Source: a virus (taxonomy: Duplodnaviria > Heunggongvirae > Uroviricota > Caudoviricetes). Taken from it: a DNA stretch of 60,485 bases. Positions within the stretch are counted from its first letter, which is position 1. Each line of letters opens with the position of its first letter. Shown here in pieces: positions 1 through 60,485 of the stretch. The stretch lies in IMG/VR virus record IMGVR_UViG_2671181056_000013, positions 1 to 60,485 of that record. One strand, given 5' to 3'. The notes under the pieces are model-generated. The model was not told the DNA's origin. It worked only from the letters and a program-made list of their open reading frames with translations, and searched no databases. The translations under genes and the position numbers were made by a program.

Positions 1-35
1 AAGCCACTGGAGCACCTCAAAAACACCATCATACA

Positions 36-497
36 CTAAATCAGTAAGTTGGCAGCATCACCGCCACTTTCCAGTTCTTCCACCCAGGCCTGCGGGACAC
101 TGAAATCGAGACGAAAAACCCCGATATCCCAGGTATAGCTCCCACCCTGAACAAGTTGCTCAAATGTTAAACATTGCTTACCGCTGGCGAAGTTATCGCT
201 ATTAATGCCTAACCGCTTGATAACTTCTCTTGATAAACATGTTTCTTGCGGGTTGTCTTTAACAATAATCTCATATTTCCCGCGCCATTGCTTATTGACA
301 TAAATATCGATGTCATACTGCCCCGGTAAGGGTTGATTATCATCAAGACGAATATTTGCAACCTGCTGGTCTTTCATTCCACCTATCATAAAATGGGTAT
401 CAAAGGTTTCTTCAGCTGCATAAGCTTCAATGCCGAGCAATAACGCTACGATTGCTGATGCAAGTGGGGTCATTCTCAACATAGGCAGCTCCTGCAA
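36..497 (-). CDS. yehB: fimbrial usher, N-terminal 153 codons only (signal peptide plus N-terminal domain); ORF stops 35 nt from window edge
   Basis: Translation has a signal peptide and usher N-terminal-domain-like sequence, and sits directly downstream of the chaperone gene as in chaperone-usher operons. A TAG at 36-38 ends it far short of a full usher. Confidence 0.5.
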   Translation of the reverse strand: MQELPMLRMTPLASAIVALLLGIEAYAAEETFDTHFMIGGMKDQQVANIRLDDNQPLPGQYDIDIYVNKQWRGKYEIIVKDNPQETCLSREVIKRLGINSDNFASGKQCLTFEQLVQGGSYTWDIGVFRLDFSVPQAWVEELESGGDAANLLI

Positions 498-1217
498 TTA
501 AATTTTGTCACTAATATAGTTGCCATGGTCATCGATAATGGTCAGATGCCAGTTATTTGCATTATTACTTTTGACATTAACACTCTGACTTTCTAAGGGG
601 GCAATCATAATAGTTTCATAATTGACTTTGACATTATTAGCTTTGACATCCGAGATCGTCACCCAATTAGCTGAGTCATTTTTTATCACCAAACCATTGC
701 CACTGCGATTTACCAGCAATTTTTTAAATGTCGCTTTATTTACCGGAGCAATACCCGCTGGTCGGTAAAACAACTTAATTCTGTTTTGCATCGCAAACTT
801 CAGTGCATTCTTACCTTCTTGCTCTGGACTATTTGGTGGAATATCCAGAACATTCAGATAAAAAATGCTTTCTTTATTAGTGGGCAGTTTATTCGGCATA
901 ATTTTGATTTTTACTTGCTGCCCGGAATTTGCCCCTATTTTTGCCACTGGTGGCGTTAACATGAAAGGAACCTGAATTTTTTCTGGTGGTAATGACGTAT
1001 CGCCATCATCAATCCACGCCTGCAGCAGCGAAGAACGGTTTCCCTGGTTCATCAACTGCACCATCACTTCTTTATTTTCTGCCGGGTAAATAATGCGCGT
1101 CCCGTAGATAACAATTCCGGCATGTGCAGGAAGGACCATAGAAAAAATGAGTAAAGATAATAATCCTTTCATTTTAATGCCTCTTAAATTAAAAGGCCGC
1201 CATGGGATAGCGGCCAT
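498..1217 (-). CDS. yehC: periplasmic fimbrial chaperone (PapD-like)
   Basis: 239 aa with signal peptide and a PapD/FimC-like N-terminal motif (GIVIYGTRIIYP); lies between subunit and usher genes. Confidence 0.85.
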   Translation of the reverse strand: MAAIPWRPFNLRGIKMKGLLSLLIFSMVLPAHAGIVIYGTRIIYPAENKEVMVQLMNQGNRSSLLQAWIDDGDTSLPPEKIQVPFMLTPPVAKIGANSGQQVKIKIMPNKLPTNKESIFYLNVLDIPPNSPEQEGKNALKFAMQNRIKLFYRPAGIAPVNKATFKKLLVNRSGNGLVIKNDSANWVTISDVKANNVKVNYETIMIAPLESQSVNVKSNNANNWHLTIIDDHGNYISDKI

Positions 1218-1251
1218 GTTTATTACCTGGAGAAACTTACAATTTTATTTA

Positions 1252-1794
1252 TTAATCCTGCGCCACACGCATAACCAGAGAAGATAACACATCACCTGAT
1301 TGCACTGAGTTATCTGTCAGTTTCAGGTATTTTGCTTTAAACGGAATAGCATATTGACCTTCCGCTGTTTTATAACTCTCAATGTTAAAAGGTGCAGAAA
1401 CATCCAGGACATCGCTGTTATCACCTAAATAGAGATAGTAACCCACGGTATCGTTGCTACTGGCTATCGCCTTATCGTTACCGGTTATTTTATCGTTGGT
1501 AATCAACGAGAGTTTTACACCAGCAACTTCTTTCGGGCAGCTAATTTTTAACATGCTGCTGGTTACACCGACTGCATCATCATAGGTAGAATATTTAGCT
1601 TTACCTTCAAAGACAGTGGTTGGTACAGTCGGCATATTAATACTTACTGAATCACCACCCGCTTCGAATTTACACGGAGATTCTGCAATATTCCCCTTAA
1701 TAGTTAATGTTCCGGTATCAACGTCTGCAGCAAATACTCCAGCGCTCATAAAAAAAGAAGAAAAGACAGCGGCAGCAATAATTGAACGTTTCAT
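1252..1794 (-). CDS. yehD: fimbrial major subunit
   Basis: 180 aa with signal peptide and fimbrillin-like sequence; first gene of the operon, AT-rich upstream region. Confidence 0.8.
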   Translation of the reverse strand: MKRSIIAAAVFSSFFMSAGVFAADVDTGTLTIKGNIAESPCKFEAGGDSVSINMPTVPTTVFEGKAKYSTYDDAVGVTSSMLKISCPKEVAGVKLSLITNDKITGNDKAIASSNDTVGYYLYLGDNSDVLDVSAPFNIESYKTAEGQYAIPFKAKYLKLTDNSVQSGDVLSSLVMRVAQD

Positions 1795-2035
1795 AATATG
1801 TTCCTTAATAAAATTTTTTTTGGTTGTTAAGAGTCTGTATCTCTTGGAAACAAATTTCTCACATCAAAAAAGTTACCGCAATGTAAACACATTGTTTTAT
1901 TTATTTGAAACAAATTAACCATTGCAATATAAATACAACAAATATTTAAGAGTATTAACTATTTATCGCATCTATCAATTAATGTAGATTTATGTAAATG
2001 GTATTGTTGATATCAATAAAAATCAGGTTGCCAAA

Positions 2036-2317
2036 TTAATCGTAGCGATTTAACACGATTCGACGTTTGCTATCGCTACCTGCAACAACCACTTCTGTCG
2101 TTACACCTTTGACGGGCGAAGAAAACAGATGACGGGTGTCAACATTATACGTTAACTGACCACAATGCGGTTGAGGTTGACCATTAACCATAGCCATACT
2201 GCATGTTGGGGGACTGATCCTGCCATTAATCGCTAATGTGGCAGTCTCTGAAGAGAATGCGGGAGAAGCCAATCCATAGGCAAGAAAAATAATTCCTGAC
2301 AGCCAATACTTATTCAT
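2036..2317 (-). CDS. yehE: small secreted protein, YehE-like
   Basis: 93 aa ORF with N-terminal signal peptide between the fimbrial operon and mrp, matching the E. coli gene order yehD-yehE-mrp-metG. Confidence 0.6.
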   Translation of the reverse strand: MNKYWLSGIIFLAYGLASPAFSSETATLAINGRISPPTCSMAMVNGQPQPHCGQLTYNVDTRHLFSSPVKGVTTEVVVAGSDSKRRIVLNRYD

Positions 2318-2561
2318 TGAAGGTTATGCCTGGATAGAATGAGTGCATAACAAACTATAGCTGTACATCCACTACACAGCCACGAAGGATGATAATGAAG
2401 CATTGCCTGTATGATCAATCGACTTTGTAGAGTTTCGGACGAAGGTCCGCAGAATATTCGCAGTATTAAATAAGTGTTCATTAATGCGGCAAAAACTAAT
2501 ACACCGCATCAATGTAACATCTCTGCGGTGTATGAAGAATAACCAGAATGGTTAATAGGCG

Positions 2562-3671
2562 TTAGACCGCGCGGAAGGAAATCTCGCCTGGAATGACTTC
2601 ACCCTGCCAGTAGAGCTGAGCTGCAACGCGGTCAGCCAGCTGGCGGTAGATAGCGGTAAATTCGCTCTCCGGACGGCTGATAACCGTTGGCGTGCCTTTA
2701 TCGAGATCCTCACGTAAGGAGATGTGTAACGGCATCTGCCCCAGCAGCTGTGTGTGGTATTTTTCAGCCAGTTTCTCTGCACCACCGGTACCGAAAATCG
2801 GTTCATGGTGACCACAGTTACTGCAAATATGCACACTCATGTTCTCGACAATACCAAGCACCGGAACCTCGACTTTCTCGAACATCACAATGCCTTTTTT
2901 CGCATCGATCAAAGCGATGTCCTGCGGGGTGGTGACCACGACTGCACCAGTTACTGGAATGTTTTGCGCCAGCGTCAATTGAATGTCACCGGTGCCTGGC
3001 GGCATATCAAGCACCAGATAGTCGAGATCCGGCCACAAGGTTTCCTGCAACATCTGCATTAACGCCTTGCTCGCCATCGGTCCACGCCACACCATCGCAT
3101 TGTCGTCAGTGACCAGATAACCAATTGAATTGGTTGCCAGGCCATGAGACATAATCGGTGCCATATGGGTACCGTCCGGCGAAGTTGGACGCTGATTTTC
3201 TGCGCCCAGCATGGTGGGAATTGATGGGCCGTAGATATCGGCGTCCAGAATGCCGACTTTCGCCCCTTCCGCCGCCAGTGCCAGCGCCAGGTTTACCGCC
3301 GTGGAGGATTTACCCACGCCGCCTTTACCGGAACTGACCGCAATGATGTTCTTCACACCATTAATACCCGGCTGATTCTTCACGCGTTTTAAGGTGGCGA
3401 TATTGTGCGACAGTTTCCAGTCGATAGCTTTCGCCCCGGTGATACGCAGCAGTTCGGCGCTACATTGCTCTTTTAACTCTTCAAACGCGCTATGCCAGAC
3501 GAATGGCATAACCAGTTCCACATGCAACGTGTCGTCCATCCAGGCGACATGGTGCAACGCGTTCAGCGTGGTGAGGTTATGCTTCAGGGTTGGGTGCTGA
3601 AAATTGGCCAGTGTCCCGGCGACCATTGCGCGCAAGGCTTCTGGTGATTTGGCCTGGGATTGTTCGTTCAT
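2562..3671 (-). CDS. mrp: Fe-S cluster carrier ATPase Mrp/ApbC, copy 1
   Basis: P-loop GKGGVGKS and CxxC motif. Start set at MNEQSQ (369 aa); the ORF track begins 10 codons further upstream. Confidence 0.9.
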   Translation of the reverse strand: MNEQSQAKSPEALRAMVAGTLANFQHPTLKHNLTTLNALHHVAWMDDTLHVELVMPFVWHSAFEELKEQCSAELLRITGAKAIDWKLSHNIATLKRVKNQPGINGVKNIIAVSSGKGGVGKSSTAVNLALALAAEGAKVGILDADIYGPSIPTMLGAENQRPTSPDGTHMAPIMSHGLATNSIGYLVTDDNAMVWRGPMASKALMQMLQETLWPDLDYLVLDMPPGTGDIQLTLAQNIPVTGAVVVTTPQDIALIDAKKGIVMFEKVEVPVLGIVENMSVHICSNCGHHEPIFGTGGAEKLAEKYHTQLLGQMPLHISLREDLDKGTPTVISRPESEFTAIYRQLADRVAAQLYWQGEVIPGEISFRAV

Positions 3672-3802
3672 CCCGACTCCTTTTTTGTATAGATAAACCA
3701 TCAGCTGATAGTTTACCTGAAGAATATAGAGAAGTACTTACTTAACATTTTCCCATTTGGTACTATCTAACCCCTTTTCACTATTAAGAAGTAATGCCTA
3801 CT

Positions 3803-5221
3803 ATGACTCAAGTCGCGAAGAAAATTCTGGTGACGTGCGCACTGCCGTACGCTAACGGCTCAATCCACCTCGGCCATATGCTGGAGCACATCCAGGCTGA
3901 TGTCTGGGTCCGTTACCAGCGAATGCGCGGCCACGAGGTCAACTTCATCTGCGCCGACGATGCCCACGGTACACCGATCATGCTGAAAGCTCAGCAGCTT
4001 GGTATCACCCCGGAGCAGATGATTGGCGAAATGAGTCAGGAGCATCAGACTGATTTCGCAGGCTTTAACATCAGCTATGACAACTATCACTCGACGCACA
4101 GCGAAGAGAACCGCCAGTTGTCAGAACTTATCTACTCTCGCCTGAAAGAGAACGGTTTTATTAAAAACCGCACCATCTCTCAGCTGTACGATCCGGAAAA
4201 AGGCATGTTCCTGCCGGACCGTTTTGTGAAAGGCACCTGCCCGAAATGTAAATCCCCGGATCAATACGGCGATAACTGCGAAGTCTGCGGCGCGACCTAC
4301 AGCCCGACTGAATTGATCGAGCCGAAATCGGTGGTTTCTGGCGCTACGCCGGTAATGCGTGATTCTGAACACTTCTTCTTTGATCTGCCCTCTTTCAGCG
4401 AAATGTTGCAGGCATGGACCCGCAGCGGTGCGTTGCAGGAGCAGGTGGCAAATAAAATGCAGGAGTGGTTTGAATCCGGCCTGCAACAGTGGGATATCTC
4501 CCGCGACGCGCCATACTTTGGTTTTGAAATTCCGAACGCGCCGGGCAAATATTTCTACGTCTGGCTGGACGCACCGATTGGCTACATGGGTTCTTTCAAG
4601 AATCTGTGCGACAAGCGCAGCGACAGCGTAAGCTTCGATGAATACTGGAAGAAAGACTCCACCGCCGAGCTGTACCACTTCATCGGTAAAGATATTGTTT
4701 ACTTCCACAGCCTGTTCTGGCCTGCCATGCTGGAAGGCAGCAACTTCCGCAAGCCGACCAACCTGTTTGTTCATGGCTATGTGACGGTGAACGGCGCAAA
4801 GATGTCCAAGTCTCGCGGCACCTTTATTAAAGCCAGCACCTGGCTGAATCATTTTGACGCTGACAGCCTGCGTTACTACTACACTGCGAAACTCTCTTCG
4901 CGCATTGATGATATCGATCTCAACCTGGAGGATTTCGTTCAGCGTGTGAATGCCGATATCGTGAACAAAGTGGTTAACCTGGCCTCTCGTAATGCGGGCT
5001 TTATCAACAAGCGTTTTGACGGCGTGCTGGCAAGCGAACTGGCTGACCCGCAGTTGTACAAAACCTTCACTGATGCCGCTGAAGTGATTGGTGAAGCGTG
5101 GGAAAGCCGCGAATTTGGTAAAGCAGTGCGCGAAATCATGGCGCTGGCTGATCTGGCTAACCGCTATGTCGAAGTGGCCTTAAACAATTTGTTTTCTACC
5201 TTTTCTTGTTCGAGAAAATAA
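3803..5221 (+). pseudogene. metG: metG 5' portion (about 456 codons) fused in frame to phage-like sequence, ending after 16 unrelated codons
   Basis: Class I aaRS motif HLGH and KMSKS are present. MetG-like sequence stops at 5172/5173 where the full copy continues ...RYVDEQAPW; here it reads ...[19 protein letters not shown]. Confidence 0.8.
5183..5220 (+). promoter_or_regulatory. about 40-bp phage promoter-like element, copy 1 of 3 (AAACAATTTGTTTTCTACCTTTT...GAGAAAATAA)
   Basis: A 23-nt stretch is identical to 12203-12225 and near-identical to 16091-16113; possible -35 TTGTTT and -10 GAAAAT/GATAAT. Confidence 0.4.
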
Positions 5222-5253
5222 CGTTCCTTTGTCTGGTGCTATGTACCGATCAG

Positions 5254-5300
5254 TTGCACTGAGTGAGCTTCTTTCATGTATACTGTGTAAATGAACAGTA
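5254..5300 (+). promoter_or_regulatory. sigma70-like promoter (TTGCAC ... TATACT) overlapped by a LexA/SOS box TACTGTGTAAATGAACAGTA
   Basis: CTGT-N8-ACAG palindrome at 5281-5300, matching the LexA consensus at 16 of 20 positions by my alignment, about 17 nt upstream of the umuD'-like start. Confidence 0.65.
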
Positions 5301-5316
5301 TTGAGGGCAAAACGCT

Positions 5317-5706
5317 ATGGGCTTCCCTTCTCCTGCGGCGGATTATGCTGAGAGCCGTATTTCTCTTGATCAGCAGATAATTAGACATCCTTCAGCGACC
5401 TACTTCATGAGAGCAGCTGATAGTCATCATCGTGAGGGAATATTACAGGGTGCATTGCTGGTGGTTGATTCCTCACTTACCCCGGTTGATGGTTCTCTGC
5501 TTGTATGCGCTCTGGATGGGGAATATCGCGTAAAAAGATACCGGAAGTCTCCACGTCAGCATCTGGAGGATTTAAGAACCGGTAAGAAGGAAGCATTGCC
5601 AAAGGATGACGATGGATGCACGGGCAGCAATGCCGTGTTTGGTGTGATCACTCACATTATCAACGACGCAAGAAGTGGCGAGTTTGATGATTGTCCTGTG
5701 ATGTAG
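5317..5706 (+). CDS. UmuD'-like S24 peptidase-family protein, natively starting at the position equivalent to UmuD Gly25
   Basis: MGFPSPAADY...HPSATYF...VFGVITHII aligns with E. coli UmuD from the Cys24/Gly25 cleavage site onward. Good RBS GAGGG; in-frame TGA at 5302-5304 excludes a longer N-terminus. Confidence 0.8.
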   Translation: MGFPSPAADYAESRISLDQQIIRHPSATYFMRAADSHHREGILQGALLVVDSSLTPVDGSLLVCALDGEYRVKRYRKSPRQHLEDLRTGKKEALPKDDDGCTGSNAVFGVITHIINDARSGEFDDCPVM

Positions 5707-5718
5707 GAGAACTGATTA

Positions 5719-5745
5719 GGCGGTGCAATGCACCGCCTTTTTATC
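5719..5745 (+). terminator. intrinsic terminator (GGCGGTGCA-A-TGCACCGCC plus T-run)
   Basis: Perfect 9-bp stem followed by TTTTT, placed between the convergent umuD'-like gene and mrp copy B. Confidence 0.6.
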
Positions 5746-6844
5746 ACACTGCGCGGAATGCGATTTCGCCAGGTATTACTTCACCTTGCCAATACATTTG
5801 GGCAGCAACGCGATCTGCGAGGTCACGATAAATAGCCGTAAATTCGCTATCTGGACGACTAATAACGGTTGGTGTTCCGTTATCCAGATCTTCACGAAGA
5901 GAGATATGAAGTGGCATTTGGCCTAACAACTGCGTGTTGTATTTCTCGGCCAGTTTCTGTGCTCCACCGGTGCCAAAAATTGGCTCGTGATGACCGCAGT
6001 TACTGCAAATATGCACACTCATGTTTTCAACGATACCCAGTACCGGCACTTCGACTTTTTCGAACATCACAATGCCTTTCTTCGCATCGATCAGCGCGAT
6101 GTCTTGCGGCGTAGTTACCACAACCGCACCAGTTACAGGAATGTTCTGCGCCAGCGTCAATTGAATATCACCAGTGCCCGGTGGCATATCGAGAACGAGA
6201 TAGTCCAGATCAGGCCACAGTGTTTCCTGCAACATCTGCATCAGCGCCTTGCTCGCCATCGGTCCACGCCACACCATTGCATTGTCATCGGTGACCAGAT
6301 AACCAATAGAGTTGGTTGCCAGGCCATGAGACATGATAGGTGCCATGTGAGTACCGTCCGGTGAGGTTGGACGTTGGTTTTCCGCGCCCAGCATGGTTGG
6401 AATTGATGGACCATAGATATCGGCATCCAAAATACCAACTTTCGCACCTTCAGCAGCCAAAGCCAGTGCCAAGTTTACTGCTGTGGAGGATTTACCCACG
6501 CCGCCCTTGCCTGAGCTGACGGCGATAATGTTCTTAACGCCATTAATGCCTGGTTGGTTTTTGACGCGCTTAAGCGTGGCAATGTTGTACGACAGCTTCC
6601 AGTCAATAGCCTTTGCGCCAGTGATACGGAGCAGATCACCACTACATTGCTCTTTCAGGTCTTCAAAAGGCTTATTCCACACGAAAGGCATGATTAGTTC
6701 GACATGCAGTGTGTCATCCATCAACGCAACATGGTGTAACGCTTTAAGCGTAGTCAAGTTGTGTTTCAGGGTTGGGTGCTGAAAATTAGCCAGCGTACCG
6801 GCTACCATTGCTCTCAGGGCATCCGGCGATTTGGACTCGCTCAT
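5744..6844 (-). CDS. mrp: Mrp/ApbC, divergent copy B
   Basis: 366 aa with the same motifs as copy 1, but many synonymous and some non-synonymous differences; its flanking non-coding DNA is unrelated to copy 1. Confidence 0.85.
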   Translation of the reverse strand: MSESKSPDALRAMVAGTLANFQHPTLKHNLTTLKALHHVALMDDTLHVELIMPFVWNKPFEDLKEQCSGDLLRITGAKAIDWKLSYNIATLKRVKNQPGINGVKNIIAVSSGKGGVGKSSTAVNLALALAAEGAKVGILDADIYGPSIPTMLGAENQRPTSPDGTHMAPIMSHGLATNSIGYLVTDDNAMVWRGPMASKALMQMLQETLWPDLDYLVLDMPPGTGDIQLTLAQNIPVTGAVVVTTPQDIALIDAKKGIVMFEKVEVPVLGIVENMSVHICSNCGHHEPIFGTGGAQKLAEKYNTQLLGQMPLHISLREDLDNGTPTVISRPDSEFTAIYRDLADRVAAQMYWQGEVIPGEIAFRAV

Positions 6845-7001
6845 CCCGTCTCCTTTATTTTAATTTGCGCAATTGTCGCCTTGTAGTGTACTCCAGCTAC
6901 GACATTTAATCATTTATGAGAAATGCTGTTATCACATGGCAGACATAAGGCCATTTTGTTACTATCAAGCCCCTTTTCACTACAAAGAAGTAATGCCTAC
7001 T

Positions 7002-8837
7002 ATGACCCAAGTCGCGAAGAAAATTCTGGTGACGTGCGCGCTGCCGTACGCTAACGGCTCAATCCACCTCGGCCATATGCTGGAGCACATCCAGGCTGAT
7101 GTCTGGGTTCGTTACCAGCGAATGCGCGGCCACGAGGTTAATTTCATCTGTGCCGACGATGCCCACGGTACGCCAATCATGCTGAAAGCACAGCAGCTTG
7201 GTATCACACCGGAACAGATGATTGGCGAAATGAGTCAGGAACATCAGACTGATTTCGCAGGCTTTAACATCAGCTATGACAACTATCACTCGACGCACAG
7301 CGAAGAGAACCGTCAGTTGTCCGAGCTTATCTACTCTCGCCTGAAAGAAAACGGTTTTATTAAAAACCGCACCATCTCACAGCTGTACGATCCGGAAAAA
7401 TGCATGTTCCTGCCGGACCGTTTTGTAAAAGGCACCTGCCCGAAATGTAAATCCCCGGATCAATACGGCGATAACTGCGAAGTCTGCGGCGCGACCTACA
7501 GCCCGACTGAACTGATCGAGCCGAAATCGGTGGTTTCTGGCGCTACGCCGGTAATGCGTGATTCTGAACACTTCTTCTTTGATCTGCCCTCTTTCAGCGA
7601 AATGTTGCAGGCATGGACCCGCAGCGGTGCGTTGCAGGAGCAGGTGGCAAATAAAATGCAGGAGTGGTTTGAATCCGGCCTGCAACAGTGGGATATCTCC
7701 CGCGACGCGCCATACTTTGGTTTTGAAATTCCGAACGCGCCGGGCAAATATTTCTACGTCTGGCTGGACGCACCGATTGGCTACATGGGTTCTTTCAAGA
7801 ATCTGTGCGACAAGCGCAGCGACAGCGTAAGCTTCGATGAATACTGGAAGAAAGACTCCACCGCCGAGCTGTACCACTTCATCGGTAAAGATATTGTTTA
7901 CTTCCACAGCCTGTTCTGGCCTGCCATGCTGGAAGGCAGCAACTTCCGCAAGCCGACCAACCTGTTTGTTCATGGCTATGTGACGGTGAACGGCGCAAAG
8001 ATGTCCAAGTCTCGCGGCACCTTTATTAAAGCCAGCACCTGGCTGAATCATTTTGACGCTGACAGCCTGCGTTACTACTACACTGCGAAACTCTCTTCGC
8101 GCATTGATGATATCGATCTCAACCTGGAGGATTTCGTTCAGCGTGTGAATGCCGATATCGTGAACAAAGTGGTTAACCTGGCCTCTCGTAATGCGGGCTT
8201 TATCAACAAGCGTTTTGACGGCGTGCTGGCAAGCGAACTGGCTGACCCGCAGTTGTACAAAACCTTCACTGATGCCGCTGAAGTGATTGGTGAAGCGTGG
8301 GAAAGCCGCGAATTTGGTAAAGCAGTGCGCGAAATCATGGCGCTGGCTGATCTGGCTAACCGCTATGTCGACGAGCAGGCTCCGTGGGTGGTGGCAAAAC
8401 AGGAAGGCCGCGATGCCGACCTGCAGGCAATTTGCTCAATGGGCATAAACCTGTTCCGCGTGCTGATGACTTACCTGAAGCCGGTACTGCCGAAACTGAC
8501 CGAGCGCGCAGAAGCATTCCTCAATACAGAACTGACCTGGGATGGTATCCAGCAACCGCTGCTGGGCCACAAAGTGAATCCGTTCAAAGCGCTGTATAAC
8601 CGCATCGATATGAAGCAGGTTGAAGCACTGGTGGAAGCGTCTAAAGAAGAAGTGAAAGCAGCTGCCGCGCCAGTTACTGGCCCACTGGCAGATGATCCGA
8701 TTCAGGAAACCATCACCTTTGACGACTTCGCAAAAGTTGACCTGCGCGTGGCGCTGATCGAAAACGCAGAGTTTGTTGAAGGTTCTGACAAACTGCTGCG
8801 CCTGATGCGGTGTATGAAGAATAACCAGAATGGTTAA
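7002..8837 (+). CDS. metG: methionyl-tRNA synthetase copy B, truncated after about codon 601 and read through into 10 junction codons
   Basis: Near-identical to the other metG copies except scattered SNPs. Junction at 8805/8806 joins metG to sequence equal to 2524 onward. The ORF-track N-terminal extension (6873-6992) is treated as artefact. Confidence 0.8.
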
Positions 8838-8843
8838 TAGGCG

Positions 8844-9953
8844 TTAGACCGCGCGGAAGGAAATCTCGCCTGGAATGACTTCACCCTGCCAGTAGAGCTG
8901 AGCTGCAACGCGGTCAGCCAGCTGGCGGTAGATAGCGGTAAATTCGCTCTCCGGACGGCTGATAACCGTTGGCGTGCCTTTATCGAGATCCTCACGTAAG
9001 GAGATGTGTAACGGCATCTGCCCCAGCAGCTGTGTGTGGTATTTTTCAGCCAGTTTCTCTGCACCACCGGTACCGAAAATCGGTTCATGGTGACCACAGT
9101 TACTGCAAATATGCACACTCATGTTCTCGACAATACCAAGCACCGGAACCTCGACTTTCTCGAACATCACAATGCCTTTTTTCGCATCGATCAAAGCGAT
9201 GTCCTGCGGGGTGGTGACCACGACTGCACCAGTTACTGGAATGTTTTGCGCCAGCGTCAATTGAATGTCACCGGTGCCTGGCGGCATATCAAGCACCAGA
9301 TAGTCGAGATCCGGCCACAAGGTTTCCTGCAACATCTGCATTAACGCCTTGCTCGCCATCGGTCCACGCCACACCATCGCATTGTCGTCAGTGACCAGAT
9401 AACCAATTGAATTGGTTGCCAGGCCATGAGACATAATCGGTGCCATATGGGTACCGTCCGGCGAAGTTGGACGCTGATTTTCTGCGCCCAGCATGGTGGG
9501 AATTGATGGGCCGTAGATATCGGCGTCCAGAATGCCGACTTTCGCCCCTTCCGCCGCCAGTGCCAGCGCCAGGTTTACCGCCGTGGAGGATTTACCCACG
9601 CCGCCTTTACCGGAACTGACCGCAATGATGTTCTTCACACCATTAATACCCGGCTGATTCTTCACGCGTTTTAAGGTGGCGATATTGTGCGACAGTTTCC
9701 AGTCGATAGCTTTCGCCCCGGTGATACGCAGCAGTTCGGCGCTACATTGCTCTTTTAACTCTTCAAACGCGCTATGCCAGACGAATGGCATAACCAGTTC
9801 CACATGCAACGTGTCGTCCATCCAGGCGACATGGTGCAACGCGTTCAGCGTGGTGAGGTTATGCTTCAGGGTTGGGTGCTGAAAATTGGCCAGTGTCCCG
9901 GCGACCATTGCGCGCAAGGCTTCTGGTGATTTGGCCTGGGATTGTTCGTTCAT
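8844..9953 (-). CDS. mrp: Mrp/ApbC, copy 2 (identical to copy 1)
   Basis: Translation is identical to 2562-3701; the DNA repeat runs from 8806, offset 6282 from copy 1. Confidence 0.9.
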   Translation of the reverse strand: MNEQSQAKSPEALRAMVAGTLANFQHPTLKHNLTTLNALHHVAWMDDTLHVELVMPFVWHSAFEELKEQCSAELLRITGAKAIDWKLSHNIATLKRVKNQPGINGVKNIIAVSSGKGGVGKSSTAVNLALALAAEGAKVGILDADIYGPSIPTMLGAENQRPTSPDGTHMAPIMSHGLATNSIGYLVTDDNAMVWRGPMASKALMQMLQETLWPDLDYLVLDMPPGTGDIQLTLAQNIPVTGAVVVTTPQDIALIDAKKGIVMFEKVEVPVLGIVENMSVHICSNCGHHEPIFGTGGAEKLAEKYHTQLLGQMPLHISLREDLDKGTPTVISRPESEFTAIYRQLADRVAAQLYWQGEVIPGEISFRAV

Positions 9954-10084
9954 CCCGACTCCTTTTTTGTATAGATAAACCATCAGCTGATAGTTTACCT
10001 GAAGAATATAGAGAAGTACTTACTTAACATTTTCCCATTTGGTACTATCTAACCCCTTTTCACTATTAAGAAGTAATGCCTACT

Positions 10085-12118
10085 ATGACTCAAGTCGCGA
10101 AGAAAATTCTGGTGACGTGCGCACTGCCGTACGCTAACGGCTCAATCCACCTCGGCCATATGCTGGAGCACATCCAGGCTGATGTCTGGGTCCGTTACCA
10201 GCGAATGCGCGGCCACGAGGTCAACTTCATCTGCGCCGACGATGCCCACGGTACACCGATCATGCTGAAAGCTCAGCAGCTTGGTATCACCCCGGAGCAG
10301 ATGATTGGCGAAATGAGTCAGGAGCATCAGACTGATTTCGCAGGCTTTAACATCAGCTATGACAACTATCACTCGACGCACAGCGAAGAGAACCGCCAGT
10401 TGTCAGAACTTATCTACTCTCGCCTGAAAGAGAACGGTTTTATTAAAAACCGCACCATCTCTCAGCTGTACGATCCGGAAAAAGGCATGTTCCTGCCGGA
10501 CCGTTTTGTGAAAGGCACCTGCCCGAAATGTAAATCCCCGGATCAATACGGCGATAACTGCGAAGTCTGCGGCGCGACCTACAGCCCGACTGAATTGATC
10601 GAGCCGAAATCGGTGGTTTCTGGCGCTACGCCGGTAATGCGTGATTCTGAACACTTCTTCTTTGATCTGCCCTCTTTCAGCGAAATGTTGCAGGCATGGA
10701 CCCGCAGCGGTGCGTTGCAGGAGCAGGTGGCAAATAAAATGCAGGAGTGGTTTGAATCCGGCCTGCAACAGTGGGATATCTCCCGCGACGCGCCATACTT
10801 TGGTTTTGAAATTCCGAACGCGCCGGGCAAATATTTCTACGTCTGGCTGGACGCACCGATTGGCTACATGGGTTCTTTCAAGAATCTGTGCGACAAGCGC
10901 AGCGACAGCGTAAGCTTCGATGAATACTGGAAGAAAGACTCCACCGCCGAGCTGTACCACTTCATCGGTAAAGATATTGTTTACTTCCACAGCCTGTTCT
11001 GGCCTGCCATGCTGGAAGGCAGCAACTTCCGCAAGCCGACCAACCTGTTTGTTCATGGCTATGTGACGGTGAACGGCGCAAAGATGTCCAAGTCTCGCGG
11101 CACCTTTATTAAAGCCAGCACCTGGCTGAATCATTTTGACGCTGACAGCCTGCGTTACTACTACACTGCGAAACTCTCTTCGCGCATTGATGATATCGAT
11201 CTCAACCTGGAGGATTTCGTTCAGCGTGTGAATGCCGATATCGTGAACAAAGTGGTTAACCTGGCCTCTCGTAATGCGGGCTTTATCAACAAGCGTTTTG
11301 ACGGCGTGCTGACAAGCGAACTGGCTGACCCGCAACTGTACAAAACCTTTACTGATGCCGCTGAAGTGATTGGCGAAGCATGGGAAAGCCGCGAATTTGG
11401 TAAAGCTATCCGTGAAATCATGGCATTGGCTGACCTGGCTAATCGCTATGTCGATGAACAGGCTCCGTGGGTGGTGGCGAAGCAGGAAGGTCGCGATGCA
11501 GATCTGCAGGCGATTTGCTCTATGGGCATTAACCTGTTCCGCGTGCTGATGACGTACCTGAAACCGGTACTGCCGAAACTGACTGAACGTGCAGAAGCAT
11601 TCCTGAATACAGAACTGACCTGGGATGGTATCCAGCAACCGCTTCTGGGCCATAAAGTGAATCCGTTCAAGGCACTGTATAACCGTATCGATATGAAACA
11701 GGTGGAAGCACTGGTGGAAGCATCCAAAGAAGAAGTGAAAGCCACAGCTGCACCGGTAACTGGCCCACTGGCTGACGAACCGATTCAGGAAACCATCACC
11801 TTTGACGACTTCGCCAAAGTTGACCTGCGTGTGGCGCTGATTGAAAACGCGGAGTTTGTCGAAGGTTCTGACAAACTGCTTCGCCTGACGCTGGATCTCG
11901 GTGGTGAAAAGCGTAATGTCTTCTCAGGCATCCGTTCCGCTTATCCAGATCCACAGGCACTGATTGGTCGTCACACCATTATGGTGGCTAACCTGGCACC
12001 ACGTAAAATGCGCTTCGGTATCTCTGAAGGCATGGTGATGGCTGCCGGTCCTGGCGGGAAAGATATCTTCCTGTTAAGCCCGGATGCTGGTGCTAAACCT
12101 GGCCACCAGGTTAAGTAA
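10085..12118 (+). CDS. metG: methionyl-tRNA synthetase, full length (677 aa)
   Basis: Complete ORF including the C-terminal tRNA-binding domain. The 3' third differs at many sites from copies 1 and B. Confidence 0.9.
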
Positions 12119-12140
12119 TTAAACAACCTCTCTTCGCAAT

Positions 12141-12166
12141 GCCCGGCAACACGCCGGGCATTTTCA
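12141..12166 (+). terminator. intrinsic terminator of metG (GCCCGGC-AACAC-GCCGGGC plus T-run)
   Basis: 7-bp GC stem followed by ATTTTC, 23 nt after the metG stop. Confidence 0.7.
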
Positions 12167-12201
12167 TATAGACACAATCCCTCCTGATTTACACAAGCCC
12201 T

Positions 12202-12240
12202 AAAACAATTTGTTTTCTACCTTTTGTTGATTGAGATAAT
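12202..12240 (+). promoter_or_regulatory. about 40-bp phage promoter-like element, copy 2 of 3; apparent left edge of the phage region
   Basis: Same 23-mer as at 5183; sits between the metG terminator and the first phage-like gene. Confidence 0.4.
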
Positions 12241-12279
12241 AAGCCACATAAGAAAACAACTTGTTTTGGAGTAGTTGAA

Positions 12280-12579
12280 ATGTTGAACATTACCCAAGCC
12301 TACCAGGTGGCATTGATCAGTTCATCTCATACATCAGAGGAAGATGCTCGCCGATTCATGATCGCAAGCAATGAGCTGGATTGGGTTTCACAAATTGAGT
12401 ACGGTTGCATTGTCCACGCCGGGTTACAGGACGATGACTGGAAAGATGAGTTGCGTCGATATGGTATATCCGAGGGTGCGATTGCGAACATTCAGAAAGT
12501 ACTTGATGTAGGCTTTAACTCTGTACATTTTGATTGTGGCGCACCGGTCGTTGAAGGGCTTGAGTGCTGGCAATGGTAA
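12280..12579 (+). CDS. hypothetical early protein (99 aa)
   Basis: ORF with GGAG RBS, preceded by the GAAAACAAnTTGTTTTC palindrome. Confidence 0.55.
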   Translation: MLNITQAYQVALISSSHTSEEDARRFMIASNELDWVSQIEYGCIVHAGLQDDDWKDELRRYGISEGAIANIQKVLDVGFNSVHFDCGAPVVEGLECWQW

Positions 12580-12615
12580 TCCGGCAATCGCTTCATACTA
12601 GATAACGGAGAATTT

Positions 12616-12801
12616 ATGCTTAAAGAAGACTCATATCTACTAAAGGCGCTTGAAATGAGTGGCGTTGAACCTACAGTGAAAAACGCTCACGATATCTACC
12701 TTCAGTTTTCGACAGAGCTGAAACAGCTCATAAATAAATATGGAGTGAACGACTCCAGCGTCAAAGCCATGATAGATGATGAATTAGACCATCTCATCTA
12801 A
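12616..12801 (+). CDS. hypothetical small protein (61 aa)
   Basis: ORF with RBS-like GGAGAA upstream. Confidence 0.45.
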   Translation: MLKEDSYLLKALEMSGVEPTVKNAHDIYLQFSTELKQLINKYGVNDSSVKAMIDDELDHLI

Positions 12802-12899
12802 TCAAACCGTTGATAATGGCGGTCACAATTTGATTCTTTTCTATAAGAACCCGTTGATCGCCACTACTACCCTCCCATACCAGCAATCACATCATTAAA

Positions 12900-13700
12900 T
12901 ATCAATAGGTTATGGTTGTTTATACCAATAAGAAAACAACTAAATAACAGATCAACGAAACATCAACGCTTTCTCCCGATTTGGTCTAAAAAATTGACGT
13001 TATCACACATCACTTCTTATACCCGTAATTCTACGCAGCAGATAGCGCCACAGCGTCCAAATTTCACCACAGACGACTCAACACACTACCAACAAAAACA
13101 CACGCTCAAAATCGCTCCCGTTGCGTTACACAACCATATAAACAACTTATTTTCAGGCATAACAAAACAACCAAATAACACATATGCCATTACCCAAAAC
13201 AACCAACCTCTTTATGGCAGGCTACCGAAAAGACCCACCTCTTCTCCCCAGGCTACCGGACAACCAACCTAACTTTCACAGGCAATCCGAAAACATTCAT
13301 ACGCGCGATACCCACGACACGCCATTACCCAAACAGCGAAGAAACACCTGAACCGCTGAAACCCTAACGAAGCCTGTAACCGCAAGGTTTCTCTCAATCC
13401 CAAAAGACACGAAACATAACAATCACGGGAAACGCCATTACCCAATACACGAATAACTACAAAAGCCTTCACACACTCCAGACAAACAACTCAAACACAA
13501 TAACGAAAGCAATCGCCCACCTGCCATTACTCCATACACGGAGAAGAACAATCACCAAAACGACGAGAACACCCCCATAGAAGAACCACCGCAAAACTAA
13601 CGAAACCACATACACCGACAGAGAAAACAACACACCCAATTCACCAACAGAAATAGTCGCCGTATAGAACATTCTGGAAGGAGTGAGCATTAACGCCTAT
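12900..13700. repeat. G-poor, CA-rich non-coding tract with dispersed GCCATTACCCA and CAGGCTACCG...CCCACCT repeats
   Basis: Top strand is almost devoid of G for about 800 bp. Four GCCATTAC(C/T)C copies near 13186, 13321, 13433, 13523; two CAGGCTACCG copies at 13217-13273. The only ORF translates to low-complexity sequence. Confidence 0.6.
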
Positions 13701-13854
13701 AGAGAGGTTGAGACAGATAAAACACAACATGTATAGCGAAGAAGCCAGGTATGTATAAGTGGAGAGGGAAGGAGGGGGGTCGCCTCCTTTTTCGTATTTA
13801 TTCAACTCCTGATTTTATCCCCCGTAACACCCCCTACGGTCAGCCTTCGGTCCA

Positions 13855-13992
13855 TACAGGGAAAAGGTTGCATCCAGCTACAGAAACGGCTGGGTTGCCT
13901 TCGGGGGAACGGCTGGGGATTTTCAGGGAAACGGTCGAGTTGCCTGTGTGGATTTCGGGAAAAGGCTCGATGCCGGTTCTGGAACGGCGGCG
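13855..13992. repeat. iteron-like direct repeats (GGGAAAMGG family, about 6 copies at 21-32 bp spacing), set 1
   Basis: CAGGGAAAAGG, CAGAAACGGC, CGGGGGAACGGC, CAGGGAAACGG, TCGGGAAAAGGC, CTGGAACGGCGG in series; no convincing ORF. Confidence 0.55.
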
Positions 13993-14370
13993 TACCGGTA
14001 TAGCGAGAGAGAGAGTTGCAGCTACCCACCTGTAATGTGCGGGAAGAAGAGAGGCGCTCACGTGCAGGCTGACTTGCTTACCGCTGGATTCCCTCTGAAT
14101 GCCAGATACAGCGTAATTGTGCCAGACAGCCAGCGGGTCACAATCGATTTCAGTAGGTTTTCGGGGAGAGGATTATTCTACCCACCAGCCCCGCGGCGCG
14201 CGTAGAGCAGAATATCGTAAATACTGGCTCTCGTGTCGTTCCCGGATATTCACTGCCCAGCCTGGCTTTCCCGACATAAAATCCTTTTTCGCCTTTATCT
14301 TATTGCGATAATAACACCAACAAGTAAACAGCATATTTAGACGTTATAGAAACGAAGTGAGGATGAAGAG

Positions 14371-14589
14371 ATGATTAAGATGCCTGTGACGGTTGAGGTG
14401 TGGGGCGTGGATTCCCTGGCTGAGTGTCTGGATGCAGTGGGGCCGGAGTTGTACCGCAAGTTGTGGTCGTTCGTCCCGGCAGAAGGGGAATCGCCCAAAG
14501 GGAAGGATATCTGGCACCTGCTGAGTGAAGATGAAAAGCGGGAGCTGGTGGGCGCGGTACACAGCGAGTTCCCGGACGACCAAGATTAA
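14371..14589 (+). CDS. hypothetical acidic small protein (72 aa)
   Basis: ORF with GAGGA RBS, followed by a terminator. Confidence 0.5.
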   Translation: MIKMPVTVEVWGVDSLAECLDAVGPELYRKLWSFVPAEGESPKGKDIWHLLSEDEKRELVGAVHSEFPDDQD

Positions 14590-14595
14590 GAGTGA

Positions 14596-14618
14596 GGCCA
14601 CCAGCACGGTGGCTTTTG
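14596..14618 (+). terminator. intrinsic terminator (GCCACC-AGCAC-GGTGGC plus TTTT)
   Basis: Hairpin plus T-run immediately after the stop at 14589. Confidence 0.6.
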
Positions 14619-14727
14619 TCGCTATTAACCTCGGGGCAGCGCAGCACCGTAACGATATACTTTGTGGCCGTTTTCTTACTGGTATTGTTTACGTAATTCA
14701 GAAAACAACATGTTTAAGGATTGCTTT

Positions 14728-15057
14728 ATGTTTGCAAATATCGACATCAACCAAATTAAGAAATTGACTCAAAAAGAGTTTGACCAGTTTTATGAGCTGG
14801 AAGGTTGGTCTTCCACTCTGATTAATTCAAGATGGGTGCTGGAGCTGATGACTCGTGATGACGCACCTGCTTTGATGATTTGCGACATGGGTGAAGATGC
14901 TGACTTTATGGATATGAGCGAATTTTGTGTGGACACATACAACCGCAGCCAGAAGTACTACTTCACATGCGATAGCGAAAATGACGTGATTTCTAAGGTC
15001 TATCTTCACCTCGTCCAGCATTGGGACGTTCAGGACTTCCTTGCGATATTCGCGTAA
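14728..15057 (+). CDS. hypothetical early protein (about 110 aa)
   Basis: Start chosen at the ATG after an AAGGA RBS, downstream of the palindromic motif at 14701; the ORF track begins at 14662. Confidence 0.55.
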   Translation: MFANIDINQIKKLTQKEFDQFYELEGWSSTLINSRWVLELMTRDDAPALMICDMGEDADFMDMSEFCVDTYNRSQKYYFTCDSENDVISKVYLHLVQHWDVQDFLAIFA

Positions 15058-15211
15058 GCCCAACCAAAGCCAGCATTGCTGGCTTAACTTCATCTGTAGC
15101 CGCAGGGAAGAACCTGCATATCGCTCATGCGCCTGATCAATATGCTTTGTAGCCGTTTTCTTACTGGTATTATTTACGCCATTGAGAAAACAAGTTGTTT
15201 ACGGAGTTGTG

Positions 15212-15523
15212 ATGAAAAAATCATTGGTTCTTGGTCTGGACAAAGACCAGAAGAGAAAAGAGAAGCCTGCACTGGTTGCTCAATTAACTTTGCTGGACAT
15301 CGTTGCCAATGGAACCTCTATTCGTCTGTTCCGTGAAACAGCGGTGTCTTTCGATAAAAACACCTTTACTCGTTATGTAATGAATGTTCGTCGCCAGCGT
15401 GGAAAAGGCTGGATGGCATTTCAAAGAATGTGGCCGGAACATCAGCTCGAACTGGCTTTGATGGAAGTTAACCGCGTGGCCCAGCAAGAGATTCAGAGAG
15501 CATCAGTGATGGCAATAGCCTGA
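15212..15523 (+). CDS. hypothetical early protein (about 104 aa)
   Basis: ATG after a GGAG RBS; the 55-bp upstream block is shared with the 14660-14715 region. Confidence 0.55.
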   Translation: MKKSLVLGLDKDQKRKEKPALVAQLTLLDIVANGTSIRLFRETAVSFDKNTFTRYVMNVRRQRGKGWMAFQRMWPEHQLELALMEVNRVAQQEIQRASVMAIA

Positions 15524-15559
15524 TAATGTGCAAGTGGTAATTAGTCGACAGTACGACAG

Positions 15560-15585
15560 CCCCGCCATCCTTACGGGGTTTTTTG
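15560..15585 (+). terminator. intrinsic terminator (CCCCG...CGGGG plus T6)
   Basis: GC hairpin followed by TTTTTT. Confidence 0.7.
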
Positions 15586-15636
15586 TATTGTAAGTACATA
15601 CCTATGTCTATAAAATAGAAAAATAACCAAGACACT

Positions 15637-16044
15637 ATGGAGAGTGATATGAGCGTTAAACGAGAAAACCTGACAGTTGATGTCTACTATGCTTCAGAAA
15701 GCGCCGAAGGTAAGAATGTAGCTAAAATCACCGTCGTTACGTACAACACCGAAACTGGAACTGAAGTTCAGGCAAGTACTATTGTGCGTAAAGGAGATAC
15801 ATCAGGCGGGGAATATGAGGCGCAATATCAGTCCATTTTTGATGCAACGGACCCGTTGTTGTTGAAAATTGAAAGTTACTTCCGTAAGGTGAATAAAGAG
15901 GTGTTTGAAACCATGATGAATATGGTTAACACCGTATTCGCTTCCAGTCTGAACACTAACACTACCTGGATTGGTCAGTATGGTCTGCGCATTACCTCCG
16001 GCATTCCTGCTGACACCTTAATCCCTGAAAGCGTATTCGCTTAA
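15637..16044 (+). CDS. hypothetical early protein (135 aa)
   Basis: ORF with its own upstream AT-rich region and downstream terminator. Confidence 0.6.
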   Translation: MESDMSVKRENLTVDVYYASESAEGKNVAKITVVTYNTETGTEVQASTIVRKGDTSGGEYEAQYQSIFDATDPLLLKIESYFRKVNKEVFETMMNMVNTVFASSLNTNTTWIGQYGLRITSGIPADTLIPESVFA

Positions 16045-16056
16045 TCCTCTTTGAAT

Positions 16057-16080
16057 GGCGCGTAAACCGCGCCATTTTCT
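16057..16080 (+). terminator. intrinsic terminator (GGCGCG-TAAAC-CGCGCC plus T-run)
   Basis: Hairpin and ATTTTCT directly after the stop. Confidence 0.65.
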
Positions 16081-16090
16081 TATGCCCGAT

Positions 16091-16130
16091 AACAATTTGT
16101 TTTCTGCCTTATCTGATTTGTGAAAATGCT
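16091..16130 (+). promoter_or_regulatory. about 40-bp phage promoter-like element, copy 3 of 3
   Basis: AACAATTTGTTTTCTGCCTTATCTGATTTGTGAAAAT is closely similar to the elements at 5183 and 12203. Confidence 0.4.
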
Positions 16131-16162
16131 TTCACTGAAAGCAACTTGATAAGGAAACCATC

Positions 16163-16537
16163 ATGGGACTTGATATCTACATTGAGACGCAACCAAAAAA
16201 CGATCTGAATAACGATGCATCCAGAAAGAAGGTTGCTTACTTCCGTAAGTTCAATGCTCTCTTTGGGTGGATGGAACGCAACGTAGGTGAAGTCAAAAAT
16301 TGTGAGCTTTTAGAATTAACGATGAATGACATTTGTGCTCTGAAAGCTCATTTGATGCACATGAACGAAAGTAACTGCGAAGAGTACTTACCTACCTGTG
16401 AAGGTTTTTTCTTCGGCAGTCAGGAGTACGATGAAGGGTACTGGCATGACGTGGGGGAGTTGAAAAAACTTGTGGAAGAGCTGATTAAGAACCACGACTT
16501 TCACAATAACAGACTGACCTTCTGCGCCTGGTGGTAA
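16163..16537 (+). CDS. hypothetical early protein (124 aa, Cys-rich)
   Basis: ORF with AAGGAAA RBS. Confidence 0.6.
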   Translation: MGLDIYIETQPKNDLNNDASRKKVAYFRKFNALFGWMERNVGEVKNCELLELTMNDICALKAHLMHMNESNCEEYLPTCEGFFFGSQEYDEGYWHDVGELKKLVEELIKNHDFHNNRLTFCAWW

Positions 16538-16539
16538 AT

Positions 16540-16683
16540 ATGGGCGATTTCAAGAAACGCCTGAAGGAAAGAGCCGAGATAGTCAGAAAGCAAAACGCCT
16601 CTTCTGTCATCAGATACGCAAGGCAGTTTAGTCGCAACAACAAATCAGTTGAGGAAAAGATCCTTAGCGTAATCGGTCGATAA
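16540..16683 (+). CDS. hypothetical small basic protein (47 aa), possibly translationally coupled
   Basis: ATG 3 nt after the preceding stop; followed by hairpin AAGGCCACCACTGCTGGTGGCCTT. Not in the ORF track (below its size cut-off). Confidence 0.35.
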   Translation: MGDFKKRLKERAEIVRKQNASSVIRYARQFSRNNKSVEEKILSVIGR

Positions 16684-16732
16684 TTATTAAGGCCACCACT
16701 GCTGGTGGCCTTAAATGACCATCCTGTTTCCC

Positions 16733-16805
16733 GCAGGCTAAAAACACCAACCTCTTACCTCCAGGCAACCGACAAACCCACCTGTTCCCGTCCGGCTACC
16801 GCAAC
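16733..16805. repeat. second cluster of CAGGCTACCG...CCCACCT-family repeats
   Basis: GCAGGCTAAAAACACCAACCTC, CCAGGCAACCGACAAACCCACCTG and CCGGCTACCGCAAC resemble the repeats at 13217-13273. Confidence 0.45.
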
Positions 16806-16887
16806 TTTCCACTTTGACGCCTTATTCGTACAACGATAATTAACGCCAACAAGAAAACAATTTGTTATTTACGATAAGGAATTAATC

Positions 16888-17370
16888 ATGAATTTTATCG
16901 CTACTGTAAACGCACCCGCACATGGCAATATCGCTGTAACGTTCTCTGACATTGAAAAACGAGTACTTGGTGCATGGCGCGACAATGAGACGGTAGAACT
17001 GTCAGCACAAGAAAAATGCATTATTGCACGCGACATCATTGGCAATCGTCGTTACTCGCGGGTATTTGAGAAAGCGTATGTGGTAAATTCTGGATTCGGA
17101 ACGTTCGTCTTTCCGGTGCGCTCCGGGCGATTCTGCCAGTCCAAGCTGATTGAGTTCGCTACGCAGATTTCTGTCTGGATTAAAACTCAATCGTCGTTCA
17201 AATTTTCCGACGATGAAGCAGTATCGCAGGGGATGCGGATCGCCAACAATGCAATTAAATGCAAAAACATTACGTATACCGCTGGCGTTGATACATGGAA
17301 ACTGTTTTGCGCTAACTTTATGCTGAATGTATACGCAAGCAACCGCATCCACATCCTTGATGGCGTGTAA
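16888..17370 (+). CDS. hypothetical early protein (160 aa)
   Basis: ORF with AAGGA RBS, preceded by the palindromic motif at 16853. Confidence 0.6.
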   Translation: MNFIATVNAPAHGNIAVTFSDIEKRVLGAWRDNETVELSAQEKCIIARDIIGNRRYSRVFEKAYVVNSGFGTFVFPVRSGRFCQSKLIEFATQISVWIKTQSSFKFSDDEAVSQGMRIANNAIKCKNITYTAGVDTWKLFCANFMLNVYASNRIHILDGV

Positions 17371-17379
17371 CTGAGAAGA

Positions 17380-17402
17380 GGGCCAGTAACGGCCCTTTCT
17401 CT
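17380..17402 (+). terminator. intrinsic terminator (GGGCC-AGTAAC-GGCCC plus T-run)
   Basis: Hairpin and TTTCTCT 10 nt after the stop. Confidence 0.65.
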
Positions 17403-17417
17403 ATAGCCACCAGATGC

Positions 17418-17580
17418 CGCAGGGAAATTTTCAGAAACGGCGAGGAACGTATTCATGAACCGACGGGGAACGGCCAGGATTTTTTCGGGAAACGGCTGCA
17501 TTCGCCTTTATGTAGAAAAAACATCGGGAAGCTGGTGGAATCCAACCAGCGGTTGTCGGACAGGTGAGCGGGGAAAATTA
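17418..17580. repeat. iteron-like direct repeats (GGGAAAMGG family), set 2
   Basis: CAGGGAAATTTTCAGAAACGG, ACGGGGAACGGC, TCGGGAAACGGC, TCGGGAAGCTGG; closely resembles set 1 including the GATTTT...CGGGAAACGG units. Confidence 0.5.
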
Positions 17581-17962
17581 TGATGACTTTCGTCGCCTGA
17601 GACATCCAGATTTCTTTCGTAGCGTAATCGCATACGTGATTAAGTGGTGTGATTATGTGAAAAATCACGCGCACATAATACGCGAGCGGATACGGAACAA
17701 AACAAAATGCCGATCCGCGCCGACAAATAAACGCGGATCACATAGCAAGACTAAAAGCCAATGATTAACTATGCGCTATAGCGCAATATAACGCGTTTTA
17801 AGCGCGTTAATGTGTTAAGTAATGGGTATGTACTGGCAAGGATATAAAAGCGCGTCTATGGCGTTATTTTGGCGCTTATTTTTATGTTGTTGGAGTGAGT
17901 CAAAGACAATAAAAAACGCGCCATCATTGGCGCGTTATGGTGGGAGTATTGGAAACGAAAAA

Positions 17963-17997
17963 AGCGCCCACTATGGGCGCTATTGTTTTTATTTTTC
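17963..17997 (+). terminator. GC hairpin AGCGCCCA-CTA-TGGGCGCT plus T-run; inverted partner copy at 18458-18478
   Basis: One of several GCGC-rich hairpins in the AT-rich 17760-18000 tract; the same 19-mer recurs as its reverse complement 495 bp away. Confidence 0.55.
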
Positions 17998-18216
17998 TAA
18001 GCGAATATTAAAACCAGCGTTTAAAAATTCTTGAAGCATTAAAGTAACATCTGCTTCATTGATTCCTGCGCGCGCTCTATGTTCTACGTCATTGATGTTT
18101 ATTTTAAACGTTGTTTCATCAACCACTTCAGAACTTAGAGCATATCCAGCTAAACCAGCAATATCATAAACAAGAGTATGATTATTGATATTTACGCCAG
18201 AGATGAAAATAACCAT
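17989..18216 (-). CDS. hypothetical small protein (75 aa)
   Basis: Second ORF of a two-gene minus-strand cassette lying between the inverted GC hairpins; AT-rich. Confidence 0.45.
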   Translation of the reverse strand: MVIFISGVNINNHTLVYDIAGLAGYALSSEVVDETTFKININDVEHRARAGINEADVTLMLQEFLNAGFNIRLEK

Positions 18217-18236
18217 GATTAAGCTCCTTAAAAAAA

Positions 18237-18440
18237 TTAAATAGAATTATGAAGTTTTCCGATTAATGCGCTTAAACGTAAGTATTCACGTTTACGCTTG
18301 CAATCTCGTTTGCTGTTAAGCAAATCAGAAAACGTAAAATTTAATTGGTCGCGTTGCGCGATTAAATCATTGATTAATTCTAGTTTATAAGCGCGATACT
18401 TTGCGCGATATTCCGCGCGGATCTTGTCATAGCTGACCAT
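18237..18440 (-). CDS. hypothetical small basic protein (67 aa, K/R-rich)
   Basis: AAGGAG RBS 9 nt upstream, immediately preceded by the hairpin 18458-18478. Confidence 0.45.
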   Translation of the reverse strand: MVSYDKIRAEYRAKYRAYKLELINDLIAQRDQLNFTFSDLLNSKRDCKRKREYLRLSALIGKLHNSI

Positions 18441-18489
18441 TTTTTAAAGCTCCTTTAAAGCGCCCATAGTGGGCGCTTGATTCCATTAA

Positions 18490-19140
18490 TTACGCTTTGA
18501 AAGCGTCAGCTAGATAATTGTAGAAATCATTCTTGATAAAGCGATATTGCTGTGTACCAGCTTTGGCGCTTCCCATTCCTTTGACTTTCTCAACAAGTCC
18601 GAGACGTTCGCAAAGATTGATTAGCTGGTTAGCTTGAGTATAGCCAGCGTCCAATTTAATTTCACACGCTTTTTTAGCTTCATTCATTAAATCGAAAACA
18701 GCGCCATTCGTGAACGTGTCGATCTCGTCGTTAATCATATCGATTAAAGCGAATACACGAGATCCAGACATATCAGCGACGGAATAAACACATTTTCCAG
18801 CTTTAATTGATTTAACCAGATAAACCAGTTTTTCCAGTGAATAACTATTAGTCATAGCGTCACGAAAAAATACTTCTGGCGCTTGTTTGCTTGCTTTAAT
18901 CGCATAGTAGAAAACAGAGCATAATTTTTCGTCTTCTACAGCGTTTACGACGTTGTTGATGAAGTAAGCAAGTTTAGTGGTCGCAGCTTGCATATTTGCT
19001 TTGTCTGCTTTAGTGTGCGTACCATTTTTATAATGTTCGTTATATGTTTGAGTTGCCAGATCTGCTTTTTCGCGCAGTTCGTCGGATACAATAGATGCAG
19101 CTTCAATGATGGACTTTTTAGAAATGATAATGTTAGCCAT
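18490..19140 (-). CDS. hypothetical protein (216 aa)
   Basis: ORF with a long AT-rich upstream region (19141-19400). Confidence 0.6.
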   Translation of the reverse strand: MANIIISKKSIIEAASIVSDELREKADLATQTYNEHYKNGTHTKADKANMQAATTKLAYFINNVVNAVEDEKLCSVFYYAIKASKQAPEVFFRDAMTNSYSLEKLVYLVKSIKAGKCVYSVADMSGSRVFALIDMINDEIDTFTNGAVFDLMNEAKKACEIKLDAGYTQANQLINLCERLGLVEKVKGMGSAKAGTQQYRFIKNDFYNYLADAFKA

Positions 19141-19437
19141 GATTTTATTCCTTAGTATAAATATTAAAATTTAACTCAAGAAAGAAAGTGTTTTGCACTC
19201 GTTCCTGATGCGTTCAATTATCGATACGCGAAAAAAGATTGCAAGTGTTTTTTTAAGTTTTTTTGCAGGGATGAAAGTCCTAGAAATAAATGTTAGATCG
19301 TCGAGGGTGTTCCCTAAATAAATAATCGATTCCGGCTTTAGACCTTATATATTTATACGGGGTAGAATTGAAAGAGTATAAAATGAATGGCATGTAAAAT
19401 AATAACCGGACTTAGCCGGTTATTACCCTTATAGAAA

Positions 19438-19959
19438 TTAAAACGGAAGGATTCGTTCAACCCAATCGAAGAAAATAAGTATTTTTCTACCGTCTTCCAA
19501 CTTAAGTGTGACTAGACAGGCGTCAACGCCATCTGACGTTCCCTCAATTTCGCGACCGTCTGCCATGTAGACCCTTATAGATTTGCCGTTTTGGTAAGCC
19601 TGACGACATATCTTAAAAAAGTCACGACGTGATGGCTGATTAACCATCTGTTCATTGTTTAGCGTTAGTCGACCTGTGAATGAAGTGTCAACCTCTTCTA
19701 TGCCCGACTCAATTGTGCTAATGCGCTCAAGAGGGAGCCTTATACGATTTGTGTTGCTAAGCGGATCTGGTGTGAGGTTCAGCTTATTTCTTGCGCTCAA
19801 TAGCCCGTAGACATACATGCAAAACACTTGGCCGTCTTCGAGAGTGACTCTTACAGGAAATTTTGCACTCCGCCAGAAGAGCAAGGTACGTTCAGCATGT
19901 TCGTAGTCTCGCGGCCATACTTCAGCCGGTATGCCGTAGGTGATGTCCAATGTTCTCAT
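19438..19959 (-). CDS. hypothetical cytoplasmic protein (173 aa), translationally coupled to the upstream secreted protein
   Basis: ATGA overlap with the 19956-20549 ORF; a hairpin plus T-run terminator at 19396-19424 on the minus strand. Confidence 0.6.
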   Translation of the reverse strand: MRTLDITYGIPAEVWPRDYEHAERTLLFWRSAKFPVRVTLEDGQVFCMYVYGLLSARNKLNLTPDPLSNTNRIRLPLERISTIESGIEEVDTSFTGRLTLNNEQMVNQPSRRDFFKICRQAYQNGKSIRVYMADGREIEGTSDGVDACLVTLKLEDGRKILIFFDWVERILPF

Positions 19960-20549
19960 TCTGATACTCTTAGAGGTGTTTTCAGCAACCCAAATTTAAA
20001 TTCTTTGTTACCAACGACAAAGAAGGGAACCTCAACATAGATTTTTTTATCGACGGATTTAGAGTTCGCTGTTTTCTGTATGTCACGAACGATACGTTTT
20101 GAGGTATTTTCATCGATAAACAATACCTTTCCACTTGTATTCCCTTCAGCCTTGGCGTAAGTAACGATAGGCTCTTCATTGCCAACCCTAATGTTTACTT
20201 GGCAACCTGTTGTAGCCATTTCATCACAGTAAAGTGTGCCGTCTTGAACTTCCAAAACAATTCCAGATGGCTTCATGGCTTCGTCAGAGCTTACATTAAC
20301 GTTTTCTGGTACAGCGGTTCCGTTAATTTGCAACCGTAATCTTTCTTTTCCTGCATTAAGTATTGTTTCTTCTGCGTTATCTGAGAATCTGAACCAGACT
20401 GGTTGAATCAGACCTCGTGATTCGTATTTTAGTACGTCTTCAGAAGTATACATGCTGTACGTTTTTTGCATGTCGGAGACGATATCTGACAACGCATTGG
20501 CGGAAAATGACGAGAGGTATATACAAGCAAGAAGTAACGAACGTTTCAT
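19956..20549 (-). CDS. secreted or periplasmic protein (197 aa) with N-terminal signal peptide
   Basis: MKRSLLLACIYLSSFSANA-LSD looks like a signal peptide with an AxA cleavage site; own promoter region at 20550-20650. Confidence 0.6.
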   Translation of the reverse strand: MKRSLLLACIYLSSFSANALSDIVSDMQKTYSMYTSEDVLKYESRGLIQPVWFRFSDNAEETILNAGKERLRLQINGTAVPENVNVSSDEAMKPSGIVLEVQDGTLYCDEMATTGCQVNIRVGNEEPIVTYAKAEGNTSGKVLFIDENTSKRIVRDIQKTANSKSVDKKIYVEVPFFVVGNKEFKFGLLKTPLRVSE

Positions 20550-20730
20550 TTTTATACAGCGATTATTGCAAAGTAGAATTATAAATATCCAATAGTCTCA
20601 AACGATAAGTTTTCAACTGTAAATAGCAGACGTGTTTTCTCTAAAAGCTGTGCGGCAAAGGCGTTGTTGCCGCACTCTGTCTATTAGCTCTTCAAGTCTG
20701 GCAATTCTGAAATTGACTAAGAATCCAATA

Positions 20731-21009
20731 TTACGGCAGTTTGCTTAGAATTTGCTCTAAATCTTCCTTTGTCATATTAGAGTTCTCATAGATGCGCATG
20801 ATTTTCTCACGAGCCTTAGCAGAGACTCCAACGGCAGATGAAACTTTGTCAAATTCAGCCATCGTCATCGTCTCCAGAATGGTATTGATAACTTCAGCCT
20901 TAGACATTTTGATGTTTTTTTCTTTTAGTTTCATTTGAAACTTTCCAAGTTTGTCATTGGCCTTATCGGACAATGCCACCTGACAATAAGTTGTTTTCTT
21001 TTCGCTCAT
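20731..21009 (-). CDS. hypothetical small protein (92 aa)
   Basis: ORF immediately downstream of the helicase gene (3-nt gap); a hairpin terminator follows on the minus strand at 20650-20675. Confidence 0.5.
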   Translation of the reverse strand: MSEKKTTYCQVALSDKANDKLGKFQMKLKEKNIKMSKAEVINTILETMTMAEFDKVSSAVGVSAKAREKIMRIYENSNMTKEDLEQILSKLP

Positions 21010-21011
21010 AA

Positions 21012-22571
21012 CTAATCTCGTTTCAGAACTCCAAAATCGAATGCGCCATCAATAGGCAATACACCTTCTGCAAAGCCAGGTGTGGTGTCGATGATGTGTT
21101 TTCGCTCATAAGAGTGAGACAACAGGTATTTGTTGCTAATGTCAATGAAATCAGTGATAAAACACACGTTTGCCTGATTCTTCTTGGCTCGTAAGCCACG
21201 ACCGACACGCTGCCTCATTTCAACTTCTGCTTTCCCACCACCAGCAAGAATGACCGCACCAACGCTTGGCACATCAACACCGACATCCAGAATAGTCGAG
21301 CCTATTAAAACATCTATTTCTCCAGACGCTAAACTGTTCAGCTTTGCTTGCCTTGTCGCCTGGTTAGATTCCCCATAGATGAAGTCAACTCTAAGGCCGG
21401 ACTCTTTCATCATTTCCATCAGGATTTGCCCGTGGCGTTTAAGGCGAACCAGAGTCATACAATTGAGAGAATGTTGCTTATAGAGCAATGCTTCGCGCAC
21501 AATGGCCTCGTTACGTCCCAAATTATACACGATCCCCAACTGATAAGCCTTTTGGTAGGCGGTGCTCATACCAACTCTAAAATTGAGGTGTTTGTTGGCA
21601 AGTTCGGCCTTGATTCTGGCCTCGTCTGGCTTGTAGGCAACTTTATGATAAAGGAAGTACGGCTTTGCCAGAATGCCTCGATCAATCAGATACTTTTCTG
21701 TGACTTTAATTTCAATTCGCCCGGCCACCGCCATCAGGCGCATGTTGGCTTCCGTCGAATCCTTCATGAACGGCGTGGCTGTAAGCGCCAGACGATAGTC
21801 TGCGTTCACACATAATCTGGCGATGTCATAGAAATTTGAGCCTGAAGACTCATGCGCCTCTTCCAGAATAAGAAGAGAGACACTTGAAAGGAAGCGTTTC
21901 ACCAACTCCCGACGTTTGAGGTGGTAGCTTTTCTTATCTGGTGTTGCATCGCGTGGTGGTTCTTCGAGGAAACTTGCAAGAGTTTGAACTGTAGCGACGT
22001 TGATATGTCGTGATACCTGGAACTCACCCGAGCCAATGACTCCAACCTTTTGGTCTTTTAACCACGGTTCGCCATTTTTGGCGCGGTAGTCGATGGATCT
22101 CTGGAAGTTTTCGGCCATTTGAAACATCAGAACAGAGCGGGTTGTTAAAAATAATGTCATTCGACCGATACGTGCAGCTGCTTTGCAGGCAACGTTAGAT
22201 TTCCCGCCACCAGTAGCGATCTGCGCAATCATCATTCCCTCTCGAACCAGTGTTTCCACAGTCTGATCCTGATACGCATAATCAGGATTGTATGGGAATG
22301 GGTTAACCGCCGGATTTGGTTTACCAAGCGCCGGGGCTTTGTCTTTGCGGATATGAACACATTTGATGCCCGCCTTGTTCAAATTAGCCGCCACGGGCTT
22401 GGCAAAGCCAGCAGGGAACGAGTTTTTGCTCCAGTTGAACATTGTGCTTGTGCCCTTCCAGTCGCCAGCCTCGACTTCGTAGCTCAACATTTGCTGCACC
22501 AGTTGCTTTACCTTGTCATCTGCGCCAGAAATAAGCGCATTTACTGCGTTAGATACAATCCGAACAGTCAT
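21012..22571 (-). CDS. SF2 (DEAD/DEAH-box-like) helicase
   Basis: Walker A ATGGGKS, motif II LEEAHE, motif III TAT and motif VI QRVGRGLR are all present. Confidence 0.85.
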   Translation of the reverse strand: MTVRIVSNAVNALISGADDKVKQLVQQMLSYEVEAGDWKGTSTMFNWSKNSFPAGFAKPVAANLNKAGIKCVHIRKDKAPALGKPNPAVNPFPYNPDYAYQDQTVETLVREGMMIAQIATGGGKSNVACKAAARIGRMTLFLTTRSVLMFQMAENFQRSIDYRAKNGEPWLKDQKVGVIGSGEFQVSRHINVATVQTLASFLEEPPRDATPDKKSYHLKRRELVKRFLSSVSLLILEEAHESSGSNFYDIARLCVNADYRLALTATPFMKDSTEANMRLMAVAGRIEIKVTEKYLIDRGILAKPYFLYHKVAYKPDEARIKAELANKHLNFRVGMSTAYQKAYQLGIVYNLGRNEAIVREALLYKQHSLNCMTLVRLKRHGQILMEMMKESGLRVDFIYGESNQATRQAKLNSLASGEIDVLIGSTILDVGVDVPSVGAVILAGGGKAEVEMRQRVGRGLRAKKNQANVCFITDFIDISNKYLLSHSYERKHIIDTTPGFAEGVLPIDGAFDFGVLKRD

Positions 22572-22635
22572 AAACCTCTTTCCTTAGTGCCTTTTGTATG
22601 TTATTTGGCTATTATAATAAGTAAGTGATTACTTA

Positions 22636-23334
22636 GTGGATTGTAGCAATAAAATGGACGTAAAAATCACGATTTTGCAGGTTGATGTTGCCAACCTTCG
22701 CCCGAATACCTGGAACACCAATTCGGTTGGTGCGCAGAATTTCGAAAAACTGAAAGGTTCTATCGAAAAATTGGGCTTTTTTAAGCCAATTTTGGCTCGT
22801 GAACTTGAAGATGGATTTTTTGAAATCCTCGGCGGCGAACATCGCTGGCGTGCCGCTATTGAGCAAGGAATTTCAACGGTTCCAGTGCTTTCTGTGGGCA
22901 AAATTAGCGATGTCGTAGCTAAACAGATGTCACTGGTGGACAACGAGCGATACGGTGAAGACGACCAAATCGCATTGCAACGCTTCATTGAAGAAATTCA
23001 GTCAGAACTTGACTATCAACTGTCTGAAATCGCCCCGTATGACGACGAAATCTCGATGGTTTTAGCAAAAGAGGCGGCAATCGACCTTGAAGCACTGGAG
23101 GCGTTGTCTCGTGGTAGTGATGAGCCTGTCGATACCGACAAACGAGAGAAAACCGAACGTGTGGGGGCGGAACATCAGACCATGCGCTTCAAAGTAACTT
23201 TCGATGCGTCAGATCGTGTTGCAGAAACCATAAAAAACATCATCAAAGAGCAGGCTATTAACACCGGTAATGAAATGGAGAACGCTGGTGAGGCTCTGGT
23301 GTGGCTGGTCGACTACTACAAGGAGCGTATGTAA
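22636..23334 (+). CDS. ParB/Srx-fold N-terminal-domain protein (ParB-like nuclease domain)
   Basis: GGEHRWRAA motif typical of the ParB N-terminal domain; the true start may be the ATG at 22654. Confidence 0.7.
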   Translation: MDCSNKMDVKITILQVDVANLRPNTWNTNSVGAQNFEKLKGSIEKLGFFKPILARELEDGFFEILGGEHRWRAAIEQGISTVPVLSVGKISDVVAKQMSLVDNERYGEDDQIALQRFIEEIQSELDYQLSEIAPYDDEISMVLAKEAAIDLEALEALSRGSDEPVDTDKREKTERVGAEHQTMRFKVTFDASDRVAETIKNIIKEQAINTGNEMENAGEALVWLVDYYKERM

Positions 23335-24002
23335 TGACCAAAAAGTTTGAAATCGTATATCGCGACCCGGCAGATCTTATTCCCTATGAGATGAATGCCA
23401 AAAAGCATGATGAACAGCAGATCAGAGATCTGGCCGCAGCCATTAAAAAGCGCGGATTTGACCAGCCAATTACGGTCGATAAGAACGACGTAATTATTAC
23501 TGGCCACGGCCGTCGTGAGGCTGCAATTTTTGCTGGACTTGAGCGTGTACCGGTTATTGTTCGCGATGATCTCAGTGATGACGAGGTTCGTGCGAAGCGC
23601 CTTGAAGATAACCGACTTGCCAGCATTGATTACGATGCAATTAAGCTACAGAAAGAGCTTGAGTCGCTTGTTCTGGACGATATCGAGGTTTTCGGCTTCG
23701 AAGAGCGTGAGTTGAATGTTCTCGTTGGCAGTATGACAGAAGAAATGGACACCGACTCGCTAGTTATCGATCTTGGCGAAGAAACTAAACGACAGAAGGA
23801 TGAACACACCGAGATCAGTCGTGAAGTTGCAGCGGAAGAAGTACGTGTTGTCGACGTATTGGGCTTTAAAACGCTTCCTGCTGGCTCTGCCATTGTTGTT
23901 GGTGATTTGCTTGCCCACATGGAAGAAATGACGGGAGAAAGCGGGGTAGACGCATTTGTGGCATATGCGGAGAAAATCTCTTCCGGGGAGATGGCTGCAT
24001 GA
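23334..24002 (+). CDS. second ParB-like N-terminal-domain protein
   Basis: ITGHGRREAA motif; start overlaps the previous stop (TAATG). Confidence 0.7.
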   Translation: MTKKFEIVYRDPADLIPYEMNAKKHDEQQIRDLAAAIKKRGFDQPITVDKNDVIITGHGRREAAIFAGLERVPVIVRDDLSDDEVRAKRLEDNRLASIDYDAIKLQKELESLVLDDIEVFGFEERELNVLVGSMTEEMDTDSLVIDLGEETKRQKDEHTEISREVAAEEVRVVDVLGFKTLPAGSAIVVGDLLAHMEEMTGESGVDAFVAYAEKISSGEMAA

Positions 24003-24637
24003 GCAAATACATCATCAACGTATCGTTTCAGACACGCGTAAATAAAACCACGCGCACGTTGGAAATCGCTGAGTCGTTCGGGCTTGGCCTGGACGAAAAA
24101 GAGTGGACGCTTTACGACAATCTGGAGCTGGAAGTGAAGCAGGGCGATGTGGTGTACATCACCGGCCAATCCGGTTCCGGCAAATCCGTTGTGCTGCGCG
24201 AGTTGCAACGACAGATGAAGGATGAAGGGCTGTCTGTAGCCTCCATCGATGATTTTACCTTCGATAATGAGGTTAACGTCATCGATCAGTTGGGCAAAAC
24301 GACCAGTGATGCGCTTGGGTTGTTATCTATGGCTGGTCTGAACGATGCATATCTGTTTGTTCGCAAGCCTTCTGAAATGTCAGACGGCCAGAAATATCGT
24401 CTCAAGATTGCCAAACTGATTGAGTCAGGCGCTAAAGTATGGGCTGCTGACGAGTTCGGCGCTGTTCTAGACCGTGTAACCGCTCAGGTTGTGGCGTCTA
24501 ACCTCCAGCGTGCCGCTCGAAAGGTTGGTGCGACGGTAATGGTGGCGACGACTCACGAAGACCTGAAGAACGCGCTGCGCCCGGATATGCAGATCACCAA
24601 GCACTACAAAGAACGCGTGAAGGTGGAATATGCCTGA
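23999..24637 (+). CDS. ABC-type ATPase (no transmembrane domain)
   Basis: Walker A GQSGSGKS, signature-like MSDGQKYRL, Walker B AADEFGA and H-loop TTHE. Confidence 0.7.
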   Translation: MSKYIINVSFQTRVNKTTRTLEIAESFGLGLDEKEWTLYDNLELEVKQGDVVYITGQSGSGKSVVLRELQRQMKDEGLSVASIDDFTFDNEVNVIDQLGKTTSDALGLLSMAGLNDAYLFVRKPSEMSDGQKYRLKIAKLIESGAKVWAADEFGAVLDRVTAQVVASNLQRAARKVGATVMVATTHEDLKNALRPDMQITKHYKERVKVEYA

Positions 24638-24884
24638 TTTGAAGATCGTAGAGCTGAAGCCATCGAAAGAGACTGATAACAACAACGTGGAAGTCATCCG
24701 CCTGCTGGAAGAAGCACTTCAGCACGCCAGAGAAGGAAAAAGCCAGAGCCTGGCGCTGTTGATGATCAACAACGACGGCAGTGTTCTTGATTGCTGGCAT
24801 AACGGCGGGCGCCCGTATGTCATGGTAGGGGCGATGGAGTCTCTTCGCCTGGATTTCATCAATGCCAATATCGAGCGCAGGTGA
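24630..24884 (+). CDS. hypothetical protein (84 aa)
   Basis: ORF overlapping its neighbours by 8 and 4 nt, suggesting operon membership. Confidence 0.5.
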   Translation: MPDLKIVELKPSKETDNNNVEVIRLLEEALQHAREGKSQSLALLMINNDGSVLDCWHNGGRPYVMVGAMESLRLDFINANIERR

Positions 24885-25780
24885 TCGACATGGCAGATAT
24901 CATCATCAAACGCTACCGCCCTGAAGAGTTTCCGCGTCATCTGGACTTTCTGGAGCGAATGACTGTCACAAAGGGAACTGTAGAGGACTGGCACGCTCTT
25001 AAGTCGCTTCACTACAAAACAGACGGCAAACCTTTCGCGCCAACTTACTATCGCTGCGAACTTGATGACCGTCTGGTGGGCGTCGTGGTTATGGCTTACC
25101 CGAAACTACTGTTGGCACCTCGCCACCGCATGTTTCCTAAGTTGAAACCAACCACTAATACCACCGTAGCTAACCAGTACTGGGGTCGGTACGTGAATAA
25201 CAACTTTGCGGTGATCAGTCGCTCAGTTGTGGATACTCAGTATCGTGGCGTAGGCGTCTCTTATCGAATGATTAACCTGGTTAGCAGGATGCATGACCGG
25301 CCAATCATTGAGATCCAGTCCTCGATGAGCAAATACAATCCCTTCGCCATGAAAGCAGGGTTTAAGTTCATCCGCCCTGAGCGACCGAAGAGCTATGAAA
25401 GTGCACTGCGTGTATTCCAGCGCCATTTCCGTTCCGACCCTGGTGATAACGAGGCGATCGTCAAAGAGTTGTTCGCAATGAGCGAGTCTCGTCGTCGCCG
25501 TGCACTGCGTGATCTGGTGGCGGACTACCACAAGAACAGTTCCCTGGCAAAAGCTGGGCGGAATCGTGGCACGACGATTCAGGACATTGCCGACAGTCTG
25601 GTGGACGAGGCCAGCATTGTGAAGCTGCTCAAGGACATTCACAACCTGAGCTTTACGTCTCCGTTGTATGGTGTGTACCGAAACCCTGACTTTGGTCGTC
25701 GACTGCCTGACACGCTGCCACTGCTGGCATTCGACAAACAACCTTTGGATAAACCGTTAGAAATTGCTTTACCGGCATAA
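24881..25780 (+). CDS. hypothetical protein (299 aa) with a possible GNAT-like acyltransferase core
   Basis: Q-Y-R-G-V-G-V resembles the GNAT motif A (Q/RxxGxG/A); assignment is tentative. Confidence 0.4.
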   Translation: MIDMADIIIKRYRPEEFPRHLDFLERMTVTKGTVEDWHALKSLHYKTDGKPFAPTYYRCELDDRLVGVVVMAYPKLLLAPRHRMFPKLKPTTNTTVANQYWGRYVNNNFAVISRSVVDTQYRGVGVSYRMINLVSRMHDRPIIEIQSSMSKYNPFAMKAGFKFIRPERPKSYESALRVFQRHFRSDPGDNEAIVKELFAMSESRRRRALRDLVADYHKNSSLAKAGRNRGTTIQDIADSLVDEASIVKLLKDIHNLSFTSPLYGVYRNPDFGRRLPDTLPLLAFDKQPLDKPLEIALPA

Positions 25781-25789
25781 GGATTTGCC

Positions 25790-26056
25790 ATGACGTTAAC
25801 CGACAAACAAAAGGACATCATCAAAACGCTCAATCTCGGTTATGAGCGAGGTCATCTACTTGATCTGGACGAATTGCTTGAAGTTTTGCCGTACAAGACA
25901 ACCAAGCAAAGCATCCAGTTCTCAATTCGCGCTCTGATAAAAAAGGGGCTGGTGGAGAAAGGACATACGCGCCAACGCAGTGACAATCGCTATCACCGCC
26001 GGACTCTTGGGTTAACCACTTTAGGTCGAGCCAAAGCGAAGTTACTGGTGATGTAA
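25790..26056 (+). CDS. small basic protein (88 aa), possible DNA-binding regulator
   Basis: Basic C-terminus; followed by the long palindrome at 26081. Confidence 0.4.
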   Translation: MTLTDKQKDIIKTLNLGYERGHLLDLDELLEVLPYKTTKQSIQFSIRALIKKGLVEKGHTRQRSDNRYHRRTLGLTTLGRAKAKLLVM

Positions 26057-26080
26057 TCGGTCTGGGAGCTTATTTAAAGA

Positions 26081-26135
26081 CCTGCTTCTGTATATATAAA
26101 TAATAAGTAACTTATTAAATATATACAGAAGCAGG
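26081..26135. repeat. 55-bp imperfect palindrome with 17-bp perfect arms (CCTGCTTCTGTATATAT ... ATATATACAGAAGCAGG), copy 1
   Basis: Read directly; outer arms GGTCTGGG / CCCAGACC extend the symmetry to about 100 bp. A second copy lies at 56965-57017. Confidence 0.7.
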
Positions 26136-26252
26136 CTTAGTAAGACATGCCCAGACCTAATTAAACACCCCAGAAAACAAGTTGGTTAGCATATGCAGTA
26201 AACAAGTTGTTTTAGAGCGCATGGACGCGCTCTGTGTGTTTTAGAGGGATCT

Positions 26253-26885
26253 ATGACGGTCGAAAAAGACGAGGTAAAAACTCGCCTGACACCAGCGGAG
26301 TGGGCCGAAGCTGAAGCCAAATGGACGTCAGGCGAATATACACTCTCAAAGCTGGAGGAAGAGTACGGCATTCGTCGTGAAACACTCTCCAGACATTTCA
26401 AAAAGCGAGGATTAGAGAAAGGCGCGGACTCTGTTGGGAAGATGGTTCGTGAGTCTCTTAAATCTGACGCAGAGCTTCGCGCTAAAGCCCGTGCGGAAAA
26501 GATAGAAGAACGTCGTACACGTTATGACGGCTGGGCGTATGCGTTGGGGCAGATGGTGATGGTCGAAGTCACTACGGCCAAACGTGAGGGTAAGCCTTTA
26601 GGGGCGATTGAGGATTCTCTCAAGAGCTTACAGAGAGCCAGTAATACTCTTGCAAAATGCTTTGAAGTTTCGTCCAAAGCATTGGGCATGGATCATGCGG
26701 AAAATGACGAGGAAGAAATTCCGAACCTGGTATTTGGTGAGCTTACGCCTTCCCAGGTGGCGAAATTACGTCAGGAAGACGACGAGCCTGAAATCATCGA
26801 TGACGAATTGCTTGAGACGTTGGAAGAAGAAGCTCTAAGCGAATTTGATGCGACAGATGATGGAAGTGAAGGGGAGGACGAATAA
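26253..26885 (+). CDS. putative terminase small subunit
   Basis: Directly upstream of, and abutting, the large terminase; 210 aa with acidic C-terminus. Call rests on position. Confidence 0.55.
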   Translation: MTVEKDEVKTRLTPAEWAEAEAKWTSGEYTLSKLEEEYGIRRETLSRHFKKRGLEKGADSVGKMVRESLKSDAELRAKARAEKIEERRTRYDGWAYALGQMVMVEVTTAKREGKPLGAIEDSLKSLQRASNTLAKCFEVSSKALGMDHAENDEEEIPNLVFGELTPSQVAKLRQEDDEPEIIDDELLETLEEEALSEFDATDDGSEGEDE

Positions 26886-28141
26886 TGGCAATCCCGTCCT
26901 CGCTCAGTCTTGTGCAACTGCATTCTGGACAGATGAAAGTCTTCCAGTCTCCGCATCGATTTAAAGTTGTTTGTGCTGGTCGACGCTGGGGAAAATCCCG
27001 GTTGTCGATCTCCACTATTATTCGTGCGGCGGCAAAGGAAAAAAAGCAAAGAGTCTGGTATGTCGCTCCTACTTACCAGATGGCTCGCCAGATTTTGTGG
27101 GACGATCTACAGGAAGTTCTGCCTCGTAAGTGGGTTAGGAAAAAGAACGACACCACGATGACAATCGTGTTGAAGAACGGTTCGGAGATCGCCCTCAAAG
27201 GTGCTGATAAGCCTGACACTCTGCGCGGCGTAGCGTTGCATTTTGTAGTGCTTGATGAATTTCAGGATATGAAGGCTGACACCTGGTACAAGGTGTTACG
27301 ACCTACTCTTTCATCGACACGCGGCGGTGCACTGATCATTGGTACGCCAAAAGGCTTCTCGGAATTTCACAAACTGTGGACTATAGGCCAGAACGTAGAG
27401 CTGCAAAGAAAGGGACAGTGGAAGAGCTGGCAGTTTGTAACTGCCGATTCTCCGTTTGTACCTACGGCGGAAATTGAAGCTGCTAAGAACGATATGGACC
27501 CGAAATCGTTCGCTCAGGAGTACCTGGCGAGCTTTGAGAACATGTCCGGGCGCGTTTACTACCCGTTCGATCGTAACGTGCATGTAAAACCGCTTCAGTT
27601 CAACCCTCGGTTGCCTATATGGGTAGGGCAGGACTTCAACATTGACCCGATGTCTTCAGTAATTTTGCAACCTCAGCCAAATGGTGAGCTATGGGCAATT
27701 GATGAATTGGTGCTCTTTTCCTCTAACACGGCAGAAGTTTGTGATGAGCTTGAGAGACGCTTCTGGCGCTGGAAATCACAGGTAACGGTATTTCCAGATC
27801 CGGCAGGTGCTTATCGCCAACATGCTCGTGGGGAGTCTGACGTAGACATATTCAAAGAGAAGGGATTCTTACGTGTCGATTATTCGAAAAAGCACCCGCC
27901 AATTGCGGATCGTGTTAATGCTGTTAACCGAATGCTGATGTCCGCATCTGGAGATATCCGGCTGTATATCGATCCGAAGTGCAAGCATTTGATTGATTCA
28001 CTGGAAAAAGTCATCTACAAGCCTGGAACACGAGATATGGATAAGACAGGTGGCATTGAGCATAGTGCAGACGCATTGGGCTATCCAGTACATCGTAGGT
28101 ATCCAGTAAAAAATCGTGTTATTCTTGGTGGTTCTCGATAG
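26885..28141 (+). CDS. terminase large subunit
   Basis: Walker A AGRRWGKS and Walker B VVLDEF in the N-terminal ATPase; nuclease-like C-terminal half. Confidence 0.85.
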   Translation: MAIPSSLSLVQLHSGQMKVFQSPHRFKVVCAGRRWGKSRLSISTIIRAAAKEKKQRVWYVAPTYQMARQILWDDLQEVLPRKWVRKKNDTTMTIVLKNGSEIALKGADKPDTLRGVALHFVVLDEFQDMKADTWYKVLRPTLSSTRGGALIIGTPKGFSEFHKLWTIGQNVELQRKGQWKSWQFVTADSPFVPTAEIEAAKNDMDPKSFAQEYLASFENMSGRVYYPFDRNVHVKPLQFNPRLPIWVGQDFNIDPMSSVILQPQPNGELWAIDELVLFSSNTAEVCDELERRFWRWKSQVTVFPDPAGAYRQHARGESDVDIFKEKGFLRVDYSKKHPPIADRVNAVNRMLMSASGDIRLYIDPKCKHLIDSLEKVIYKPGTRDMDKTGGIEHSADALGYPVHRRYPVKNRVILGGSR

Positions 28142-28167
28142 GTAAGTAATTATCTAAGGTTATTCAA

Positions 28168-29742
28168 ATGGAATTGAACGACAAACAAATTAAGGATCTG
28201 GTGGCGCGACGCCACCCGGAATACGAAAAGAAAAAAGAACATTGGGACTTCCTCGCCAGCACTTACGCTGGCGGGCGTGGTTGGTTTACAGACAATATCT
28301 TTCGTTACTTTAAAGAGGGAGATCAGGAGTTTAAGGAGCGAGTTGAACGTGCTTATCGCTTCAACCACACTCGTGAGGTGGTAAACCTCATCAACAAATA
28401 TCTCTTTAAAGAAGACATTCATAGAAATATCGAAGAGGCACCAGAGCAGATCCGCAATTTCTGGAAACGTGCGACTCGCCAGAATGCCTCTATTGACTCA
28501 TTTATGGCCGCTATTGATTTGCAGTCGTCTATTTACGGTCGCATATGGGTTGTTGTCGATAGCACGATGAGTGGTGATGTTGAGTCAGTAGCTGACGAGA
28601 AAAAGAAAGATGCTCGCGCCTACGCCTACTGGATTTCACCTCAGCAAATGCTGGATGTGGCATGGGACGACGACGGGAATATGTTGTGGGCGTTAATTGT
28701 GGAAGTCGCTCGTGATGACGCAGATCCTTTTACTTCTACAGGTCAGGAATACCAACGTTATCGTCTGTGGACACAAAACGAGTGGTATCTGTTCCGTGAG
28801 GAAGTGAAGAAGGGCGCTGGTGGAGCAGGTCGCCGTCAGGCAAAAGTTATTTTAGAGGATAGCGGTGAGCATAATCTCGGCGTAGTTCCTGTGTTTCCTG
28901 TTGATTGTATTGGAGAAAGTGAATCACCGTATTTCAGCCCATCGTTGATCGATGATATCGCTTATCTTGATCGTGCGGTTGCAAACTATCTGTCAAACCT
29001 TGATGCCATTATTCAGGATCAGACATTTAGCCAGTTGGCTATACCGGTACAGTCGCTTTTACCTGGTGATGAAAACCACACTAAAGTGCTTGAAATGGGC
29101 ACAAAGCGAGTCTTCACCTACGATTCTGAAGGTGGAAACCAGCCGTTTTATCTGTCACCAGACCCGAAACAAGCTCAGATGATCATCACTACGATTAAGA
29201 CGGTGATTAACGAAATCTACCATTCAGTTGGTGTAGCTGGTGAGCGAACGAAGCAGGACAACGCACAGGGAATCGATAATTCATCTGGTGCCGCAAAAAT
29301 GTATGACTTCCAGCGTGTAAATAGCTTGCTTGTCACAAAAGCAGAGCGTCTGGAAAGGGCTGAACGCCAAATCATGCTACTGGTTGCGAAATGGATGGGG
29401 GTAGATCTGGACGAAGACCACTCTTTAATTGCGTATCCAGAAAGTTTCGATATTCGTGGCCTTACTGATGAATTTTCTGTTGCCGAGAAACTGTCATTAC
29501 TTCAGGCACCGGACTCTGTACGTCGTCACCAGATGGAAATGCTTATTGAGAAGATTTTCCCGAACATTACTGAGGCGATGAAAAAGGAATTTGATAAAGA
29601 TCTCTTGAATTTTCCTCCAAAAAATGATCTAAATACCCTTGAAAATAAGTCAGTACTTACTTATGATCGTGGTGCAGCCCAAGAAAGCGGGCAAGATCAA
29701 CCCCGAGGGAATGGGGACTCATCTACTCAAGAGAACGAGTGA
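28168..29742 (+). CDS. portal protein
   Basis: 524 aa ORF immediately after the terminase; call rests on position and size. Confidence 0.7.
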   Translation: MELNDKQIKDLVARRHPEYEKKKEHWDFLASTYAGGRGWFTDNIFRYFKEGDQEFKERVERAYRFNHTREVVNLINKYLFKEDIHRNIEEAPEQIRNFWKRATRQNASIDSFMAAIDLQSSIYGRIWVVVDSTMSGDVESVADEKKKDARAYAYWISPQQMLDVAWDDDGNMLWALIVEVARDDADPFTSTGQEYQRYRLWTQNEWYLFREEVKKGAGGAGRRQAKVILEDSGEHNLGVVPVFPVDCIGESESPYFSPSLIDDIAYLDRAVANYLSNLDAIIQDQTFSQLAIPVQSLLPGDENHTKVLEMGTKRVFTYDSEGGNQPFYLSPDPKQAQMIITTIKTVINEIYHSVGVAGERTKQDNAQGIDNSSGAAKMYDFQRVNSLLVTKAERLERAERQIMLLVAKWMGVDLDEDHSLIAYPESFDIRGLTDEFSVAEKLSLLQAPDSVRRHQMEMLIEKIFPNITEAMKKEFDKDLLNFPPKNDLNTLENKSVLTYDRGAAQESGQDQPRGNGDSSTQENE

Positions 29743-29763
29743 TAAGTAACAAAAGGAATTTTT

Positions 29764-30651
29764 ATGAATCTGTGGCAAATGCTTTTGGCCCGTCGTGGTC
29801 TGATGGATGTCGCTGAAGCGCATGAGCGTGGAGGCGCTGGCGGTGTAGCTGCTGATAATGAGCAGAGTACACAAGATCCTGACAAACAGGGTGAACAAAA
29901 AGAGCAGCCGAAGGGCGATGACGAATACGCTGGCATGACTCAGGAAGAGTTACTGGCCGAACTTCGTAAAACCAAGAAAGCTGGTGCTGAACTGCTGAAG
30001 GAGAACATGAAGCGCAAAGAGAAAGAGCGCACATTGGCCGATCAGCTTGCTCAGTACGGTGATATCGACCCGGCGCGTGCTCGCCAGCTTTTAGAGGCTG
30101 AACAGGCCGCAGAAAACACACGTCGTGAGGCGGAGCAAGCTGAACTGGAGCGTCGTGGTGAGTTCGATGCTGTTAAAAAACAGATGATCGAAGCACACCA
30201 GGCAGAGCTGGCACAGCGTGACGAACGTTATGCAGCACTGGAAAGTGAAAACGCATCACTGAAATCTCAATTAGTTGAGATGACCGTTGGCGCGTCATTT
30301 AGTAATTCTGCCTTCCTTCGTGACAAAGTTCTAATGACTCCCGCGAAAGCTCGCGTGATCTACGGTTCTCATTTTGAAGTCGGTGATGACGGTAGCGTAG
30401 TGGGTTATGACAAACCGGCAGGCCACAAAGATCGAGCTGTTCTGGTTGACGGTGAAGGAAACACGTTGTCATTTGAATCTGCGATTGAACGCATTGTGCG
30501 GGCAGATCCAGAGGCTGACGCAGTCATGCGCAGCGAAGCCAAACAGGGTGCTGGTTCTAATAGCAAACCAACCCATAAGGTAGTCCAACAGAAGTCTAAG
30601 TCGACGATGGACAAGTTGACCTCTGGTCTTGGGAAAATTGGACTTAAGTAA
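29764..30651 (+). CDS. putative scaffolding protein
   Basis: Charged, Ala/Glu/Lys-rich coiled-coil-like sequence between portal and capsid genes. Confidence 0.55.
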   Translation: MNLWQMLLARRGLMDVAEAHERGGAGGVAADNEQSTQDPDKQGEQKEQPKGDDEYAGMTQEELLAELRKTKKAGAELLKENMKRKEKERTLADQLAQYGDIDPARARQLLEAEQAAENTRREAEQAELERRGEFDAVKKQMIEAHQAELAQRDERYAALESENASLKSQLVEMTVGASFSNSAFLRDKVLMTPAKARVIYGSHFEVGDDGSVVGYDKPAGHKDRAVLVDGEGNTLSFESAIERIVRADPEADAVMRSEAKQGAGSNSKPTHKVVQQKSKSTMDKLTSGLGKIGLK

Positions 30652-30676
30652 CATCTAAATCAAAGGGAATTGATAG

Positions 30677-31597
30677 ATGCCATTACTGCGTGAAGAAGCT
30701 GAAAAGCTATCCAATAATGAACTTGAACAGGGTGTGATCGAAACTATCATCGATCGCGATGACCTGTTTGCGATTCTGCCTTTTATGAAGATTAACTCGA
30801 AGGCATATCTTTATAATCGCGAAGCAACGCTTAGTGAAGCGACCTTTATTGATGTAAACGATACTATTGCGGAAGGCGCAGCAACATTCAGCGAACATGT
30901 TGCAAAACTGCGTATTCTGGCTGGTGACGTTGACGTTGATAAATTCTTAGCAACAACTATGTCCGATACTAACAATCAGTTGGCTGTTCAGGTTCGCCAG
31001 AAAGTTAAAGGTCTGGCTCGTGCATTCCGTCGAAATCTGATCTTGGGTAATTCTGAAACTAATACCAAAGCGTTTGATGGTATTCCGCGTCTGATGCACA
31101 AAGATCAGAAGATCGACATTGCTGGTGCATCTATGACTTTCTCTATGTTCGACGAGCTGGTCGATGCGGTGAAAGATTTGGGCGCTGACTGCATCATGAT
31201 GCGTTCAGAGCACCTGCGTGCTTACCGTGCGCTGCTGCGTACAGTAAACGTAGGCCCGTCTGAAATCATGATGGAGAACTTCGGTCGTCCTATGCTGTGC
31301 CATAATGGTATTCCATTTATTGTTAACGACTTCATTCCTAAAAATGGGGTTAAAGTTACTGAAGATTCAGAGCAGAAAACGGAAGGCCAGGAAGGCACTG
31401 CTAACATTTATTGTCTGCATTTGTCAGAAGAAAATGGTCTTACCGGTCTGTATGGCGGTGACAATGCTGGTATCGTTGTGGAGAACATTGGCACGGTACA
31501 GAATAAAGATGCAGTACGTACTCGTGTGAAATGGTACTGCTCTCTGGCGAATAAGCACGATAAGGCTATCGCTGCACTGAACAATGTAAAAATTTAA
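30677..31597 (+). CDS. putative major capsid protein
   Basis: 306 aa ORF after the scaffold gene, followed by a strong terminator as is usual for capsid genes. Confidence 0.65.
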   Translation: MPLLREEAEKLSNNELEQGVIETIIDRDDLFAILPFMKINSKAYLYNREATLSEATFIDVNDTIAEGAATFSEHVAKLRILAGDVDVDKFLATTMSDTNNQLAVQVRQKVKGLARAFRRNLILGNSETNTKAFDGIPRLMHKDQKIDIAGASMTFSMFDELVDAVKDLGADCIMMRSEHLRAYRALLRTVNVGPSEIMMENFGRPMLCHNGIPFIVNDFIPKNGVKVTEDSEQKTEGQEGTANIYCLHLSEENGLTGLYGGDNAGIVVENIGTVQNKDAVRTRVKWYCSLANKHDKAIAALNNVKI

Positions 31598-31630
31598 CTA
31601 AAATAATAGGTGTGTAATTACCTATGCTTA

Positions 31631-31658
31631 AGGGTGGGCTATACGCCCACCCTTTTTG
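31631..31658 (+). terminator. strong intrinsic terminator (AGGGTGGGC-TATAC-GCCCACCCT plus T5)
   Basis: Perfect 9-bp stem followed by TTTTT. Confidence 0.75.
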
Positions 31659-31694
31659 TAGGTTTTAAATATGCCTGTATAGCGAGAAAGCGTA

Positions 31695-32129
31695 ATGAAA
31701 CCAGCAAAAATTCGTTTATTGGAACCGCAATTTTCTGATTATTCGGGAATGTTGTGTGGAGTTAAGTTTGAGAATGGGGTATCCGTTTCCGAGTTACCTT
31801 TTATCGACCAGCAGAGGATTTGTGCATCAATGCGCGCATCAACTGTTGAGGGTAAAAACGTTTCTCCATCTGCTGCATATGGCGAACGTAATGATCTGAA
31901 CGTAGATCAGATTGTTGAGCCATCAGCACCTGACATTGTTCCAATGAAGCGCGGAACGGCAGATGAACCAGCTAAACCAATTCAAACTTTCACACGGGAA
32001 GAACTGGAGTCAATTGCTGATAGTGAGGGTATTGCCGGTTTACGTTTAATTGGGAATAAGATTGGTGTTAAGGCGAAAGGAATTGTCGAAATGATTGACG
32101 GCATCATGAAAGCACAAGGCGGTGAGTAA
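31695..32129 (+). CDS. head-associated hypothetical protein (144 aa)
   Basis: Position in the structural module only. Confidence 0.5.
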   Translation: MKPAKIRLLEPQFSDYSGMLCGVKFENGVSVSELPFIDQQRICASMRASTVEGKNVSPSAAYGERNDLNVDQIVEPSAPDIVPMKRGTADEPAKPIQTFTREELESIADSEGIAGLRLIGNKIGVKAKGIVEMIDGIMKAQGGE

Positions 32130-32962
32130 TGGCGCAGATCGACTCGTATCGTAGCGGTGAAGCTGTTTCTCTTTCATTTGCCTTCAACGTGCTGGATATC
32201 GAATCTGCCACCTACACAGTAAAGGACAGCACCGGGGCTATTCTCGTTGATGGCGAGCCGCTAGAAATTACCAGCGGTCAAATGTCGATTCCGGTTGTCG
32301 TGTCGGCTGAATATAACCAGCTCTCTGAGAAAGAACGAGATCTGCGGTACGTCATTGTGAAGGCTGTTGCATCGGGCCTTACGCATGAAGAGCGTCAAAT
32401 GTATGTTCTGCTGAATACTTTTGAACTGTCGATACCAGAACAGTCGTTTGCAACTGTCGCTGATGCTCAAATGCAGGCGATCGATATGCTGAATGGGGAC
32501 ACTTTGCTGTCGGATGGTGAAGGCTTAATGCGCAAGCGTCTCATTGAGGCTACAAGACGTATTAAAACTTTACCGTTCTCAATCCGCAAAATTCTACGTA
32601 TCGACTTTGACCGATACGATCGCCCTCAAAATATGCTGAATGTGTATGACATTCCGTGGGGAGCAGATGGAGCGTACCGGCATGATTTAGTCGATTGGGA
32701 AAAGATGACTCAGGAGAAGTTTGAAGAGTTCCCTGACTACTTCAAAGAAGCGTTAATGCTAGCCGTTGTTAATGAAGCGTGTGAGATAGCAAATGGCAAT
32801 GATATCGTCGCAGCACGAGAGGATGGCATTTTGTCAGAATCGATCGGTGAAACGACCAACATGTATCGTACAGGTAAATCAGCAAACGTGCATGTTGCTC
32901 GCAGCACCTGGCGTTTACTGATCCGTTATATAGACAATCGTATGATTGTTCGACGTTCGTAA
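32129..32962 (+). CDS. hypothetical structural protein (277 aa)
   Basis: Position; start overlaps the previous stop. Confidence 0.5.
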   Translation: MAQIDSYRSGEAVSLSFAFNVLDIESATYTVKDSTGAILVDGEPLEITSGQMSIPVVVSAEYNQLSEKERDLRYVIVKAVASGLTHEERQMYVLLNTFELSIPEQSFATVADAQMQAIDMLNGDTLLSDGEGLMRKRLIEATRRIKTLPFSIRKILRIDFDRYDRPQNMLNVYDIPWGADGAYRHDLVDWEKMTQEKFEEFPDYFKEALMLAVVNEACEIANGNDIVAAREDGILSESIGETTNMYRTGKSANVHVARSTWRLLIRYIDNRMIVRRS

Positions 32963-33033
32963 TGTCTTTCTCATTATTTGGTTTTGGAAGCAATAGTTTT
33001 GGCTGGCAATGAGATCGACAACAGGGAGAGAGC

Positions 33034-33378
33034 GTGAATATTTCATGGCAAACAGAAATTGCGATCTACCGCTTTGGCACAAAGAACGTCTACGGTGAAG
33101 CGCAATTGCAGTTCGTCAGGAAGACGAATGTCGGTGTAGTTAAATTCGAACAGAGTAATGAGAAATCGTCAGTTCGTGCTGATAGCTCTGGTAGTCGTGG
33201 CAAGGCGAGTCTGGAGCTGTTTGATGCTGTGTTAGTTGTCCCTTTGGAATCGGCTGTACAACTTGATGATGTACTGATCCTTGAAGGTCAAAAATTAAAG
33301 GTGTCCAGTGTTCATCGCCGCTGGGGGCTACGAGGAAGACCTGGGCATCTTGAAGTAGGGGCGAATATATGGGTCTGA
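33034..33378 (+). CDS. hypothetical head-tail joining region protein (114 aa)
   Basis: Position. Confidence 0.5.
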   Translation: MNISWQTEIAIYRFGTKNVYGEAQLQFVRKTNVGVVKFEQSNEKSSVRADSSGSRGKASLELFDAVLVVPLESAVQLDDVLILEGQKLKVSSVHRRWGLRGRPGHLEVGANIWV

Positions 33379-33842
33379 AATACGATGCGCATCAGTTCAA
33401 ACGTGCGGGGAATAGACTCAACAACAGCCAGAAAGCATTTAAGCGATATCTTATTCGGGATATGGAAAAGCTGGCGCGTTTGGTTGAGCGCCTCAGCCGT
33501 GCAATGGCCCCGCTGGAAACCGGATCTCTGGAGACAGCCATCTTTGCTAGGGTGATTAAAGAAGGTTATTCAGGGCTGCGCATTGAGCTTTCTGTGTCTG
33601 GAGCAAAGCCACGTCAGGGGCATCCTGGCGTAGAAGTAGGTGACTATGCTAAGTACATGGAGCTGGGCAAATACCGTCTCGGTTATCTTTCTCGAATGAA
33701 GAACGTGACAAACCCACCAATTGAAGGTGTAAAACCTCGTGTTGGTCCACACTTTCTGGAAAGAGCGGTGGAAATTAGCGAGAAGCAGTTCTCCGAAGCG
33801 ATTCTTGAGGCTGCCAAAAAAGCCGGGTTTACGAGAGGTTAA
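33369..33842 (+). CDS. hypothetical head-tail joining region protein (157 aa)
   Basis: Position; overlaps the previous gene by 10 nt. Confidence 0.5.
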   Translation: MGLKYDAHQFKRAGNRLNNSQKAFKRYLIRDMEKLARLVERLSRAMAPLETGSLETAIFARVIKEGYSGLRIELSVSGAKPRQGHPGVEVGDYAKYMELGKYRLGYLSRMKNVTNPPIEGVKPRVGPHFLERAVEISEKQFSEAILEAAKKAGFTRG

Positions 33843-33843
33843 T

Positions 33844-34227
33844 GTGTTTATTGAAGCATTTGCAAATTTGATGCAGAAGGCAAAGATTGGCACGGTAGGG
33901 ACAGACATTTTCTGTCATTACTTACCTGCCTATGTCAAATCCGGTGTCCTGCTTATTAACCCAAATACCGGTATCAGTATCGATCATGAGTTACAGGGCT
34001 TTTATCATGAGTCGTTCACAATCATTGTGCGTGGCTCGTCAATTACAACGACTATTGAGAAAGCGCGTAAGATCATTGATATGTTTCCCGTAGAGGAAAC
34101 GGAATCTGGAGAGGTCTATTTTCGACTTGTACGGCCTATGGCTATGCCTGTCGTTTATCCGAAAAATGATGGATCGTTAATAGAAGCCGGTATTCCAGTT
34201 GAATTTGCTGGCTATTTATTGAATTAA
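33844..34227 (+). CDS. hypothetical tail-completion-region protein (about 127 aa, GTG start)
   Basis: GTG at 33844 with a GAGAGG RBS right after the upstream stop; the ORF-track start at 33739 would overlap the previous gene by about 100 nt. Confidence 0.45.
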   Translation: MFIEAFANLMQKAKIGTVGTDIFCHYLPAYVKSGVLLINPNTGISIDHELQGFYHESFTIIVRGSSITTTIEKARKIIDMFPVEETESGEVYFRLVRPMAMPVVYPKNDGSLIEAGIPVEFAGYLLN

Positions 34228-34300
34228 ATAAATAGGTAAGTATATACTTAAATATAGCGCAATGAATGCGTGAAATTAACGGAAAAAGGAGTTTCCATCA

Positions 34301-35038
34301 ATGTCTAATACCCATGTAAAAAACATCAAGCTTGGTGCCTGCAAGGTATCATTTGGTGGTGTGGATCTGGGTTACACCAAAGGTGGTGTTCAGGTTGAAG
34401 TAGCCACTGAAACGCTTAAAGTTACAGTCGATCAACAAGGTCAGACAGTAATCTCTGAATTGGTTCAGGGGCGTAACATTACCATTACCGCACCTCTGGC
34501 CGAGTCTGTGCTCAAAAACATGGTCGATCTTATGCCTGGTTCTACTTTGAGCGAAGATGACAACTCCGTCACCATCACATCTGCACAGGGCGTAAATCTG
34601 ATCAACGTGGCGAAGGAACTCGTCCTGACACCGCAGGACACCACCGACTATGTGTTGACGCTCCCGAAAGCGGCAACCGCTGGCAACTTCACTATGTCCT
34701 ACCAGTCTGATGATGTACGTGTGTTCTCTGTTCAGTTCAACGCGTACCCTGATGATGAGGGGGTTCTTGGCAAAATGAGTGGCCCAAAACCGGTGAAAAA
34801 CGTGACGATTACACCTGAATCTCCGAGTGTAAAGGTCGGGGCGACAGTTCAACTGACTGCTAATTTCACCCCAGATGATGTAGTTGATAAAACAGGCGTA
34901 TGGTCATCTGATAATAAAAAAGCCACTGTTGATCACACTGGTCTTGTGCGTGGTGTGGAACAAGGTTCTGCAAACATATCATTCACCAGCAATAGCGGTA
35001 GCAAGAAAGTAACCAAATTAGTGACGGTTAATCAATAA
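34301..35038 (+). CDS. major tail protein with C-terminal Ig-like (Big_2-type) domain
   Basis: The C-terminal roughly 80 aa match the Big_2 pattern (VTITPESPSVKVGATVQLTA...VWSSDNKKATVD...); lies just upstream of the chaperone and tape-measure genes. Confidence 0.75.
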   Translation: MSNTHVKNIKLGACKVSFGGVDLGYTKGGVQVEVATETLKVTVDQQGQTVISELVQGRNITITAPLAESVLKNMVDLMPGSTLSEDDNSVTITSAQGVNLINVAKELVLTPQDTTDYVLTLPKAATAGNFTMSYQSDDVRVFSVQFNAYPDDEGVLGKMSGPKPVKNVTITPESPSVKVGATVQLTANFTPDDVVDKTGVWSSDNKKATVDHTGLVRGVEQGSANISFTSNSGSKKVTKLVTVNQ

Positions 35039-35064
35039 TCAAGCAACTTATTAATCTATAAATT

Positions 35065-35090
35065 GAGGCTCATGATGGGCCTCTCTTTTA
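35065..35090 (+). terminator. intrinsic terminator-like hairpin (GAGGC...GCCTC plus T-rich tail)
   Basis: Hairpin plus TCTTTT after the major tail gene. Confidence 0.55.
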
Positions 35091-35105
35091 AAAGGATTTT
35101 AACAA

Positions 35106-35423
35106 ATGACAAAATTACTCGATCTCGACTCCATCCTACCTCCTAAAAAAAGTGTCAAATTTGGCGGCCAGGAATATCCCATCGTTGAAATGACGGTAGG
35201 TCTGTTCGTTTCCATTAAGCAGATGGAAGGTAAAGATCTGACCAATATGTCTCCTGTTGAGCAAGTGACAGCTTATGCAGATCTGGTTCGCAAGGTTATC
35301 CCTTCAGTGCCCGACGAAGTTCTTGAAAAACTGACTGTTCCGCAACTTCAGCAGATCTTCACCTTCGCTATGGAAGTGATTGATGAAGAAAACGAAAAAG
35401 CGGCTGGCGAAGGGGCAAAGTAA
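35106..35423 (+). CDS. tail assembly chaperone (lambda G-like)
   Basis: Small acidic protein immediately upstream of the tape measure. Confidence 0.6.
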   Translation: MTKLLDLDSILPPKKSVKFGGQEYPIVEMTVGLFVSIKQMEGKDLTNMSPVEQVTAYADLVRKVIPSVPDEVLEKLTVPQLQQIFTFAMEVIDEENEKAAGEGAK

Positions 35424-35773
35424 TTTCCCGCGATGAATCCGGGACAAGGACCGTCTCAATAGATCTCGGATTCTATTTCAGTCGTATAGTTGCTCACTAC
35501 GCCGTGTCGCCGTTAGAACTACTGAACATCCCTCTCACGATGTTCTGGATGCTCAGTCGCAACATCGACCGTCTACGTGCGGAAGAGGATGTCCGCAACC
35601 TGCAAGTCGCTCGCGCTGCTCAGGCAGATGGCGAGGGCGTGAAGGCGTTCATGGAGGGTTTGCAACTCAGGATTGGAAGACCAGTCGTAACAGATAAAGT
35701 CTACGATCCAAGCCAGGATAGGGCAGACCCTGACGCCAAAGAGCAACTGATGCAAATATTTGGCAGAGGATGA
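35387..35773 (+). other. -1-frame open segment overlapping the chaperone 3' end: candidate frameshift extension (G-T-like)
   Basis: The frame is open from 35387 to 35773 with no stop, overlapping the chaperone's last 36 nt; an A-rich stretch GAAAACGAAAAAG lies in the overlap. No canonical slippery heptamer identified. Confidence 0.45.
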
Positions 35774-38700
35774 CAAGGGAATGTCACAAAACGTAGAGTT
35801 TATCCTGTCGCTGGAAGACAAACAGTTTACAGCGTCAATCGATCGTGCGGGAAAACTGCTTACTCGATTTGGTGAGCAGGTAACAAAGCCTGCTCAAAAA
35901 ATCCAAACCTTTGAACGCTCTTTGGGTTCGGTCGCCCGTATCATTGGCGTTCTGGAAAGCAAGCTCGATTCTACGGCAGATAAACTACAGGATGTAGCTG
36001 TCGGTTTTGAGCTTGCTTCAGATGCTACGCGTAAAATGCGTGGCAACATCACCAGCCTCAATTCTGGTCTTAAAGCTCTGATTGAGCGCGTCGATACGAC
36101 AACTTCTTCAGTAGATAAACTCACCGCGTCATTACGTAAAGTGCAATCAGAGCTAAATGATTTCTCTGACTGGGCGACCTATGCAAGCAAAAGCGCAAGC
36201 CGTTTTGGTACGGAGGTCAAAGAAGCCTCTGCGTCCGTGAGTGGCATGAATACGCGCCTTAACACCACGACGAAGCGACTCAGTAATTGGGGTGTGACAA
36301 CAAGCCAGGCTGCCGAGGGACTAAAAAAAGTTCGTGAGCAGATGGACGAAGTTATCGGACGTCAGCAACTCATTAACAAGCCTGTACGCGTTCGCACATC
36401 AGGAAGCGGAAATGGTGGGGGTAGCGGTGGACGTGGTGGTTACTCTTGGCATATCGGTAAAAATAACGAAGGCAGTATGTTCTCTGGCCTTCGTGGCAAC
36501 ATTTTCCTGCTTGGTGAGATCGGAGATGCTGCAAGAACCGTCACCAGTATCATGTTTGGTTGGCAGAAGCCTATTATTGAAGCTGCGGCCGAAATGGAAC
36601 GTATGCGGGTGATGCTTCGAGGGTTGAATAAGGAGAAGTCCAACCCGGGCCAGGCTGCCGCTGATGATATGAAGTACATCGTAGACATGGCTCAAAATGC
36701 GCCGTTCGCGATGCAGGCGTTAACAGACTCCTTCGTGAAGTTTCGTTCTGCTGGCTTAGATCCAACCGATGGTTCTCTGAAGGCGCTGGTGGACTCCGTT
36801 GCTCGTTTTGGTGGTGATAGTGAGCTGTTGAAACGTGCGGCTGTGGCCGTTCAGCAGATGTCCGGTAAGGGCGTTGTGTCAATGGAAGAGCTACGTCAGC
36901 AATTAGGTGAAGCCGTTCCTAACGCGATGCAGGCAATGGCAGACGCCGCAGGCATCACTATGGGGGAACTGACTAAAGCCGTTGCCAGCGGTACGGTTGA
37001 GGCAAAACAGGCGTTGTCTCTGATGTTTGTTGGTCTGCGTGCGGAGAATGAGAACGCAGCGAAAGACATGATGCAAACCTACACAGGTGCGCTGGCGCAA
37101 CTTCAGACGTCATTCACGTTATTTGCTGATCGGGTTGGTCAGGCCGGATATCTGGATTCTCTATCGAAGGGGATGAAAGAACTGGCTTCAATCATGAATA
37201 GCGCCGAAGGGATTTCGTTTGCCAATTCTTTAGGTTCGGGGTTAACGACGGCAATCGATGGGTTGCGTCAGCTTGCTCAATGGTTAGCAAAGAACCAAGA
37301 GCTGGTAATTAATCTCGGTAAGGTCGTGGCCGCGATGGTTGCGTTCAAACTGATGCGAGCAGGGATCATGGGAGTAGTTGGCGCAGGCAGCAAGATGGTT
37401 AGCACCTTTGCCACGATGGCGACCGCCATACAGACTCCATTTAACCTCGGCGCTACAGCAGTAACTCGATTCAATCGTGCGGCACGTATGGGGCTGGCTC
37501 CGATCCCCTCTCTTATTTTCGCCATCCGTGGGGCGATTACGGGGCTTAAAGGCGCTTTTGCTGGATTAACGGCGTTCATTGCAGCAAATCCTATAGGGGC
37601 AGCATTTACAGTTGCCACTGTAGCTGTTGCTGGCCTAATCACGTACATGACCATGCTCCGCAGCGAAACTTCAAAGGTCGTTGACGAGATTAGGAAAATA
37701 CCAGAGGCGATGACGGCGGCCAAACGTGCACAAATGGCCGACCGCGCAGAAAAGCTCGAAAAGCAGATTCTTGCTGATCAACGAGCATTAAAAACTGGTG
37801 AGGGTGTTAATTACGTATCTAACTCTGCCGGTGTTATTACTCACAAAGAGTCGAAGGCTGACATCGAAGCACGCCTGAAAAAAAATCAGGAAGAGTATCA
37901 AAAGATAACCGGCACGATAGCTCTTGGTGACGGCGCTGTAGCAAAGCGTTTGGCTAAAGAGGCTGCCGAATCTCAGATTGAGAAAATTCGAGCGGAAAAC
38001 CAGATTTTCGCGGCAACATTCGTGAAAGCCCGGCAGGAGGCTCTGGATAAGATCCAGAAAATCAATGATGACGGTTCACTTTCAGATGACGAAAAGAACA
38101 AGCTATTGGCACCGTTACGTGAAACGGTAAACAAAAGCTATCTGGAGCCTGCGCAAAAACTGGTTGATTCATTTTCTTCTCGTAAGAATGCTACCGAGAA
38201 GCAAATAGCGACTCTTAATGATCAGCTTGAAAAAGCCAAAAAGGATGGAAATACCGAGCAAATCCAGAAACTGCAAGGCAGTATCCGTGGTTATCAGGAG
38301 CATTTGGAAGCCGTTGCTCAGGAACTGACACAGGCAGAGTTCGAGAGAGATAACGCGGCCAAAACTGGTAAGGGCGTAATGTCAAACCAGGGGACTGTTC
38401 TTGGGTTAGGTACAACTGATAAAGCTGCTCAGAAGGCGCTGGCGCAATATATGCGAAACCAGATGGATTCTGCGACTTATCAACGTACTTTGCCTGACGG
38501 CACTCCGATGATGGACTTCGAAGGTAAGCCGATTATTGGGCCTAAACAACTCAAGACGCAGCTTAATTTGCAGAAAGCATCCAGTGCCAGCTCTCTGGAG
38601 AAAATGAGCGATGAAGAGCGTGCCGCAGCCATTGCCGCACTGACTAAAGCTCGTGAACAGGATGCCGCAGCCGCCGAGAAAGCAGCCCAACGATCAGCTA

Positions 38701-40337
38701 ATGCCTCGCAGCGTGCGGCCAAGAAAGAACAGACAGCGCAACAGAAACTGGCAGCCGGATACCAGAAGGCTCTGGATAAAGCCGATCAGCTTATGGGGCA
38801 AATGGGTGAAAGCTCTAAGGCTACGGTATCGTTTGATCAGTCTCTTCGCGATACAACGAAATCGCTGACAGATTTGGCTAATGCGGTTCCTAACGAGTTC
38901 ATCACTCAAGAGATGATCGACAAGGCGAAAAAACGTCTTGAAGACCTCAAAAATGCGACACCTGAATATCGCGAGATGTTTAATCGCCGCAATGTTGAGC
39001 AGATGATCTCCACCTGGGCACCGGAGTCGGATTCCATTATTAGTGCTGGCTATACGCCGTCTCGTGAAGAGAAAGTTGCTGATTTCGAAGACACCTACAA
39101 CCGCAATCTCAAAGCGTTGATAGAACTTCGTGATAAGGCGTCTGATCCTAAAGTTGTGGCGCTTTATACAAAGAAAATCAATCAACTGATTGCTGCTGGC
39201 AATACCGCGCTTATTAAAGAGACGGGGACTGCGACGCAGAAGTTGGCACTGGAATACGAAAACCTGGCAGAGCAGATCGAAAGCACCTGGACTGATTTGT
39301 TTAGTGGCTTAACTGATGTCCTGACTGATTTCGTTATTAACGGGAAGATGAGTTTCTCCAGCCTATCTCAGTCCATTTTGAAAGATATCACCAATATGGT
39401 CGTGAAGTCGCAAATCACGCTGCCTCTAATGAACATGTTGGGGATGGGAACCACCGCAGCTGGTAGTTCACAGAGTGGTAATTTGCTGACCGGGGTTGCT
39501 TCCGCCGTTGCCAATCAAGGGGTACGAATGGGCAACACTGTTAACGGCGACAAGTCGGTAGGAGAAGCCACGAAGGAGACGTCCAGTTCGGTAACTGGAT
39601 TAGGGCAAACAACACAGCAGACCACCAGCGCAATTGGCACTGCAACAAATGCGATTGGTAGCTGGGTATCAGGGCTATTTGATAGCACTGAAGCCAAAGA
39701 TGCCGAGACAAAAGCCGTGAAGGACTCCATCTTCTCGATGCAGAACCTCAGCTCTGTTACCGGCGCGCTGTCTGCCGCGTTTGCAATGCTTGGAGCTAAT
39801 GCTTCCGGCTCTGGTAATAAGTGGTTGAGTTTTGGAGCAACGGTTGCATCTGGTCTTGTTTCAGCTTGGGCTGGCGGTGGTTTCGACAGCTTGACATCAA
39901 GCTCTGCTAAAACCGCAACCAGCAGTGTGGCTGACGGAACTAAAGGCATTCCTGCAATCCCGAAGTTTGCAAATGGAGGAATATTCGGAAAAGACGGCGT
40001 GATCCCGCTCCGGGCATACCAGAAAGGCGGTATTGCTAACTCGCCTCAATTAGCGTTGTTTGGGGAAGGTTCTATGAATGAGGCGTATGTTCCATTGCCT
40101 GATGGCCGAACAATCCCTGTAACGCTCAGTACCGATGGTATGAGTGGAGGCGGAAATGTTCTTTCTCCTGTATCAATTGAGATCAACGTCCATAGTGACG
40201 GTAGCACAACTGAATCCGGCGATACAGAAAGCATATGGAACAATGCCGCTCAACGGATGAAAGCAATCGCGCTTGAGACTATCGCTCAAGAGAAACGCCC
40301 TGGCGGATCACTCAACCCAAACACTCAACGTAACTAA
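35760..40337 (+). CDS. tail tape measure protein
   Basis: 1525 aa, Ala/Gly-rich with hydrophobic segments, in the canonical position. Confidence 0.85.
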   Translation: MAEDDKGMSQNVEFILSLEDKQFTASIDRAGKLLTRFGEQVTKPAQKIQTFERSLGSVARIIGVLESKLDSTADKLQDVAVGFELASDATRKMRGNITSLNSGLKALIERVDTTTSSVDKLTASLRKVQSELNDFSDWATYASKSASRFGTEVKEASASVSGMNTRLNTTTKRLSNWGVTTSQAAEGLKKVREQMDEVIGRQQLINKPVRVRTSGSGNGGGSGGRGGYSWHIGKNNEGSMFSGLRGNIFLLGEIGDAARTVTSIMFGWQKPIIEAAAEMERMRVMLRGLNKEKSNPGQAAADDMKYIVDMAQNAPFAMQALTDSFVKFRSAGLDPTDGSLKALVDSVARFGGDSELLKRAAVAVQQMSGKGVVSMEELRQQLGEAVPNAMQAMADAAGITMGELTKAVASGTVEAKQALSLMFVGLRAENENAAKDMMQTYTGALAQLQTSFTLFADRVGQAGYLDSLSKGMKELASIMNSAEGISFANSLGSGLTTAIDGLRQLAQWLAKNQELVINLGKVVAAMVAFKLMRAGIMGVVGAGSKMVSTFATMATAIQTPFNLGATAVTRFNRAARMGLAPIPSLIFAIRGAITGLKGAFAGLTAFIAANPIGAAFTVATVAVAGLITYMTMLRSETSKVVDEIRKIPEAMTAAKRAQMADRAEKLEKQILADQRALKTGEGVNYVSNSAGVITHKESKADIEARLKKNQEEYQKITGTIALGDGAVAKRLAKEAAESQIEKIRAENQIFAATFVKARQEALDKIQKINDDGSLSDDEKNKLLAPLRETVNKSYLEPAQKLVDSFSSRKNATEKQIATLNDQLEKAKKDGNTEQIQKLQGSIRGYQEHLEAVAQELTQAEFERDNAAKTGKGVMSNQGTVLGLGTTDKAAQKALAQYMRNQMDSATYQRTLPDGTPMMDFEGKPIIGPKQLKTQLNLQKASSASSLEKMSDEERAAAIAALTKAREQDAAAAEKAAQRSANASQRAAKKEQTAQQKLAAGYQKALDKADQLMGQMGESSKATVSFDQSLRDTTKSLTDLANAVPNEFITQEMIDKAKKRLEDLKNATPEYREMFNRRNVEQMISTWAPESDSIISAGYTPSREEKVADFEDTYNRNLKALIELRDKASDPKVVALYTKKINQLIAAGNTALIKETGTATQKLALEYENLAEQIESTWTDLFSGLTDVLTDFVINGKMSFSSLSQSILKDITNMVVKSQITLPLMNMLGMGTTAAGSSQSGNLLTGVASAVANQGVRMGNTVNGDKSVGEATKETSSSVTGLGQTTQQTTSAIGTATNAIGSWVSGLFDSTEAKDAETKAVKDSIFSMQNLSSVTGALSAAFAMLGANASGSGNKWLSFGATVASGLVSAWAGGGFDSLTSSSAKTATSSVADGTKGIPAIPKFANGGIFGKDGVIPLRAYQKGGIANSPQLALFGEGSMNEAYVPLPDGRTIPVTLSTDGMSGGGNVLSPVSIEINVHSDGSTTESGDTESIWNNAAQRMKAIALETIAQEKRPGGSLNPNTQRN

Positions 40338-40379
40338 CTATCGACTGCCCCGGTCGGGGCAGTCTCACAAGGATGTGAG

Positions 40380-40715
40380 ATGGAAAGACAAACGTTTAAT
40401 TGGTATCCAGATTACGAATCTGAAAAGAGCGTAAAACCGAATGTAACGGTACTTAATTTTGGTGATGACTACGAGCAGCGACAGGCTCAAGGTCTTAATC
40501 GTATTAAAGAAGAATGGTCGTTAACCTTTACCAGATCATACAACGAAATTAATGCAATCGATGACTTCCTTACTGAGCGATCAGGTGTTGAATCGTTCTA
40601 TTGGGTTAATCCAAGAGGCAAGCAGATTGTAGTTGTATGTGACAGTCATACGGTCAAGAGATATCAGGGGTACTGTGTCTTAACTGCTACATTCAGACAA
40701 GTATTTGAGGCTTAA
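40380..40715 (+). CDS. minor tail protein (lambda M-like)
   Basis: 111 aa, first gene after the tape measure; size and order match the lambda M-L-K-I-J arrangement. Confidence 0.7.
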   Translation: MERQTFNWYPDYESEKSVKPNVTVLNFGDDYEQRQAQGLNRIKEEWSLTFTRSYNEINAIDDFLTERSGVESFYWVNPRGKQIVVVCDSHTVKRYQGYCVLTATFRQVFEA

Positions 40716-40764
40716 GTATCTGGATAAGTAAGTACTAATTTACTATCATTGTGGCGCTGACAGG

Positions 40765-41496
40765 ATGTCAGCGCCTACTTATTTCAAGGATGAAACAATG
40801 GGAATTAAAGCTGATATTCAGAGCTTATCTCCCTCTGCACTCATTGAGTTGTTCGTACTGGATATGTCGAACACAACTTCAGGGGGGAAGCTATTCTTCC
40901 ACGCCGGAACAAACGAACTGATGCAACCGGTCGTCTGGCAAGGAGTGACATACGAGCCGTGGCCAATCAAAGCATCAGGCTTTGACAAAACTGGCCAGGG
41001 AACGTTGCCACGTCCAAAAATTCAGGTATCGAACTTTGCCGGAACCGTCTCTGCGGAAGTTCAGGCGAACGACGATCTTGTTGGCTGCCGCATTATTCGC
41101 AAGATGACGCTGGCTCGCTTCCTCGATGCCGTTAATTTTAAAGACGGCAACCCAACAGCAGATCCAAACCAACATTTCCCGGATGAAATGTGGTTTATCG
41201 AACAGAAAACTCTCGAAACTCATCAGGTTGTCGAGTTTGAATTGTCCAGTGTGTTCGATTTGATGGGGGTACAACTGCCGTATCGTCAGATCATTAAAAA
41301 CACCTGCCCGTGGAAATACCGAGGGCCAGAATGCGGCTATACCGGTCCATATTTCGACAAAAATAACCAGCAGACGTCTATGTCTGGTGCGGATTACTGC
41401 ACAAAACGTTATGACGCCTGTAATGCGCGTCGGAATTATTTTGCCGACGGTGTGATCCATTTTGGTGGATTTATTGGAGCTACGCGGTATGGGTAA
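40765..41496 (+). CDS. minor tail protein (lambda L-like)
   Basis: 243 aa with a Cys-rich C-terminus (CPWKY...CGY...YCTKRYDAC), as in L-type proteins. Confidence 0.7.
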   Translation: MSAPTYFKDETMGIKADIQSLSPSALIELFVLDMSNTTSGGKLFFHAGTNELMQPVVWQGVTYEPWPIKASGFDKTGQGTLPRPKIQVSNFAGTVSAEVQANDDLVGCRIIRKMTLARFLDAVNFKDGNPTADPNQHFPDEMWFIEQKTLETHQVVEFELSSVFDLMGVQLPYRQIIKNTCPWKYRGPECGYTGPYFDKNNQQTSMSGADYCTKRYDACNARRNYFADGVIHFGGFIGATRYG

Positions 41497-42286
41497 TAAA
41501 GCAATCCCTGAGCTTGGCTCTGACGTTATGCAGCAAATCTATCTCTGCGCCATAAATCGCTACCCTAATGAAGCGTGTGGCTTTCTGGTTAGAACTAATG
41601 GCGACAAATATCGCTTTATGGAAGCGCGGAATGTTTCGGAGAACCCGCAGAACACTTTTGTAATGCACGTTGACGACATTATGGCGGCTGAGGATGCGGG
41701 TGATGTTATCGCAATCTGGCATTCACATACTGATGAATCAGCAGAAGCATCTGATGCCGATCGTGCAGGCTGCGAAGCGACGGAAGTTCCGTGGATGATT
41801 CTGGCTATTCGCAAGAATGTTGAGGGAGATGCCCCTTTCCATTTTAGCGAGATGAATGTGATCACACCTGATGGTTTCGAAATGCCATACCTGTGCAGAC
41901 CGTATGTATTTGGCGTATTCGATTGCTGGATGTTGTGTCGGGACTATTTGAAGCGTGAGTTTAACGTCGAACTAAACCCGAACGCACACCTGCATATTCC
42001 ATCGTGGTACACCGGCGATAACGACATTCTCGACCAGAACTACCGAAACGAAGGATTGGTACGGCTTGCGCCCGGAACAGAACCTCAACGTGGGGACGTC
42101 TTCTTTATCCAATACGGAAAAATGCCTGACCACTGTGCGGTTTATATCGGCGATGGAATGATTCTTCATCACCAGATCGACCGCCTTAGTTGTCGTGCTT
42201 ATTACGGCGGGATGTATCAGAAACATACGACGCATCACTTGCGTCACAGAGACTTGCTCAAGGGAGATGAGACGTGTCTGAGTTAG
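41462..42286 (+). CDS. tail tip protein (lambda K-like) with JAB/MPN and NlpC/P60-like domains
   Basis: JAMM motif HSHT...S..D (IWHSHTDESAEASDAD); C-terminal Cys/His residues consistent with an NlpC/P60 fold. Confidence 0.8.
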   Translation: MVDLLELRGMGNKAIPELGSDVMQQIYLCAINRYPNEACGFLVRTNGDKYRFMEARNVSENPQNTFVMHVDDIMAAEDAGDVIAIWHSHTDESAEASDADRAGCEATEVPWMILAIRKNVEGDAPFHFSEMNVITPDGFEMPYLCRPYVFGVFDCWMLCRDYLKREFNVELNPNAHLHIPSWYTGDNDILDQNYRNEGLVRLAPGTEPQRGDVFFIQYGKMPDHCAVYIGDGMILHHQIDRLSCRAYYGGMYQKHTTHHLRHRDLLKGDETCLS

Positions 42287-42867
42287 TTCATGTGCAGCTT
42301 GGCGGCCCTATGGCCAAACATTTTGGCCGCCACTGGCATCTAAAGGTGCGCAATACAAAACAGGCTCTGGATTTAATTGAGGCCAATAAGCCTGGTTTTA
42401 AAGCATGGATGAAGCGCAATATCAAAACCTATGACAGATACCACATCCAGATCACCAATAAACAGGGCCACAAGTGGTCTGTGGACGAGAGTGAATATCA
42501 GATGATGGGGCAGTCTGACAACATTGCCAAAATCCGCATTACCCCTGTTCCGCGAGGAAGCGGCGGATCTGCTTTTGGGTGGTTTCAGACGGTAGTAGGG
42601 GCCGCTTTGTTGGTTGTATCGGCGGTAATGATGCCCGCTCTTGCCCCTCTCGGTTTGTCACTGATGATGGGCGGTATAGCGCAAATCATATCTCCGCAAG
42701 CCACTAACGAAAGTGTGAGGCAGGCGGATAACTCGAACTCTTATTACTTTGATGGACCTCAAAACACAACAAACCAGGGGAACCCTGTACAGCTTATCTA
42801 TGGCGAGGAAATTTTAGTTGGCTCACAGGTCGTGAGTTCTTCTATCACCATCGACCAGCTTATGTAA
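42274..42867 (+). CDS. tail assembly protein (lambda I-like)
   Basis: Position between the K-like and J-like genes; hydrophobic C-terminal half. Confidence 0.6.
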   Translation: MSELVHVQLGGPMAKHFGRHWHLKVRNTKQALDLIEANKPGFKAWMKRNIKTYDRYHIQITNKQGHKWSVDESEYQMMGQSDNIAKIRITPVPRGSGGSAFGWFQTVVGAALLVVSAVMMPALAPLGLSLMMGGIAQIISPQATNESVRQADNSNSYYFDGPQNTTNQGNPVQLIYGEEILVGSQVVSSSITIDQLM

Positions 42868-42877
42868 TCAAGGATTT

Positions 42878-45800
42878 TTGGACATGGAACAGTTCAAGAA
42901 GAAAAAGTTACCTCTATTAATTGCAGGTTCTGGTGGCAAAAAAAGTAGCAAAAGCTCTAGTCGCACACCAGTTGAAGCAGACGATACCGTAAATTCTCGT
43001 GCTATGGCCTCTATTCTCGATCTTCTTGGAGAAGGCGTAATTGGCGGCTTGGTAAATGGCGCAAGATCTATTTTTGTCGACGATTTGCCCATAGTAAATG
43101 AAGACGGCTCTTCAAACTTTAGCGGAATTTCATGGGATTTTCGAGACGGCTCGCAAGACCAGACACCAATGTCTGGCTTTGATTTCGTCGAAACACCTAA
43201 ATCGATCAATATCCAACTAAAGAAATCGCATTATGTGACGGTTTCAATAGATAACGATGAGGCCGATCGTGTTCGAGTCATCATGAAGTTCCCTTCTCTG
43301 CGAAGAATAGACCAAAAAACGGGTGATACAAACGGCACTACCGTTGAGTATAAGTTCCAGATCTCAAATGGAGATTCAACATTTGTAGATGTGGTCGCAG
43401 AAGGTGAAAAAAACGTTGGTATTAAGTTAACAGCGAAGAAAACCGGTGCTTATTATCGTAGTTATGAGCTGAAGTTACCCAAGCCAGGTCGGGCATACAG
43501 TGTTCGAGTAGTTCGTATTACTGATGATAACAGCGGTCAGTATCTTTATAACGATACATGGGTGGACTCAATCGGTGAGATCGTTGATACACCGATGAAC
43601 TACCCAAACTCTGCGTTGGTGGGACTGAAGGTTAATTCTGAGCAGTTTGGCGGCTCTATGCCTTCTCGTTCCTATCTGGTGCGGGGATTAAAAATTCGCG
43701 TACCATCAAACTACAACGAGGCTAGCAACACTTATGATGGCGTATGGGATGGCTCTTTTAAGCTGTTGTCATCTTCAAACCCTGCGTGGATTCTCTTCGA
43801 CTTGCTTACCAATTCTCGATATGGGCTTGGTCAGTATGTGTCGGAATCTATGATTGATCTCGGCCAACTGTACCAGATCGGTCGATATTGTGACGAAGAG
43901 GTTGATGATGGCTTTGGTGGTAAAGAGAAACGCTTTGCAATCAATACGCAGATCACCAGTAGACAGGATGCATACCGACTAATTCAGGATATTGCCGGTG
44001 CATTCCGCGGCATGGTGTTTTGGGCTGGTGGCATGGTTAACATCATGCAGGATAGCCCATCAGATCCAGTAATGATGTTTACCAACTCGAACGTCAAAGA
44101 TGGATTGTTTACCTATAAAGGTTCTGCGCGTAAAGATCGCCCATCCGTTGCGCTCGTAACCTACAACAACAAGGAGGACGGTTATAAGCAAAACATTGAG
44201 TACGTTGAAGATCAGGACGCAATGCGCCGTTATGGTGAGCGTAAAACAGAAGTCGTAGCATTTGGATGTACAAGCCGAGGCCAGGCTCACCGAGTTGGTT
44301 TGTGGCTTTTGTATACCGCCAGAATGGAGTCGGATGTAATTACATTTACTGCCGGTTTAGACGCCTCATTTCTGATGCCCGGTGAAACCGTTCTGATTCA
44401 GAACAAATATCGTGCAGGTAAACGTAACTCCGGTCGAATTGTGGAGTTTACCAAAAACAGCATCACTCTCGATGCGCCTGTGTCGTTAGCTAAAAGCGGC
44501 AGCTTTATTCGGATATTGAATCAGGAAGGCAAAATCGTTGAACGCGATGTTCTTGAAACTGGCGAAAACATAACAAAGGTTACGTTTTCAAAAGCTCTGT
44601 CGTCAGCGGAAACGCCTGTTTTGAACGGTGTATGGACAATCACAGAACCAGATCTCGAACCTATGCGCGTTCGCATCGTTAACATCGCTCAGGGGGAAAC
44701 GTCGGGTAGCTTTGACATCACCGCTGTTGAGAACAATCCGTCTAAATATGAGGCAATCGACAATGGTGCAACGCTTATCCCGCAGAATACGACGGTATTG
44801 GACCCGACTTACTCCAAGCCGTCTAATTTGCAAATCACCGAAGGGACTTATCTCTCAAGCCCAGGCAACCTGTCAGTAAAACTGACTGCAACATGGGAAG
44901 GGAAATCTCCAGAGTATTGGATCAGTTGGCGACGTTCTGATGAAAACAATGTATCGAACTGGCAATCGGCACGTGTAACCGAAGAGCAATACGAAATCGT
45001 TAATGTCGCGGAGAATGGACGCTACGACTTCCAACTGTATGCGGTTTCATTCAACGGTAAAAAAACAGAGATTATCAGTACCGTTTATCAGGTGCTGGGC
45101 ACAATGACACCGCCGGATGCACCAACGTCATTAACGGCCGTTGGAGACTATCGTAATGTGATACTGAATTGGGTTAATCCAGATTCGGTAGACCTTGATC
45201 ACATTAATGTTTACGCATCCCAGACCAACAATCTGGATACGGCGAAACTGATCGCAGAGTCTGCAAGCACCACCTTTACACATTCTGGTCTTGGGGATAG
45301 TGAAACTTGGTATTACTGGGTTAGATCAGCAAATAAGCGTGGCATGTTGAGTCGCCCAAACTCAAATCTTGGTACAGAGGCCACAACGCGAGATGTTCTT
45401 TCATTTTTAGCCAATAAAATTACCTCGTCAGAACTTGGCCAGGCTTTAAATGAGGAAATTGACAGTAAGGCTTCTCAACAAGCTGTTGATGAAATCAATA
45501 ATCATATCGATCAGAGCGTCGAATCTCTGGAAGGTGAAATTTCCGCATTAAATAAGGAGCTAACGAGTAGTATCGATGAGTTCAAAACATCGTTTACTGA
45601 ACGCAGCGAGACACTGGAGAATGCGCAAAGCGAGCTTAGAACGGAAGTTTCTAGCACTCGGGAAAAAGTAGATGATGCATTACGACAAGTTGAAAATTCA
45701 AATGCAGCACTTATTGAACTACGTAATACAGTATCAAAACAAGGTGATTCTGTTGCTGGTGTCGTAGAAGCAGCAAATGCGGCACTTGAAAATGCATCAT

Positions 45801-47590
45801 CTTTAATTGCCGAAGAGCGTAAAGTTCGTGCACAAGCAGATCTAGCGAATGCTAAAAAGATAGAAACGATGAGATCATCGGTTGATGAAAGTGTTGCGGC
45901 TGTAGAAGAAATGCGGAGAACGGTTGCTGAGGTAGGAAGAGTAAGTTCAGAAATCACAACTAATCTTGAAGCCATTTCTAAGACAAATATCGATCTTGCG
46001 TTGCGGCAGGACGAAGATCAGCACAGACAGCTGGTAAATAACGCGAAAATTGCCACGACTCAAAAGATTCTTGTCGATGATGTGTCAGCAATGGCGTCTA
46101 AGGTTGAAGAGATACGAGCCGAGATTGGTGACAACATTCGAGCATCTATTCTCGAAGAAGCGACAGCCAGAACTGATGGTGATAATGCGTTAGCCAATCG
46201 TGTGACACAATTACAGAGTAAATTTGAAGGTGATATCAGTGCCGCAATAAGGACCGAACAATCTGCAAGAGCATCGGCCAATGAGACTCTTTCAAAGCAG
46301 ATCACACAACTGGAGTCTAAAGTAAATACTGATATTTCAACCGCTATTAGAGAAGAGCAACAAACAAGAGCAACGCAAGATGAAGCATTATCAAGGCAAA
46401 TAACTCAACTTCAAACAAAAGTTAATAACGATATATCTGCTGCTATTAAAAGTGAGCAACAAGCGCGAGTTAGCGGCGATTCAGCGTTATCCACACAAAT
46501 TAATCAATTGCAGGCAAAAGTAGATGATGACATATCAGCTGCTATTAATGAGGAAAGAGAAGCCAGAGCATCAGGCGATAGTGCACTATCAAGAGAAGTT
46601 AGTAGTTTAAAAACAAAAACAGGTAAAGACATTGCAGCGGCGGTAGCAGTTGAAACCAAAGCAAGAACTGACGCTAACGATGCATTATCCAGACAAATTT
46701 CTTCTCTTACTACGAGGGCTAATAATCTTCAGTCCTCGATAGAGCGAGAATCGACATCTCGTACAAGTCAGGATTCTGCCATTGCAAAAGACTTGGCAAG
46801 TTTTAAAACAAAAACTGCTAAGGATATAAGTGCAGCTGTTGCGGTTGAAACTCAAGCAAGAGCTGCCGCTGATACCGCATTGACGTCGCAGATTAACTCA
46901 CTAAAGACACAAACAGGTAAAGATATAAAGGCTGCTGTAGCAGAAGAGACGAAAGCCAGAACTGATGCTGATGCAGCGCTTTCGACAAGGGTAACTAATC
47001 TCCAGTCGCAAACAACAAATTATATCAATGCAGCGATTACGTCAGAGTCAAAGGCCAGAACAAGTGCAGACAACGCTCTAGGAAAACGAATTGATACACT
47101 GAAAGCGTCTGTAGATGGAAATGTTGCCGTTATTCAGCAGCAGGCTTCTGCTATAGCTGACGCTAATAGAAAAGTATCAACCTCGTACACATTGAAGATG
47201 GAAACTTCAACGAGTGGTGGGCAGAAGTATGTAGCGGGCATTGCGCTGGGTATTGATACAACGGGGCTTTCTCAGTTTTTGGTGCGGGCAGATCGATTTG
47301 GTTTGGTCAACAATGTTAATGGGAAGATCACAACGCCATTTGTTATCGAAAACAGCGTTGCGTATATGAACGGTGCTTATATCAAAGATGGCACTATCAC
47401 AAACGCAAAGGTAGGTGACTTACAATCAACAAACTTCGTAAGAGGACGAGCCGGATGGAGATTTGGCAAAAACGGAACGCTTGAGATTAACGGTAACAGT
47501 GGAGGAAATGGGAGATTAGTTATCAATGGGCAGAGAATCGACGTTTACGACGACAATAATGTACTCAGGGTAAGAATTGGTCGACTTTGA
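42878..47590 (+). CDS. central tail fibre / host specificity protein (lambda J-like) with C-terminal tandem coiled-coil repeats
   Basis: 1570 aa; about 13 tandem units of roughly 29 aa (..DISAAI..E...R...D.ALS.QI..L..K.) encoded at about 46150-47100. Confidence 0.85.
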   Translation: MDMEQFKKKKLPLLIAGSGGKKSSKSSSRTPVEADDTVNSRAMASILDLLGEGVIGGLVNGARSIFVDDLPIVNEDGSSNFSGISWDFRDGSQDQTPMSGFDFVETPKSINIQLKKSHYVTVSIDNDEADRVRVIMKFPSLRRIDQKTGDTNGTTVEYKFQISNGDSTFVDVVAEGEKNVGIKLTAKKTGAYYRSYELKLPKPGRAYSVRVVRITDDNSGQYLYNDTWVDSIGEIVDTPMNYPNSALVGLKVNSEQFGGSMPSRSYLVRGLKIRVPSNYNEASNTYDGVWDGSFKLLSSSNPAWILFDLLTNSRYGLGQYVSESMIDLGQLYQIGRYCDEEVDDGFGGKEKRFAINTQITSRQDAYRLIQDIAGAFRGMVFWAGGMVNIMQDSPSDPVMMFTNSNVKDGLFTYKGSARKDRPSVALVTYNNKEDGYKQNIEYVEDQDAMRRYGERKTEVVAFGCTSRGQAHRVGLWLLYTARMESDVITFTAGLDASFLMPGETVLIQNKYRAGKRNSGRIVEFTKNSITLDAPVSLAKSGSFIRILNQEGKIVERDVLETGENITKVTFSKALSSAETPVLNGVWTITEPDLEPMRVRIVNIAQGETSGSFDITAVENNPSKYEAIDNGATLIPQNTTVLDPTYSKPSNLQITEGTYLSSPGNLSVKLTATWEGKSPEYWISWRRSDENNVSNWQSARVTEEQYEIVNVAENGRYDFQLYAVSFNGKKTEIISTVYQVLGTMTPPDAPTSLTAVGDYRNVILNWVNPDSVDLDHINVYASQTNNLDTAKLIAESASTTFTHSGLGDSETWYYWVRSANKRGMLSRPNSNLGTEATTRDVLSFLANKITSSELGQALNEEIDSKASQQAVDEINNHIDQSVESLEGEISALNKELTSSIDEFKTSFTERSETLENAQSELRTEVSSTREKVDDALRQVENSNAALIELRNTVSKQGDSVAGVVEAANAALENASSLIAEERKVRAQADLANAKKIETMRSSVDESVAAVEEMRRTVAEVGRVSSEITTNLEAISKTNIDLALRQDEDQHRQLVNNAKIATTQKILVDDVSAMASKVEEIRAEIGDNIRASILEEATARTDGDNALANRVTQLQSKFEGDISAAIRTEQSARASANETLSKQITQLESKVNTDISTAIREEQQTRATQDEALSRQITQLQTKVNNDISAAIKSEQQARVSGDSALSTQINQLQAKVDDDISAAINEEREARASGDSALSREVSSLKTKTGKDIAAAVAVETKARTDANDALSRQISSLTTRANNLQSSIERESTSRTSQDSAIAKDLASFKTKTAKDISAAVAVETQARAAADTALTSQINSLKTQTGKDIKAAVAEETKARTDADAALSTRVTNLQSQTTNYINAAITSESKARTSADNALGKRIDTLKASVDGNVAVIQQQASAIADANRKVSTSYTLKMETSTSGGQKYVAGIALGIDTTGLSQFLVRADRFGLVNNVNGKITTPFVIENSVAYMNGAYIKDGTITNAKVGDLQSTNFVRGRAGWRFGKNGTLEINGNSGGNGRLVINGQRIDVYDDNNVLRVRIGRL

Positions 47591-47684
47591 TTATGGAAAA
47601 AAATATTTTTATCGATAATAATAGGTAGTTACATACTTAATGGTGGGCAAGGATAGCCCACCTGATTAAAGGAGCAGATTCAAC

Positions 47685-50600
47685 ATGTGGTACAGGGAAG
47701 GTACTATCACATTTACACAAGGCAGCAATACTCTGGTTGGTGCTGGGACAGCATGGAACGTTACGGCCAATGGTGTGTTGCCTGGCATGATTGTCGTCGC
47801 ACCTGATAATAAATTGTATGAAATTAAAAGCGTAACAAATGACACAACCTTAACGTTGGTTGAAAACTATACTGGTGAAACGCAAAGTGATATACCATGT
47901 AGGATCATCACTACCTACGAAGGAGATTTGACACAGTTTAGTGCGAGATTTACGGCTCTTTTATCACGAATGTCTGGTGATGCAAAAACAGTTCGAAATT
48001 GGTTAACTGCCGTAGATGAAGTTACTCTTGAGCGAGAAGATGGCACTAATGTTAATGTAAAACCTCTTTCTAAGATTATCGCGGAGCATAATAAGCACGT
48101 AGAATGGTATGAAAATAATACTAACGCAATTAATTCCGCAGGAGATAAAGCAAAACAGGCTGCGGCCAGTGCGTCGGCTGCGGCGAAGAGTGCGAATCTA
48201 GCAAGCAGTAAGGCTACTCAGGCATCTAATAGTGCGTTGGATGCTACAGCGTCTAAAAATGCAGCAAATAAAAGTGCATCAAGTGCTAAAGCATCAGAAA
48301 CAAGTGCTTTAGAGGCGAAGAACGCAGCTGCAATTTCTGCATCAACAGCTTCCACTAAGGCAACAGAAGCCACAAGTTCGGCTAATGCTGCGTTGGTCTC
48401 TAAAGAGGCTGCAAAATTATCTGAAATGAATGCTGCTTCTGGTGCTGGCAGTGCATCAACTTCTGCAAATCAGGCTAGAGAGTCGGCAAGGTCTGCGAAG
48501 ACATCCGCTAATCAGGCTTCAACTTATGCGTCTGCTGCTAGAGCTTCGAAGGATGAAGCTAGCCGAAAGTCTGCTGAAGCCTCAACTAGTGCTAGTAACG
48601 CATCATCGAAATCAGCTGAATCTGCGGCTAAAGCAGAAGAAGCAAAGCAAAGCCAAACATCAGCACTTGCATCGGCAGAGCGTGCAGAGATAGCTGCTAC
48701 TAGAGCAGAAAGAGCTTTGTCAGCGATATCATTACATGATGCCAGTTTGACTATGAAGGGTATTGTCAAATTAAGCAGTGAGACGAGCAGTTCGTCAGAA
48801 GAATTTGCAGCAACACCAAAAGCAGTAAAGGCTGCGTTTGATCTTGCTAAATCAAAATATACTGCAAATGACGCGACAACTTCACAAAAAGGGCTGGTTC
48901 AATTAAGTAGCGATACAAATAACGCCTCTGAATCATTGGCCGCAACAACAAAAGCGGTTAAAAGTGTAAAGGATCTTGCTGATAGAAAAGCAGCAATCAA
49001 CAGCCCAGCATTTACTGGCACACCAACGGCACCAACGGCGACTCAAGGCACTAATAATACGCAAATTGCCACAACTGCTTATGTAAGAGAAGCGATCTCA
49101 GGTCTTGTAGGATCATCACCTGAAGCGCTTGATACTCTTAATGAGTTGGCAAGGGCTTTGGGTGATGATCCCGATTTTGCCACAACAATGACGAACAAGT
49201 TGGCCACAAAACAACCTCTTGATGCTACGCTGACTGCACTGGCTGGACTAACAACAGCCGCTAATAAACTTCCTTATTTTACAGGGAATGATACAGCTGG
49301 ATTAGCAACAATAACTTCTGTTGGTCGAGATATTCTTTCTAAAGCAAGTGTACAGGCGATTATTCAGTATCTTGGATTGAAGGAAAATGGAACAAGTGGC
49401 GATAAAATACCTTTATTGAGTACAGCCAATACATGGAGTGCAAAGCAAACATTTAGTAATGGTCTTGCAGGCTCACTTAACGGAAATTCCGATACCGCAA
49501 CAAAATTAAAAGCAGCACGAAAAATTGGCGGAGTACCGTTTGATGGTTCATCAGATATAAATCTACCAGGTGTAAACTCAACAGGAACTCAGAGTACTAG
49601 TGGAAACGCTGCCTCTGCCACTAAGTTAGCAACACCTCGTTCAATTGGTGGAATGTTATTTGACGGCACTGCAAATATTGACTTACCAGGCGTTAACAAG
49701 GTTGGAAATCAGAGTACAACAGGTAATGCAGGGAGCGCAACGAGACTGCAAACGGCAAGAACAATAGGTGGGGTATCGTTTAATGGCACTGCAAATATTG
49801 ACTTACCTGGTGTCAATAAAGCTGGAAATCAGAACACGTCAGGTAATGCTGCAACGGCGACAAAACTTGCAACGGCACGAAAAATAAATGGGGTCAGTTT
49901 TGATGGCTCAAAGAATATAAGCATCACGCCAAAACAACTAGGTGCAGCAAAATATGTTGCTAATCTTGCTACGGGGAATACTCAAGAGTGGACAACTGCA
50001 CAATTTGTCGCATGGTTAAATTCACAAGGGGCATTTGATGCAACTCAGTGGAGCACACGTTGTAGCTGGTCTTATGGTAGTAACTGTTATATAGGAAATG
50101 CATCAACGGGATGTGGAGTTATACCTCTTGCTGGTTCTGTTATTGAGGTGTTTTCAACCGGTACAAGTAATTACACTATACGCATTACAACACCTTCAAC
50201 ATCTGGAGGTGCATCTGGTGCTGTTCTTAATAGTGAGTTTATTTATACATACAACGGCGATAACTATAGCCCAACATGGCGTCGTAATTACAGTTCTCAA
50301 AATAAACCAACGGCTTCAGAGATAGGCGCCCTTGCCTCAAATGGAAATGCAGTTTCGGCTACGAAACTGAAAACAGCGAGAAATATAGGGGGGGTATCGT
50401 TTGATGGTACAGCGAATATAGATTTACCAGGCGTTAACAAAGCTGGAAATCAGAACACATCAGGTAATGCTGCAACAGCTACTAAATTAAAAACATCAAG
50501 AACAATAGGTGGAGTATCATTTGATGGTAGCGCAAACATTAATCTTCCAGGTGTGAATACGTCAGGAAATCAGAATACATCTGGTAACGCAGCATCAGCA

Positions 50601-51056
50601 ACTAAGCTACAAACAGCACGTACTATAAATGGAGTAAGTTTCGACGGAACAAAAAATATTAGTATAAGTGCCGCTCAAATTGGTGCTTTGCCTATCGGTG
50701 GGGGTACGATAACAGGTAATTTGACTGTAAATGGAAATGGCTCATTTAATGATGTTCAGATCCGCTCAGATAAGCGTAACAAGCGTAATCTGGTAAAGCT
50801 AGATAATGCGTTAGATCGTTTGGAGGCACTTACTGGTTATCTTTATGAAATCCAACTCTCTGATGATAGTTGGAAAACGTCAGTTGGTTTAATTGCTCAG
50901 GATGCACAAAAAGCATTGTCTGAACTGGTAACTGAAGACACAGACGTTATATCTGGTGAAAAACGTCTGTGTCTTAACTACAACGGCATAATTGCATTGT
51001 TAGTCGAGGGCTTTAAAACACTTCGTCATGAGATTAAAGAACTTCGGGAGAAGTAA
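47685..51056 (+). CDS. tail fibre with internal repeats and a C-terminal intramolecular chaperone domain
   Basis: Repeated GVSFDG..NI.LPGVN..GNQNTSGNAA.ATKL units, and a C-terminus resembling auto-cleaving chaperone domains of L-shaped fibres and endosialidases. Confidence 0.8.
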   Translation: MWYREGTITFTQGSNTLVGAGTAWNVTANGVLPGMIVVAPDNKLYEIKSVTNDTTLTLVENYTGETQSDIPCRIITTYEGDLTQFSARFTALLSRMSGDAKTVRNWLTAVDEVTLEREDGTNVNVKPLSKIIAEHNKHVEWYENNTNAINSAGDKAKQAAASASAAAKSANLASSKATQASNSALDATASKNAANKSASSAKASETSALEAKNAAAISASTASTKATEATSSANAALVSKEAAKLSEMNAASGAGSASTSANQARESARSAKTSANQASTYASAARASKDEASRKSAEASTSASNASSKSAESAAKAEEAKQSQTSALASAERAEIAATRAERALSAISLHDASLTMKGIVKLSSETSSSSEEFAATPKAVKAAFDLAKSKYTANDATTSQKGLVQLSSDTNNASESLAATTKAVKSVKDLADRKAAINSPAFTGTPTAPTATQGTNNTQIATTAYVREAISGLVGSSPEALDTLNELARALGDDPDFATTMTNKLATKQPLDATLTALAGLTTAANKLPYFTGNDTAGLATITSVGRDILSKASVQAIIQYLGLKENGTSGDKIPLLSTANTWSAKQTFSNGLAGSLNGNSDTATKLKAARKIGGVPFDGSSDINLPGVNSTGTQSTSGNAASATKLATPRSIGGMLFDGTANIDLPGVNKVGNQSTTGNAGSATRLQTARTIGGVSFNGTANIDLPGVNKAGNQNTSGNAATATKLATARKINGVSFDGSKNISITPKQLGAAKYVANLATGNTQEWTTAQFVAWLNSQGAFDATQWSTRCSWSYGSNCYIGNASTGCGVIPLAGSVIEVFSTGTSNYTIRITTPSTSGGASGAVLNSEFIYTYNGDNYSPTWRRNYSSQNKPTASEIGALASNGNAVSATKLKTARNIGGVSFDGTANIDLPGVNKAGNQNTSGNAATATKLKTSRTIGGVSFDGSANINLPGVNTSGNQNTSGNAASATKLQTARTINGVSFDGTKNISISAAQIGALPIGGGTITGNLTVNGNGSFNDVQIRSDKRNKRNLVKLDNALDRLEALTGYLYEIQLSDDSWKTSVGLIAQDAQKALSELVTEDTDVISGEKRLCLNYNGIIALLVEGFKTLRHEIKELREK

Positions 51057-51141
51057 ACGACAGCTGTTGGAGTTTCTGGTTTCTACTGAATTTAAATTGT
51101 GGGGGTGATACTCACCCCACGCATTCAAAAGGAGGGGTAAA

Positions 51142-51654
51142 ATGGGGGTAGCGTCGGGATGGGTCGGTTCTTCGGCTAAGAGCGAAACGGGCGAACAATG
51201 GATGAGCGCTGCGGGTACTAAGTTAGGATTGGGTAAACCTTTTATGATGAGTCAAATGGTGGGACGATCTATGGGCTGTAAAATTGCAACCGCTTACTAT
51301 AAAGGGAATCCTCCTGATAAAGTCGAAAACTGGGGGGCTGTAGGTTCAGATTGGCCATTGGCTGAAAAGAACCAAGGTACAATTGCTGGTGCTTCGAGCT
51401 GTGGTTTAGGTCGTTTAGTGGGGATCGTGCTTACGCAAGCTCACTACGTTCCTGGTTTACCGCCCACTGGGGGTTTATACATCGCAGGGGGAAGGGCAAG
51501 CAATATTACAGTAACAGTTGGTGGAGTCTCACAAGTTTTTACTTACAATAGTGTTATTAACGGTTTTCACTATTACTGGCAAGGAACACCTAGTTCGGCC
51601 TTTATAACGGCAATGAAAAGGACGGGGGTTACACAAGATTTGAAAATTAGTTAA
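51142..51654 (+). CDS. hypothetical Gly-rich protein downstream of the tail fibre (170 aa)
   Basis: ORF with GGAGGGG RBS; function unknown. Confidence 0.5.
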   Translation: MGVASGWVGSSAKSETGEQWMSAAGTKLGLGKPFMMSQMVGRSMGCKIATAYYKGNPPDKVENWGAVGSDWPLAEKNQGTIAGASSCGLGRLVGIVLTQAHYVPGLPPTGGLYIAGGRASNITVTVGGVSQVFTYNSVINGFHYYWQGTPSSAFITAMKRTGVTQDLKIS

Positions 51655-51751
51655 AATATAAAAGGTTATATATTATTTAAATTTCAGTTGATATTTAAAT
51701 TACATAAAATTATGTAAGGGGATATTAAAATAGATTGCTCATGGAGGAAGC

Positions 51752-52075
51752 ATGGCTAATGACGTAGGAGGCGTCACTCATGATCAGGTTGAGAGAATAG
51801 CTAAAATTGTCGCCAGAGAAGTTGTTGGTAAATTAGGAAAAGAAATCAGAGAGGAGATAGTTCATGAGGTTCATGAGCAGTTGAAAAACTATTTTGGTGA
51901 CATGACTCCGGCTCAACACAGTATTCAACATTCCAATCTGGATAAACTACTTAATAGGTTAGATTCGATCTCAAGCGGCTTCTTTGGAGGCATTATTTCT
52001 AAAGTGACGTCGTTTATTATAACCGCACTAATTTTAGGATTAGCCGCATATGGCGTAAAAAATGGACTGCAATAA
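51752..52075 (+). CDS. putative holin-like membrane protein
   Basis: 107 aa with a C-terminal hydrophobic helix; first gene of the lysis cluster, AT-rich upstream region. Confidence 0.45.
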   Translation: MANDVGGVTHDQVERIAKIVAREVVGKLGKEIREEIVHEVHEQLKNYFGDMTPAQHSIQHSNLDKLLNRLDSISSGFFGGIISKVTSFIITALILGLAAYGVKNGLQ

Positions 52076-52088
52076 CAGGAGAACAAGG

Positions 52089-52781
52089 ATGAAGACTCCG
52101 AGAGGCATTCGTAATAATAACCCCGGTAATCTTGATAAAGGATCACCGTGGCAAGGTCTGGTTGCGAATCCAGACGAACCTCGCTTTTGCACGTTTAAAG
52201 ACCCTGTTTGGGGTATTCGTGCTCTGGCAGTGACTCTAATTACCTACCACGATAAACGTCGCGCCAAAGACGGCTCAAGTATTGATACCATTCGCGAAGT
52301 TATTGAACGTTGGGCACCGCCGAATGAAAACAACACTGACACCTACATTAATGAGGTGTCTAAAGCTGTTGGTGTAACCGCAGACATGATCATCGATCTG
52401 CATGATTACGACATCCTTCGACCTTTGGTTGAGGCAATCATTCGCCATGAGAATGGGCGAGGTCCGCTAAAAACGCTGAACACCTGGTATGCGGCAGAAG
52501 TTATTGAGGAAGGTCTGCGTCGAGCTGGAGTCGTTAAGCCGGTGAAAACCGTGAAGGCTGTTCCTGTAACTAAAGAAACAGCAGGCGCAACTGTTACAGC
52601 AGGTATTGGTCTGGCGCAGCTGGCCGATGTTATGCCGCAGGTTTCCGCTGCTATGGATAAAGCACAAGGTCATATCTCTAGTGGGGATACAGTACGCATC
52701 ATCTTCGGTATTGCCACTATTGTTGTGGCAGGATTCATTGCCTGGTCGCAGGTAAGAAAACACCAGAAAGGGATGGCCTAA
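52089..52781 (+). CDS. putative endolysin-position protein with C-terminal transmembrane segment
   Basis: Sits between the holin-like and spanin genes; hydrophobic segment IIFGIATIVVAGFIAW near the C-terminus. No catalytic family recognised by eye. Confidence 0.4.
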   Translation: MKTPRGIRNNNPGNLDKGSPWQGLVANPDEPRFCTFKDPVWGIRALAVTLITYHDKRRAKDGSSIDTIREVIERWAPPNENNTDTYINEVSKAVGVTADMIIDLHDYDILRPLVEAIIRHENGRGPLKTLNTWYAAEVIEEGLRRAGVVKPVKTVKAVPVTKETAGATVTAGIGLAQLADVMPQVSAAMDKAQGHISSGDTVRIIFGIATIVVAGFIAWSQVRKHQKGMA

Positions 52782-52782
52782 T

Positions 52783-53034
52783 ATGCTAGGTAGCCTGATG
52801 ATAAAGCTAAAAGTTGCTTTGATTACTCTGGCTGCCGTTCTTTTCGTTCTGGTCGGCGCTTACACGATGGGCGGAAATGCGGCGCGACGAGCAATGGAAG
52901 AGAAGGCAAAACAGGAAGACAGGAAACGACTTCAAAGCACAGTGGATGTCAAAAATGAAACACTTGATGAGTTACGGCGCAAAGATGCTTCTACTGTTCA
53001 TCATGAGTTGCACAATAAGTGGTTGCGTGATTAA
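52783..53034 (+). CDS. i-spanin (Rz-like)
   Basis: N-terminal transmembrane helix followed by a charged coiled-coil-like region. Confidence 0.6.
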   Translation: MLGSLMIKLKVALITLAAVLFVLVGAYTMGGNAARRAMEEKAKQEDRKRLQSTVDVKNETLDELRRKDASTVHHELHNKWLRD

Positions 53035-53185
53035 GCCTCAATCCTCTGGTGTGCTTTTCTGCGATGCGGCTACACCGCTATACATCAGCCGTGATGATCT
53101 CATGACCGAAGAGACTGAAAGGGAAGTACTTTTTCACAATATGATAGGGGAGCGATTGTGTGGATGGGGCAGAAAAGTGCCATAA
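52955..53185 (+). CDS. o-spanin (Rz1-like lipoprotein), overlapping Rz in another frame
   Basis: Signal peptide with lipobox TISGC inside the +1 frame of the i-spanin gene; extends past the i-spanin stop. Confidence 0.6.
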   Translation: MKHLMSYGAKMLLLFIMSCTISGCVIKPQSSGVLFCDAATPLYISRDDLMTEETEREVLFHNMIGERLCGWGRKVP

Positions 53186-53359
53186 TAAAAGCGGAATTTT
53201 CTAACATAAAATTTGCATATTATTAGAGCACAAGGTAGATTTGAAGCATGGATGTCAAGTAAATCATACCTTGTTTTAATAAATCGACGCATACTCGTAG
53301 CCTCTAAACCGACAAGGTCGCCGCTATGACATAAAGTTATTACCGGCTAAGGTGGAAAC

Positions 53360-53758
53360 ATGCATACTGCGCTTAACGCATCTCGTTCTATTCAGACGAT
53401 AAGAGACTGTACCAAGATGATCGCATCGGTTCCGTTGCGGCATTGGAATGACTCGCTCCAAATTCGTGAAATGAACAAACCGGGTATGCTTAAGGATCAG
53501 CGTTTCATCGTTAACCTTAAAAGTGACGTTGAAGAAGGCAAGTTTACCATCAAATTGTTTGCAGAAATGATGGTGCTCAACAATCGGTTACGTTTTCTTG
53601 TTAAGCCAGAAAAACAGTTTCCCGATGTTGTGCGTTGTGAACAGGATGCTTTCTATGAGATTGAAAGCAAAATAGCTAAATTTATCAAAGATAAATACCG
53701 CGTAGATGTTAAAATAGCGAAACTGGATTCATCTACGGATATGCGGCTTGCTAACTAA
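53360..53758 (+). CDS. hypothetical protein (132 aa), first gene of a two-gene cassette
   Basis: AT-rich promoter-like region upstream; GGTGGAAA RBS; stop abuts the next start. Confidence 0.55.
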   Translation: MHTALNASRSIQTIRDCTKMIASVPLRHWNDSLQIREMNKPGMLKDQRFIVNLKSDVEEGKFTIKLFAEMMVLNNRLRFLVKPEKQFPDVVRCEQDAFYEIESKIAKFIKDKYRVDVKIAKLDSSTDMRLAN

Positions 53759-54535
53759 ATGTCACCATCATTCATAGCAGAGTATTCAAAAGTACTGTCT
53801 GATTTCCCTGAATGTGAAGCAAGAGAGAAAATCAGAGTTGGCTACATGGTTAACTCTGATTTTTCTGTTTTACGGCTCACAGAGTGGTCCTTGATCGGGT
53901 CTAATTATGATTACTGTTTGACAGTGTCATTTGTAGGCGACCCTGATGCAGATTGGCTTCAAGAACATGCAATGGATCTTGACGAGCAGGGGCATTCAGA
54001 AGAAGAGATAGTTCATAGTGTTCGTGAATTAGTTGGTGATGAGCAAGAAGATGATGACGGCATTCAGATCGCCAGGTTCGTCTACAAACGATTCCAGTTT
54101 CGCTCACAAAAAGGCTCTCACCTTGGGGTCCAGATTAAAGGGGCATTTGTAACCCCTTCAAAGGAACAAAAGGGACTTGCTAGAAGAGTTTACAATTTTC
54201 TTCTCAATTGGCATGACCATGTAGTATGTGATGACCATCAGACGGTTTACGGTGCCAGAATTTGGGCTGTAGGTATGCTTTTGGTCGGTCGTGTCCAAAT
54301 CTATGACAATTTAAATAAAGAATTTATAGATGTCCTTGTTGAAGGTGGTATTGGGCAGAATGGCGTCAAACCGTGGGATGCGCTGCTATTGAACAGCGAG
54401 GCTCAGTTACGTCACTGGAACCCTATGGCTGTCAGCATAGACCCATCTAGTCAGATTCTCACCATCATCTCCAAAGAAGACCGCCACATTGAAGTGGGCG
54501 TTACAACATTTGATGCCAGGTCTACCAACCACTAA
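53759..54535 (+). CDS. hypothetical protein (258 aa), second gene of the cassette
   Basis: Start immediately follows the upstream stop; terminator 9 nt after its own stop. Confidence 0.6.
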   Translation: MSPSFIAEYSKVLSDFPECEAREKIRVGYMVNSDFSVLRLTEWSLIGSNYDYCLTVSFVGDPDADWLQEHAMDLDEQGHSEEEIVHSVRELVGDEQEDDDGIQIARFVYKRFQFRSQKGSHLGVQIKGAFVTPSKEQKGLARRVYNFLLNWHDHVVCDDHQTVYGARIWAVGMLLVGRVQIYDNLNKEFIDVLVEGGIGQNGVKPWDALLLNSEAQLRHWNPMAVSIDPSSQILTIISKEDRHIEVGVTTFDARSTNH

Positions 54536-54543
54536 TTCCTAAA

Positions 54544-54565
54544 CCCGCTACGGCGGGTTTTTTGT
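54544..54565 (+). terminator. intrinsic terminator (CCCGC-TACG-GCGGG plus T6)
   Basis: Hairpin plus TTTTTT. Confidence 0.7.
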
Positions 54566-54697
54566 TATTAAGTCCTTACCAAATCTATGTACCTATCATT
54601 AAACCTTTACACAGCAGCCGTAGGCATTTAGGCTATATCACATATAAGAAAACAAGTTGTTTCAGACAATAATAATAGACGCAAAGGAAACTCTCCA

Positions 54698-55366
54698 ATG
54701 ACCAAGATCTTTGTGGTTGGCGGCACAAAGGGCGGGCCTGGCAAATCCACCGTTGCCCAGCAAATTGCCGTTTGCCTGAAAGTCAAAAAGAAGAAGAAGG
54801 TTTATATTACCGATATAGATATTCAGCGCACGACAACGAGCTGGTGTGAAGACCGTCGACAGAACGAAGACCTTGAGCTGATTCCTTTTGCATACGTTCA
54901 GGATGACATCATTAAGCACCTAAAATCGCTTCAGGGTAGAGCTGAGTTTGTAGTGGTAGATGCTGGTGGCTTCGACTCCGAAATTCAGCGACAAGCGATG
55001 CTGATGGCTGACGTTATCATTATCCCGCTGCGTCCTAAGCGTCGTGATTTGAAATCTTTACGTGACATCGATCCTATTATCGACAATGTTCGCAATGTAA
55101 ACGATAAAGTGAAGGTCCGCGCGGTCATGAACCAGTGCCCGGCTTTGCCATCACAAGTGTCTCGCATTCTGGCGGCTAAAGAGATTGTTGAGACGTTTGG
55201 CATCGAGTCTGCGCCAGTCAATCTATATAACCGCAACGTCTATGATGATGCGGAAGAGTCTGGTCGTTCTATCTTTGAAATGACCGGTAGCGAGCGCGAC
55301 AAAAAGGCGGAAGCCGAGTTTGAAGAATTTGTAGATTATCTGTTGAGTCTGGAGGAAGAAGAATAA
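54698..55366 (+). CDS. ParA/MinD-family partition ATPase
   Basis: Deviant Walker A GGTKGGPGKST; 222 aa, typical small ParA size. Confidence 0.8.
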   Translation: MTKIFVVGGTKGGPGKSTVAQQIAVCLKVKKKKKVYITDIDIQRTTTSWCEDRRQNEDLELIPFAYVQDDIIKHLKSLQGRAEFVVVDAGGFDSEIQRQAMLMADVIIIPLRPKRRDLKSLRDIDPIIDNVRNVNDKVKVRAVMNQCPALPSQVSRILAAKEIVETFGIESAPVNLYNRNVYDDAEESGRSIFEMTGSERDKKAEAEFEEFVDYLLSLEEEE

Positions 55367-55725
55367 TGTCCATGAAAATGGGTGACCTAGCAAAGCGCAA
55401 AGAGTCTGATGCACCGGCTAAGAACACAACTCCTTTGCGCCAACCAGTCAGACCACAGGGACGCCCGACTCGTGGCAAAGAGAAAATTAAAAGCCGCACA
55501 ATGTCACTGGAGGACGAATACTTCGAACTGCTGGAGATGATGAAGTTCATCCCTCGCTTCGAGAAATTCACCCGCTCTGATGTGATTCGTGCTGCTATTT
55601 TCCATCTGGCAGAGAAGTCACCGCAGGAAATCGAGGACATCGTGAAGCTTAACGAGGCGATCACTGCTGCCGATGTCACGATGCGTACCGATGAAATTAA
55701 ACGCGAGTTAATGAAGAAAGGTTGA
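55366..55725 (+). CDS. putative partition partner protein (ParG/ParB-like adaptor)
   Basis: Overlapping start with parA-like (ATAATG); basic N-terminus. Call rests on position. Confidence 0.5.
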   Translation: MSMKMGDLAKRKESDAPAKNTTPLRQPVRPQGRPTRGKEKIKSRTMSLEDEYFELLEMMKFIPRFEKFTRSDVIRAAIFHLAEKSPQEIEDIVKLNEAITAADVTMRTDEIKRELMKKG

Positions 55726-55734
55726 TATAAATCT

Positions 55735-55764
55735 CTAAGGCTGGTCTGCATTGGACAGCCTTAG
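55735..55764. terminator. hairpin between convergent genes (CTAAGGCTG...CAGCCTTAG)
   Basis: 9-bp stem with 12-nt loop; the flanking A/T runs are weak. Confidence 0.45.
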
Positions 55765-55785
55765 AAATATTTCGTTCTATGAAAG

Positions 55786-56859
55786 CTATTCGTAGTTAAG
55801 CTCACCGAACAGACTGAACATCAAGTCACCATCCAAAATTTCAAAGGGCAACTCAACATACTCATCCTTATGTCTCGGAATTGCATTGCCGTCGTTAGGG
55901 GCATTCTTGGTATAACCTTTTACATGTTTACCGTTTTCTTTTGTATACGGCAGCACGACAATTCGACCGTGATTTTTTGAAATGATAGTTCCTTCTTTCC
56001 AGAGCGTATTGCCTCTTGAGGTGGTTTCGCTTTCGCTAGCAACTTTAACACTCCAACCTACCTGATTTTTGTCCTCAAACCAGAAAACAAAGTTGCCAAC
56101 AACCAGTACCTTTTGCCCATTCCTGAGAGCTTCATCCAGCATTCTTTTTACGCTGGCGAGTTGCAGTAACCGGTTAGCACGCGGCAGAAGCATTGAGCGA
56201 ATAGTCGCTTTTGTTTTTCCCCAATGTGCAGCACCTGATAAACCAAAACCTCTGGCTATGCGTTCTTGGTAGCAGATCTTCGCTGTCTTAGCTTTGTTGT
56301 TATATGAACATTCCCAAGTGTTAGGAGCAACGAGTTGAAGTGAAACTTGGAATTTGGGAAGAAAAACAAAATGTAAGTAAGGCATCTCGCTTAGCACGTC
56401 AAAAAGGGGTTGACGCAAAGTTTCGTAATCTGGGTTAATTATTAACTCATTTAATGTCACTCGCGGATCGTTGGCGTGTGCCTTAATTGCTTCGTTGAGC
56501 ATTATATACTCTTCATCCATGAGACGTGATTTGGCTTTGAGTGCTTTGTCAACTTTCAAACGCAATGACTTCTTTTGAAACATAGATAGAGGAAGTTTTT
56601 CAATGTCAAAGCTCACGTTTTTATTCAGCTCTAATGCCGCTTTTCTTGCTTCAGGATAGTTATCGTAGTCGTCATCAACAGCGTGGTTTGGCATACCACG
56701 ATCAACATATCGCCGATACCAAGCAAGGGTTCCATCATTACGGAGTTTCAGACAGAACATCGACCATTTATTCCGTTCATATTTAGGCTGAGGCCAAAAA
56801 GCCAGTTCGGGAAGGCCATATCCTGGAAGTCTATTCATGCGCATGGTGACAATATCCAC
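55786..56859 (-). CDS. hypothetical protein (357 aa), lone minus-strand gene in a plus-strand region
   Basis: Long ORF with its own upstream region containing palindrome copy 2. Confidence 0.65.
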   Translation of the reverse strand: MDIVTMRMNRLPGYGLPELAFWPQPKYERNKWSMFCLKLRNDGTLAWYRRYVDRGMPNHAVDDDYDNYPEARKAALELNKNVSFDIEKLPLSMFQKKSLRLKVDKALKAKSRLMDEEYIMLNEAIKAHANDPRVTLNELIINPDYETLRQPLFDVLSEMPYLHFVFLPKFQVSLQLVAPNTWECSYNNKAKTAKICYQERIARGFGLSGAAHWGKTKATIRSMLLPRANRLLQLASVKRMLDEALRNGQKVLVVGNFVFWFEDKNQVGWSVKVASESETTSRGNTLWKEGTIISKNHGRIVVLPYTKENGKHVKGYTKNAPNDGNAIPRHKDEYVELPFEILDGDLMFSLFGELNYE

Positions 56860-56964
56860 GAGGCTAAAACACTAATTCTAACATGATCTCCCTTGATAAA
56901 TCTGTCAATGACATAGCATCTGGAGTTGGAGTCAAATTATGTTGTTCTTGGTATCCATTAGGAG

Positions 56965-57017
56965 CCTGTTTCTGTATATAAATAATAAGTAACTTATTAA
57001 ATATATACGGAAGCAGG
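56965..57017. repeat. 55-bp imperfect palindrome, copy 2 (two substitutions relative to copy 1)
   Basis: CCTGTTTCTGTATATAT...ATATATACGGAAGCAGG; both substitutions keep pairing as G-U in plus-strand RNA. Confidence 0.7.
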
Positions 57018-57124
57018 TCTTTTAAAAGACACCACCAGAACAACTCCCTTCCGTTTTCACTTCCAAAAACTGACACCAGTCGCTATCATCCGTCCATTGT
57101 GATAAGTAAGTAACTACCTACCAG

Positions 57125-57874
57125 GTGAGCCACATGAGCCAAATCTTTTTCGATACCATCGACAACGACCAGTACGACTTCATGACAGAGTGGAATACCG
57201 CTGTTATGGACAAGTGGGTCGCTGAAAACATTGGTTTGTCGCGCTGTAAAGACGAGGCTGAACTCTTCGAGACGAAGTGGTTTGATTACCGAGACATGCA
57301 TCCTCTTATGGCCACCTGTCTGTTTACGGAGGCATACAAACGTCAGTACTCAAATATCATGCTGACGCACGGTCGCGAACACTTTGAAACAGCTCCGTTC
57401 ACCACCGGGTTAAAACGCCTGCCTTATCAGGAGTTGTCGACTGCCAATAAAACGTCTCTATGGAAAGCACGCCAGTTTGCTGACCGCTATTGCTGCTCAT
57501 ACGACTACTTTATCTCCACCGTTCTTTCCGCAGCTGCACGACGGCTGTGGGACAAGCTGCCGCGCCCACAGCATTTGTGGCAGCCAGAGCTGGTTGAGAT
57601 ATTCGAAGAGAAATTAGCCAGACGCGCAACAACCCGTCTGGATGACTCTCTTGTTAGCTTTAAGCATATGGGAGACATGCAGTTCAACCCGATTCAGGAA
57701 AGCTATTTTGAGTGGATTCTGGAGTGTTTGCGCACCATCCCTCGCAGCAAGCGCATACGCGCAATTTTCTCCGCTATCTGGCTAATGGAAATCGTTCCAG
57801 AGCGCCTTATTTCCGCCCACTTTCCAGAAGAACTGGAAGAAGCACGGCGGTTTATTGATCCCCTATCTAATTAA
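57125..57874 (+). CDS. hypothetical protein (249 aa), possibly replication-associated
   Basis: Lies immediately upstream of the DnaB-like helicase. Confidence 0.55.
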   Translation: MSHMSQIFFDTIDNDQYDFMTEWNTAVMDKWVAENIGLSRCKDEAELFETKWFDYRDMHPLMATCLFTEAYKRQYSNIMLTHGREHFETAPFTTGLKRLPYQELSTANKTSLWKARQFADRYCCSYDYFISTVLSAAARRLWDKLPRPQHLWQPELVEIFEEKLARRATTRLDDSLVSFKHMGDMQFNPIQESYFEWILECLRTIPRSKRIRAIFSAIWLMEIVPERLISAHFPEELEEARRFIDPLSN

Positions 57875-57917
57875 CTAATACTAGAAAACAATTTGTTTAA
57901 AAAACAAAGGAAAGCAC

Positions 57918-59258
57918 ATGACAGAACTTTGCCATACAGGACGCGGGCTGTCCGAAGAGTTTGATGAAGATTTCCAGAACAGACTGACGGCATATTTTTG
58001 TCGTGATCACGAGTTTCTTACTCGTGCGGGAGATCTGGTTGTGCCTAGCCAATTTGCCAATGCGGCCAATGCCATATTGGTTAATATGGTTTCGGGCTAT
58101 TACCGTATGTACAAGAGCGCGCCCTCTTCATCTGCAATTCTGGATATGCTTAAGCGTGCGAAACGCGATAAGACTATCCGTGAGGAACTATTCGCCGATG
58201 TTGTTGCTGCGTTTAAGCGCATTCTTGCAGAAAAATTGTCCGATACCTCGTACATGGTTGACCAGGTATCAACCTTCGCAAAAAGTGTAGCGTTTGATGA
58301 TGCTCTGATTAAGGCTGCTGAACTGAAAGAGAAAGGCGACTTTCAGGGAGCGATGGCAATCATGGCTAAGGTTCAGCAGATTGGATCGAACGAAGCGACC
58401 GGAATCTATGACTACTACACCTCCGCAAGTGAGCGATTGAAAGCGCGTGAATATGAGGCTTCAGAGGAGTATGTGCCAAACAGCATTACAACTGGACTCC
58501 CTCTGCTCGATAGGTTGCTGTACCAAAAAGGCTGGGCGAAGCGTGAAATGGTGCTCTTCATGGGGTTCGCTAAATCCGGTAAATCGACCGCAATGGGTGA
58601 GTTTTCCATAAACGCAACGCTTGCTGGCTACAATGTTCTGTATCTCTCGCTGGAGGTTCACACCACCATTTTATCCGACCGTTTTGATGCAAGATTGTCG
58701 GAGACAGAAATGTCCAAGCTGGTGGAACGGCGCGATGAGGTTCATCGTAAGTTGGCAGAGTTGGGAGCCACGAAGGGGATTGGTAGTTTGTGGGTGGTTG
58801 AGCGTCCGTCAGGAAGTATGTCACCGGCAGATCTGGACCGTATGCTTAACAGCATGAAAGCCAACGGCATGGTGCCTGACATGGTTGTTGTCGACTACGC
58901 AGATTTGATGCGTGCCAGTTATGACCTTCGTGATGATCGCGCCAACATTCGTAGTATCTACACCGATTTACGTGCTCTTTATGACAAGCATAACGTTGCT
59001 GGGATCACGGCATCGCAGACAAACCGTGAAGGTGGCGCGTCAGAAGTTGCCACAATGATGCACGCTGCCGACAACATCGAAAAAGTACGTATTGCTGACC
59101 TGGTAATAACGATCAACAAAACCGAAGAAGAAGAAGCGAAAGGAGAGGCTCGTCTCTACTTTGCTGGTTCACGTAACCAGCAGGGAGGGATCAGCATTCG
59201 CGTTAAACAAAACCTCGAACAAATGCGCTTCATTGAGCGAATCTTAGACGTTACCTAA
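57918..59258 (+). CDS. DnaB-like replicative helicase
   Basis: RecA-fold Walker A GFAKSGKST in the C-terminal half; 446 aa. Confidence 0.8.
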   Translation: MTELCHTGRGLSEEFDEDFQNRLTAYFCRDHEFLTRAGDLVVPSQFANAANAILVNMVSGYYRMYKSAPSSSAILDMLKRAKRDKTIREELFADVVAAFKRILAEKLSDTSYMVDQVSTFAKSVAFDDALIKAAELKEKGDFQGAMAIMAKVQQIGSNEATGIYDYYTSASERLKAREYEASEEYVPNSITTGLPLLDRLLYQKGWAKREMVLFMGFAKSGKSTAMGEFSINATLAGYNVLYLSLEVHTTILSDRFDARLSETEMSKLVERRDEVHRKLAELGATKGIGSLWVVERPSGSMSPADLDRMLNSMKANGMVPDMVVVDYADLMRASYDLRDDRANIRSIYTDLRALYDKHNVAGITASQTNREGGASEVATMMHAADNIEKVRIADLVITINKTEEEEAKGEARLYFAGSRNQQGGISIRVKQNLEQMRFIERILDVT

Positions 59259-59339
59259 AAAATAAGCGTGGAGAACACCTCCACGCTTGATTCATTGGTG
59301 AAACAACTTTTCTTTTGCCAAACCACAAAAGAAAAACAC

Positions 59340-60485
59340 ATGAGCCTTTATGTTATATCAACATTTAGATTGGTCACAATATTGCCTGTTAAAAGTGGAA
59401 TTATCGTGAGCGAGCTGAAAGAGCTAATTGCCGAATTAGATTTTGAACAATGGTTGGATACTGAAGGTATCGTTTATCGACGTGGAGGCGTGAGTACTCG
59501 CGGTCGTGAAGTGAATATCAAGGAGTGTCCGGTATGCGGCAGCTCCAACTGGAAGGTATATTTCAATCTGACCAGTGGCGTCGGCAAATGCTTCGCTGGT
59601 GATCATCCCGAAGAGATTCAGTTCAATAAGCTGGTCTTCCTCAAGCACTACAGCGGTAAATCACGACGACAGTTCGAGGAATATGTGCAGAACGCTCTTC
59701 TTTCCCAGGGGTGGGCACCAAAGAAAGAAGAGCTAGTGCTTGCAAGCACAGTCGAGTTAGAGGGGCCAGTTGCACTCCCTCGTCATTACGAGCTTCCTAT
59801 AGATGGCCGTCTTCCAGATTATCTGGTTGAACGAAACATATCACCTGAAATGGCAAAGTATTTTGACCTACGATACTGCGTCGAAGGCAAGCACGCTTAT
59901 GTAGATCCGTATACAGATCAGGTAAAAGGGCAGATATTCGATATGCGAATACTGATACCGGTTTACGATCTGGATGGGGTAATGAAGACATTTCAGGGAC
60001 GAGACATTACCGGTACAGCAGAACGCCGCTACCTCTTTCCTATGCAGCTTCCAGCTTCAGGTAAATTTCTCTACAACGGCCATAATGCAGTCGGCAAACA
60101 GACTGTAGTTGTCTGTGAGGGTGCGTTCGATGTTATGGGGGTCAAACGAGCTATTTTCGACGAAGAAACATTACGTGATTACGTGGAGCCAATAGGAACG
60201 TTCGGGATGCATCTATCTGGCAACACCACTCAGGATGCAGAAGATCAGTTGGGCGCGTTCCTGACGCTCAAGGCGCGTGGATTACGTAATGTGATCATGA
60301 TGTGGGATAGTGAAAAGCAAGCTATACGCAACACGATGGCCGCAGCCAGGCGACTGACCAGTATCGGTCTTAATGTCAAAGTTGCGTGTTTGGGTGAGGA
60401 AGGACTCGACCCGGGCGGTGCAACGCCAGAACAAATTATCAAAGCCTATTATCGGTGGATTTGCCCCTATATTTCCAGACACCTG
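59340..60485 (+). CDS. DNA primase (zinc ribbon plus TOPRIM), 3' end beyond the window
   Basis: CPVCGSS...KCFAGDH zinc-binding motif and TOPRIM-like VVVCEGAFDVMG. The frame is open from ATG 59340 (alternative GTG 59406) to the window end. Confidence 0.75.
   Translation, partial: MSLYVISTFRLVTILPVKSGIIVSELKELIAELDFEQWLDTEGIVYRRGGVSTRGREVNIKECPVCGSSNWKVYFNLTSGVGKCFAGDHPEEIQFNKLVFLKHYSGKSRRQFEEYVQNALLSQGWAPKKEELVLASTVELEGPVALPRHYELPIDGRLPDYLVERNISPEMAKYFDLRYCVEGKHAYVDPYTDQVKGQIFDMRILIPVYDLDGVMKTFQGRDITGTAERRYLFPMQLPASGKFLYNGHNAVGKQTVVVCEGAFDVMGVKRAIFDEETLRDYVEPIGTFGMHLSGNTTQDAEDQLGAFLTLKARGLRNVIMMWDSEKQAIRNTMAAARRLTSIGLNVKVACLGEEGLDPGGATPEQIIKAYYRWICPYISRHL

Follow-up and report, generated by a model that had tools for sequence, protein, structure and literature searches.

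Several described systems bear on the locus analysed here. Mom of phage Mu (PF25680) is a GNAT-fold enzyme that modifies adenine in double-stranded DNA using Gly-tRNA(Gly), and thus exemplifies a GNAT able to modify duplex DNA (PMC13219725). As cited in PMC7824862, Iyer, Zhang, Burroughs and Aravind predicted in 2013 that the activity of ABC-GNAT proteins is acylation of a DNA base; in 2021, Iyer et al. again noted such proteins, in phages such as Tenacibaculum pT24 (PMC7824862). A phage DNA dioxygenase depends on activation by a ParB-like protein, itself lacking a DNA-binding domain, to act on double-stranded DNA (PMC13229309; 2026). ParB folds also occur fused to methyltransferases, acetyltransferases and ASCH domains, and Kaljevic et al. 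found ParB_N-methyltransferase fusions to be enriched in prophage regions (PMC12704722). ASCH proteins hydrolyse N4-acylcytosines (PMC6972931): their amidohydrolase activity on the nucleoside ac4C is proven, and they have been proposed to erase ac4C from tRNA. So far, the substrates on which they have been shown to act are free nucleosides and tRNA rather than DNA. In the literature we searched, we found neither a biochemical study of the ABC-GNAT family nor a report of modified bases in the DNA of SSU5-like phages.

We analysed a 60,485-nucleotide stretch of virus DNA (IMG/VR record IMGVR_UViG_2671181056_000013; hereafter the window), which is an SSU5-like E. coli phage-plasmid with 98.5% identity to Escherichia phages CMS-2020a, Cyrano and PhiR41_1. 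An operon at 22654-26056 on the plus strand encodes two ParB-like proteins, a soluble ABC ATPase, an 84-aa ORF, a 299-aa protein and a basic, winged-helix-like (wHTH-like) protein. Our best reading is that this operon quite possibly specifies a late, ParB-assisted, ATP-dependent DNA acyltransferase protecting virion DNA.

Organization of the operon

The features of the operon and its surroundings are as follows.

21012-22571, minus strand: SF2 (UvsW-like) helicase, divergent neighbour (Pfam ResIII, DEAD, Helicase_C)
22572-22653: AT-rich divergent intergenic region, read from the sequence
22654-23334, plus strand: ParB1; the ORF opens at GTG 22636 (Pfam ParB_N, E=3.3e-13; phrog_723, E=2e-79)
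23334-24002, plus strand: ParB2; the ORF opens at GTG 23301 (ParB_N, E=1.5e-8; phrog_930, E=1e-112)
23999-24637, plus strand: soluble ABC-type ATPase, nucleotide-binding domain only (ABC_tran, E=5.3e-13)
24630-24884, plus strand: 84-aa ORF with function-less annotation (phrog_796)
24881-25780, plus strand: predicted acyltransferase subunit with a GNAT fold, 299 aa, basic (pI 9.8)
25790-26056, plus strand: 88-aa basic (pI 10.2) wHTH-like protein (phrog_900, E=2e-45)
26047-26169: imperfect palindrome of ~120 bp at the junction of the module and the TerS-like gene, core 26081-26135
26253-26885, plus strand: TerS-like DNA-binding protein (phrog_867)
26885-28141, plus strand: terminase large subunit, TerL (Terminase_6N, E=3e-9; phrog_2, phrog_10250)

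The start and stop codons of successive genes overlap by 1-8 nt or stand 9 nt apart, making a single operon credible, and no minus-strand ORF within the region matched a PHROG family. All the genes listed in a preliminary description of this DNA were recovered on the plus strand with the same coordinates. That description had proposed one overlapping operon ending at 25780; the operon itself stood, but the proposed end omits the syntenically conserved 88-aa gene. It had also proposed that the operon diverges from the helicase gene through a shared promoter. The divergent order is indeed kept in all relatives inspected (L003, L004, L006 and L007), but a consensus scan of 22572-22654 found no sigma-70-type promoter. 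This region does contain the palindrome TATTATAATA at 22610-22619, which reads as a perfect TATAAT -10 hexamer on either strand but lacks an accompanying -35 element, and is a candidate for putative back-to-back promoters.

The 88-aa protein has weak matches to LexA_DNA_bind, Sta1 and Lrs14, and syntenic orthologs in the same four relatives with 19-32% identity. Because its gene lies 3' of the GNAT gene in every lineage relative inspected, the protein is probably a member of the module or its regulator.

ParB-like proteins and the possibility of plasmid partition

The calls of two consecutive ParB/Srx-fold proteins and of their motifs, GGEHRWRAA in ParB1 and GHGRREAA in ParB2, were borne out, with the PF02195 matches of both proteins exceeding the Pfam cut-off. 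In ParB1, an N-terminal NTP-binding domain of the ParB/Srx type is followed by an acidic linker and, at the C terminus, a small beta-alpha-alpha-like region; the AF2 model of the protein is confident for residues 1-100 only. Residues G60, G61, H63, R64 and A68 are invariant. The ParB/Srx domain of ParB2 (AGHGRR motif) is more divergent, and the C-terminal half of that protein is acidic. Both proteins retain the P-motif arginine (R64 in ParB1, R60 in ParB2), and the first arginine of GERR is substituted.

One explanation for such a pair is that they bind a centromere and segregate the phage-plasmid prophage. The element is a plasmid prophage, and of 5426 complete E. coli genomes 247 carry the cluster, each time on a plasmid; RefSeq names one of the two a partition protein (NCBI 'ParB/RepB/Spo0J family partition protein'). 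In addition to the ParB_N matches, the closest PDB matches of ParB1 are the N-terminal domains of Spo0J, ParB and Noc. However, the operon has no ParA gene, and both proteins score 43 bits against TIGR00180, the model for canonical partition ParBs, for which the cut-off is 58.45. Pfam detected no HTH or C-terminal dimerisation family in either protein, no canonical ParB HTH was detected in ParB1, and both are acidic (pI 4.6 for ParB1, ~4.5 for the ParBs overall). The module is also kept in phages that show no sign of a plasmid lifestyle, including Nickievirus, Rhizobium, Gordonia and Leptospira phages and Streptococcus prophages, and its ParB genes appear always to be co-transcribed with ABC-GNAT genes beside terminase genes. 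We therefore rejected a canonical partition ParB, with its full architecture and ParA, and consider a partition role highly improbable.

The ParB2 domain belongs to a type that occurs in fusions with phage DNA methyltransferases, matching phrog_498 ('DNA methyltransferase', E=5e-32) and the N-terminal region of PADLOC MTase_II (PDLC03229, E=2.7e-17). Unlike those fusions, the module has no methyltransferase domain; its ParB proteins are paired with a separate catalytic protein, the ABC-GNAT enzyme. A parallel in arrangement comes from 5mYOX176/ParB176, where a phage ParB-like NTP-binding protein without a canonical DNA-binding domain adjoins a post-replicative DNA-modifying enzyme and is required for its activity on double-stranded DNA (PMC13229309). 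There the partner is an Fe/2OG dioxygenase rather than an ABC-GNAT enzyme, one ParB is present rather than two divergent ones, and ParB genes are absent from the vicinity of many ABC-GNAT relatives.

The ABC ATPase and GNAT-fold protein as one enzyme

The ABC ATPase retains an intact Walker A (GQSGSGKS), signature (SDGQ), Walker B (AADEF), D-loop and H-loop, upholding the earlier call of a soluble ABC-type ATPase. Current databases label it an ABC transporter. We rejected this assignment, as the 212-aa protein consists of no more than a nucleotide-binding domain and neither Pfam nor PHROGs revealed a permease family among the operon proteins or their neighbours.

The 299-aa protein has a GNAT core at residues ~27-165, a helical insertion at ~172-258 and returning strands at 262-280. 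The preliminary description had called it GNAT-like and looked to profile searches for a decision. Its direct Pfam match, to Acetyltransf_10, was below threshold (E=0.038; 14.4 bits, cut-off 23.6), but the assignment held through a confident match to the GNAT alpha/beta fold and through distant homologues that clear the Acetyltransf_1 cut-off of 20.7 (P0238, 25.6 bits; P0155, 21.5 bits). The acyl-CoA pyrophosphate-binding motif after beta4 reads R122-G-V-G125-V-S127, with R122 and G125 invariant; fused relatives carry the canonical R-G-I-G-L-G.

These fused relatives emerged from a search with the A1 profile, which produced 997 matches, many of them 450-500 aa long with ABC_tran at the N terminus and a GNAT-like domain at the C terminus. 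Fused proteins with ABC_tran in their N-terminal half matched the profile with E-values of 1e-28 (P0155) and 5.8e-27 (P0157). The N-terminal halves of P0185 and P0182 share 49% and 41% identity, respectively, with the ABC ATPase, whose motifs are invariant in the alignment; the 299-aa protein shares the motifs HY, R-V-V, R-G-x-G and E...M with its fused relatives. Some proteins are also fused to a family B DNA polymerase (PolB-ABC-GNAT; P0180 and P0191), and one ABC domain of the family contains an intein. Because the ABC and GNAT domains are fused in hundreds of relatives, including those with PolB, we conclude that they form one enzyme.

The enzyme resembles the COG2401 (MK0520-like) ABC-GNAT proteins in having the same two domains in the same order and in being phage-borne near DNA-metabolism genes. 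Three sequence features of that type were present: the ABC motifs, a homologous GNAT-like domain and side-by-side genes, separated here only by the 84-aa insert. It differs in that the enzyme is split into two genes around a variable cargo slot, has two ParB/Srx proteins and a small wHTH protein as companions, and forms a core module throughout a lineage of ~110-kb siphoviruses and phage-plasmids. On sequence grounds, the module belongs to a DNA base-acylation system that is itself a prediction.

We also compared the 299-aa protein to Mom. A Foldseek search of viral structure models returned a Mom protein as the best match, with the longest alignments to ~550-aa proteins annotated 'endonuclease-like'. 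Mom and the 299-aa protein are both basic, are encoded by late phage genes and share a GNAT fold with a late helical insertion. When we compared the Mom catalytic residues (H58/Y59, R111, S124, D149 and R151), the invariant HY dyad (H44 Y45) and the beta4 residue R114 fell in register with H58/Y59 and R111 in a weak hhalign alignment, with no clear counterparts of S124, D149 and R151. However, the 299-aa protein retains a CoA-type R-x-x-G-x-G/S motif that is absent from Mom, and Mom acts alone, whereas this enzyme would need its ABC ATPase partner; their gene neighbours also differ. Membership of the Mom family was rejected: the protein had no match to PF25680 at E<=0.1, and hhalign against a 31-sequence Mom profile gave E=0.12 (A1) and E=0.0036 with a probability of 9% (A2).

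Genomic context and the packaging junction

The order ParB, ABC(-GNAT), terminase is seen repeatedly in unrelated phages, whose hosts span Proteobacteria, Firmicutes, Actinobacteria and Spirochaetes. It is found in SSU5-like phages, Nickievirus, Rhizobium RHph and a prophage of an Ectothiorhodospira contig. Gordonia BiggityBass and Leptospira LE4 have the same gene order, the ParB of the former being known from its GenBank annotation only and that of the latter from a weak ParB_N match (E=7e-4). Streptococcus 315.4 carries ParB and ABC genes before the terminase and also an ASCH gene, with no GNAT detected, and in Streptococcus Javan phages the gene adjoining the ABC homologue is annotated 'DNA modification methylase'. 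Among 80 IMG/VR loci with the fused enzyme, 50 have its gene immediately 3' of TerL on the same strand, with the two ORFs overlapping or 6 nt apart in L049, L063 and L008. No ParB was detected within 7 kb of the enzyme in any of the 80, indicating that ParB is not obligatory for the ABC-GNAT family.

These positions raise the possibility of a packaging accessory complex, in which the ParBs and the ABC ATPase would act at a packaging site, the palindrome junction beside the TerS-like gene, to organise, mark or process concatemers for the terminase. The module abuts the packaging operon (TerS-like gene, TerL and portal) in every SSU5-like relative inspected and in 315.4, BiggityBass and LE4, and the placement of the fused gene after TerL fits as well. 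The linear GenBank records of SSU5 and Cyrano terminate at the centre of the 26047-26169 palindrome, 3' of the module, and that of Nican01, which has long direct terminal repeats, stops ~1 kb beyond it. Yet relatives also lie in replication modules far from any terminase or carry a PolB fusion, a distinct TerS-like gene and a normal TerL exist, and the head of a late operon is a position also used by phage DNA methyltransferases. Clear homology to known terminase accessory proteins, a point raised in the preliminary description, was not seen, whether to a characterised TerS, an HNH protein or another accessory family; for the five proteins the sole match was of the ABC ATPase to phrog_800, in the P-loop only (E=0.002). 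We judge a packaging complex of this kind unlikely, and similarly doubt the part of this explanation in which the GNAT acetylates a packaging protein (TerS, TerL or portal) instead of DNA.

The palindrome itself is a candidate operator or packaging site. A second copy of its core, at 56965-57017, lies upstream of replication genes, and two copies are more in keeping with an operator than with a single packaging site. Distant relatives have non-homologous inverted repeats at the equivalent position.

Substrate of the predicted acyltransferase

An ATP-dependent acetyltransferase might instead act on RNA, a host protein or a small-molecule immune signal, serving takeover or counter-defence. The phiKMV Rac acetyltransferase, for instance, is said to act on host RNA polymerase. 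RimI, NatA and other protein N-acetyltransferases are among the top structural neighbours of the 299-aa protein, the ABC domain scores about equally against ABC-F ribosome-binding proteins and transporters, and the variable operon slots hold accessory genes such as DUF2829. ASCH (PF04266) genes occur near 11 of the 80 IMG/VR loci, seven of them within ~400 nt downstream, and also in 315.4 and L101; as ac4C nucleoside amidohydrolases and proposed tRNA erasers, such neighbours fit an RNA target. The nearest mechanistic precedent for an ATPase paired with a GNAT is likewise the tRNA enzyme TmcA (PMC13219725). TmcA and NAT10, the RNA N4-acetylcytidine writers, resemble the proposed enzyme in combining an NTPase with a GNAT that acylates an exocyclic base amine using acetyl-CoA, and in having ASCH-type ac4C hydrolases as a functional counterpart; they differ in their helicase-type (DUF699) rather than ABC ATPase and in their RNA substrate, and our searches found no sequence relationship to the module.

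Other surroundings point to DNA. Fused ABC-GNAT genes in other phage contigs adjoin genes for DnaB, a DHH protein and Pol III alpha, RecA and Prim-Pol genes are also among the neighbours of relatives, and the PolB fusion P0191 occurs in at least 24 contigs, within a phage replication module. The ASCH genes near the enzyme, whose products hydrolyse N4-acylcytosines, also fit a base-acylating activity. The PolB fusions and these neighbours, the pairing with ParB/Srx domains that elsewhere accompany phage DNA methyltransferases and dioxygenases, and a late-operon position poorly suited to an early takeover factor all argue against a non-DNA target. We thus see little likelihood in such a target, including a TmcA/NAT10-like ac4C writer on tRNA or other RNA, with the ParBs acting as NTP-binding regulators.

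Among the three functions put forward in the preliminary description (DNA modification, anti-restriction and packaging-site recognition), DNA modification is best supported, with anti-restriction a plausible consequence of it; that interpretation is partly supported, the underlying domain calls have stood, and the shared promoter is a candidate. In the favoured DNA-acylation reading, the cluster would be a multi-subunit nucleic-acid modification machine working on replicated phage DNA, either ahead of packaging or in the course of it. The ABC ATPase and the GNAT-fold protein would be two halves of one enzyme that engages its substrate through ATP-driven dimerisation of the ABC domains, with the basic GNAT subunit moving an acyl group onto an exocyclic base amine in duplex DNA of the phage. 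Acyl-CoA is the most likely donor, since the R-x-x-G-x-G/A/S pyrophosphate-binding motif is retained. The acidic ParB/Srx pair, without a canonical DNA-binding domain, may activate the enzyme on duplex DNA, or recruit it there, under NTP control, a role modelled on the ParB-like partner of the phage thymine dioxygenase 5mYOX176; the small basic wHTH protein is a candidate for a subunit conferring specificity or regulation. The outcome would be virion DNA shielded from restriction or other DNA-sensing defences. This predicted chemistry is open to direct testing in E. coli.

Variable cargo and database names

The 84-aa ORF is an indel: the near-identical Cyrano and PhiR41_1 lack it and have directly adjoining ABC and GNAT genes, and in relatives the same slot is filled by other genes, including DUF2829, Phage_gp49_66 and a gene for a RyR-domain protein. 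It is dispensable variable cargo, outside the core of the module. The gene content as a whole is SSU5 content already in databases, mis-annotated as 'ABC transporter' and 'partition protein'. The phrog_886 label 'ABC transporter ATP-binding subunit' falls on the GNAT-fold 299-aa protein, which IMG and GenBank name 'ABC-type ATPase fused to a predicted acetyltransferase domain'.

A single operon upstream of the terminase genes

The genes of the module are all read on the plus strand and overlap by 1-8 nt or are spaced by 9 nt; they therefore form a single operon, as the preliminary description had proposed. The two ParB-like proteins and the soluble ABC ATPase that it had named were also borne out by family searches, and an SF2 helicase gene is indeed read away from the operon across an AT-rich spacer.

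Genes of the module and its flanks
21012-22571, SF2 helicase, read divergently from the 82-bp AT-rich spacer
22654-23334 (+), ParB1; ParB_N, E=3.3e-13
23334-24002 (+), ParB2; ParB_N, E=1.5e-8
23999-24637 (+), ABC ATPase; ABC_tran, E=5.3e-13, every catalytic motif intact
24630-24884 (+), 84-aa ORF; phrog_796
24881-25780 (+), 299-aa protein; phrog_886, mis-annotated as 'ABC transporter ATP-binding subunit'
25790-26056 (+), 88-aa basic protein; phrog_900, weak winged-helix (wHTH) matches
26253-26885, TerS-like gene, after a 196-bp gap with a large palindrome
26885-28141, TerL, followed by the portal gene

A promoter scan of the 82-bp spacer between helicase and ParB1 found no promoter. Within this spacer, TATTATAATA (22610-22619) is its own reverse complement and carries a perfect -10 hexamer, TATAAT, on both strands, so that it could be a candidate for overlapping back-to-back -10 elements. 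Given this palindromic site, a shared promoter remains a plausible candidate despite the empty scan. None of the minus-strand ORFs within the module region matched any family, and NCBIfam offered no specific family for the GNAT, wHTH or TerS-like proteins. PADLOC defence models returned only generic ParB-MTase and P-loop matches to the module; when the region was searched against Rfam, the palindrome alone scored, as a far-sub-threshold miRNA hairpin.

Compared with the 98%-identical phages Cyrano and PhiR41_1, in which the ABC and GNAT genes abut, the 84-aa ORF is an insertion. In other relatives this slot is taken by different, unrelated small genes, for example DUF2829 in Rhizobium phages, or Phage_gp49_66 and a RyR-domain protein in L003, a relative with the same module order. 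Judged by these comparisons, the 84-aa ORF is cargo and no core part of the system, and the slot is a hotspot for small cargo genes.

The ABC and GNAT proteins as a predicted single enzyme

The 299-aa protein had been called GNAT-like. Its own Pfam match, to Acetyltransf_10, lies under the cut-off (E=0.038), and PDB searches with the protein or its profile gave nothing meaningful, the matches being AlkD (E about 1) and a myosin chimera (E=3.1). An AlphaFold model built from a 38-sequence alignment is confident (pLDDT 89, pTM 0.80), and an invariant R122-G-x-G125 occupies the position of the acyl-CoA pyrophosphate site of GNATs. The protein is basic (pI 9.8) and carries a helical insertion of ~85 residues between the GNAT core and the last strands. 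A GNAT profile search of 1.84 billion representatives yielded 997 relatives, many of them 450-500 aa long, in which Pfam assigns the N-terminal half to ABC_tran and the GNAT-like part makes up the C-terminal half; some of these fused relatives exceed the Acetyltransf_1 cut-off. The earlier assignment thus stands on the model, the R-G-x-G motif and the fused relatives, although not on the protein's own Pfam match, and as modelled the 299-aa protein is a GNAT.

The window ABC protein shares 49% identity with the ABC half of one fusion, and the window GNAT and the fused relatives have the motifs HY, R-V-V, R-G-x-G and E...M in common. From the fusions and these likenesses, we take the ABC and GNAT proteins to be one enzyme. 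The architecture is that of COG2401, 'ABC-type ATPase fused to a predicted acetyltransferase domain', a name already attached to the 299-aa protein in IMG and in the Cyrano record.

Other database names mislead. The GNAT-fold protein goes under 'ABC transporter ATP-binding protein' in many records, and the ATPase is called 'ABC transporter'; ParB1 is named 'partition protein', and a single record has ParB2 as 'DNA modification methylase'. The 'ABC transporter' and 'partition protein' misnomers have been passed on to plasmid and phage records by the thousand.

The two ParB proteins

Each of the two ParBs contains a genuine ParB_N domain, in which the P-motif arginine is preserved (G-G-x-H-R in ParB1, G-H-x-R in ParB2) and the first Arg of the canonical GERR is replaced. 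ParB2 is similar to the ParB domain that is fused to phage DNA methyltransferases. Both proteins are acidic throughout (pI 4.5), and in the structure model of ParB1 residues 1-100 alone are confident (overall pLDDT 60). We considered the C-terminal beta-alpha-alpha segments of both proteins as ribbon-helix-helix DNA-binding domains, and rejected this reading because both segments are acidic (pI 4.3-4.9).

A role of the ParBs in plasmid partition is highly unlikely, since both miss the TIGR00180 partition-ParB cut-off, Pfam finds neither an HTH nor a C-terminal domain in either, the module operon has no ParA gene, and the module is kept in phages without sign of a plasmid lifestyle.

Relatives and genomic context

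The order helicase (-), ParB, ParB, ABC, variable slot, GNAT, small wHTH gene, gap, TerS-like, TerL, portal is retained down to 40-45% protein identity. Its carriers include a prophage-like region on an Ectothiorhodospira contig, a metagenomic phage, Pseudomonas Nickievirus phages and Rhizobium phages. Smaller versions occur in unrelated phages, namely in Streptococcus prophage 315.4 (ParB_N, ABC, small gene, ASCH, TerS-like gene, TerL), in Gordonia phage BiggityBass (an annotated ParB-like gene with no Pfam match, ABC-GNAT, methyltransferase, terminase) and in Leptospira phage LE4 (a weak ParB-like gene with ParB_N at E=7e-4, ABC-GNAT, TerL).

Fused ABC-GNAT genes also lie next to the terminase. 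In 50 of 80 IMG/VR loci (L017-L096), the gene immediately before the fused one, in the same orientation, is TerL. The 80 loci are the closest relatives of one query and therefore not independent lineages; in the cases checked, no more than a few nt separate the two ORFs, where they do not overlap. No ParB was detected within 7 kb of the fused gene in these 80 loci. Many IMG/VR contigs stop within a few hundred bases past the fused gene, as if at a genome or prophage boundary.

Other fused genes have DnaB, a DHH protein or Pol III alpha as a neighbour. At least 24 metagenomic contigs encode a PolB-ABC-GNAT fusion protein of 1260 aa (P0191; L099, L100 7001-10783) in a phage replication module, where the neighbouring genes are Prim-Pol, RecA and SbcC-like. 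The relatives with a PolB fusion or an intein are P0191 and P0180, both fused to PolB, and P0166; one of them, other than P0191, carries in its ABC domain an intein with a LAGLIDADG endonuclease.

ASCH genes (PF04266) are found near ABC-GNAT in 11 of the same 80 related loci, within ~400 nt downstream in 7 of them, and those directly downstream are in convergent orientation. They are also present in 315.4 and in L101, a locus outside the 80; the window has none.

ASCH genes near ABC-GNAT
L058, 8407-8739
L073, 6830-7213
L061, 3976-4335
L034, 8687-9037
L084, 350-724
L013, 6113-6490
L101, 9859-10119

The palindrome at the module-terminase junction

Between the module and the TerS-like gene lies a palindrome of ~53 bp, in which CCTGCTTCTGTATATAT and ATATATACAGAAGCAGG flank an AT-rich centre (26081-26135). 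A second copy (56965-57017, ~94% identity) occupies the divergent region that precedes a 249-aa gene and a DnaB-like helicase, giving four half-sites against 0.06 expected by chance. The palindrome looks like a candidate shared operator of the packaging and replication operons. Its reading as a unique cos site is weakened by the second copy. For SSU5 as for Cyrano, the linear GenBank record stops at the centre of the large junction repeat of the window (26047-26169), ~26117, which may be a genome end or just the depositors' cut point.

The interval from the small wHTH gene to the TerS-like gene holds a large inverted repeat in four divergent lineages, with unrelated sequences.

Inverted repeats at the wHTH/TerS-like junction in the window and three relatives
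Window, 26047-26169
L003, 9175-9289
L004, 9322-9377
L007, 7130-7214

Terminase linkage and the junction palindrome would both suit a packaging accessory complex, but some relatives sit in replication modules or are fused to PolB, and we judge this explanation of the module unlikely.

A possible ParB-assisted DNA acyltransferase

As Iyer et al. 2021 (PMC7824862) relate, citing the authors' own 2013 NAR paper on ABC-GNAT with Tenacibaculum phage pT24 as the example, the enzyme was predicted in 2013 to make an acyl modification of DNA. The ABC protein of pT24 can be detected as a relative. Our literature search found no experimental study of the ABC-GNAT family since that prediction. The window system is a split, ParB-duplicated form of this computationally predicted system, new as such and not a new kind.

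Work on other enzymes bears on the ParBs. A 2026 PNAS paper (PMC13229309) reports that, to act on dsDNA, a phage thymine dioxygenase needs a ParB-like phage protein that has an NTP-binding domain and a dimerisation domain but lacks a DNA-binding one; it attributes to the 2013 paper the idea that ParB 'directs' modification enzymes. Kaljevic et al. 2025 (PMC12704722) describe ParB folds fused to methyltransferases, which are prophage-enriched, to an acetyltransferase and to ASCH.

A known GNAT that modifies DNA is Mom of Mu, which acts on dsDNA adenine with Gly-tRNA (PMC13219725). The window GNAT does not match the Mom family, PF25680, and hhalign against a 31-sequence Mom profile was not significant (E=0.12; E=0.0036 at 9% probability), so we rejected homology and limit the likeness to fold and motif. 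In this non-significant alignment, H58/Y59 and R111 of Mom line up with the invariant His-Tyr and the beta4 arginine of the window GNAT, a resemblance that serves as a lead rather than a test. Retention of the CoA-type motif in the window GNAT argues for acyl-CoA, not aminoacyl-tRNA, as the probable donor.

ASCH proteins hydrolyse N4-acylcytosine nucleosides (PMC6972931) and have been proposed as erasers of tRNA ac4C. Since they are N4-acylcytosine amidohydrolases, their recurrence beside ABC-GNAT hints, by analogy, at the chemistry of the predicted modification. The same biochemistry, with the TmcA analogy, would also fit an ATP-dependent acetyltransferase that has RNA, protein or a small molecule as its target, a reading that the PolB fusions and the ParB partners speak against and that we regard as improbable.

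From the observed domains, fusions, synteny and associations we infer a substrate, a donor, a ParB role and a benefit, and tentatively read the module as a late, post-replicative, ParB-assisted DNA acyltransferase, with a chance a little short of even. An ATP-gated ABC dimer would hold the substrate while the basic GNAT subunit transferred an acyl group from acyl-CoA to a base amine. The ParB pair would activate the enzyme or recruit it on duplex DNA, the wHTH protein might contribute specificity or regulation, and the modified DNA would be packaged and resist host nucleases.

It is rather doubtful that the module adds a new type of mark to DNA bases by ATP-dependent, ParB-activated N-acylation, late, at or just before packaging, with the ASCH proteins found beside related enzymes as its readers or erasers. 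Candidate products would be N4-acyl-deoxycytidine or N6-acyl-deoxyadenosine, formed from acyl-CoA. A literature search for N4-acetyl-dC in phages found nothing. N-acyl bases are labile and may escape detection in routine sequencing or after alkaline sample preparation. If this N-acylation reading is true, the module would join Mom as the second known system in which a GNAT modifies DNA, and it would be the first that depends on an ABC ATPase; the principle of ParB as an activator of DNA-modifying enzymes would reach a second enzyme class. A positive result would give a new DNA modification and a role for phage ASCH domains.

The host element and its distribution

Over window positions 22400-26300, Escherichia phage CMS-2020a is 98.5% identical, with Cyrano and PhiR41_1 similarly close, Salmonella phage SSU5 is 86% identical, and Klebsiella SSU5-like phage-plasmids are ~81% identical. 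The cluster is present in 247 of 5426 complete E. coli genomes (about 4.6%), borne every time on plasmids of ~110 kb. This identity to SSU5-like phages and the plasmid location in E. coli identify the host element as a known type, the SSU5 group of phage-plasmids. Because the system is carried by E. coli phage-plasmids and by cultured E. coli and Salmonella phages, including Cyrano, PhiR41_1 and SSU5, its chemistry is testable in the most tractable host; its interest lies in this chemistry and its presence in E. coli phages.

Elsewhere on the element, a 173-aa protein (19438-19959, minus strand) matches Pfam Flag1_repress (FljA, the phase-1 flagellin repressor) at E=1.4e-68. One would not expect a phage-plasmid to carry a homologue of a flagellar phase-variation repressor, and the surrounding 18-20 kb stretch is low in GC (0.39).

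What the first reader, a model, noticed from the sequence alone, without database searches (positions are those of the whole stretch)
35387..35773. Candidate programmed -1 frameshift extending the tail assembly chaperone
The -1 frame is open for 387 nt starting inside the last 36 nt of the G-like chaperone gene and ending inside the tape-measure start region, the conserved G/GT arrangement of long-tailed phages. The overlap contains GAAAACGAAAAAG but no textbook X-XXY-YYZ heptamer, so the shift site may be non-canonical.
Basis: partly seen in the sequence, partly recalled or inferred. Interest (0 to 1): 0.4.

Follow-up and report, generated by a model that had tools for sequence, protein, structure and literature searches.

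The report
Tail chaperone G/GT -1 frameshift
This SSU5-like phage-plasmid almost certainly makes its long tail-assembly chaperone by the usual ribosomal -1 slip seen in long-tailed phages.

Summary
The -1 frame is open from 35387 to 35773, overlapping the end of a 105-aa gene (35106-35423) that lies between the major tail and tape-measure genes. Chance is unlikely (P about 8e-5).

Comparative evidence strongly supports a programmed -1 frameshift giving a 222-aa G-T fusion:
- The 80 nt between the G stop and the only start codon (GTG 35504) vary mostly at the third codon position of the -1 frame (4/4/17).
- They tolerate only 3-nt indels.
- They encode residues conserved down to 24-36% identity.
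- GTG 35504 is lost in other clades, and no start has a Shine-Dalgarno sequence.

SSU5 and many relatives have a -1-frame TGA downstream of it, and more distant relatives lack the run. What is invariant is NNA_AAG followed directly by the stop (GCA AAG TAA, 35415-35423). All seven distant homologues examined carry canonical heptamers in their G/-1 overlap; in three the heptamer directly abuts the stop (e.g. G_GGA_AAG TAA).

A 10-bp stem (35435-35444/35464-35473) shows covariation but starts 14 nt downstream.

This is a known mechanism in an unannotated lineage, using a rarer but already described motif.

The parts
34301..35038 (+). Major tail (tube) protein, 245 aa, with a C-terminal Big_2 Ig-like domain. 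It is the upstream synteny anchor.
   Evidence: Pfam Big_2 E 2e-22. PHROG 1280 and several 'major tail protein' PHROGs.
35106..35423 (+). G-like tail assembly chaperone gene, 105 aa, frame 0, stop TAA at 35421-35423.
   Evidence: ORF list. Lies between the tail tube and tape-measure genes. PHROG 893, function unknown. AF2 model pLDDT 71; best BFVD match is a 'Tail assembly chaperone', E 4.8e-4, TM 0.63.
35387..35773 (+).
   Evidence: Chance estimate.
35394..35400 (+). It is not the conserved shift site, though a weak A_AAA slip here cannot be excluded in this clade.
   Evidence: In SSU5 and many relatives GGC>GGT creates a -1-frame TGA downstream of it. The run is absent (GAACGAAGCC) in relatives with 59-64% identical G.
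35415..35420 (+). Proposed shift site: hexanucleotide GCA_AAG, with core tetramer A_AAG at 35417-35420. tRNA-Lys re-pairs from AAG (35418-35420) to AAA (35417-35419).
   Evidence: NNA AAG TA[A/G] is invariant in all 91 related loci that carry the junction motif, while neighbouring codons vary. In most relatives the -1 frame opens only 10 nt before the stop. Three of seven distant homologues have G_GGA_AAG/C + TAA at this spot.
35421..35423 (+). Zero-frame stop codon TAA directly 3' of the slippery codon (a 'shifty stop' context).
   Evidence: TAA or TAG in all relatives. The same heptamer-plus-stop layout occurs in L093, L094 and L097, and at the tail-tube/Ig junction of L085, L087 and L091.
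35420..35773 (+). T extension read in the -1 frame after the slip: 117 aa, VISRDESG...IFGRG, stop TGA at 35771-35773. The predicted G-T fusion is 222 aa.
   Evidence: PHROG 1131 covers residues 34-117. Homologous over its full length to the -1 ORF of Pseudomonas phage hairong, E 6e-14. Alignment A5.
35424..35503 (+). Segment with no start codon between the G stop and GTG 35504. It is under coding constraint in the -1 frame.
   Evidence: Variable sites 4/4/17 at codon positions 1/2/3 of the -1 frame in 60 distinct relatives. Indels are 3 nt only. It encodes I14, D15, R22 and Y27, which are invariant or nearly invariant down to 24-36% identity.
35504..35506 (+). GTG, the rival independent start used in GenBank and RefSeq annotation.
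   Evidence: It is GTA, GTC, GTT or ATT in other clades, and there is no Shine-Dalgarno sequence upstream (AGTTGCTCACTAC).
35435..35473 (+). Conserved stem-loop: GAAUCCGGGA (35435-35444) pairs with UCUCGGAUUC (35464-35473), with a 19-nt loop and dG about -13 kcal/mol. It is a candidate stimulator.
   Evidence: 98.5% of cells paired, 3 pairs with compensatory changes, 0 of 500 shuffles reach the covariation score, and slid controls are far lower. RNAalifold recovers it. Energy. It starts 14 nt after the slippery codon, so a stimulator role is uncertain.
35426..35444 (+). Alternative small hairpin UCCCG/CGGGA, starting 5-6 nt after AAG. It is mutually exclusive with the 10-bp stem.
   Evidence: dG -8 kcal/mol. 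A 3-bp core is always paired, there is no covariation, and the outer pairs are broken in two clades.
35781..40337 (+). Tape-measure protein (1518 aa from the ATG). It is the downstream synteny anchor.
   Evidence: Pfam TMP_3 E 2.5e-27 and Tape_meas_lam_C E 6e-13. Start as in public records.

Best explanation
Genes 35106-35423 and 35420-35773 are the G and T parts of a lambda-type tail assembly chaperone.

Most ribosomes terminate at TAA 35421 and make the 105-aa G protein. A minority slip back one base, when tRNA-Lys moves from AAG (35418-35420) to the overlapping AAA (35417-19) within GCA_AAG. This probably happens while the slowly decoded stop codon sits in the A site. Those ribosomes then read GUA AUU UCC ... 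to the TGA at 35771 and make a 222-aa G-T fusion (...GEGAK-VISRDESG...).

By analogy with lambda, the G part would coat the tape-measure protein and the T part would recruit the tail tube protein. A fixed low G-T:G ratio would be set by the slip frequency.

Shown by sequence comparison: the T frame is translated upstream of any start codon, and the only conserved slippery element accessible to it is A_AAG plus the stop.

Inferred: the slip itself, its efficiency, any stimulation by the stop codon or the downstream stem-loop, and the chaperone function.
For: 1. Synteny: tail tube, then a 105-aa ORF, then the -1 ORF, then the tape measure.
2. The coding phase switches exactly at the G stop. Variation is at frame-0 third positions in 35385-35423 (0/2/8) and at -1-frame third positions in 35424-35503 (4/4/17) and 35504-35770 (18/24/80).
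3. GTG 35504 is not conserved. The only universally conserved start is the Met of FWML (codon about 44), which has no SD. In L091 the first possible start is codon 45.
4. T residues I14, D15, R22 and Y27, all upstream of the GTG, are conserved down to 24-36% identity. T is homologous to the hairong -1 ORF, E 6e-14.
5. In SSU5 and most relatives the -1 frame opens only 10 nt before the stop. NNA AAG TAA/TAG is invariant in 91 loci while flanking codons vary. The terminal Lys is always AAG, although AAA is the commoner Lys codon locally (91 vs 59).
6. All seven homologues with 25-38% identical G have canonical heptamers in the overlap. Three have the heptamer directly before the stop (G_GGA_AAG TAA twice, G_GGA_AAC TAA once).
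7. Literature: A_AAG is by far the most shift-prone tetramer in E. coli, reaching 5.6% with a stimulator (PMC4066793). NNA_AAG sites are used by IS1222 and occur in B. subtilis cdd (PMC5009743).
8. The G model's best structural match is an annotated tail assembly chaperone.
Against: - There is no experimental evidence; everything is comparative.
- In reporter assays the tetramers without a stimulator were barely above background (mean 0.147% vs 0.112%; PMC4066793), so a stimulator is needed.
- The best-supported stem starts 14 nt after the slippery codon, further than the 5-nt spacer used with the IS3 pseudoknot in those constructs.
- The correctly spaced small hairpin has no covariation and is degraded in two clades.
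- The whole 116-nt region is not unusually stable (z -0.76).
- G and T match no Pfam or NCBIfam family. The PDB fold search gave nothing.
- From my own knowledge, UAAU is an efficient termination context, which argues against a long pause at the stop.
Confidence: 0.8

Rival explanations
1. The frameshift occurs, but at the A-rich run GAA_AAA_G (35394-35400) highlighted by the first reader. It would be a single-tRNA A_AAA slip giving ...EENEK-SGWRRGKVISRD...
For: In this window's clade the -1 frame is open from 35387, so the site is usable. A_AAA is among the six tetramers measurably above background in E. coli.
Against: In SSU5 and many other relatives GGT creates a TGA in the -1 frame between this run and T. 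The run is absent in relatives with 59-64% identical G, which still keep T. A_AAA is the weakest of the active tetramers. Codon-position variation in 35385-35423 follows frame 0, not -1.
Confidence: 0.05
2. There is no frameshift. The downstream ORF is an independent small protein started at GTG 35504 or at a downstream ATG, as annotated in GenBank and RefSeq.
For: All public records, including 232 RefSeq E. coli plasmids, annotate two separate hypothetical proteins. PHROG 1131 begins near that start.
Against: The GTG is GTA, GTC, GTT or ATT in other clades, and no candidate start has an SD. The 28 codons upstream are under coding constraint and hold the most conserved T residues. Distant homologues carry canonical slippery heptamers in the overlap.
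Confidence: 0.07
3. Termination followed by reinitiation: ribosomes stop at TAA 35421 and restart nearby on a non-canonical codon (for example AUU 35423-35425), giving a separate full-length T protein.
For: The stop and the beginning of the conserved T frame coincide. This would also explain conservation upstream of the GTG.
Against: The AUU is AUA in the Klebsiella clade. No ATG/GTG/TTG lies within 9 codons in any relative. The invariant A_AAG and the canonical heptamers in homologues are unexplained by reinitiation.
Confidence: 0.03
4. It is a chance open frame, or a decayed gene: a single G-T ORF broken by a mutation or an assembly error.
For: None specific. One database protein (P0002) reads through via a 1-nt difference in the A run.
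Against: The two-frame layout is identical in 91 loci, in 232 E. coli plasmids and in seven distant homologues. The probability of an open frame by chance is about 8e-5.
Confidence: 0.02

Closest known systems
Bacteriophage lambda gpG/gpGT programmed -1 frameshift, and the conserved G/GT arrangement of long-tailed phages (Levin 1993; Xu, Hendrix and Duda 2004, as cited in PMC5009743)
   Same: A small ORF lies between the tail tube and tape-measure genes. A -1 ORF overlaps its 3' end, has no start of its own and ends at the tape-measure start. The slip involves tRNA-Lys on ..A_AAG near the end of G. Distant homologues of this G use lambda's own heptamer, G_GGA_AAG.
   Different: The first half of the heptamer is lost here (G_GCA_AAG instead of G_GGA_AAG), so only one tRNA can re-pair well. 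The site abuts the stop codon. There is no detectable sequence similarity to lambda G or T, or to any Pfam TAC family.
Hexanucleotide NNA_AAG / tetranucleotide A_AAG -1 frameshift sites: IS1222 (G_CGA_AAG) and B. subtilis cdd (A_CGA_AAG) (PMC5009743; PMC4066793)
   Same: There is a single-tRNA-Lys slip on A_AAG, with a 5' codon ending in A that cannot re-pair well. The expected level is low and depends on the 5' codon and on stimulators.
   Different: The 5' codon is GCA or GUA rather than CGA. The setting is a phage tail chaperone rather than a transposase. A zero-frame stop follows immediately.
'Shifty stop' frameshifting (Weiss et al. 1987, cited in PMC5009743)
   Same: A slippery codon sits in the P site while a slowly decoded stop occupies the A site.
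   Different: That the stop contributes here is inferred only from its invariant adjacency. It was not measured.

Membership tests
Phage tail assembly chaperone G/GT frameshift pair (lambda type) | Two overlapping ORFs located between the major tail protein gene and the tape-measure gene | tested here: met
   Tail tube 34301-35038, G 35106-35423, -1 ORF to 35773, tape measure from 35781. The order is the same in all relatives.
Phage tail assembly chaperone G/GT frameshift pair (lambda type) | The downstream ORF has no start or SD of its own and is conserved as protein right from the overlap | tested here: met
   Codon-position variation 4/4/17 upstream of the GTG. Starts are not conserved and lack an SD. 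Conserved residues lie upstream of any start.
Phage tail assembly chaperone G/GT frameshift pair (lambda type) | Canonical X_XXY_YYZ slippery heptamer in the overlap | tested here: not met
   There is none in the window, only GCA_AAG. All seven distant homologues have one in the G/-1 overlap, three of them directly before the stop. Tetramer and hexamer sites are accepted -1 motifs, so this lowers 'textbook' status rather than the mechanism.
Phage tail assembly chaperone G/GT frameshift pair (lambda type) | G protein related in sequence or fold to known tail assembly chaperones | tested here: inconclusive
   No Pfam or NCBIfam hit. Two of 71 family members hit Phage_TAC_7 weakly, E 0.002. The PDB search gave nothing. 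The top BFVD hit is a 'Tail assembly chaperone', E 4.8e-4, TM 0.63, and several more annotated TACs appear lower in the list, from a pLDDT-71 model.
Phage tail assembly chaperone G/GT frameshift pair (lambda type) | A fusion protein is made at a low fixed ratio, is required for tail assembly and is absent from virions | not testable with these tools
   This needs proteomics and genetics.
A_AAG / NNA_AAG single-tRNA -1 frameshift sites | A zero-frame AAG codon preceded by A, with the -1 frame open from that point | tested here: met
   GCA AAG at 35415-35420. The -1 frame is open from 35387 here, and from 10 nt before the stop in most relatives.
A_AAG / NNA_AAG single-tRNA -1 frameshift sites | A stimulatory element (3' structure, 5' SD-like sequence or adjacent stop) that raises the slip above background | tested here: inconclusive
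   An adjacent stop is invariant. The 10-bp stem has covariation but a 14-nt spacer. The small hairpin with a 5-6-nt spacer is unsupported. The upstream GAAGGGG is not conserved. Strong hairpins lie 4-9 nt downstream in four distant homologues.
A_AAG / NNA_AAG single-tRNA -1 frameshift sites | Measured -1 frameshifting at the site | not testable with these tools
   This needs a reporter assay or mass spectrometry.

The most novel reading that the evidence does not exclude
The SSU5 phage-plasmid lineage has replaced the ancestral two-tRNA heptamer (G_GGA_AAG plus stop, still present in distant relatives) with a one-tRNA hexamer (GCA/GUA_AAG plus stop), together with a distally placed stem-loop.

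If so, the G-T:G ratio would depend unusually strongly on the state of host tRNA-Lys and tRNA-Ala/Val wobble modifications and on release-factor activity. Tail assembly of a plasmid-borne prophage would then be coupled to host physiology.

The same 'AAG + stop' logic also controls addition of the Ig domain to the tail tube in sister lineages.
Probability: 0.12. Interest if true: 0.5.

Novelty: new member of a known kind. Interest (0 to 1): 0.3.

Why it matters
- **Annotation.** The G/GT frameshift is missing from every public record of this widespread phage-plasmid group: 13 phage records, and plasmids in 232 of 5426 complete E. coli genomes. PHROGs 893 and 1131 are labelled 'unknown function'. 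The second ORF is given arbitrary starts that cut off its most conserved residues.
- **Frameshift prediction.** This is a clean natural example of a canonical heptamer decaying to an NNA_AAG hexamer next to a stop. Heptamer-based predictors would miss it.
- **Biology.** Nothing new is implied about tail assembly.

Tried and rejected
- **Fused G-T protein search.** It returned only 6 chimeric or error-derived proteins and was not informative.
- **Pfam and NCBIfam scans of G and T; Pfam scan of T homologues.** No hits.
- **PDB searches by fold and by profile.** Nothing meaningful.
- **Locus searches.** Single distant proteins P0038 and P0040 found nothing in IMG/VR.
- **MFE fold of 35385-35500.** Not more stable than shuffles (z -0.76), so no claim is made for a large structure.
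- **H-type pseudoknot.** I considered UCCCG/CGGGA plus GAAUC/GAUUC with ideal 5-nt spacing. The covariation at columns 37-38/58-59 favours the extended 10-bp hairpin instead, and the first stem is broken in two clades.
- **Upstream SD-like stimulator (GAAGGGG).** Rejected because it is not conserved.
- **Other recoding mechanisms.** Transcriptional slippage is rejected because the conserved site has only three A's. Readthrough is rejected because T is in another frame.
- **Literature.** A search for an SSU5-specific description of this frameshift found none.

Full report
**What the window is.** The region is 99.8% identical to Escherichia phage PhiR41_1 and 87% identical to Salmonella phage SSU5. 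This is the SSU5-like phage-plasmid group of Escherichia, Salmonella and Klebsiella. The same segment sits on plasmids in 232 of 5426 complete E. coli genomes.

**The observation.** The details check out against the sequence.
- A 105-aa ORF (35106-35423, frame 0) follows the tail tube gene (34301-35038, with a Big_2 domain) and precedes the tape-measure gene (TMP_3 and Tape_meas_lam_C domains).
- The -1 frame has a TGA at 35384-35386 and is then open from 35387 to the TGA at 35771-35773.
- GAAAACGAAAAAG is at 35388-35400, and no in-frame X_XXY_YYZ heptamer exists in the overlap.
- The open frame is not chance. The local -1-frame stop frequency of 0.077 per codon gives P of about 8e-5 for 117 codons, and only 23 of 5000 dinucleotide shuffles stay open.
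- The -1 ORF ends 8 nt before the ATG (35781) that public records use for the tape measure. It overlaps that gene only if the TTG at 35760 is taken as the start.

**Is the -1 ORF translated from the overlap?** The only start codon before codon 41 of the extension is GTG 35504, and no Shine-Dalgarno sequence precedes it. I aligned 60 distinct relatives. Variable sites then show a clean switch of coding phase at the G stop:

| Segment | Variable sites | Where variation concentrates |
|---|---|---|
| 35106-35384 | 36/15/131 | frame-0 third positions |
| 35385-35423 | 0/2/8 | frame-0 third positions |
| 35424-35503 | 4/4/17 | -1-frame third positions |
| 35504-35770 | 18/24/80 | -1-frame third positions |

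Counts are given in the order first/second/third codon position of the frame named in the last column.

Further points agree with this.
- Indels in the start-less segment are 3 nt long.
- The GTG becomes GTA in the Klebsiella clade, GTC or GTT in a clade at 72-74%, and ATT in clades at 60-64%.
- The only start conserved everywhere is the Met of FWML at about codon 44, with no SD. In L091 nothing earlier exists.
- In a T alignment reaching 24-36% identity, I14, D15, R22 and Y27 are invariant or nearly so, and all lie upstream of the GTG.

Independent initiation therefore cannot explain the conservation.

**Where is the shift?** In SSU5 itself and many relatives a synonymous GGC>GGT change creates a TGA in the -1 frame. 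The -1 frame then opens only 10 nt before the G stop, so a slip at GAAAAAG would terminate at once. Relatives whose G is 59-64% identical lack the A run altogether (GAACGAAGCC).

What never changes is NNA AAG TA[A/G]. It occurs as GCA AAG or GTA AAG in 91 loci, while the two preceding codons vary (GGG, GAG, GAA, GAC). Three details point to selection on the nucleotides rather than on the protein:
- The terminal Lys is always AAG, although AAA is the commoner Lys codon in the neighbouring genes (91 vs 59).
- The third base of the penultimate codon stays A even when the amino acid changes between Ala and Val.
- Seven distant homologues (G 25-38% identical; metagenomic contigs and Pseudomonas phage hairong) all carry canonical heptamers in their G/-1 overlap: G_GGA_AAG TAA (L093, L094), G_GGA_AAC TAA (L097), G_GGA_AAC (L095, L098), A_AAA_AAA (L096) and G_GGA_AAA (hairong).

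Each of those distant -1 ORFs is homologous to T (hairong: E 6e-14; alignment) and ends at or a few nucleotides before the tape-measure start. The SSU5-type site therefore looks like the heptamer-plus-stop of L093/L094 with its first half decayed (G_GGA_AAG to G_GCA_AAG).

**Mechanism.** The minimal -1 site is a Z_ZZN tetramer. In E. coli A_AAG is by far the most efficient one, reaching up to 5.6% with a strong 3' pseudoknot, but tetramers are barely above background on their own (PMC4066793).
- NNA_AAG hexamers are used by IS1222 (G_CGA_AAG) and occur in B. subtilis cdd. Their efficiency depends on the wobble behaviour of the tRNA reading the 5' codon (PMC5009743).
- E. coli has a single tRNA-Lys for both AAA and AAG.
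- I therefore propose that tRNA-Lys slips from AAG (35418-35420) to AAA (35417-35419). Decoding would resume at GUA 35420 and give ...GEGAK-VISRDESG..., a 222-aa fusion.
- From my own knowledge, not verified here: GCA and GUA are both read by cmo5U34 tRNAs with broad wobble, which would fit the NNA_AAG rule.

**Stimulators.** The invariant adjacent stop is one candidate (the 'shifty stop').

A 10-bp stem, GAAUCCGGGA (35435-35444) with UCUCGGAUUC (35464-35473), dG about -13 kcal/mol, is recovered by RNAalifold. It shows 98.5% paired cells, three pairs with compensatory changes (including U-A to G-C in the Photorhabdus sequence) and 0 of 500 shuffles reaching its covariation score. Slid controls are far lower. 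However, it begins 14 nt after the slippery codon, and the sequences are related and also protein-coding. Its role is uncertain.

A small UCCCG/CGGGA hairpin has ideal spacing, but it shows no covariation and is degraded in two clades.

Strong hairpins lie 4-9 nt downstream of the heptamer in L093, L094, L097 and L098 (z -2.9 to -4.3). Some of them involve the homologous 'ID[FL]' codons. A 3' structure may therefore be a family trait.

**Is the 105-aa protein a tail assembly chaperone?**
- Sequence libraries give nothing: no Pfam or NCBIfam hit, and PHROG 893 is 'unknown function'.
- A profile search found 464 relatives, those listed about 100-130 aa long. Two of 71 hit Phage_TAC_7 weakly.
- An AF2 model (pLDDT 71) finds nothing in the PDB. 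In BFVD its best match is an annotated tail assembly chaperone (E 4.8e-4, TM 0.63), with several more annotated TACs lower in the list.
- Membership thus rests mainly on synteny and the frameshift architecture, which is usual for this very divergent class.

**Status in databases.** Every phage record and the RefSeq plasmids annotate two hypothetical proteins with no slippage. No paper in the library describes the frameshift for SSU5.

**Verdict.** The shift site is relocated to GCA_AAG plus the stop (35415-35423). This is a known kind of system with a known, if less common, motif class, in a lineage where it is unannotated. It is of modest interest, and it is useful for annotation and as a test case for frameshift predictors.

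Noticed in passing
window 34783-34789 (tail tube gene 34301-35038); L085 1150-1200, L087, L091: In Raoultella-type relatives the tail tube ORF (163 aa) ends GCC CCA AAG TAA/TAG. That is a canonical C_CCA_AAG heptamer directly before a stop. The -1 frame then continues 96-98 codons into the Big_2 Ig-like domain, so this is probably a second programmed -1 frameshift with the same 'AAG + stop' layout. In the window the two parts are fused in frame. The homologous spot is an in-frame C_CCA_AAA heptamer, and a slip there would stop about 10 codons later and give an Ig-less tube protein.
   Followed up: partly
window 35504-35773 and 35106-35423; public records PV340561, NC_018843, OV696614, MZ779062: Public annotation gives the T ORF arbitrary starts (GTG in E. 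coli records, a downstream ATG in SSU5 and pJN2-26). This trims off its most conserved residues. PHROG 893 (G) and PHROG 1131 (T) are labelled 'unknown function' and could be relabelled as the tail assembly chaperone G and T parts.
   Followed up: yes
window 35419-35424 with 35495-35500: RNAalifold also predicts an outer helix pairing AGUAAU (the end of the slip site plus the stop) with GUUGCU about 75 nt downstream. The pairs are invariant or change on one side only, so there is no evidence either way.
   Followed up: no
protein P0002 (ENA contig of 111.5 kb): One database protein reads ...EENEKSGWRRGKVISRDESG..., a G-T fusion through the A5 run. This presumably reflects a 1-nt length difference in GAAAAAG in that assembly, either a sequencing error or a natural indel at the homopolymer.
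   Followed up: no
window 35760 vs 35781: The ORF tool starts the tape-measure gene at TTG 35760, overlapping the end of T. Public records use ATG 35781, which is preceded by AAGGGA. The ATG is the more likely start.
   Followed up: partly

Follow-up and report, generated by a model that had tools for sequence, protein, structure and literature searches.

An SSU5-like phage-plasmid endolysin of the Enc34/M4Lys family with a C-terminal membrane module

The lysis cassette

The window, by which we mean the whole stretch of DNA that was analysed (60,485 nucleotides; positions 1 to 60,485 of IMG/VR record IMGVR_UViG_2671181056_000013), is an SSU5-like phage-plasmid. Its lysis genes form a cassette of four genes placed after the tail-fibre genes, in which the gene for the 230-aa protein studied here adjoins that of a 107-aa protein with one transmembrane (TM) segment on its 5' side and an overlapped pair of i- and o-spanin genes on its 3' side (table 1). 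The first-pass annotation had recognized that a gene between holin-like and spanin genes would normally encode the endolysin, and the protein found there does belong to an endolysin family (below). The AGGAG upstream of the gene is separated by 8 nt from the ATG at 52089, and similarity to the phage Enc34 endolysin starts at residue 3 of the 230-aa product (phmmer against the PDB). An in-frame alternative, the ATG at 52062, falls within the 3' end of the upstream gene and would yield a protein of 239 aa; the ribosome-binding site and the homology from residue 3 favor 52089 as the likely start. A promoter and terminator scan of positions 51500-53500 gave counts at or below the shuffled expectation.

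Table 1. Features of the lysis cassette (window coordinates).
Feature	Coordinates	Strand	Basis
Putative holin or lysis-timing protein, 107 aa, first cassette gene	51752..52075	+	ORF; hydropathy; phrog_5093
AGGAG, putative ribosome-binding site for endolysin start	52076..52080	+	read from sequence
Endolysin gene, Enc34/M4Lys type	52089..52781	+	ORF, 230 aa + stop; PHROG 873, PDB 7Q47, Foldseek
Enzymatically active domain, residues 1-151, PHA02564 type, all-helical	52089..52541	+	7q47_A alignment, AlphaFold2, Foldseek
Trp75 codon (Enc34 Trp79, paper numbering)	52311..52313	+	mapping, 38-sequence invariance, PMC8943055
Tyr86 codon (Enc34 Tyr95)	52344..52346	+	mapping, 38-sequence invariance, PMC8943055
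Glu121 codon, in IIRHENG (Enc34 catalytic Glu131)	52449..52451	+	mapping, 38-sequence invariance, PMC8943055
Cationic linker, residues 144-163, net +5, ends in near-invariant PVTKE(T)	52518..52577	+	charge and conservation counts
Helix 1, residues 164-192, weakly hydrophobic, Gly/Ala/Thr-rich, partly amphipathic, SAR-like composition	52578..52664	+	hydropathy, Hessa, AlphaFold2
Helix 2, strong transmembrane, residues 201-222	52689..52754	+	KD19, Hessa, AlphaFold2
Cationic C-terminal tail RKHQKGMA, net +3	52755..52778	+	charge count
i-spanin, 83 aa, N-terminal TM	52783..53034	+	phrog_1026 Rz-like spanin, E 4e-23
o-spanin, 76 aa, lipobox ISG-C24, overlaps i-spanin gene out of frame	52955..53185	+	phrog_1275, E 4e-23

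The first 75 or so residues of the 107-aa protein are charged, and its only TM, at about residues 76-100, is C-terminal. Its phrog_5093 match carries no function, and its counterparts in phages SSU5 and Cyrano are labelled 'holin'. The family numbers 29 clusters and, among phages, 12 records, all from SSU5-like elements of Enterobacterales. It shows no similarity (BLASTP E 12) to the protein encoded at the same place in chi-like phages and Enc34 (ORF38), which combines an N-terminal TM with a C-terminal coiled region; nor does it resemble, at E 1e-3, the 99-aa protein that lies upstream of an endolysin homologue on an Alcaligenaceae contig and that has a C-terminal TM and a similar architecture. 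Other contigs with distant homologues have, in the same position, a 114-aa protein of the chi type (a metagenomic contig) or an 85-aa protein that has no TM at all (a Pasteurella multocida prophage).

The genes on the other side vary less. Three of the four contigs of distant homologues have an i-spanin-like gene after the endolysin; on L008, a contig of an Alcaligenaceae genome, the gene called next encodes a lipoprotein-like candidate for an o-spanin. The window i-spanin is 30% identical to Enc34 ORF40, with a C-terminal KW.R..D in common. When its o-spanin (for which an ATG at 52946 is also a possible start) is aligned with Enc34 ORF41 and the o-spanin of phage iEPS5, SGC and GERLCGW are invariant, and the SSU5 o-spanin has been placed in the Chi family group (PMC6139136). 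Since the types of upstream protein differ while the endolysin and spanin genes stay together, the endolysin-spanin unit is conserved in these gene orders and the first gene is interchangeable. This agrees with experiments on the endolysin of Salmonella phage BSPM4, M4Lys, whose partner gene product (non-homologous to the 107-aa protein) is dispensable in vitro (PMC7143992).

Family, fold and spread of the endolysin

The 230-aa protein matches PHROG 873, "endolysin", with E 1e-87, and chain A of PDB entry 7Q47 with E 9.3e-54 and 58% identity (phmmer, PDB), its residues 3-151 aligning to residues 6-168 of 7q47_A. This entry is the "Endolysin from bacteriophage Enc34, catalytic domain", Enc34 being a Hafnia phage. 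No Pfam-A or NCBIfam family scored above cut-off, so the first-pass remark that the product has no known lysozyme, amidase or peptidase motif holds for the classical families only; the signature motifs of the PHA02564/Enc34 type (GIRNNNPGN, ERWAPP and IIRHENG) are all present. An AlphaFold2 model built from 38 homologues has pLDDT values of 84-97 over residues 30-150, and a Foldseek search with it returned 7q47_B and 7q47_A as the best PDB matches (E 1.4e-15, TM-score on the target 0.81, 59% identity). The next match was 9VVP, a core protein of phage E1004, and the remaining listed matches had E > 0.5. The residue described as catalytic in Enc34 (Glu131) and two others conserved with it (Trp79 and Tyr95; PMC8943055, whose numbering is the RefSeq numbering minus one) correspond to Glu121, Trp75 (within ERWAPP) and Tyr86 of the window protein, and all three are invariant in the alignment of 38 homologues, in which identity falls as low as 56%. 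A tblastn search of the window, tape-measure and tail genes included, found no second copy of this type of catalytic domain. The protein is thus an endolysin, and with so clear a match in profile and structure searches the first-pass suggestion of a new lysin type falls away: both the lysin type and its C-terminal membrane domain have already been published.

That literature describes an endolysin family of odd architecture in phage Siskin (PMC6498227, 2019), in M4Lys (PMC7143992, 2020) and in Enc34 ORF39 (PMC8943055, 2022). The truncated Enc34 domain is muralytic on permeabilised Escherichia coli, Pseudomonas aeruginosa and Hafnia alvei, and the full-length protein is toxic (PMC8943055). Truncated M4Lys strips GlcNAc from muropeptides, which points to N-acetylglucosaminidase activity; there is also a hint of endopeptidase activity, so its bond specificity is not fully settled (PMC7143992). 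By analogy with these homologues, which are 55-59% identical to it, the window enzyme would be muralytic with N-acetylglucosaminidase specificity.

Enc34 ORF39 (YP_007007038) is 58% identical to the window protein over the full length and shares with it the all-helical domain with its catalytic Glu, Trp and Tyr, the linker, the two-helix C-terminal module, the cationic tail and a position before homologous overlapped spanin genes. The two differ in that the window protein has two loop deletions (5 and 6 residues) and a linker 5 residues longer, in the unrelated upstream gene (C-terminal TM in the window, N-terminal TM in Enc34 ORF38) and in the host element, which is a chi-like virulent siphovirus in the case of Enc34 and an SSU5-like phage-plasmid here. 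The chi-like endolysins (iEPS5, SPN19, Chi) belong with M4Lys, to which those of this group including iEPS5 are 97-99% identical (PMC7143992); the iEPS5 protein is 55-59% identical to ours over the full length, with the membrane module and cationic tail in common and a different partner gene. Closer still are the orthologues gp027 of SSU5 (93% identical) and CYRAN_23 of Cyrano (near-identical by eye, from the translations), both within identical cassette layouts and both annotated as endolysins, labels that rest on position and profile. The GH73/GH23 glycosidases TM0633, phiKZ gp144 and MltC differ from this fold in a permuted helix order, the absence of a beta-lobe and the lack of sequence similarity, and no GH73/GH23 structure is among the best 50 Foldseek PDB matches listed.

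Homologues of the endolysin fall into 1815 protein clusters. Its catalytic domain is matched in 789 of 50,697 phage records, and in 182 of these 789 the match covers at least 80% of the query and so includes the membrane module; versions consisting of the domain only are the endolysins of D3112 and 9g. The combination of domain and C-terminal membrane module has been regarded as confined to the chi-like phages and a small number of related ones (PMC8943055). This view is too narrow, since the architecture is present in SSU5-like phage-plasmids and on contigs from Pasteurella, Alcaligenaceae, Photorhabdus, Xenorhabdus, Providencia and Cronobacter, and it extends well past the chi-like phages named in the literature. 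The 1.5-kb cassette itself is 100% identical in four Shigella sonnei plasmids, is 78% identical to that of Salmonella phage SSU5, and is matched in 651 PLSDB plasmid records from Klebsiella, Escherichia, Enterobacter, Salmonella, Citrobacter and Shigella. Among the matches listed, the plasmid genes under it are labelled "hypothetical protein" or "membrane protein" only, because the family has no Pfam or NCBIfam model; these plasmid-borne copies can safely take the annotation "Enc34-type endolysin".

The C-terminal membrane module

A hydrophobic helix near the C-terminus in place of an N-terminal signal-anchor had been noticed on the first pass, and hydropathy analysis bears this out. The maximum lies at residues 204-222 (KD19 2.07), a weaker Gly/Ala/Thr-rich hydrophobic segment lies at 164-186 (KD15 maximum 1.28), and hydrophobicity is limited to 164-186 and 201-222; residues 1-30 are hydrophilic, and no N-terminal signal or SAR domain is present by this measure. 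The protein thereby resembles the SAR endolysins (P1 Lyz, R21) as a membrane-tethered lysis enzyme and differs from them in having its anchor at the C-terminal rather than the N-terminal end; the T4-lysozyme-like catalytic domain of R21 is moreover unrelated to its own. The two predicted helices are unequal. The best 19-residue Hessa sum of helix 1 is +7.76, with a G/A/S/T fraction of 0.58, and that of helix 2 is 1.16. AlphaFold2 places helix 1 at residues 175-192 with low pLDDT (residues 159-183 are below 50) and helix 2 at residues 199-226. The net charges of the window protein (family means in brackets) are +5 (+3.5) in the linker, residues 144-163, -1 (-1.5) in the loop, residues 187-202, and +3 (+2.2) in the tail, residues 222-230.

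As judged from the homologue alignment, this C-terminal part is well conserved for a segment presumed to be an anchor. Residues P159, V160, T161, K162 and E163 at the end of the linker are conserved at 92-97%; G174, Q177, A188, S198 and Q221 are invariant in the 38 sequences; and G199, G207, A214, I217 and A218 are conserved in more than 90%. The two-helix module with its cationic tail aligns without large gaps to the C-termini of the Enc34 and iEPS5 proteins, and helix 2 is the homologue of the distal helix that M4Lys and Enc34 need for lysis or toxicity. In the latter, residues 1-211 (the domain plus helix 1) are tolerated, whereas the full-length protein abolishes growth (PMC11657235). M4Lys by itself lyses E. 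coli, azide does not block this lysis, deletion of the membrane domain or of the last 13 residues alone abolishes it, and the membrane domain alone is bacteriostatic (PMC7143992). Carried over from these homologues, 55-59% identical, lysis by the window protein would need the membrane module and would need neither a holin nor the azide-sensitive Sec pathway.

Two ideas about the module were examined and set aside. An internal start at Met182 or Met189, ahead of helix 2, would give a product consisting of the module only. We reject it: fewer than half of the homologues (47%) keep Met189, Ala is the usual residue at position 182, and a Shine-Dalgarno sequence is not apparent. The module might also have been a fused holin (a "Rosetta stone" arrangement). 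Its 82 C-terminal residues, searched against 1.84 billion representative proteins, returned only 24 matches. All 12 of the short or odd-length matches that were read proved to be truncated, frameshifted or chimeric calls of the same family, and, three long proteins apart (2110-4580 aa; E 2.7e-5 to 3e-4), the others have family-typical lengths. The search turned up no independent holin family related to the module, and the fused-holin idea therefore gains no support from it.

A likeness in pattern only does exist to the phage 21 pinholin S21-68, which we used for calibration after verifying its sequence in record OL657228. This protein also has a weak G/A/S/T-rich helix, a strong helix and a cationic tail; its SAR TMD1 has a Hessa sum of 6.44 and a G/A/S/T fraction of 0.63, and its hole-forming TMD2 a sum of 1.01, so that the pairs of sums are 7.76/1.16 in the window protein and 6.44/1.01 in S21-68. 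Homology between them is rejected (BLASTP E 0.69), and the two differ in that S21-68 is a small stand-alone protein, whereas the window module, among the 1.84 billion representative proteins, is seen only joined to the catalytic domain or in gene fragments.

Proposed route of the enzyme to the cell wall

We put at roughly 85% the probability that this protein is an SSU5-like phage-plasmid endolysin of the Enc34 ORF39/M4Lys family that acts by tethering at the membrane followed by release, in the following way. The catalytic domain would cleave peptidoglycan in its glycan strand, Glu121 serving as the catalytic acid and Trp75 and Tyr86 positioning the substrate, and the cationic linker would connect it to the two-helix module (164-192 and 201-222) and the cationic tail. 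Only 8 residues separate the end of helix 2 from the stop, and this helix leaves the ribosome only after termination, so the module would insert only after translation, which fits the azide insensitivity and Sec-independence reported for M4Lys. Under the positive-inside rule the charges of the linker (+5), loop (-1) and tail (+3) favor an N-in/C-in hairpin, which would hold the folded enzyme at the cytoplasmic face of the inner membrane. As the protein accumulates, helix 2 would damage the membrane in a holin-like manner and the enzyme would reach the wall; the 107-aa upstream protein may set or modulate the timing, and the spanin pair would then disrupt the outer membrane. Tethering at the cytoplasmic face and subsequent membrane failure caused by helix 2 is, in our judgement, the most likely course. 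Several points tell against parts of it. Helix 1 is a poor TM candidate (Hessa +7.8, low pLDDT), and the module may instead consist of a single span and an interfacial helix; the predictors used by the M4Lys authors put the N-terminal domain in the periplasm (PMC7143992); and an enzyme tethered on the cytoplasmic face would still need a lesion large enough to let it reach the wall.

A bolder version of this course would make the C-terminal module a built-in pinholin-like device, so that one polypeptide joins holin and endolysin functions. Here the SAR-like helix 1 would exit the bilayer, and helix 2, thus released, would form oligomers that open the membrane; the folded N-terminal enzyme would thus be brought to the wall without Sec or a separate holin; and the interchangeable upstream gene, whose product has an N-terminal TM in the chi/Enc34 group, a C-terminal TM in SSU5-like elements and Alcaligenaceae and no TM in the Pasteurella prophage, would be a timing or anti-holin regulator only. 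We hold this view tentatively, as a possibility that has the odds somewhat against it.

The domain might, alternatively, be on the far side of the membrane from the outset. In such a case the protein would be an exported, tethered enzyme like the SAR endolysins with reversed polarity, helix 2 being a single-pass N-out/C-in anchor; export would be Sec-independent, the domain would be held inactive at the membrane, and depolarisation by the 107-aa protein, acting as a pinholin, would release or activate it. The cationic tail (+3; family mean +2.2) suits a C-in orientation, the hydrophobicity of helix 1 is too weak for a confident second span, and Phobius and Phyre2 gave N-out for M4Lys (PMC7143992), whose holin-independent lysis resembles that of SAR endolysins; the authors of the Enc34 study raised this model as well (PMC8943055). 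However, the linker at +5 (family mean +3.5), with its near-invariant PVTKE, points to the cytoplasmic side by the positive-inside rule, an N-terminal signal is absent, azide did not block M4Lys lysis (PMC7143992), and the domain would have to cross the membrane without any known export route. We consider export of this kind unlikely.

It is very improbable that the protein is a virion-associated (ejection) peptidoglycan hydrolase instead of an endolysin. The same domain does form the N-terminal part of internal core, tape-measure and injection proteins of other phages, it is named as a 'virion protein' domain in CDD (PMC7143992), and our searches matched phrog_7182 (a tail injection transglycosylase), phrog_2276 (tape measure), phrog_992 (head protein), internal virion protein D of Kayfunavirus phages and core protein Gp29 of phage E1004 (9VVP). 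The window product, in contrast, is a stand-alone protein of 230 aa in a four-gene spanin cassette after the tail-fibre genes; over its full length, membrane module included, it is shared with proteins that lyse cells from within; and the tape-measure and tail genes are among those in which tblastn found no further copy of the domain. Least probable of all, and nearly negligible, is a non-enzymatic holin partner with an inactive N-terminal domain that acts through its membrane module alone, for although Pfam and NCBIfam matches are lacking and the M4Lys membrane module alone is bacteriostatic (PMC7143992), neither the catalytic Glu, Trp and Tyr nor any part of the groove signature varies, the protein shares 58% identity with the Enc34 enzyme, whose activity has been measured, and the window has no further copy of the catalytic domain. 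The first-pass proposal of a holin-associated factor accordingly survives in part: a non-enzymatic role is unsupported because the catalytic residues are invariant, and what remains of it is that the C-terminal module of the studied homologues is holin-like and membrane-damaging.

With tethering at the cytoplasmic face and release by helix 2 as the preferred course, the residual interest of this protein lies in the route to the periplasm, which is a family-wide matter, and in the distinct partner gene of the SSU5 clade. The possibility of a pinholin-like module likewise concerns the whole described family and is not specific to the window; if it is true, it would represent a mechanism of lysis or export without characterised precedent. 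The cassette of the SSU5 type supplies a second and independent partner gene for studies of how a signal-less, C-terminally anchored enzyme makes its way to the periplasm.

First genes of the lysis cassettes

The putative holin encoded by the first gene of the cassette (table below) has about 75 residues of charged sequence, followed by a single transmembrane helix and only seven further residues, and is thus tail-anchored; we know of no characterised holin class with this layout. Its family is tiny, with 29 clusters that are confined to SSU5-like phage-plasmids, and it corresponds to PHROG 5093, which is listed there as function unknown. It is unrelated to the partner protein of the chi-like phages and Enc34, whose transmembrane segment lies instead at the N-terminus and is followed by a long, coiled C-terminal part. 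Both RefSeq and PHROG 7686 label the latter protein (iEPS5 gp37, Enc34 ORF38) an "Rz-like spanin", whereas the Enc34 and Siskin papers took it as the holin (PMC8943055; PMC6498227). Since Enc34 has a separate i-spanin of its own, ORF40, the spanin label on the ORF38-type protein looks like a mis-annotation, or else the role of this protein is unsettled. In the Pasteurella multocida contig no transmembrane helix is predicted in the 85-aa product of the gene directly upstream of the endolysin, and this element may lack a separate holin.

Coordinates of the lysis genes and neighbouring features
Feature	Location	Remark
Putative holin (107 aa)	window 51752-52075	First gene of lysis cassette; tail-anchored layout
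Tail fibre (1123 aa), then T-even gp38-like adhesin (170 aa)	window 47685-51654	Upstream of cassette
Two co-oriented ORFs (132 aa, 258 aa)	window 53360-54535	Between lysis cassette and parA
iEPS5 gp37	L001 (iEPS5 locus) 1150-1488	First lysis gene
Enc34 ORF38	L004 (Enc34 locus) 24820-25164	First lysis gene
85-aa protein	L006 (Pasteurella multocida contig) 2231-2488	Directly upstream of full-length Enc34-type endolysin

Genes on either side of the cassette

The tail fibre contains many copies of a motif of about 40 residues (…GGVSFDG(S/T)ANI(D/N)LPGVN..GNQ.TSGNA.SATKL.TAR.I…), and the adhesin that follows it matches PF21721 Gp38_N (E 5e-20) and phrog_1121; in phage Cyrano no gp38-like gene is annotated at the corresponding position. 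The 132-aa and 258-aa ORFs gave no match in a Pfam search and belong to phrog_2594 and phrog_3307, respectively, both of function unknown. Cyrano has a KacT-type acetyltransferase toxin-antitoxin pair there instead, and the position looks like a variable accessory slot.

Endolysin homologues in other phage records

ORFs in three Microviridae genomes of about 6 kb (MG945220, MG945262 and bajarodmic virus 1103) match the first ~90 residues of the endolysin's catalytic domain at 37–48% identity, and one of the three is annotated "P5-like structural protein". These alignments suggest that the peptidoglycan-hydrolase domain of the Enc34-type endolysin is present in some microviruses. A full-length homologue that includes the membrane module (50.6% identity) is encoded by OR506460.1, "Enterococcus phage AS-M1_NWU"; assignment of this phage to an Enterococcus durans host is doubtful, because its lysis protein is of the Gram-negative type. 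The stated host of this 58.7-kb genome is E. durans, and its size is about that of a chi-phage.

Annotation of the cassette in plasmid records

Neither Pfam nor NCBIfam has a model for the Enc34-type endolysin family, and the spanins and 107-aa protein of the window likewise have no match in either. In the 15 PLSDB plasmid rows among the matches listed, those cassette genes that carry any annotation are called only "membrane protein" or "hypothetical protein", and the remaining rows come from unannotated records; this amounts to a systematic gap in annotation.

What the first reader, a model, noticed from the sequence alone, without database searches (positions are those of the whole stretch)
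53190..54570. Two-gene cassette of unrecognisable proteins inserted between lysis and partition modules
The ORFs at 53360-53758 and 53759-54535 abut with no gap, are preceded by an AT-rich promoter-like region and followed by a strong terminator. The unit sits between the spanin genes and parA-like, a typical location for morons carrying defence or anti-defence cargo. Neither protein shows a motif I can assign.
Basis: inference. Interest (0 to 1): 0.6.

Follow-up and report, generated by a model that had tools for sequence, protein, structure and literature searches.

The report
Mobile two-gene cryptic acetyltransferase cassette
The two "unrecognisable" genes form a self-contained, swappable operon whose larger protein is a very divergent GNAT-type acyltransferase; it sits in the plasmid-prophage slot that other relatives fill with a classical acetyltransferase toxin-antitoxin pair, so it is probably a new addiction or defence module.

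Summary
ORF A (53360-53758, 132 aa) and ORF B (53759-54535, 258 aa) abut (TAA-ATG), lie between the spanin genes and parA, and end at a clean terminator (54541-54560). The window is an SSU5-like phage-plasmid, 100% identical here to a Shigella sonnei plasmid.

The pair is not core. It fills a 1.4-kb variable slot (about 53170-54590). Relatives carry there 30-40%-identical A-B alleles, a TacA/GNAT toxin-antitoxin pair, or a single unrelated ORF (pHCM2).

A-B travels as one unit. A lies directly upstream of B in all 61 loci that hold both genes. These include lambdoid prophages, Acinetobacter plasmids and stand-alone chromosomal sites. A occurs alone only in P1-like phages.

The operon has its own conserved promoter-like element and a conserved structured leader that is not in Rfam.

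Best reading (about 0.4): a new GNAT-based toxin-antitoxin-like addiction or abortive-infection module, with B as effector and A as neutraliser. No toxicity, enzyme activity or defence phenotype is shown. No known defence model matches.

The parts
53170..54590 (+). Variable cargo slot of the SSU5-like backbone, holding the whole cassette
   Evidence: blastn of the window against eight relatives loses homology at about 53161-53169 and regains it at about 54586-54591 (at 54540 in relatives that carry A-B alleles). GC is 41.8%, against 45.9% and 48.0% in the flanks.
53213..53241 (+). Promoter-like element: -35 TTGCAT (53213-53218), 17-nt spacer, -10 TAGATT (53236-53241)
   Evidence: TTG and TA.A are invariant in the alignment of upstream regions from SSU5-like, lambdoid and stand-alone chromosomal copies. 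The element is seen again in 28 unique leaders. It falls below the threshold of the consensus scanner. No transcription data exist.
53285..53359 (+). Conserved structured 5' leader: P2 (53285-53300, degenerate in this allele), conserved box CTCGTAGCCTCT (53294-53305), P3 hairpin (53308-53318), P4 (GCCG 53320-53323 with CGGC 53344-53347), then SD AAGGTGGA (53349-53356)
   Evidence: Nucleotide conservation exceeds that of the coding sequence between alleles. RNAalifold and pair counts give 96% of cells paired against 34-57% in slid controls, and P3 has compensatory changes in 4 of 5 pairs. Single-sequence folds give z -1.7 to -2.9 in 5 of 6 alleles, but only -0.64 in this window's allele. There is no Rfam match.
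53360..53758 (+). Gene A, 132 aa: small partner protein with a degenerate GNAT-like fold (putative neutraliser)
53759..54535 (+). Gene B, 258 aa: divergent GNAT-fold acyltransferase (putative effector)
54541..54566 (+). Intrinsic terminator of the operon
   Evidence: AAACCCGC-TACG-GCGGGTTT followed by a T run. It is shared by relatives with A-B alleles and absent from relatives with other slot contents.

Best explanation
The region is an autonomous, horizontally exchanged two-gene operon. Its order is promoter-like element, structured leader, gene A, gene B, terminator. It sits in a variable cargo slot between the lysis and partition modules of an SSU5-like phage-plasmid. B is a highly divergent GNAT-fold acyl-CoA-dependent acyltransferase. 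A is a small, co-evolving partner with a degenerate GNAT-like fold that has lost the CoA-binding glycine loop. I propose that the pair works like a type II toxin-antitoxin or abortive-infection module. B would acylate an essential cell component, by analogy with aminoacyl-tRNA acetylation by TacT and AtaT. A, translated first and coupled to B, would hold B inactive by direct binding. Loss of the plasmid-prophage, or an incoming phage, would free B, which would stabilise the element or abort infection. Orphan A genes in P1-like phages would then act as stand-alone neutralisers. Shown here: the operon anatomy, the slot variability, the mobility, the strict A-then-B linkage, the co-divergence and B's GNAT fold. 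Inferred: enzymatic activity, A-B binding, toxicity, and the addiction or defence role.
For: (1) Slot exchange. In pS2-S1K81-2 the flanks are nearly identical to the window (ParA 100%, endolysin 98.7%), yet A is 31% and B 30% identical. The same slot holds TacA (PF08681, E 5e-26) plus a GNAT toxin in pM-64-1161, and unrelated single ORFs in pHCM2 and Klebsiella plasmids. (2) Linkage. Every B-anchored locus has A immediately upstream on the same strand. These are L001, L003-5, L009/10, L016/17, L021-24 and L026-29. In addition, 40 of 40 complete A-anchored IMG/VR loci have B downstream. In most alleles the genes overlap by 16 nt; here they abut. (3) Co-divergence of A and B gives Pearson 0.93 over 703 comparisons. 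(4) Autonomy. The pair is a lone island among housekeeping genes in Pectobacterium, Pseudescherichia and Enterobacter. It lies downstream of Q in a Serratia lambdoid prophage and next to int in PhiR12_1. It is on 110-kb and 10-kb Acinetobacter plasmids. (5) The decay pattern is the one expected for a toxin with its antitoxin. B is frameshifted in the PhiR12 phages, and A survives alone, sometimes in two copies, in P1-like phages. (6) B's GNAT fold, motif A, and invariant polar residues Q125 and D158 at the expected active-site strands. (7) GNAT toxins with an upstream antitoxin gene are an established plasmid-maintenance device (PMC9177977, PMC6519299).
Confidence: 0.4

Rival explanations
1. 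A and B form a heteromeric acyltransferase (pseudo-GNAT plus GNAT, like tandem-GNAT enzymes). It would modify a host or phage macromolecule to the element's advantage, for example a counter-defence enzyme in the manner of AcrVA5 or Mom, with no toxin-antitoxin behaviour.
Against: Stand-alone copies among housekeeping genes and on a 10-kb non-phage plasmid are hard to reconcile with a phage-specific counter-defence role. Orphan A genes without B in P1-like phages argue against an obligate two-subunit enzyme.
Confidence: 0.2
2. The pair is a lysogenic-conversion or resistance determinant. B would acylate and inactivate a small-molecule toxin (an antibiotic, microcin or aminoacyl-nucleotide), as AAC, MccE or RimL-type GNATs do, and A would be an accessory factor.
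Against: Known resistance GNATs act alone and need no dedicated co-evolving partner. Extreme allelic divergence at one conserved slot and orphan A genes are not expected for a detoxifying enzyme. B does not reach the gathering threshold of any resistance family.
Confidence: 0.12
3. The toxin-antitoxin polarity is reversed. The small upstream protein A would be the toxin and the GNAT protein B the antitoxin, as described for E. coli YjhX/YjhQ (own knowledge).
For: The gene order, small protein first and GNAT second, matches yjhX-yjhQ. A has invariant polar residues compatible with an activity.
Against: A occurs alone, even in two copies, in P1-like phages. B is the gene found disrupted, in the PhiR12 phages. 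This is the opposite of what is expected if A were the toxin.
Confidence: 0.1
4. The pair is an ordinary accessory of the neighbouring lysis or partition modules, or an inert remnant with no selected function.
For: It is co-oriented with the lysis genes and parA, and no function is shown.
Against: It is absent from pHCM2 and many other SSU5-like elements that lyse and partition normally. It is present far from any lysis or par genes. Both reading frames are intact across 25-99% identity, with invariant residues. It has its own conserved regulatory region.
Confidence: 0.05

Closest known systems
Type II GNAT/RHH toxin-antitoxin systems (TacAT, AtaRT, KacAT, ItaRT, GmvAT)
   Same: Both are two-gene operons with the small gene first and a GNAT-fold protein second. 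Both are carried on plasmids and prophages. A bona fide TacA/GNAT pair occupies exactly this slot in sister phage-plasmids. These toxins acetylate aminoacyl-tRNA and stabilise plasmids (PMC9177977, PMC7595197, PMC6519299).
   Different: B is 258 aa rather than about 170 aa, has an extra N-terminal beta/alpha region and fails all Pfam GNAT thresholds. A is not a DUF1778/RHH protein and has no DNA-binding fold. There is no detectable sequence relation. The canonical catalytic Tyr appears to be replaced by Trp.
Tandem or paired GNAT enzymes with one degenerate domain (e.g. MshD; own knowledge)
   Same: An active GNAT is combined with a GNAT-like module that has lost the CoA-binding loop.
   Different: Here the two modules are separate polypeptides from a mobile operon. 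A also occurs without B.
HipBST (own knowledge): the antitoxin HipS corresponds to a sub-domain of the toxin's ancestral fold
   Same: The concept is shared: a toxin neutralised by a small protein that resembles part of the toxin's own fold.
   Different: HipBST is a kinase system and is unrelated in sequence and fold. It has a third, DNA-binding component.
YjhX/YjhQ (own knowledge)
   Same: A small protein gene followed by a GNAT gene acts as a toxin-antitoxin pair.
   Different: There the GNAT is the antitoxin. No homology was tested or seen, and the orphan-A pattern argues against that polarity here.
Phage GNAT-fold counter-defence enzymes (AcrVA5, Mom; own knowledge for function)
   Different: They are single proteins with no A-like partner, and they are not found as islands in bacterial chromosomes.
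Phage morons
   Same: It is a self-contained unit with promoter and terminator, lower GC content, and variable presence at a fixed position. The positions include downstream of Q and next to int in lambdoid phages.
   Different: 'Moron' describes the genomic behaviour only and says nothing about mechanism.

Membership tests
GNAT (Gcn5-related N-acetyltransferase) superfamily: protein B | GNAT alpha/beta fold | tested here: met
GNAT superfamily: protein B | Motif A (Q/R-x-x-G-x-G/A) between beta4 and alpha3, which binds the CoA pyrophosphate | tested here: met
   V131-T-P-S-K-E136-Q-K-G139-L-A141-R is in register with the canonical VxPxxQ/RxxGxG/A. Other subfamilies carry Q-S-S-G-L-G (alignments). 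Position 1 is E, not Q/R, in this allele.
GNAT superfamily: protein B | Match to a curated GNAT sequence model above threshold | tested here: inconclusive
   The window protein matches no Pfam or NCBIfam family. Among 45 relatives, 5 hit Acetyltransf_1 (best E 2e-5), 3 hit Acetyltransf_10 and 1 hits Acetyltransf_7.
GNAT superfamily: protein B | Acyl-CoA-dependent transferase activity | not testable with these tools
   Biochemistry is needed. Invariant Q125 and D158 hint at an active site.
GNAT superfamily: protein A | GNAT fold with a CoA-binding loop | tested here: inconclusive
Type II GNAT/RHH toxin-antitoxin (TacAT/AtaRT/KacAT) | Antitoxin of the DUF1778/TacA ribbon-helix-helix family | tested here: not met
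   A and 65 relatives give no PF08681 hit. The predicted fold is a mixed beta/alpha domain. The genuine TacA of L006 scores E 5e-26.
Type II GNAT/RHH toxin-antitoxin | Compact toxin of about 160-180 aa recognisable as GNAT by sequence | tested here: not met
   B is 258 aa with no Pfam hit. hhalign against the L006 toxin gives probability 0.3%.
Type II GNAT/RHH toxin-antitoxin | Catalytic tyrosine in alpha4 (A-x-x-F-Y-x-x-x-G-F) | tested here: inconclusive
   A by-eye alignment with the L006 toxin puts W169 (I-W-A-V-G) at that position. Y164 is nearby but is not conserved across the family. No structural superposition was available.
Type II GNAT/RHH toxin-antitoxin | Small gene upstream, adjacent or overlapping, co-transcribed | tested here: met
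   TAA-ATG junction here and a 16-nt overlap in most alleles. One promoter-like element and one terminator.
Type II GNAT/RHH toxin-antitoxin | Toxicity of the second gene, neutralised by the first | not testable with these tools
   Only indirect evidence exists: B is frameshifted in the PhiR12 phages and orphan A genes occur in P1-like phages.
Phage moron / variable cargo cassette | Variable presence at a conserved position among related elements | tested here: met
   Boundaries lie at about 53165 and about 54590. The alternative contents are shown. B-family genes are in 263 enterobacterial plasmids, against 733 plasmids that match the flanks.
Phage moron / variable cargo cassette | Own promoter and terminator | tested here: inconclusive
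   The terminator is clear. The promoter is inferred from conservation only and is sub-consensus. There are no transcript data.
Known anti-phage defence systems (PADLOC-DB 2.0) | Match of either protein or its relatives to a defence-system model | tested here: not met
   The window proteins give no hits. Relatives give only scattered weak hits, such as PDC-S39 in 5 of 66 A relatives with best E 0.009. A survey found no known defence system in pWPMR2-like S. sonnei phage-plasmids (bioRxiv 10.1101/2025.09.12.675607).
Rfam RNA families (for the leader) | Covariance-model match | tested here: not met
   No match at E <= 1 in 53100-53420. The only two weak hits lie over the terminator.

The most novel reading that the evidence does not exclude
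A-B would be the founding member of an undescribed toxin-antitoxin or abortive-infection family. In it, a long, cryptic GNAT acyltransferase is held in check by a pseudo-GNAT protein rather than by an RHH antitoxin. Expression would be gated by a dedicated structured leader RNA that sequesters the ribosome-binding site. The orphan A genes of P1-like phage-plasmids would be counter-measures that disarm the B toxin of competing SSU5-like elements.
Probability: 0.25. Interest if true: 0.75.

Novelty: new variant of a known kind. Interest (0 to 1): 0.6.

Why it matters
SSU5-like phage-plasmids are common in Shigella sonnei, Salmonella Typhi, E. coli and Klebsiella. The S. sonnei clade that this window matches is reported to carry no recognised defence or resistance cargo (bioRxiv 10.1101/2025.09.12.675607). 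If the cassette is an addiction or defence module, it would help explain the stable vertical inheritance of these elements. It would also add a new partner type to the GNAT toxin family. The pair further gives a clean natural example of cassette exchange at one hotspot, with flanks up to 100% identical and cargo about 30% identical. Finally, it reveals an uncatalogued structured leader RNA that can be tested directly.

Tried and rejected
- Direct sequence searches of A and B against Pfam, NCBIfam, PADLOC and PDB found nothing.
- Profile searches of both families against PDB gave only sub-threshold hits, including AAC(2') for B at E about 0.14.
- hhalign found no relation between A and B, or between B and the TacT-like toxin. 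Claims of paralogy or TacT membership were therefore dropped.
- PADLOC on all relatives gave only noise-level hits.
- The Rfam scan found no family for the leader.
- Foldseek of A against viral structures was not significant.
- The afdb50 fold library was unavailable.
- The search for related loci with the broad B alignment failed for lack of a conserved stretch. The narrower alignment returned only 5 genomes.
- A search for repeats that could be recombination sites at the slot boundaries found nothing convincing. Exchange is best explained by homologous recombination in the flanks.
- Xer-type pdif sites were found on the Acinetobacter 10-kb plasmid, but they do not tightly bracket the pair.
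- Literature searches found no paper on these genes.
- Core lysis or partition accessory: rejected because of the distribution.
- O-antigen acetylase: rejected because no membrane segments are evident by eye (no prediction tool was run) and the fold is wrong.

Full report
**What the window is.** The 1.38-kb region is 98.4% identical to Escherichia phage PhiR41_1, a 108-kb circular element. A 3.7-kb stretch around it is 100% identical to Shigella sonnei plasmid LR213459.1. The gene order is tail fibres, holin-like gene, endolysin, Rz/Rz1, the cassette, parA, a parB-like gene. This is the order found in Salmonella phage SSU5. The window is therefore an SSU5-like phage-plasmid of the kind common in S. 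sonnei. A recent survey reports no recognised defence or resistance cargo in that clade (bioRxiv 10.1101/2025.09.12.675607, read).

**Checking the observation.**
- ORF A (53360-53758, 132 aa) and ORF B (53759-54535, 258 aa) are present and abut as TAA-ATG.
- A has a strong Shine-Dalgarno sequence.
- A clean intrinsic terminator follows B at 54541-54560.
- The upstream intergenic region is AT-rich: 36.8% GC against 46.2% for the window.
- The flanks are spanins and ParA, as stated.
- Plain searches against Pfam, NCBIfam, PADLOC and PDB find nothing for either protein.
- Both proteins belong to PHROG families of unknown function, 2594 and 3307, and both have many homologues. They are real genes.

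**The cassette is swappable cargo, not core.**
- blastn against eight relatives places the edges of a variable slot at about 53165 and about 54590.
- Relatives that carry A-B alleles also share the terminator and a block just upstream of A.
- Divergence inside the slot is extreme compared with the flanks. Against E. coli plasmid pS2-S1K81-2, ParA is 100% and endolysin 98.7% identical, but A is 31% and B 30%. SSU5 and Klebsiella phage p4727 show the same pattern.
- Other relatives fill the slot differently. pM-64-1161 has a TacA-family antitoxin (PF08681, E 5e-26) plus a Pfam-recognisable GNAT toxin on the opposite strand.
- pHCM2 and two Klebsiella plasmids have a single unrelated ORF of 172-184 aa, one of them with a helix-hairpin-helix motif.
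- B-family genes occur in 263 enterobacterial plasmids, whereas 733 plasmids match the flanks.
- The cassette has 41.8% GC against 46-48% in the flanks.

**The pair moves as a unit among very different elements.**
- It occurs in SSU5-like phage-plasmids.
- It lies next to the integrase of lambdoid PhiR12 phages, where B is frameshifted.
- It lies directly downstream of the Q antiterminator in a Serratia prophage.
- It is on 110-kb Acinetobacter plasmids and on a 9.9-kb mobilisable OXA-72 plasmid. There the upstream protein matches the A profile at 98% probability.
- It occurs as a lone two-gene island among housekeeping genes: between rsmI and a LigB-family gene in Pectobacterium, between pgl and a pectinesterase gene in Pseudescherichia vulneris, and at another site in Enterobacter.
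- Every locus retrieved through B has A immediately upstream on the same strand. All 40 complete IMG/VR loci retrieved through the start of A have B downstream.
- Across 38 distinct pairs, the identities of A and of B co-vary with Pearson 0.93.
- In most alleles A's last codons overlap B's first codons by 16 nt.
- A alone occurs only in P1-like phage-plasmids (D6, RCS47 and related contigs), sometimes in two copies flanking hot.
- The B family is small. It has 49 representatives at 50% identity among 1.84 billion proteins, all about 240-260 aa, with no fusions.

**What the proteins are.**
- The alignment shows GNAT motif A in register, V131-T-P-S-K-E-Q-K-G139-L-A141-R. Other subfamilies carry the canonical Q-x-x-G-x-G.
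- Five of 45 family members reach Pfam Acetyltransf_1, best E 2e-5.
- Q125 and D158 are invariant across the family, and Y145, Q161, W169 and W206 are nearly so. This argues for a conserved active site.
- B is thus a cryptic GNAT-fold acyltransferase with an extra N-terminal beta/alpha region and an acidic loop.
- The position of the usual catalytic Tyr appears to be Trp. This rests on a by-eye alignment, so the chemistry may be non-canonical.
- A keeps 'V-x-P-x-x-Q' but replaces the glycine loop with F-P-D-V-V.
- A has no sequence-level support, no profile similarity to B, and no significant match among viral structures.
- I read A as a degenerate GNAT-like protein, with moderate confidence.

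**Regulatory region.**
- Aligning upstream regions from unrelated contexts shows an invariant TTG...17 nt...TA.A element. In the window it reads TTGCAT at 53213-18 and TAGATT at 53236-41.
- An approximately 85-nt leader follows, and it is better conserved at the nucleotide level than the genes themselves.
- Across alleles it consists of a GCUACG/CGUAGC hairpin, a GC hairpin whose sequence varies with compensatory changes, and a GCCG...CGGC stem that ends at the Shine-Dalgarno sequence.
- Counted on 17 distinct leaders, 96% of cells pair against 34-57% in slid controls. Four of five pairs in the variable hairpin have changes on both sides.
- Individual leaders fold with z -1.7 to -2.9, often closing a junction that includes the Shine-Dalgarno sequence. 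The window's own allele is degenerate and folds weakly, z -0.64.
- RNAalifold instead pairs the invariant GUAGCCUCU box with the Shine-Dalgarno sequence. The two pictures are not resolved.
- Rfam has no match.
- An 18-nt pattern across the ribosome-binding site retrieved 43 viral contigs, and all of them are A-B loci.

**Interpretation.** The anatomy and behaviour are those of a selfish two-gene module.
- The pair is strictly linked, translationally coupled and co-evolving.
- It hops between phages, plasmids and chromosomes.
- It is exchanged at a hotspot next to the partition genes, where sister elements carry a classical GNAT toxin-antitoxin pair.
- It decays in the direction expected for a toxin (B disrupted or lost) and an antitoxin (A retained).
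- GNAT toxins that acetylate aminoacyl-tRNA and stabilise plasmids are well established (PMC9177977, PMC7595197, PMC6519299).

I therefore favour a GNAT-based toxin-antitoxin-like addiction or abortive-infection module, with B as effector and A as a pseudo-GNAT neutraliser. My confidence is about 0.4.

It is not a member of the TacAT/AtaRT family. The RHH antitoxin, the compact toxin and the sequence relation were all tested and not met. The claim is 'works like', not 'is a'.

The rivals are:
- a heteromeric modifying enzyme, for example for counter-defence (0.2);
- a small-molecule resistance determinant (0.12);
- reversed toxin-antitoxin polarity, as in YjhX/YjhQ (0.1);
- an inert or lysis/partition accessory (0.05).

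The stand-alone chromosomal copies weigh against a phage-specific counter-defence role. The orphan A genes weigh against an obligate two-subunit enzyme and against A being the toxin. A's invariant polar residues and its lack of a DNA-binding domain weigh against a simple antitoxin.

**Verdict.** The moron reading is supported. The defence or anti-defence role is unproven. The main gains are three: the identification of B as a cryptic GNAT, the definition of the exchange slot and its alternative contents, and the discovery of a conserved leader. The cassette is a new variant of a known kind, a GNAT-centred two-gene mobile module, and it is worth an experiment.

Noticed in passing
window 53285-53359 (leader) and 53213-53241 (promoter-like element): A conserved, apparently structured 5' leader RNA precedes gene A in 28 distinct alleles. 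It has three hairpins, compensatory changes in one of them, and an invariant CTCGTAGCCTCT box that can pair with the Shine-Dalgarno region. It matches no Rfam family. This window's own copy is partly degenerate.
   Followed up: partly
window 54087-54118 (inside gene B); L073 1503-1534: A 32-nt spacer in the type I-E CRISPR array of E. coli SC418 (NZ_LR778147.1, next to iap and cas2e) is identical 32/32 to gene B. The triplet on the PAM side of the target strand is GTG, which is not a canonical interference PAM.
   Followed up: partly
L013 5345-5704 (-) and 5977-6351 (+); L015 same; L002 5001-5351: P1-like phage-plasmids (D6, RCS47 and related contigs) carry one or two orphan copies of gene A without gene B. 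They lie beside hot, humD and phd-doc, and they lack the conserved leader.
   Followed up: partly
L006 1641-2439; L019 1484-2035; L007 1677-2198; L018 1471-2028: The same slot in sister phage-plasmids holds either a TacA/GNAT toxin-antitoxin pair or a single ORF of 172-184 aa on the opposite strand. That ORF has a helix-hairpin-helix motif in one Klebsiella plasmid and no Pfam match in pHCM2. Its function is unknown.
   Followed up: partly
window 53828-53839 / 53852-53863: A perfect 12-nt inverted repeat followed by a T-rich run lies inside the 5' part of gene B, and the scanner flagged it as terminator-like. Its conservation in other alleles was not checked.
   Followed up: no
L004 713-913 and 889-1479: In the lambdoid PhiR12 phages gene B is split by a frameshift into two ORFs of 66 and 196 aa, while gene A is intact. 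This could be a pseudogene or a sequencing error.
   Followed up: no
L055 about 870-1040: One IMG/VR contig has the leader region partly duplicated in tandem upstream of gene A.
   Followed up: no
L016 (pAba5845a) 274-301, 4773-4800, 5712-5739: The 9.9-kb Acinetobacter OXA-72 plasmid that carries an A-B pair has three Xer-type pdif sites. blaOXA-72 is bracketed by two of them. The A-B pair lies in a larger segment with a transposase gene and an HTH gene.
   Followed up: partly
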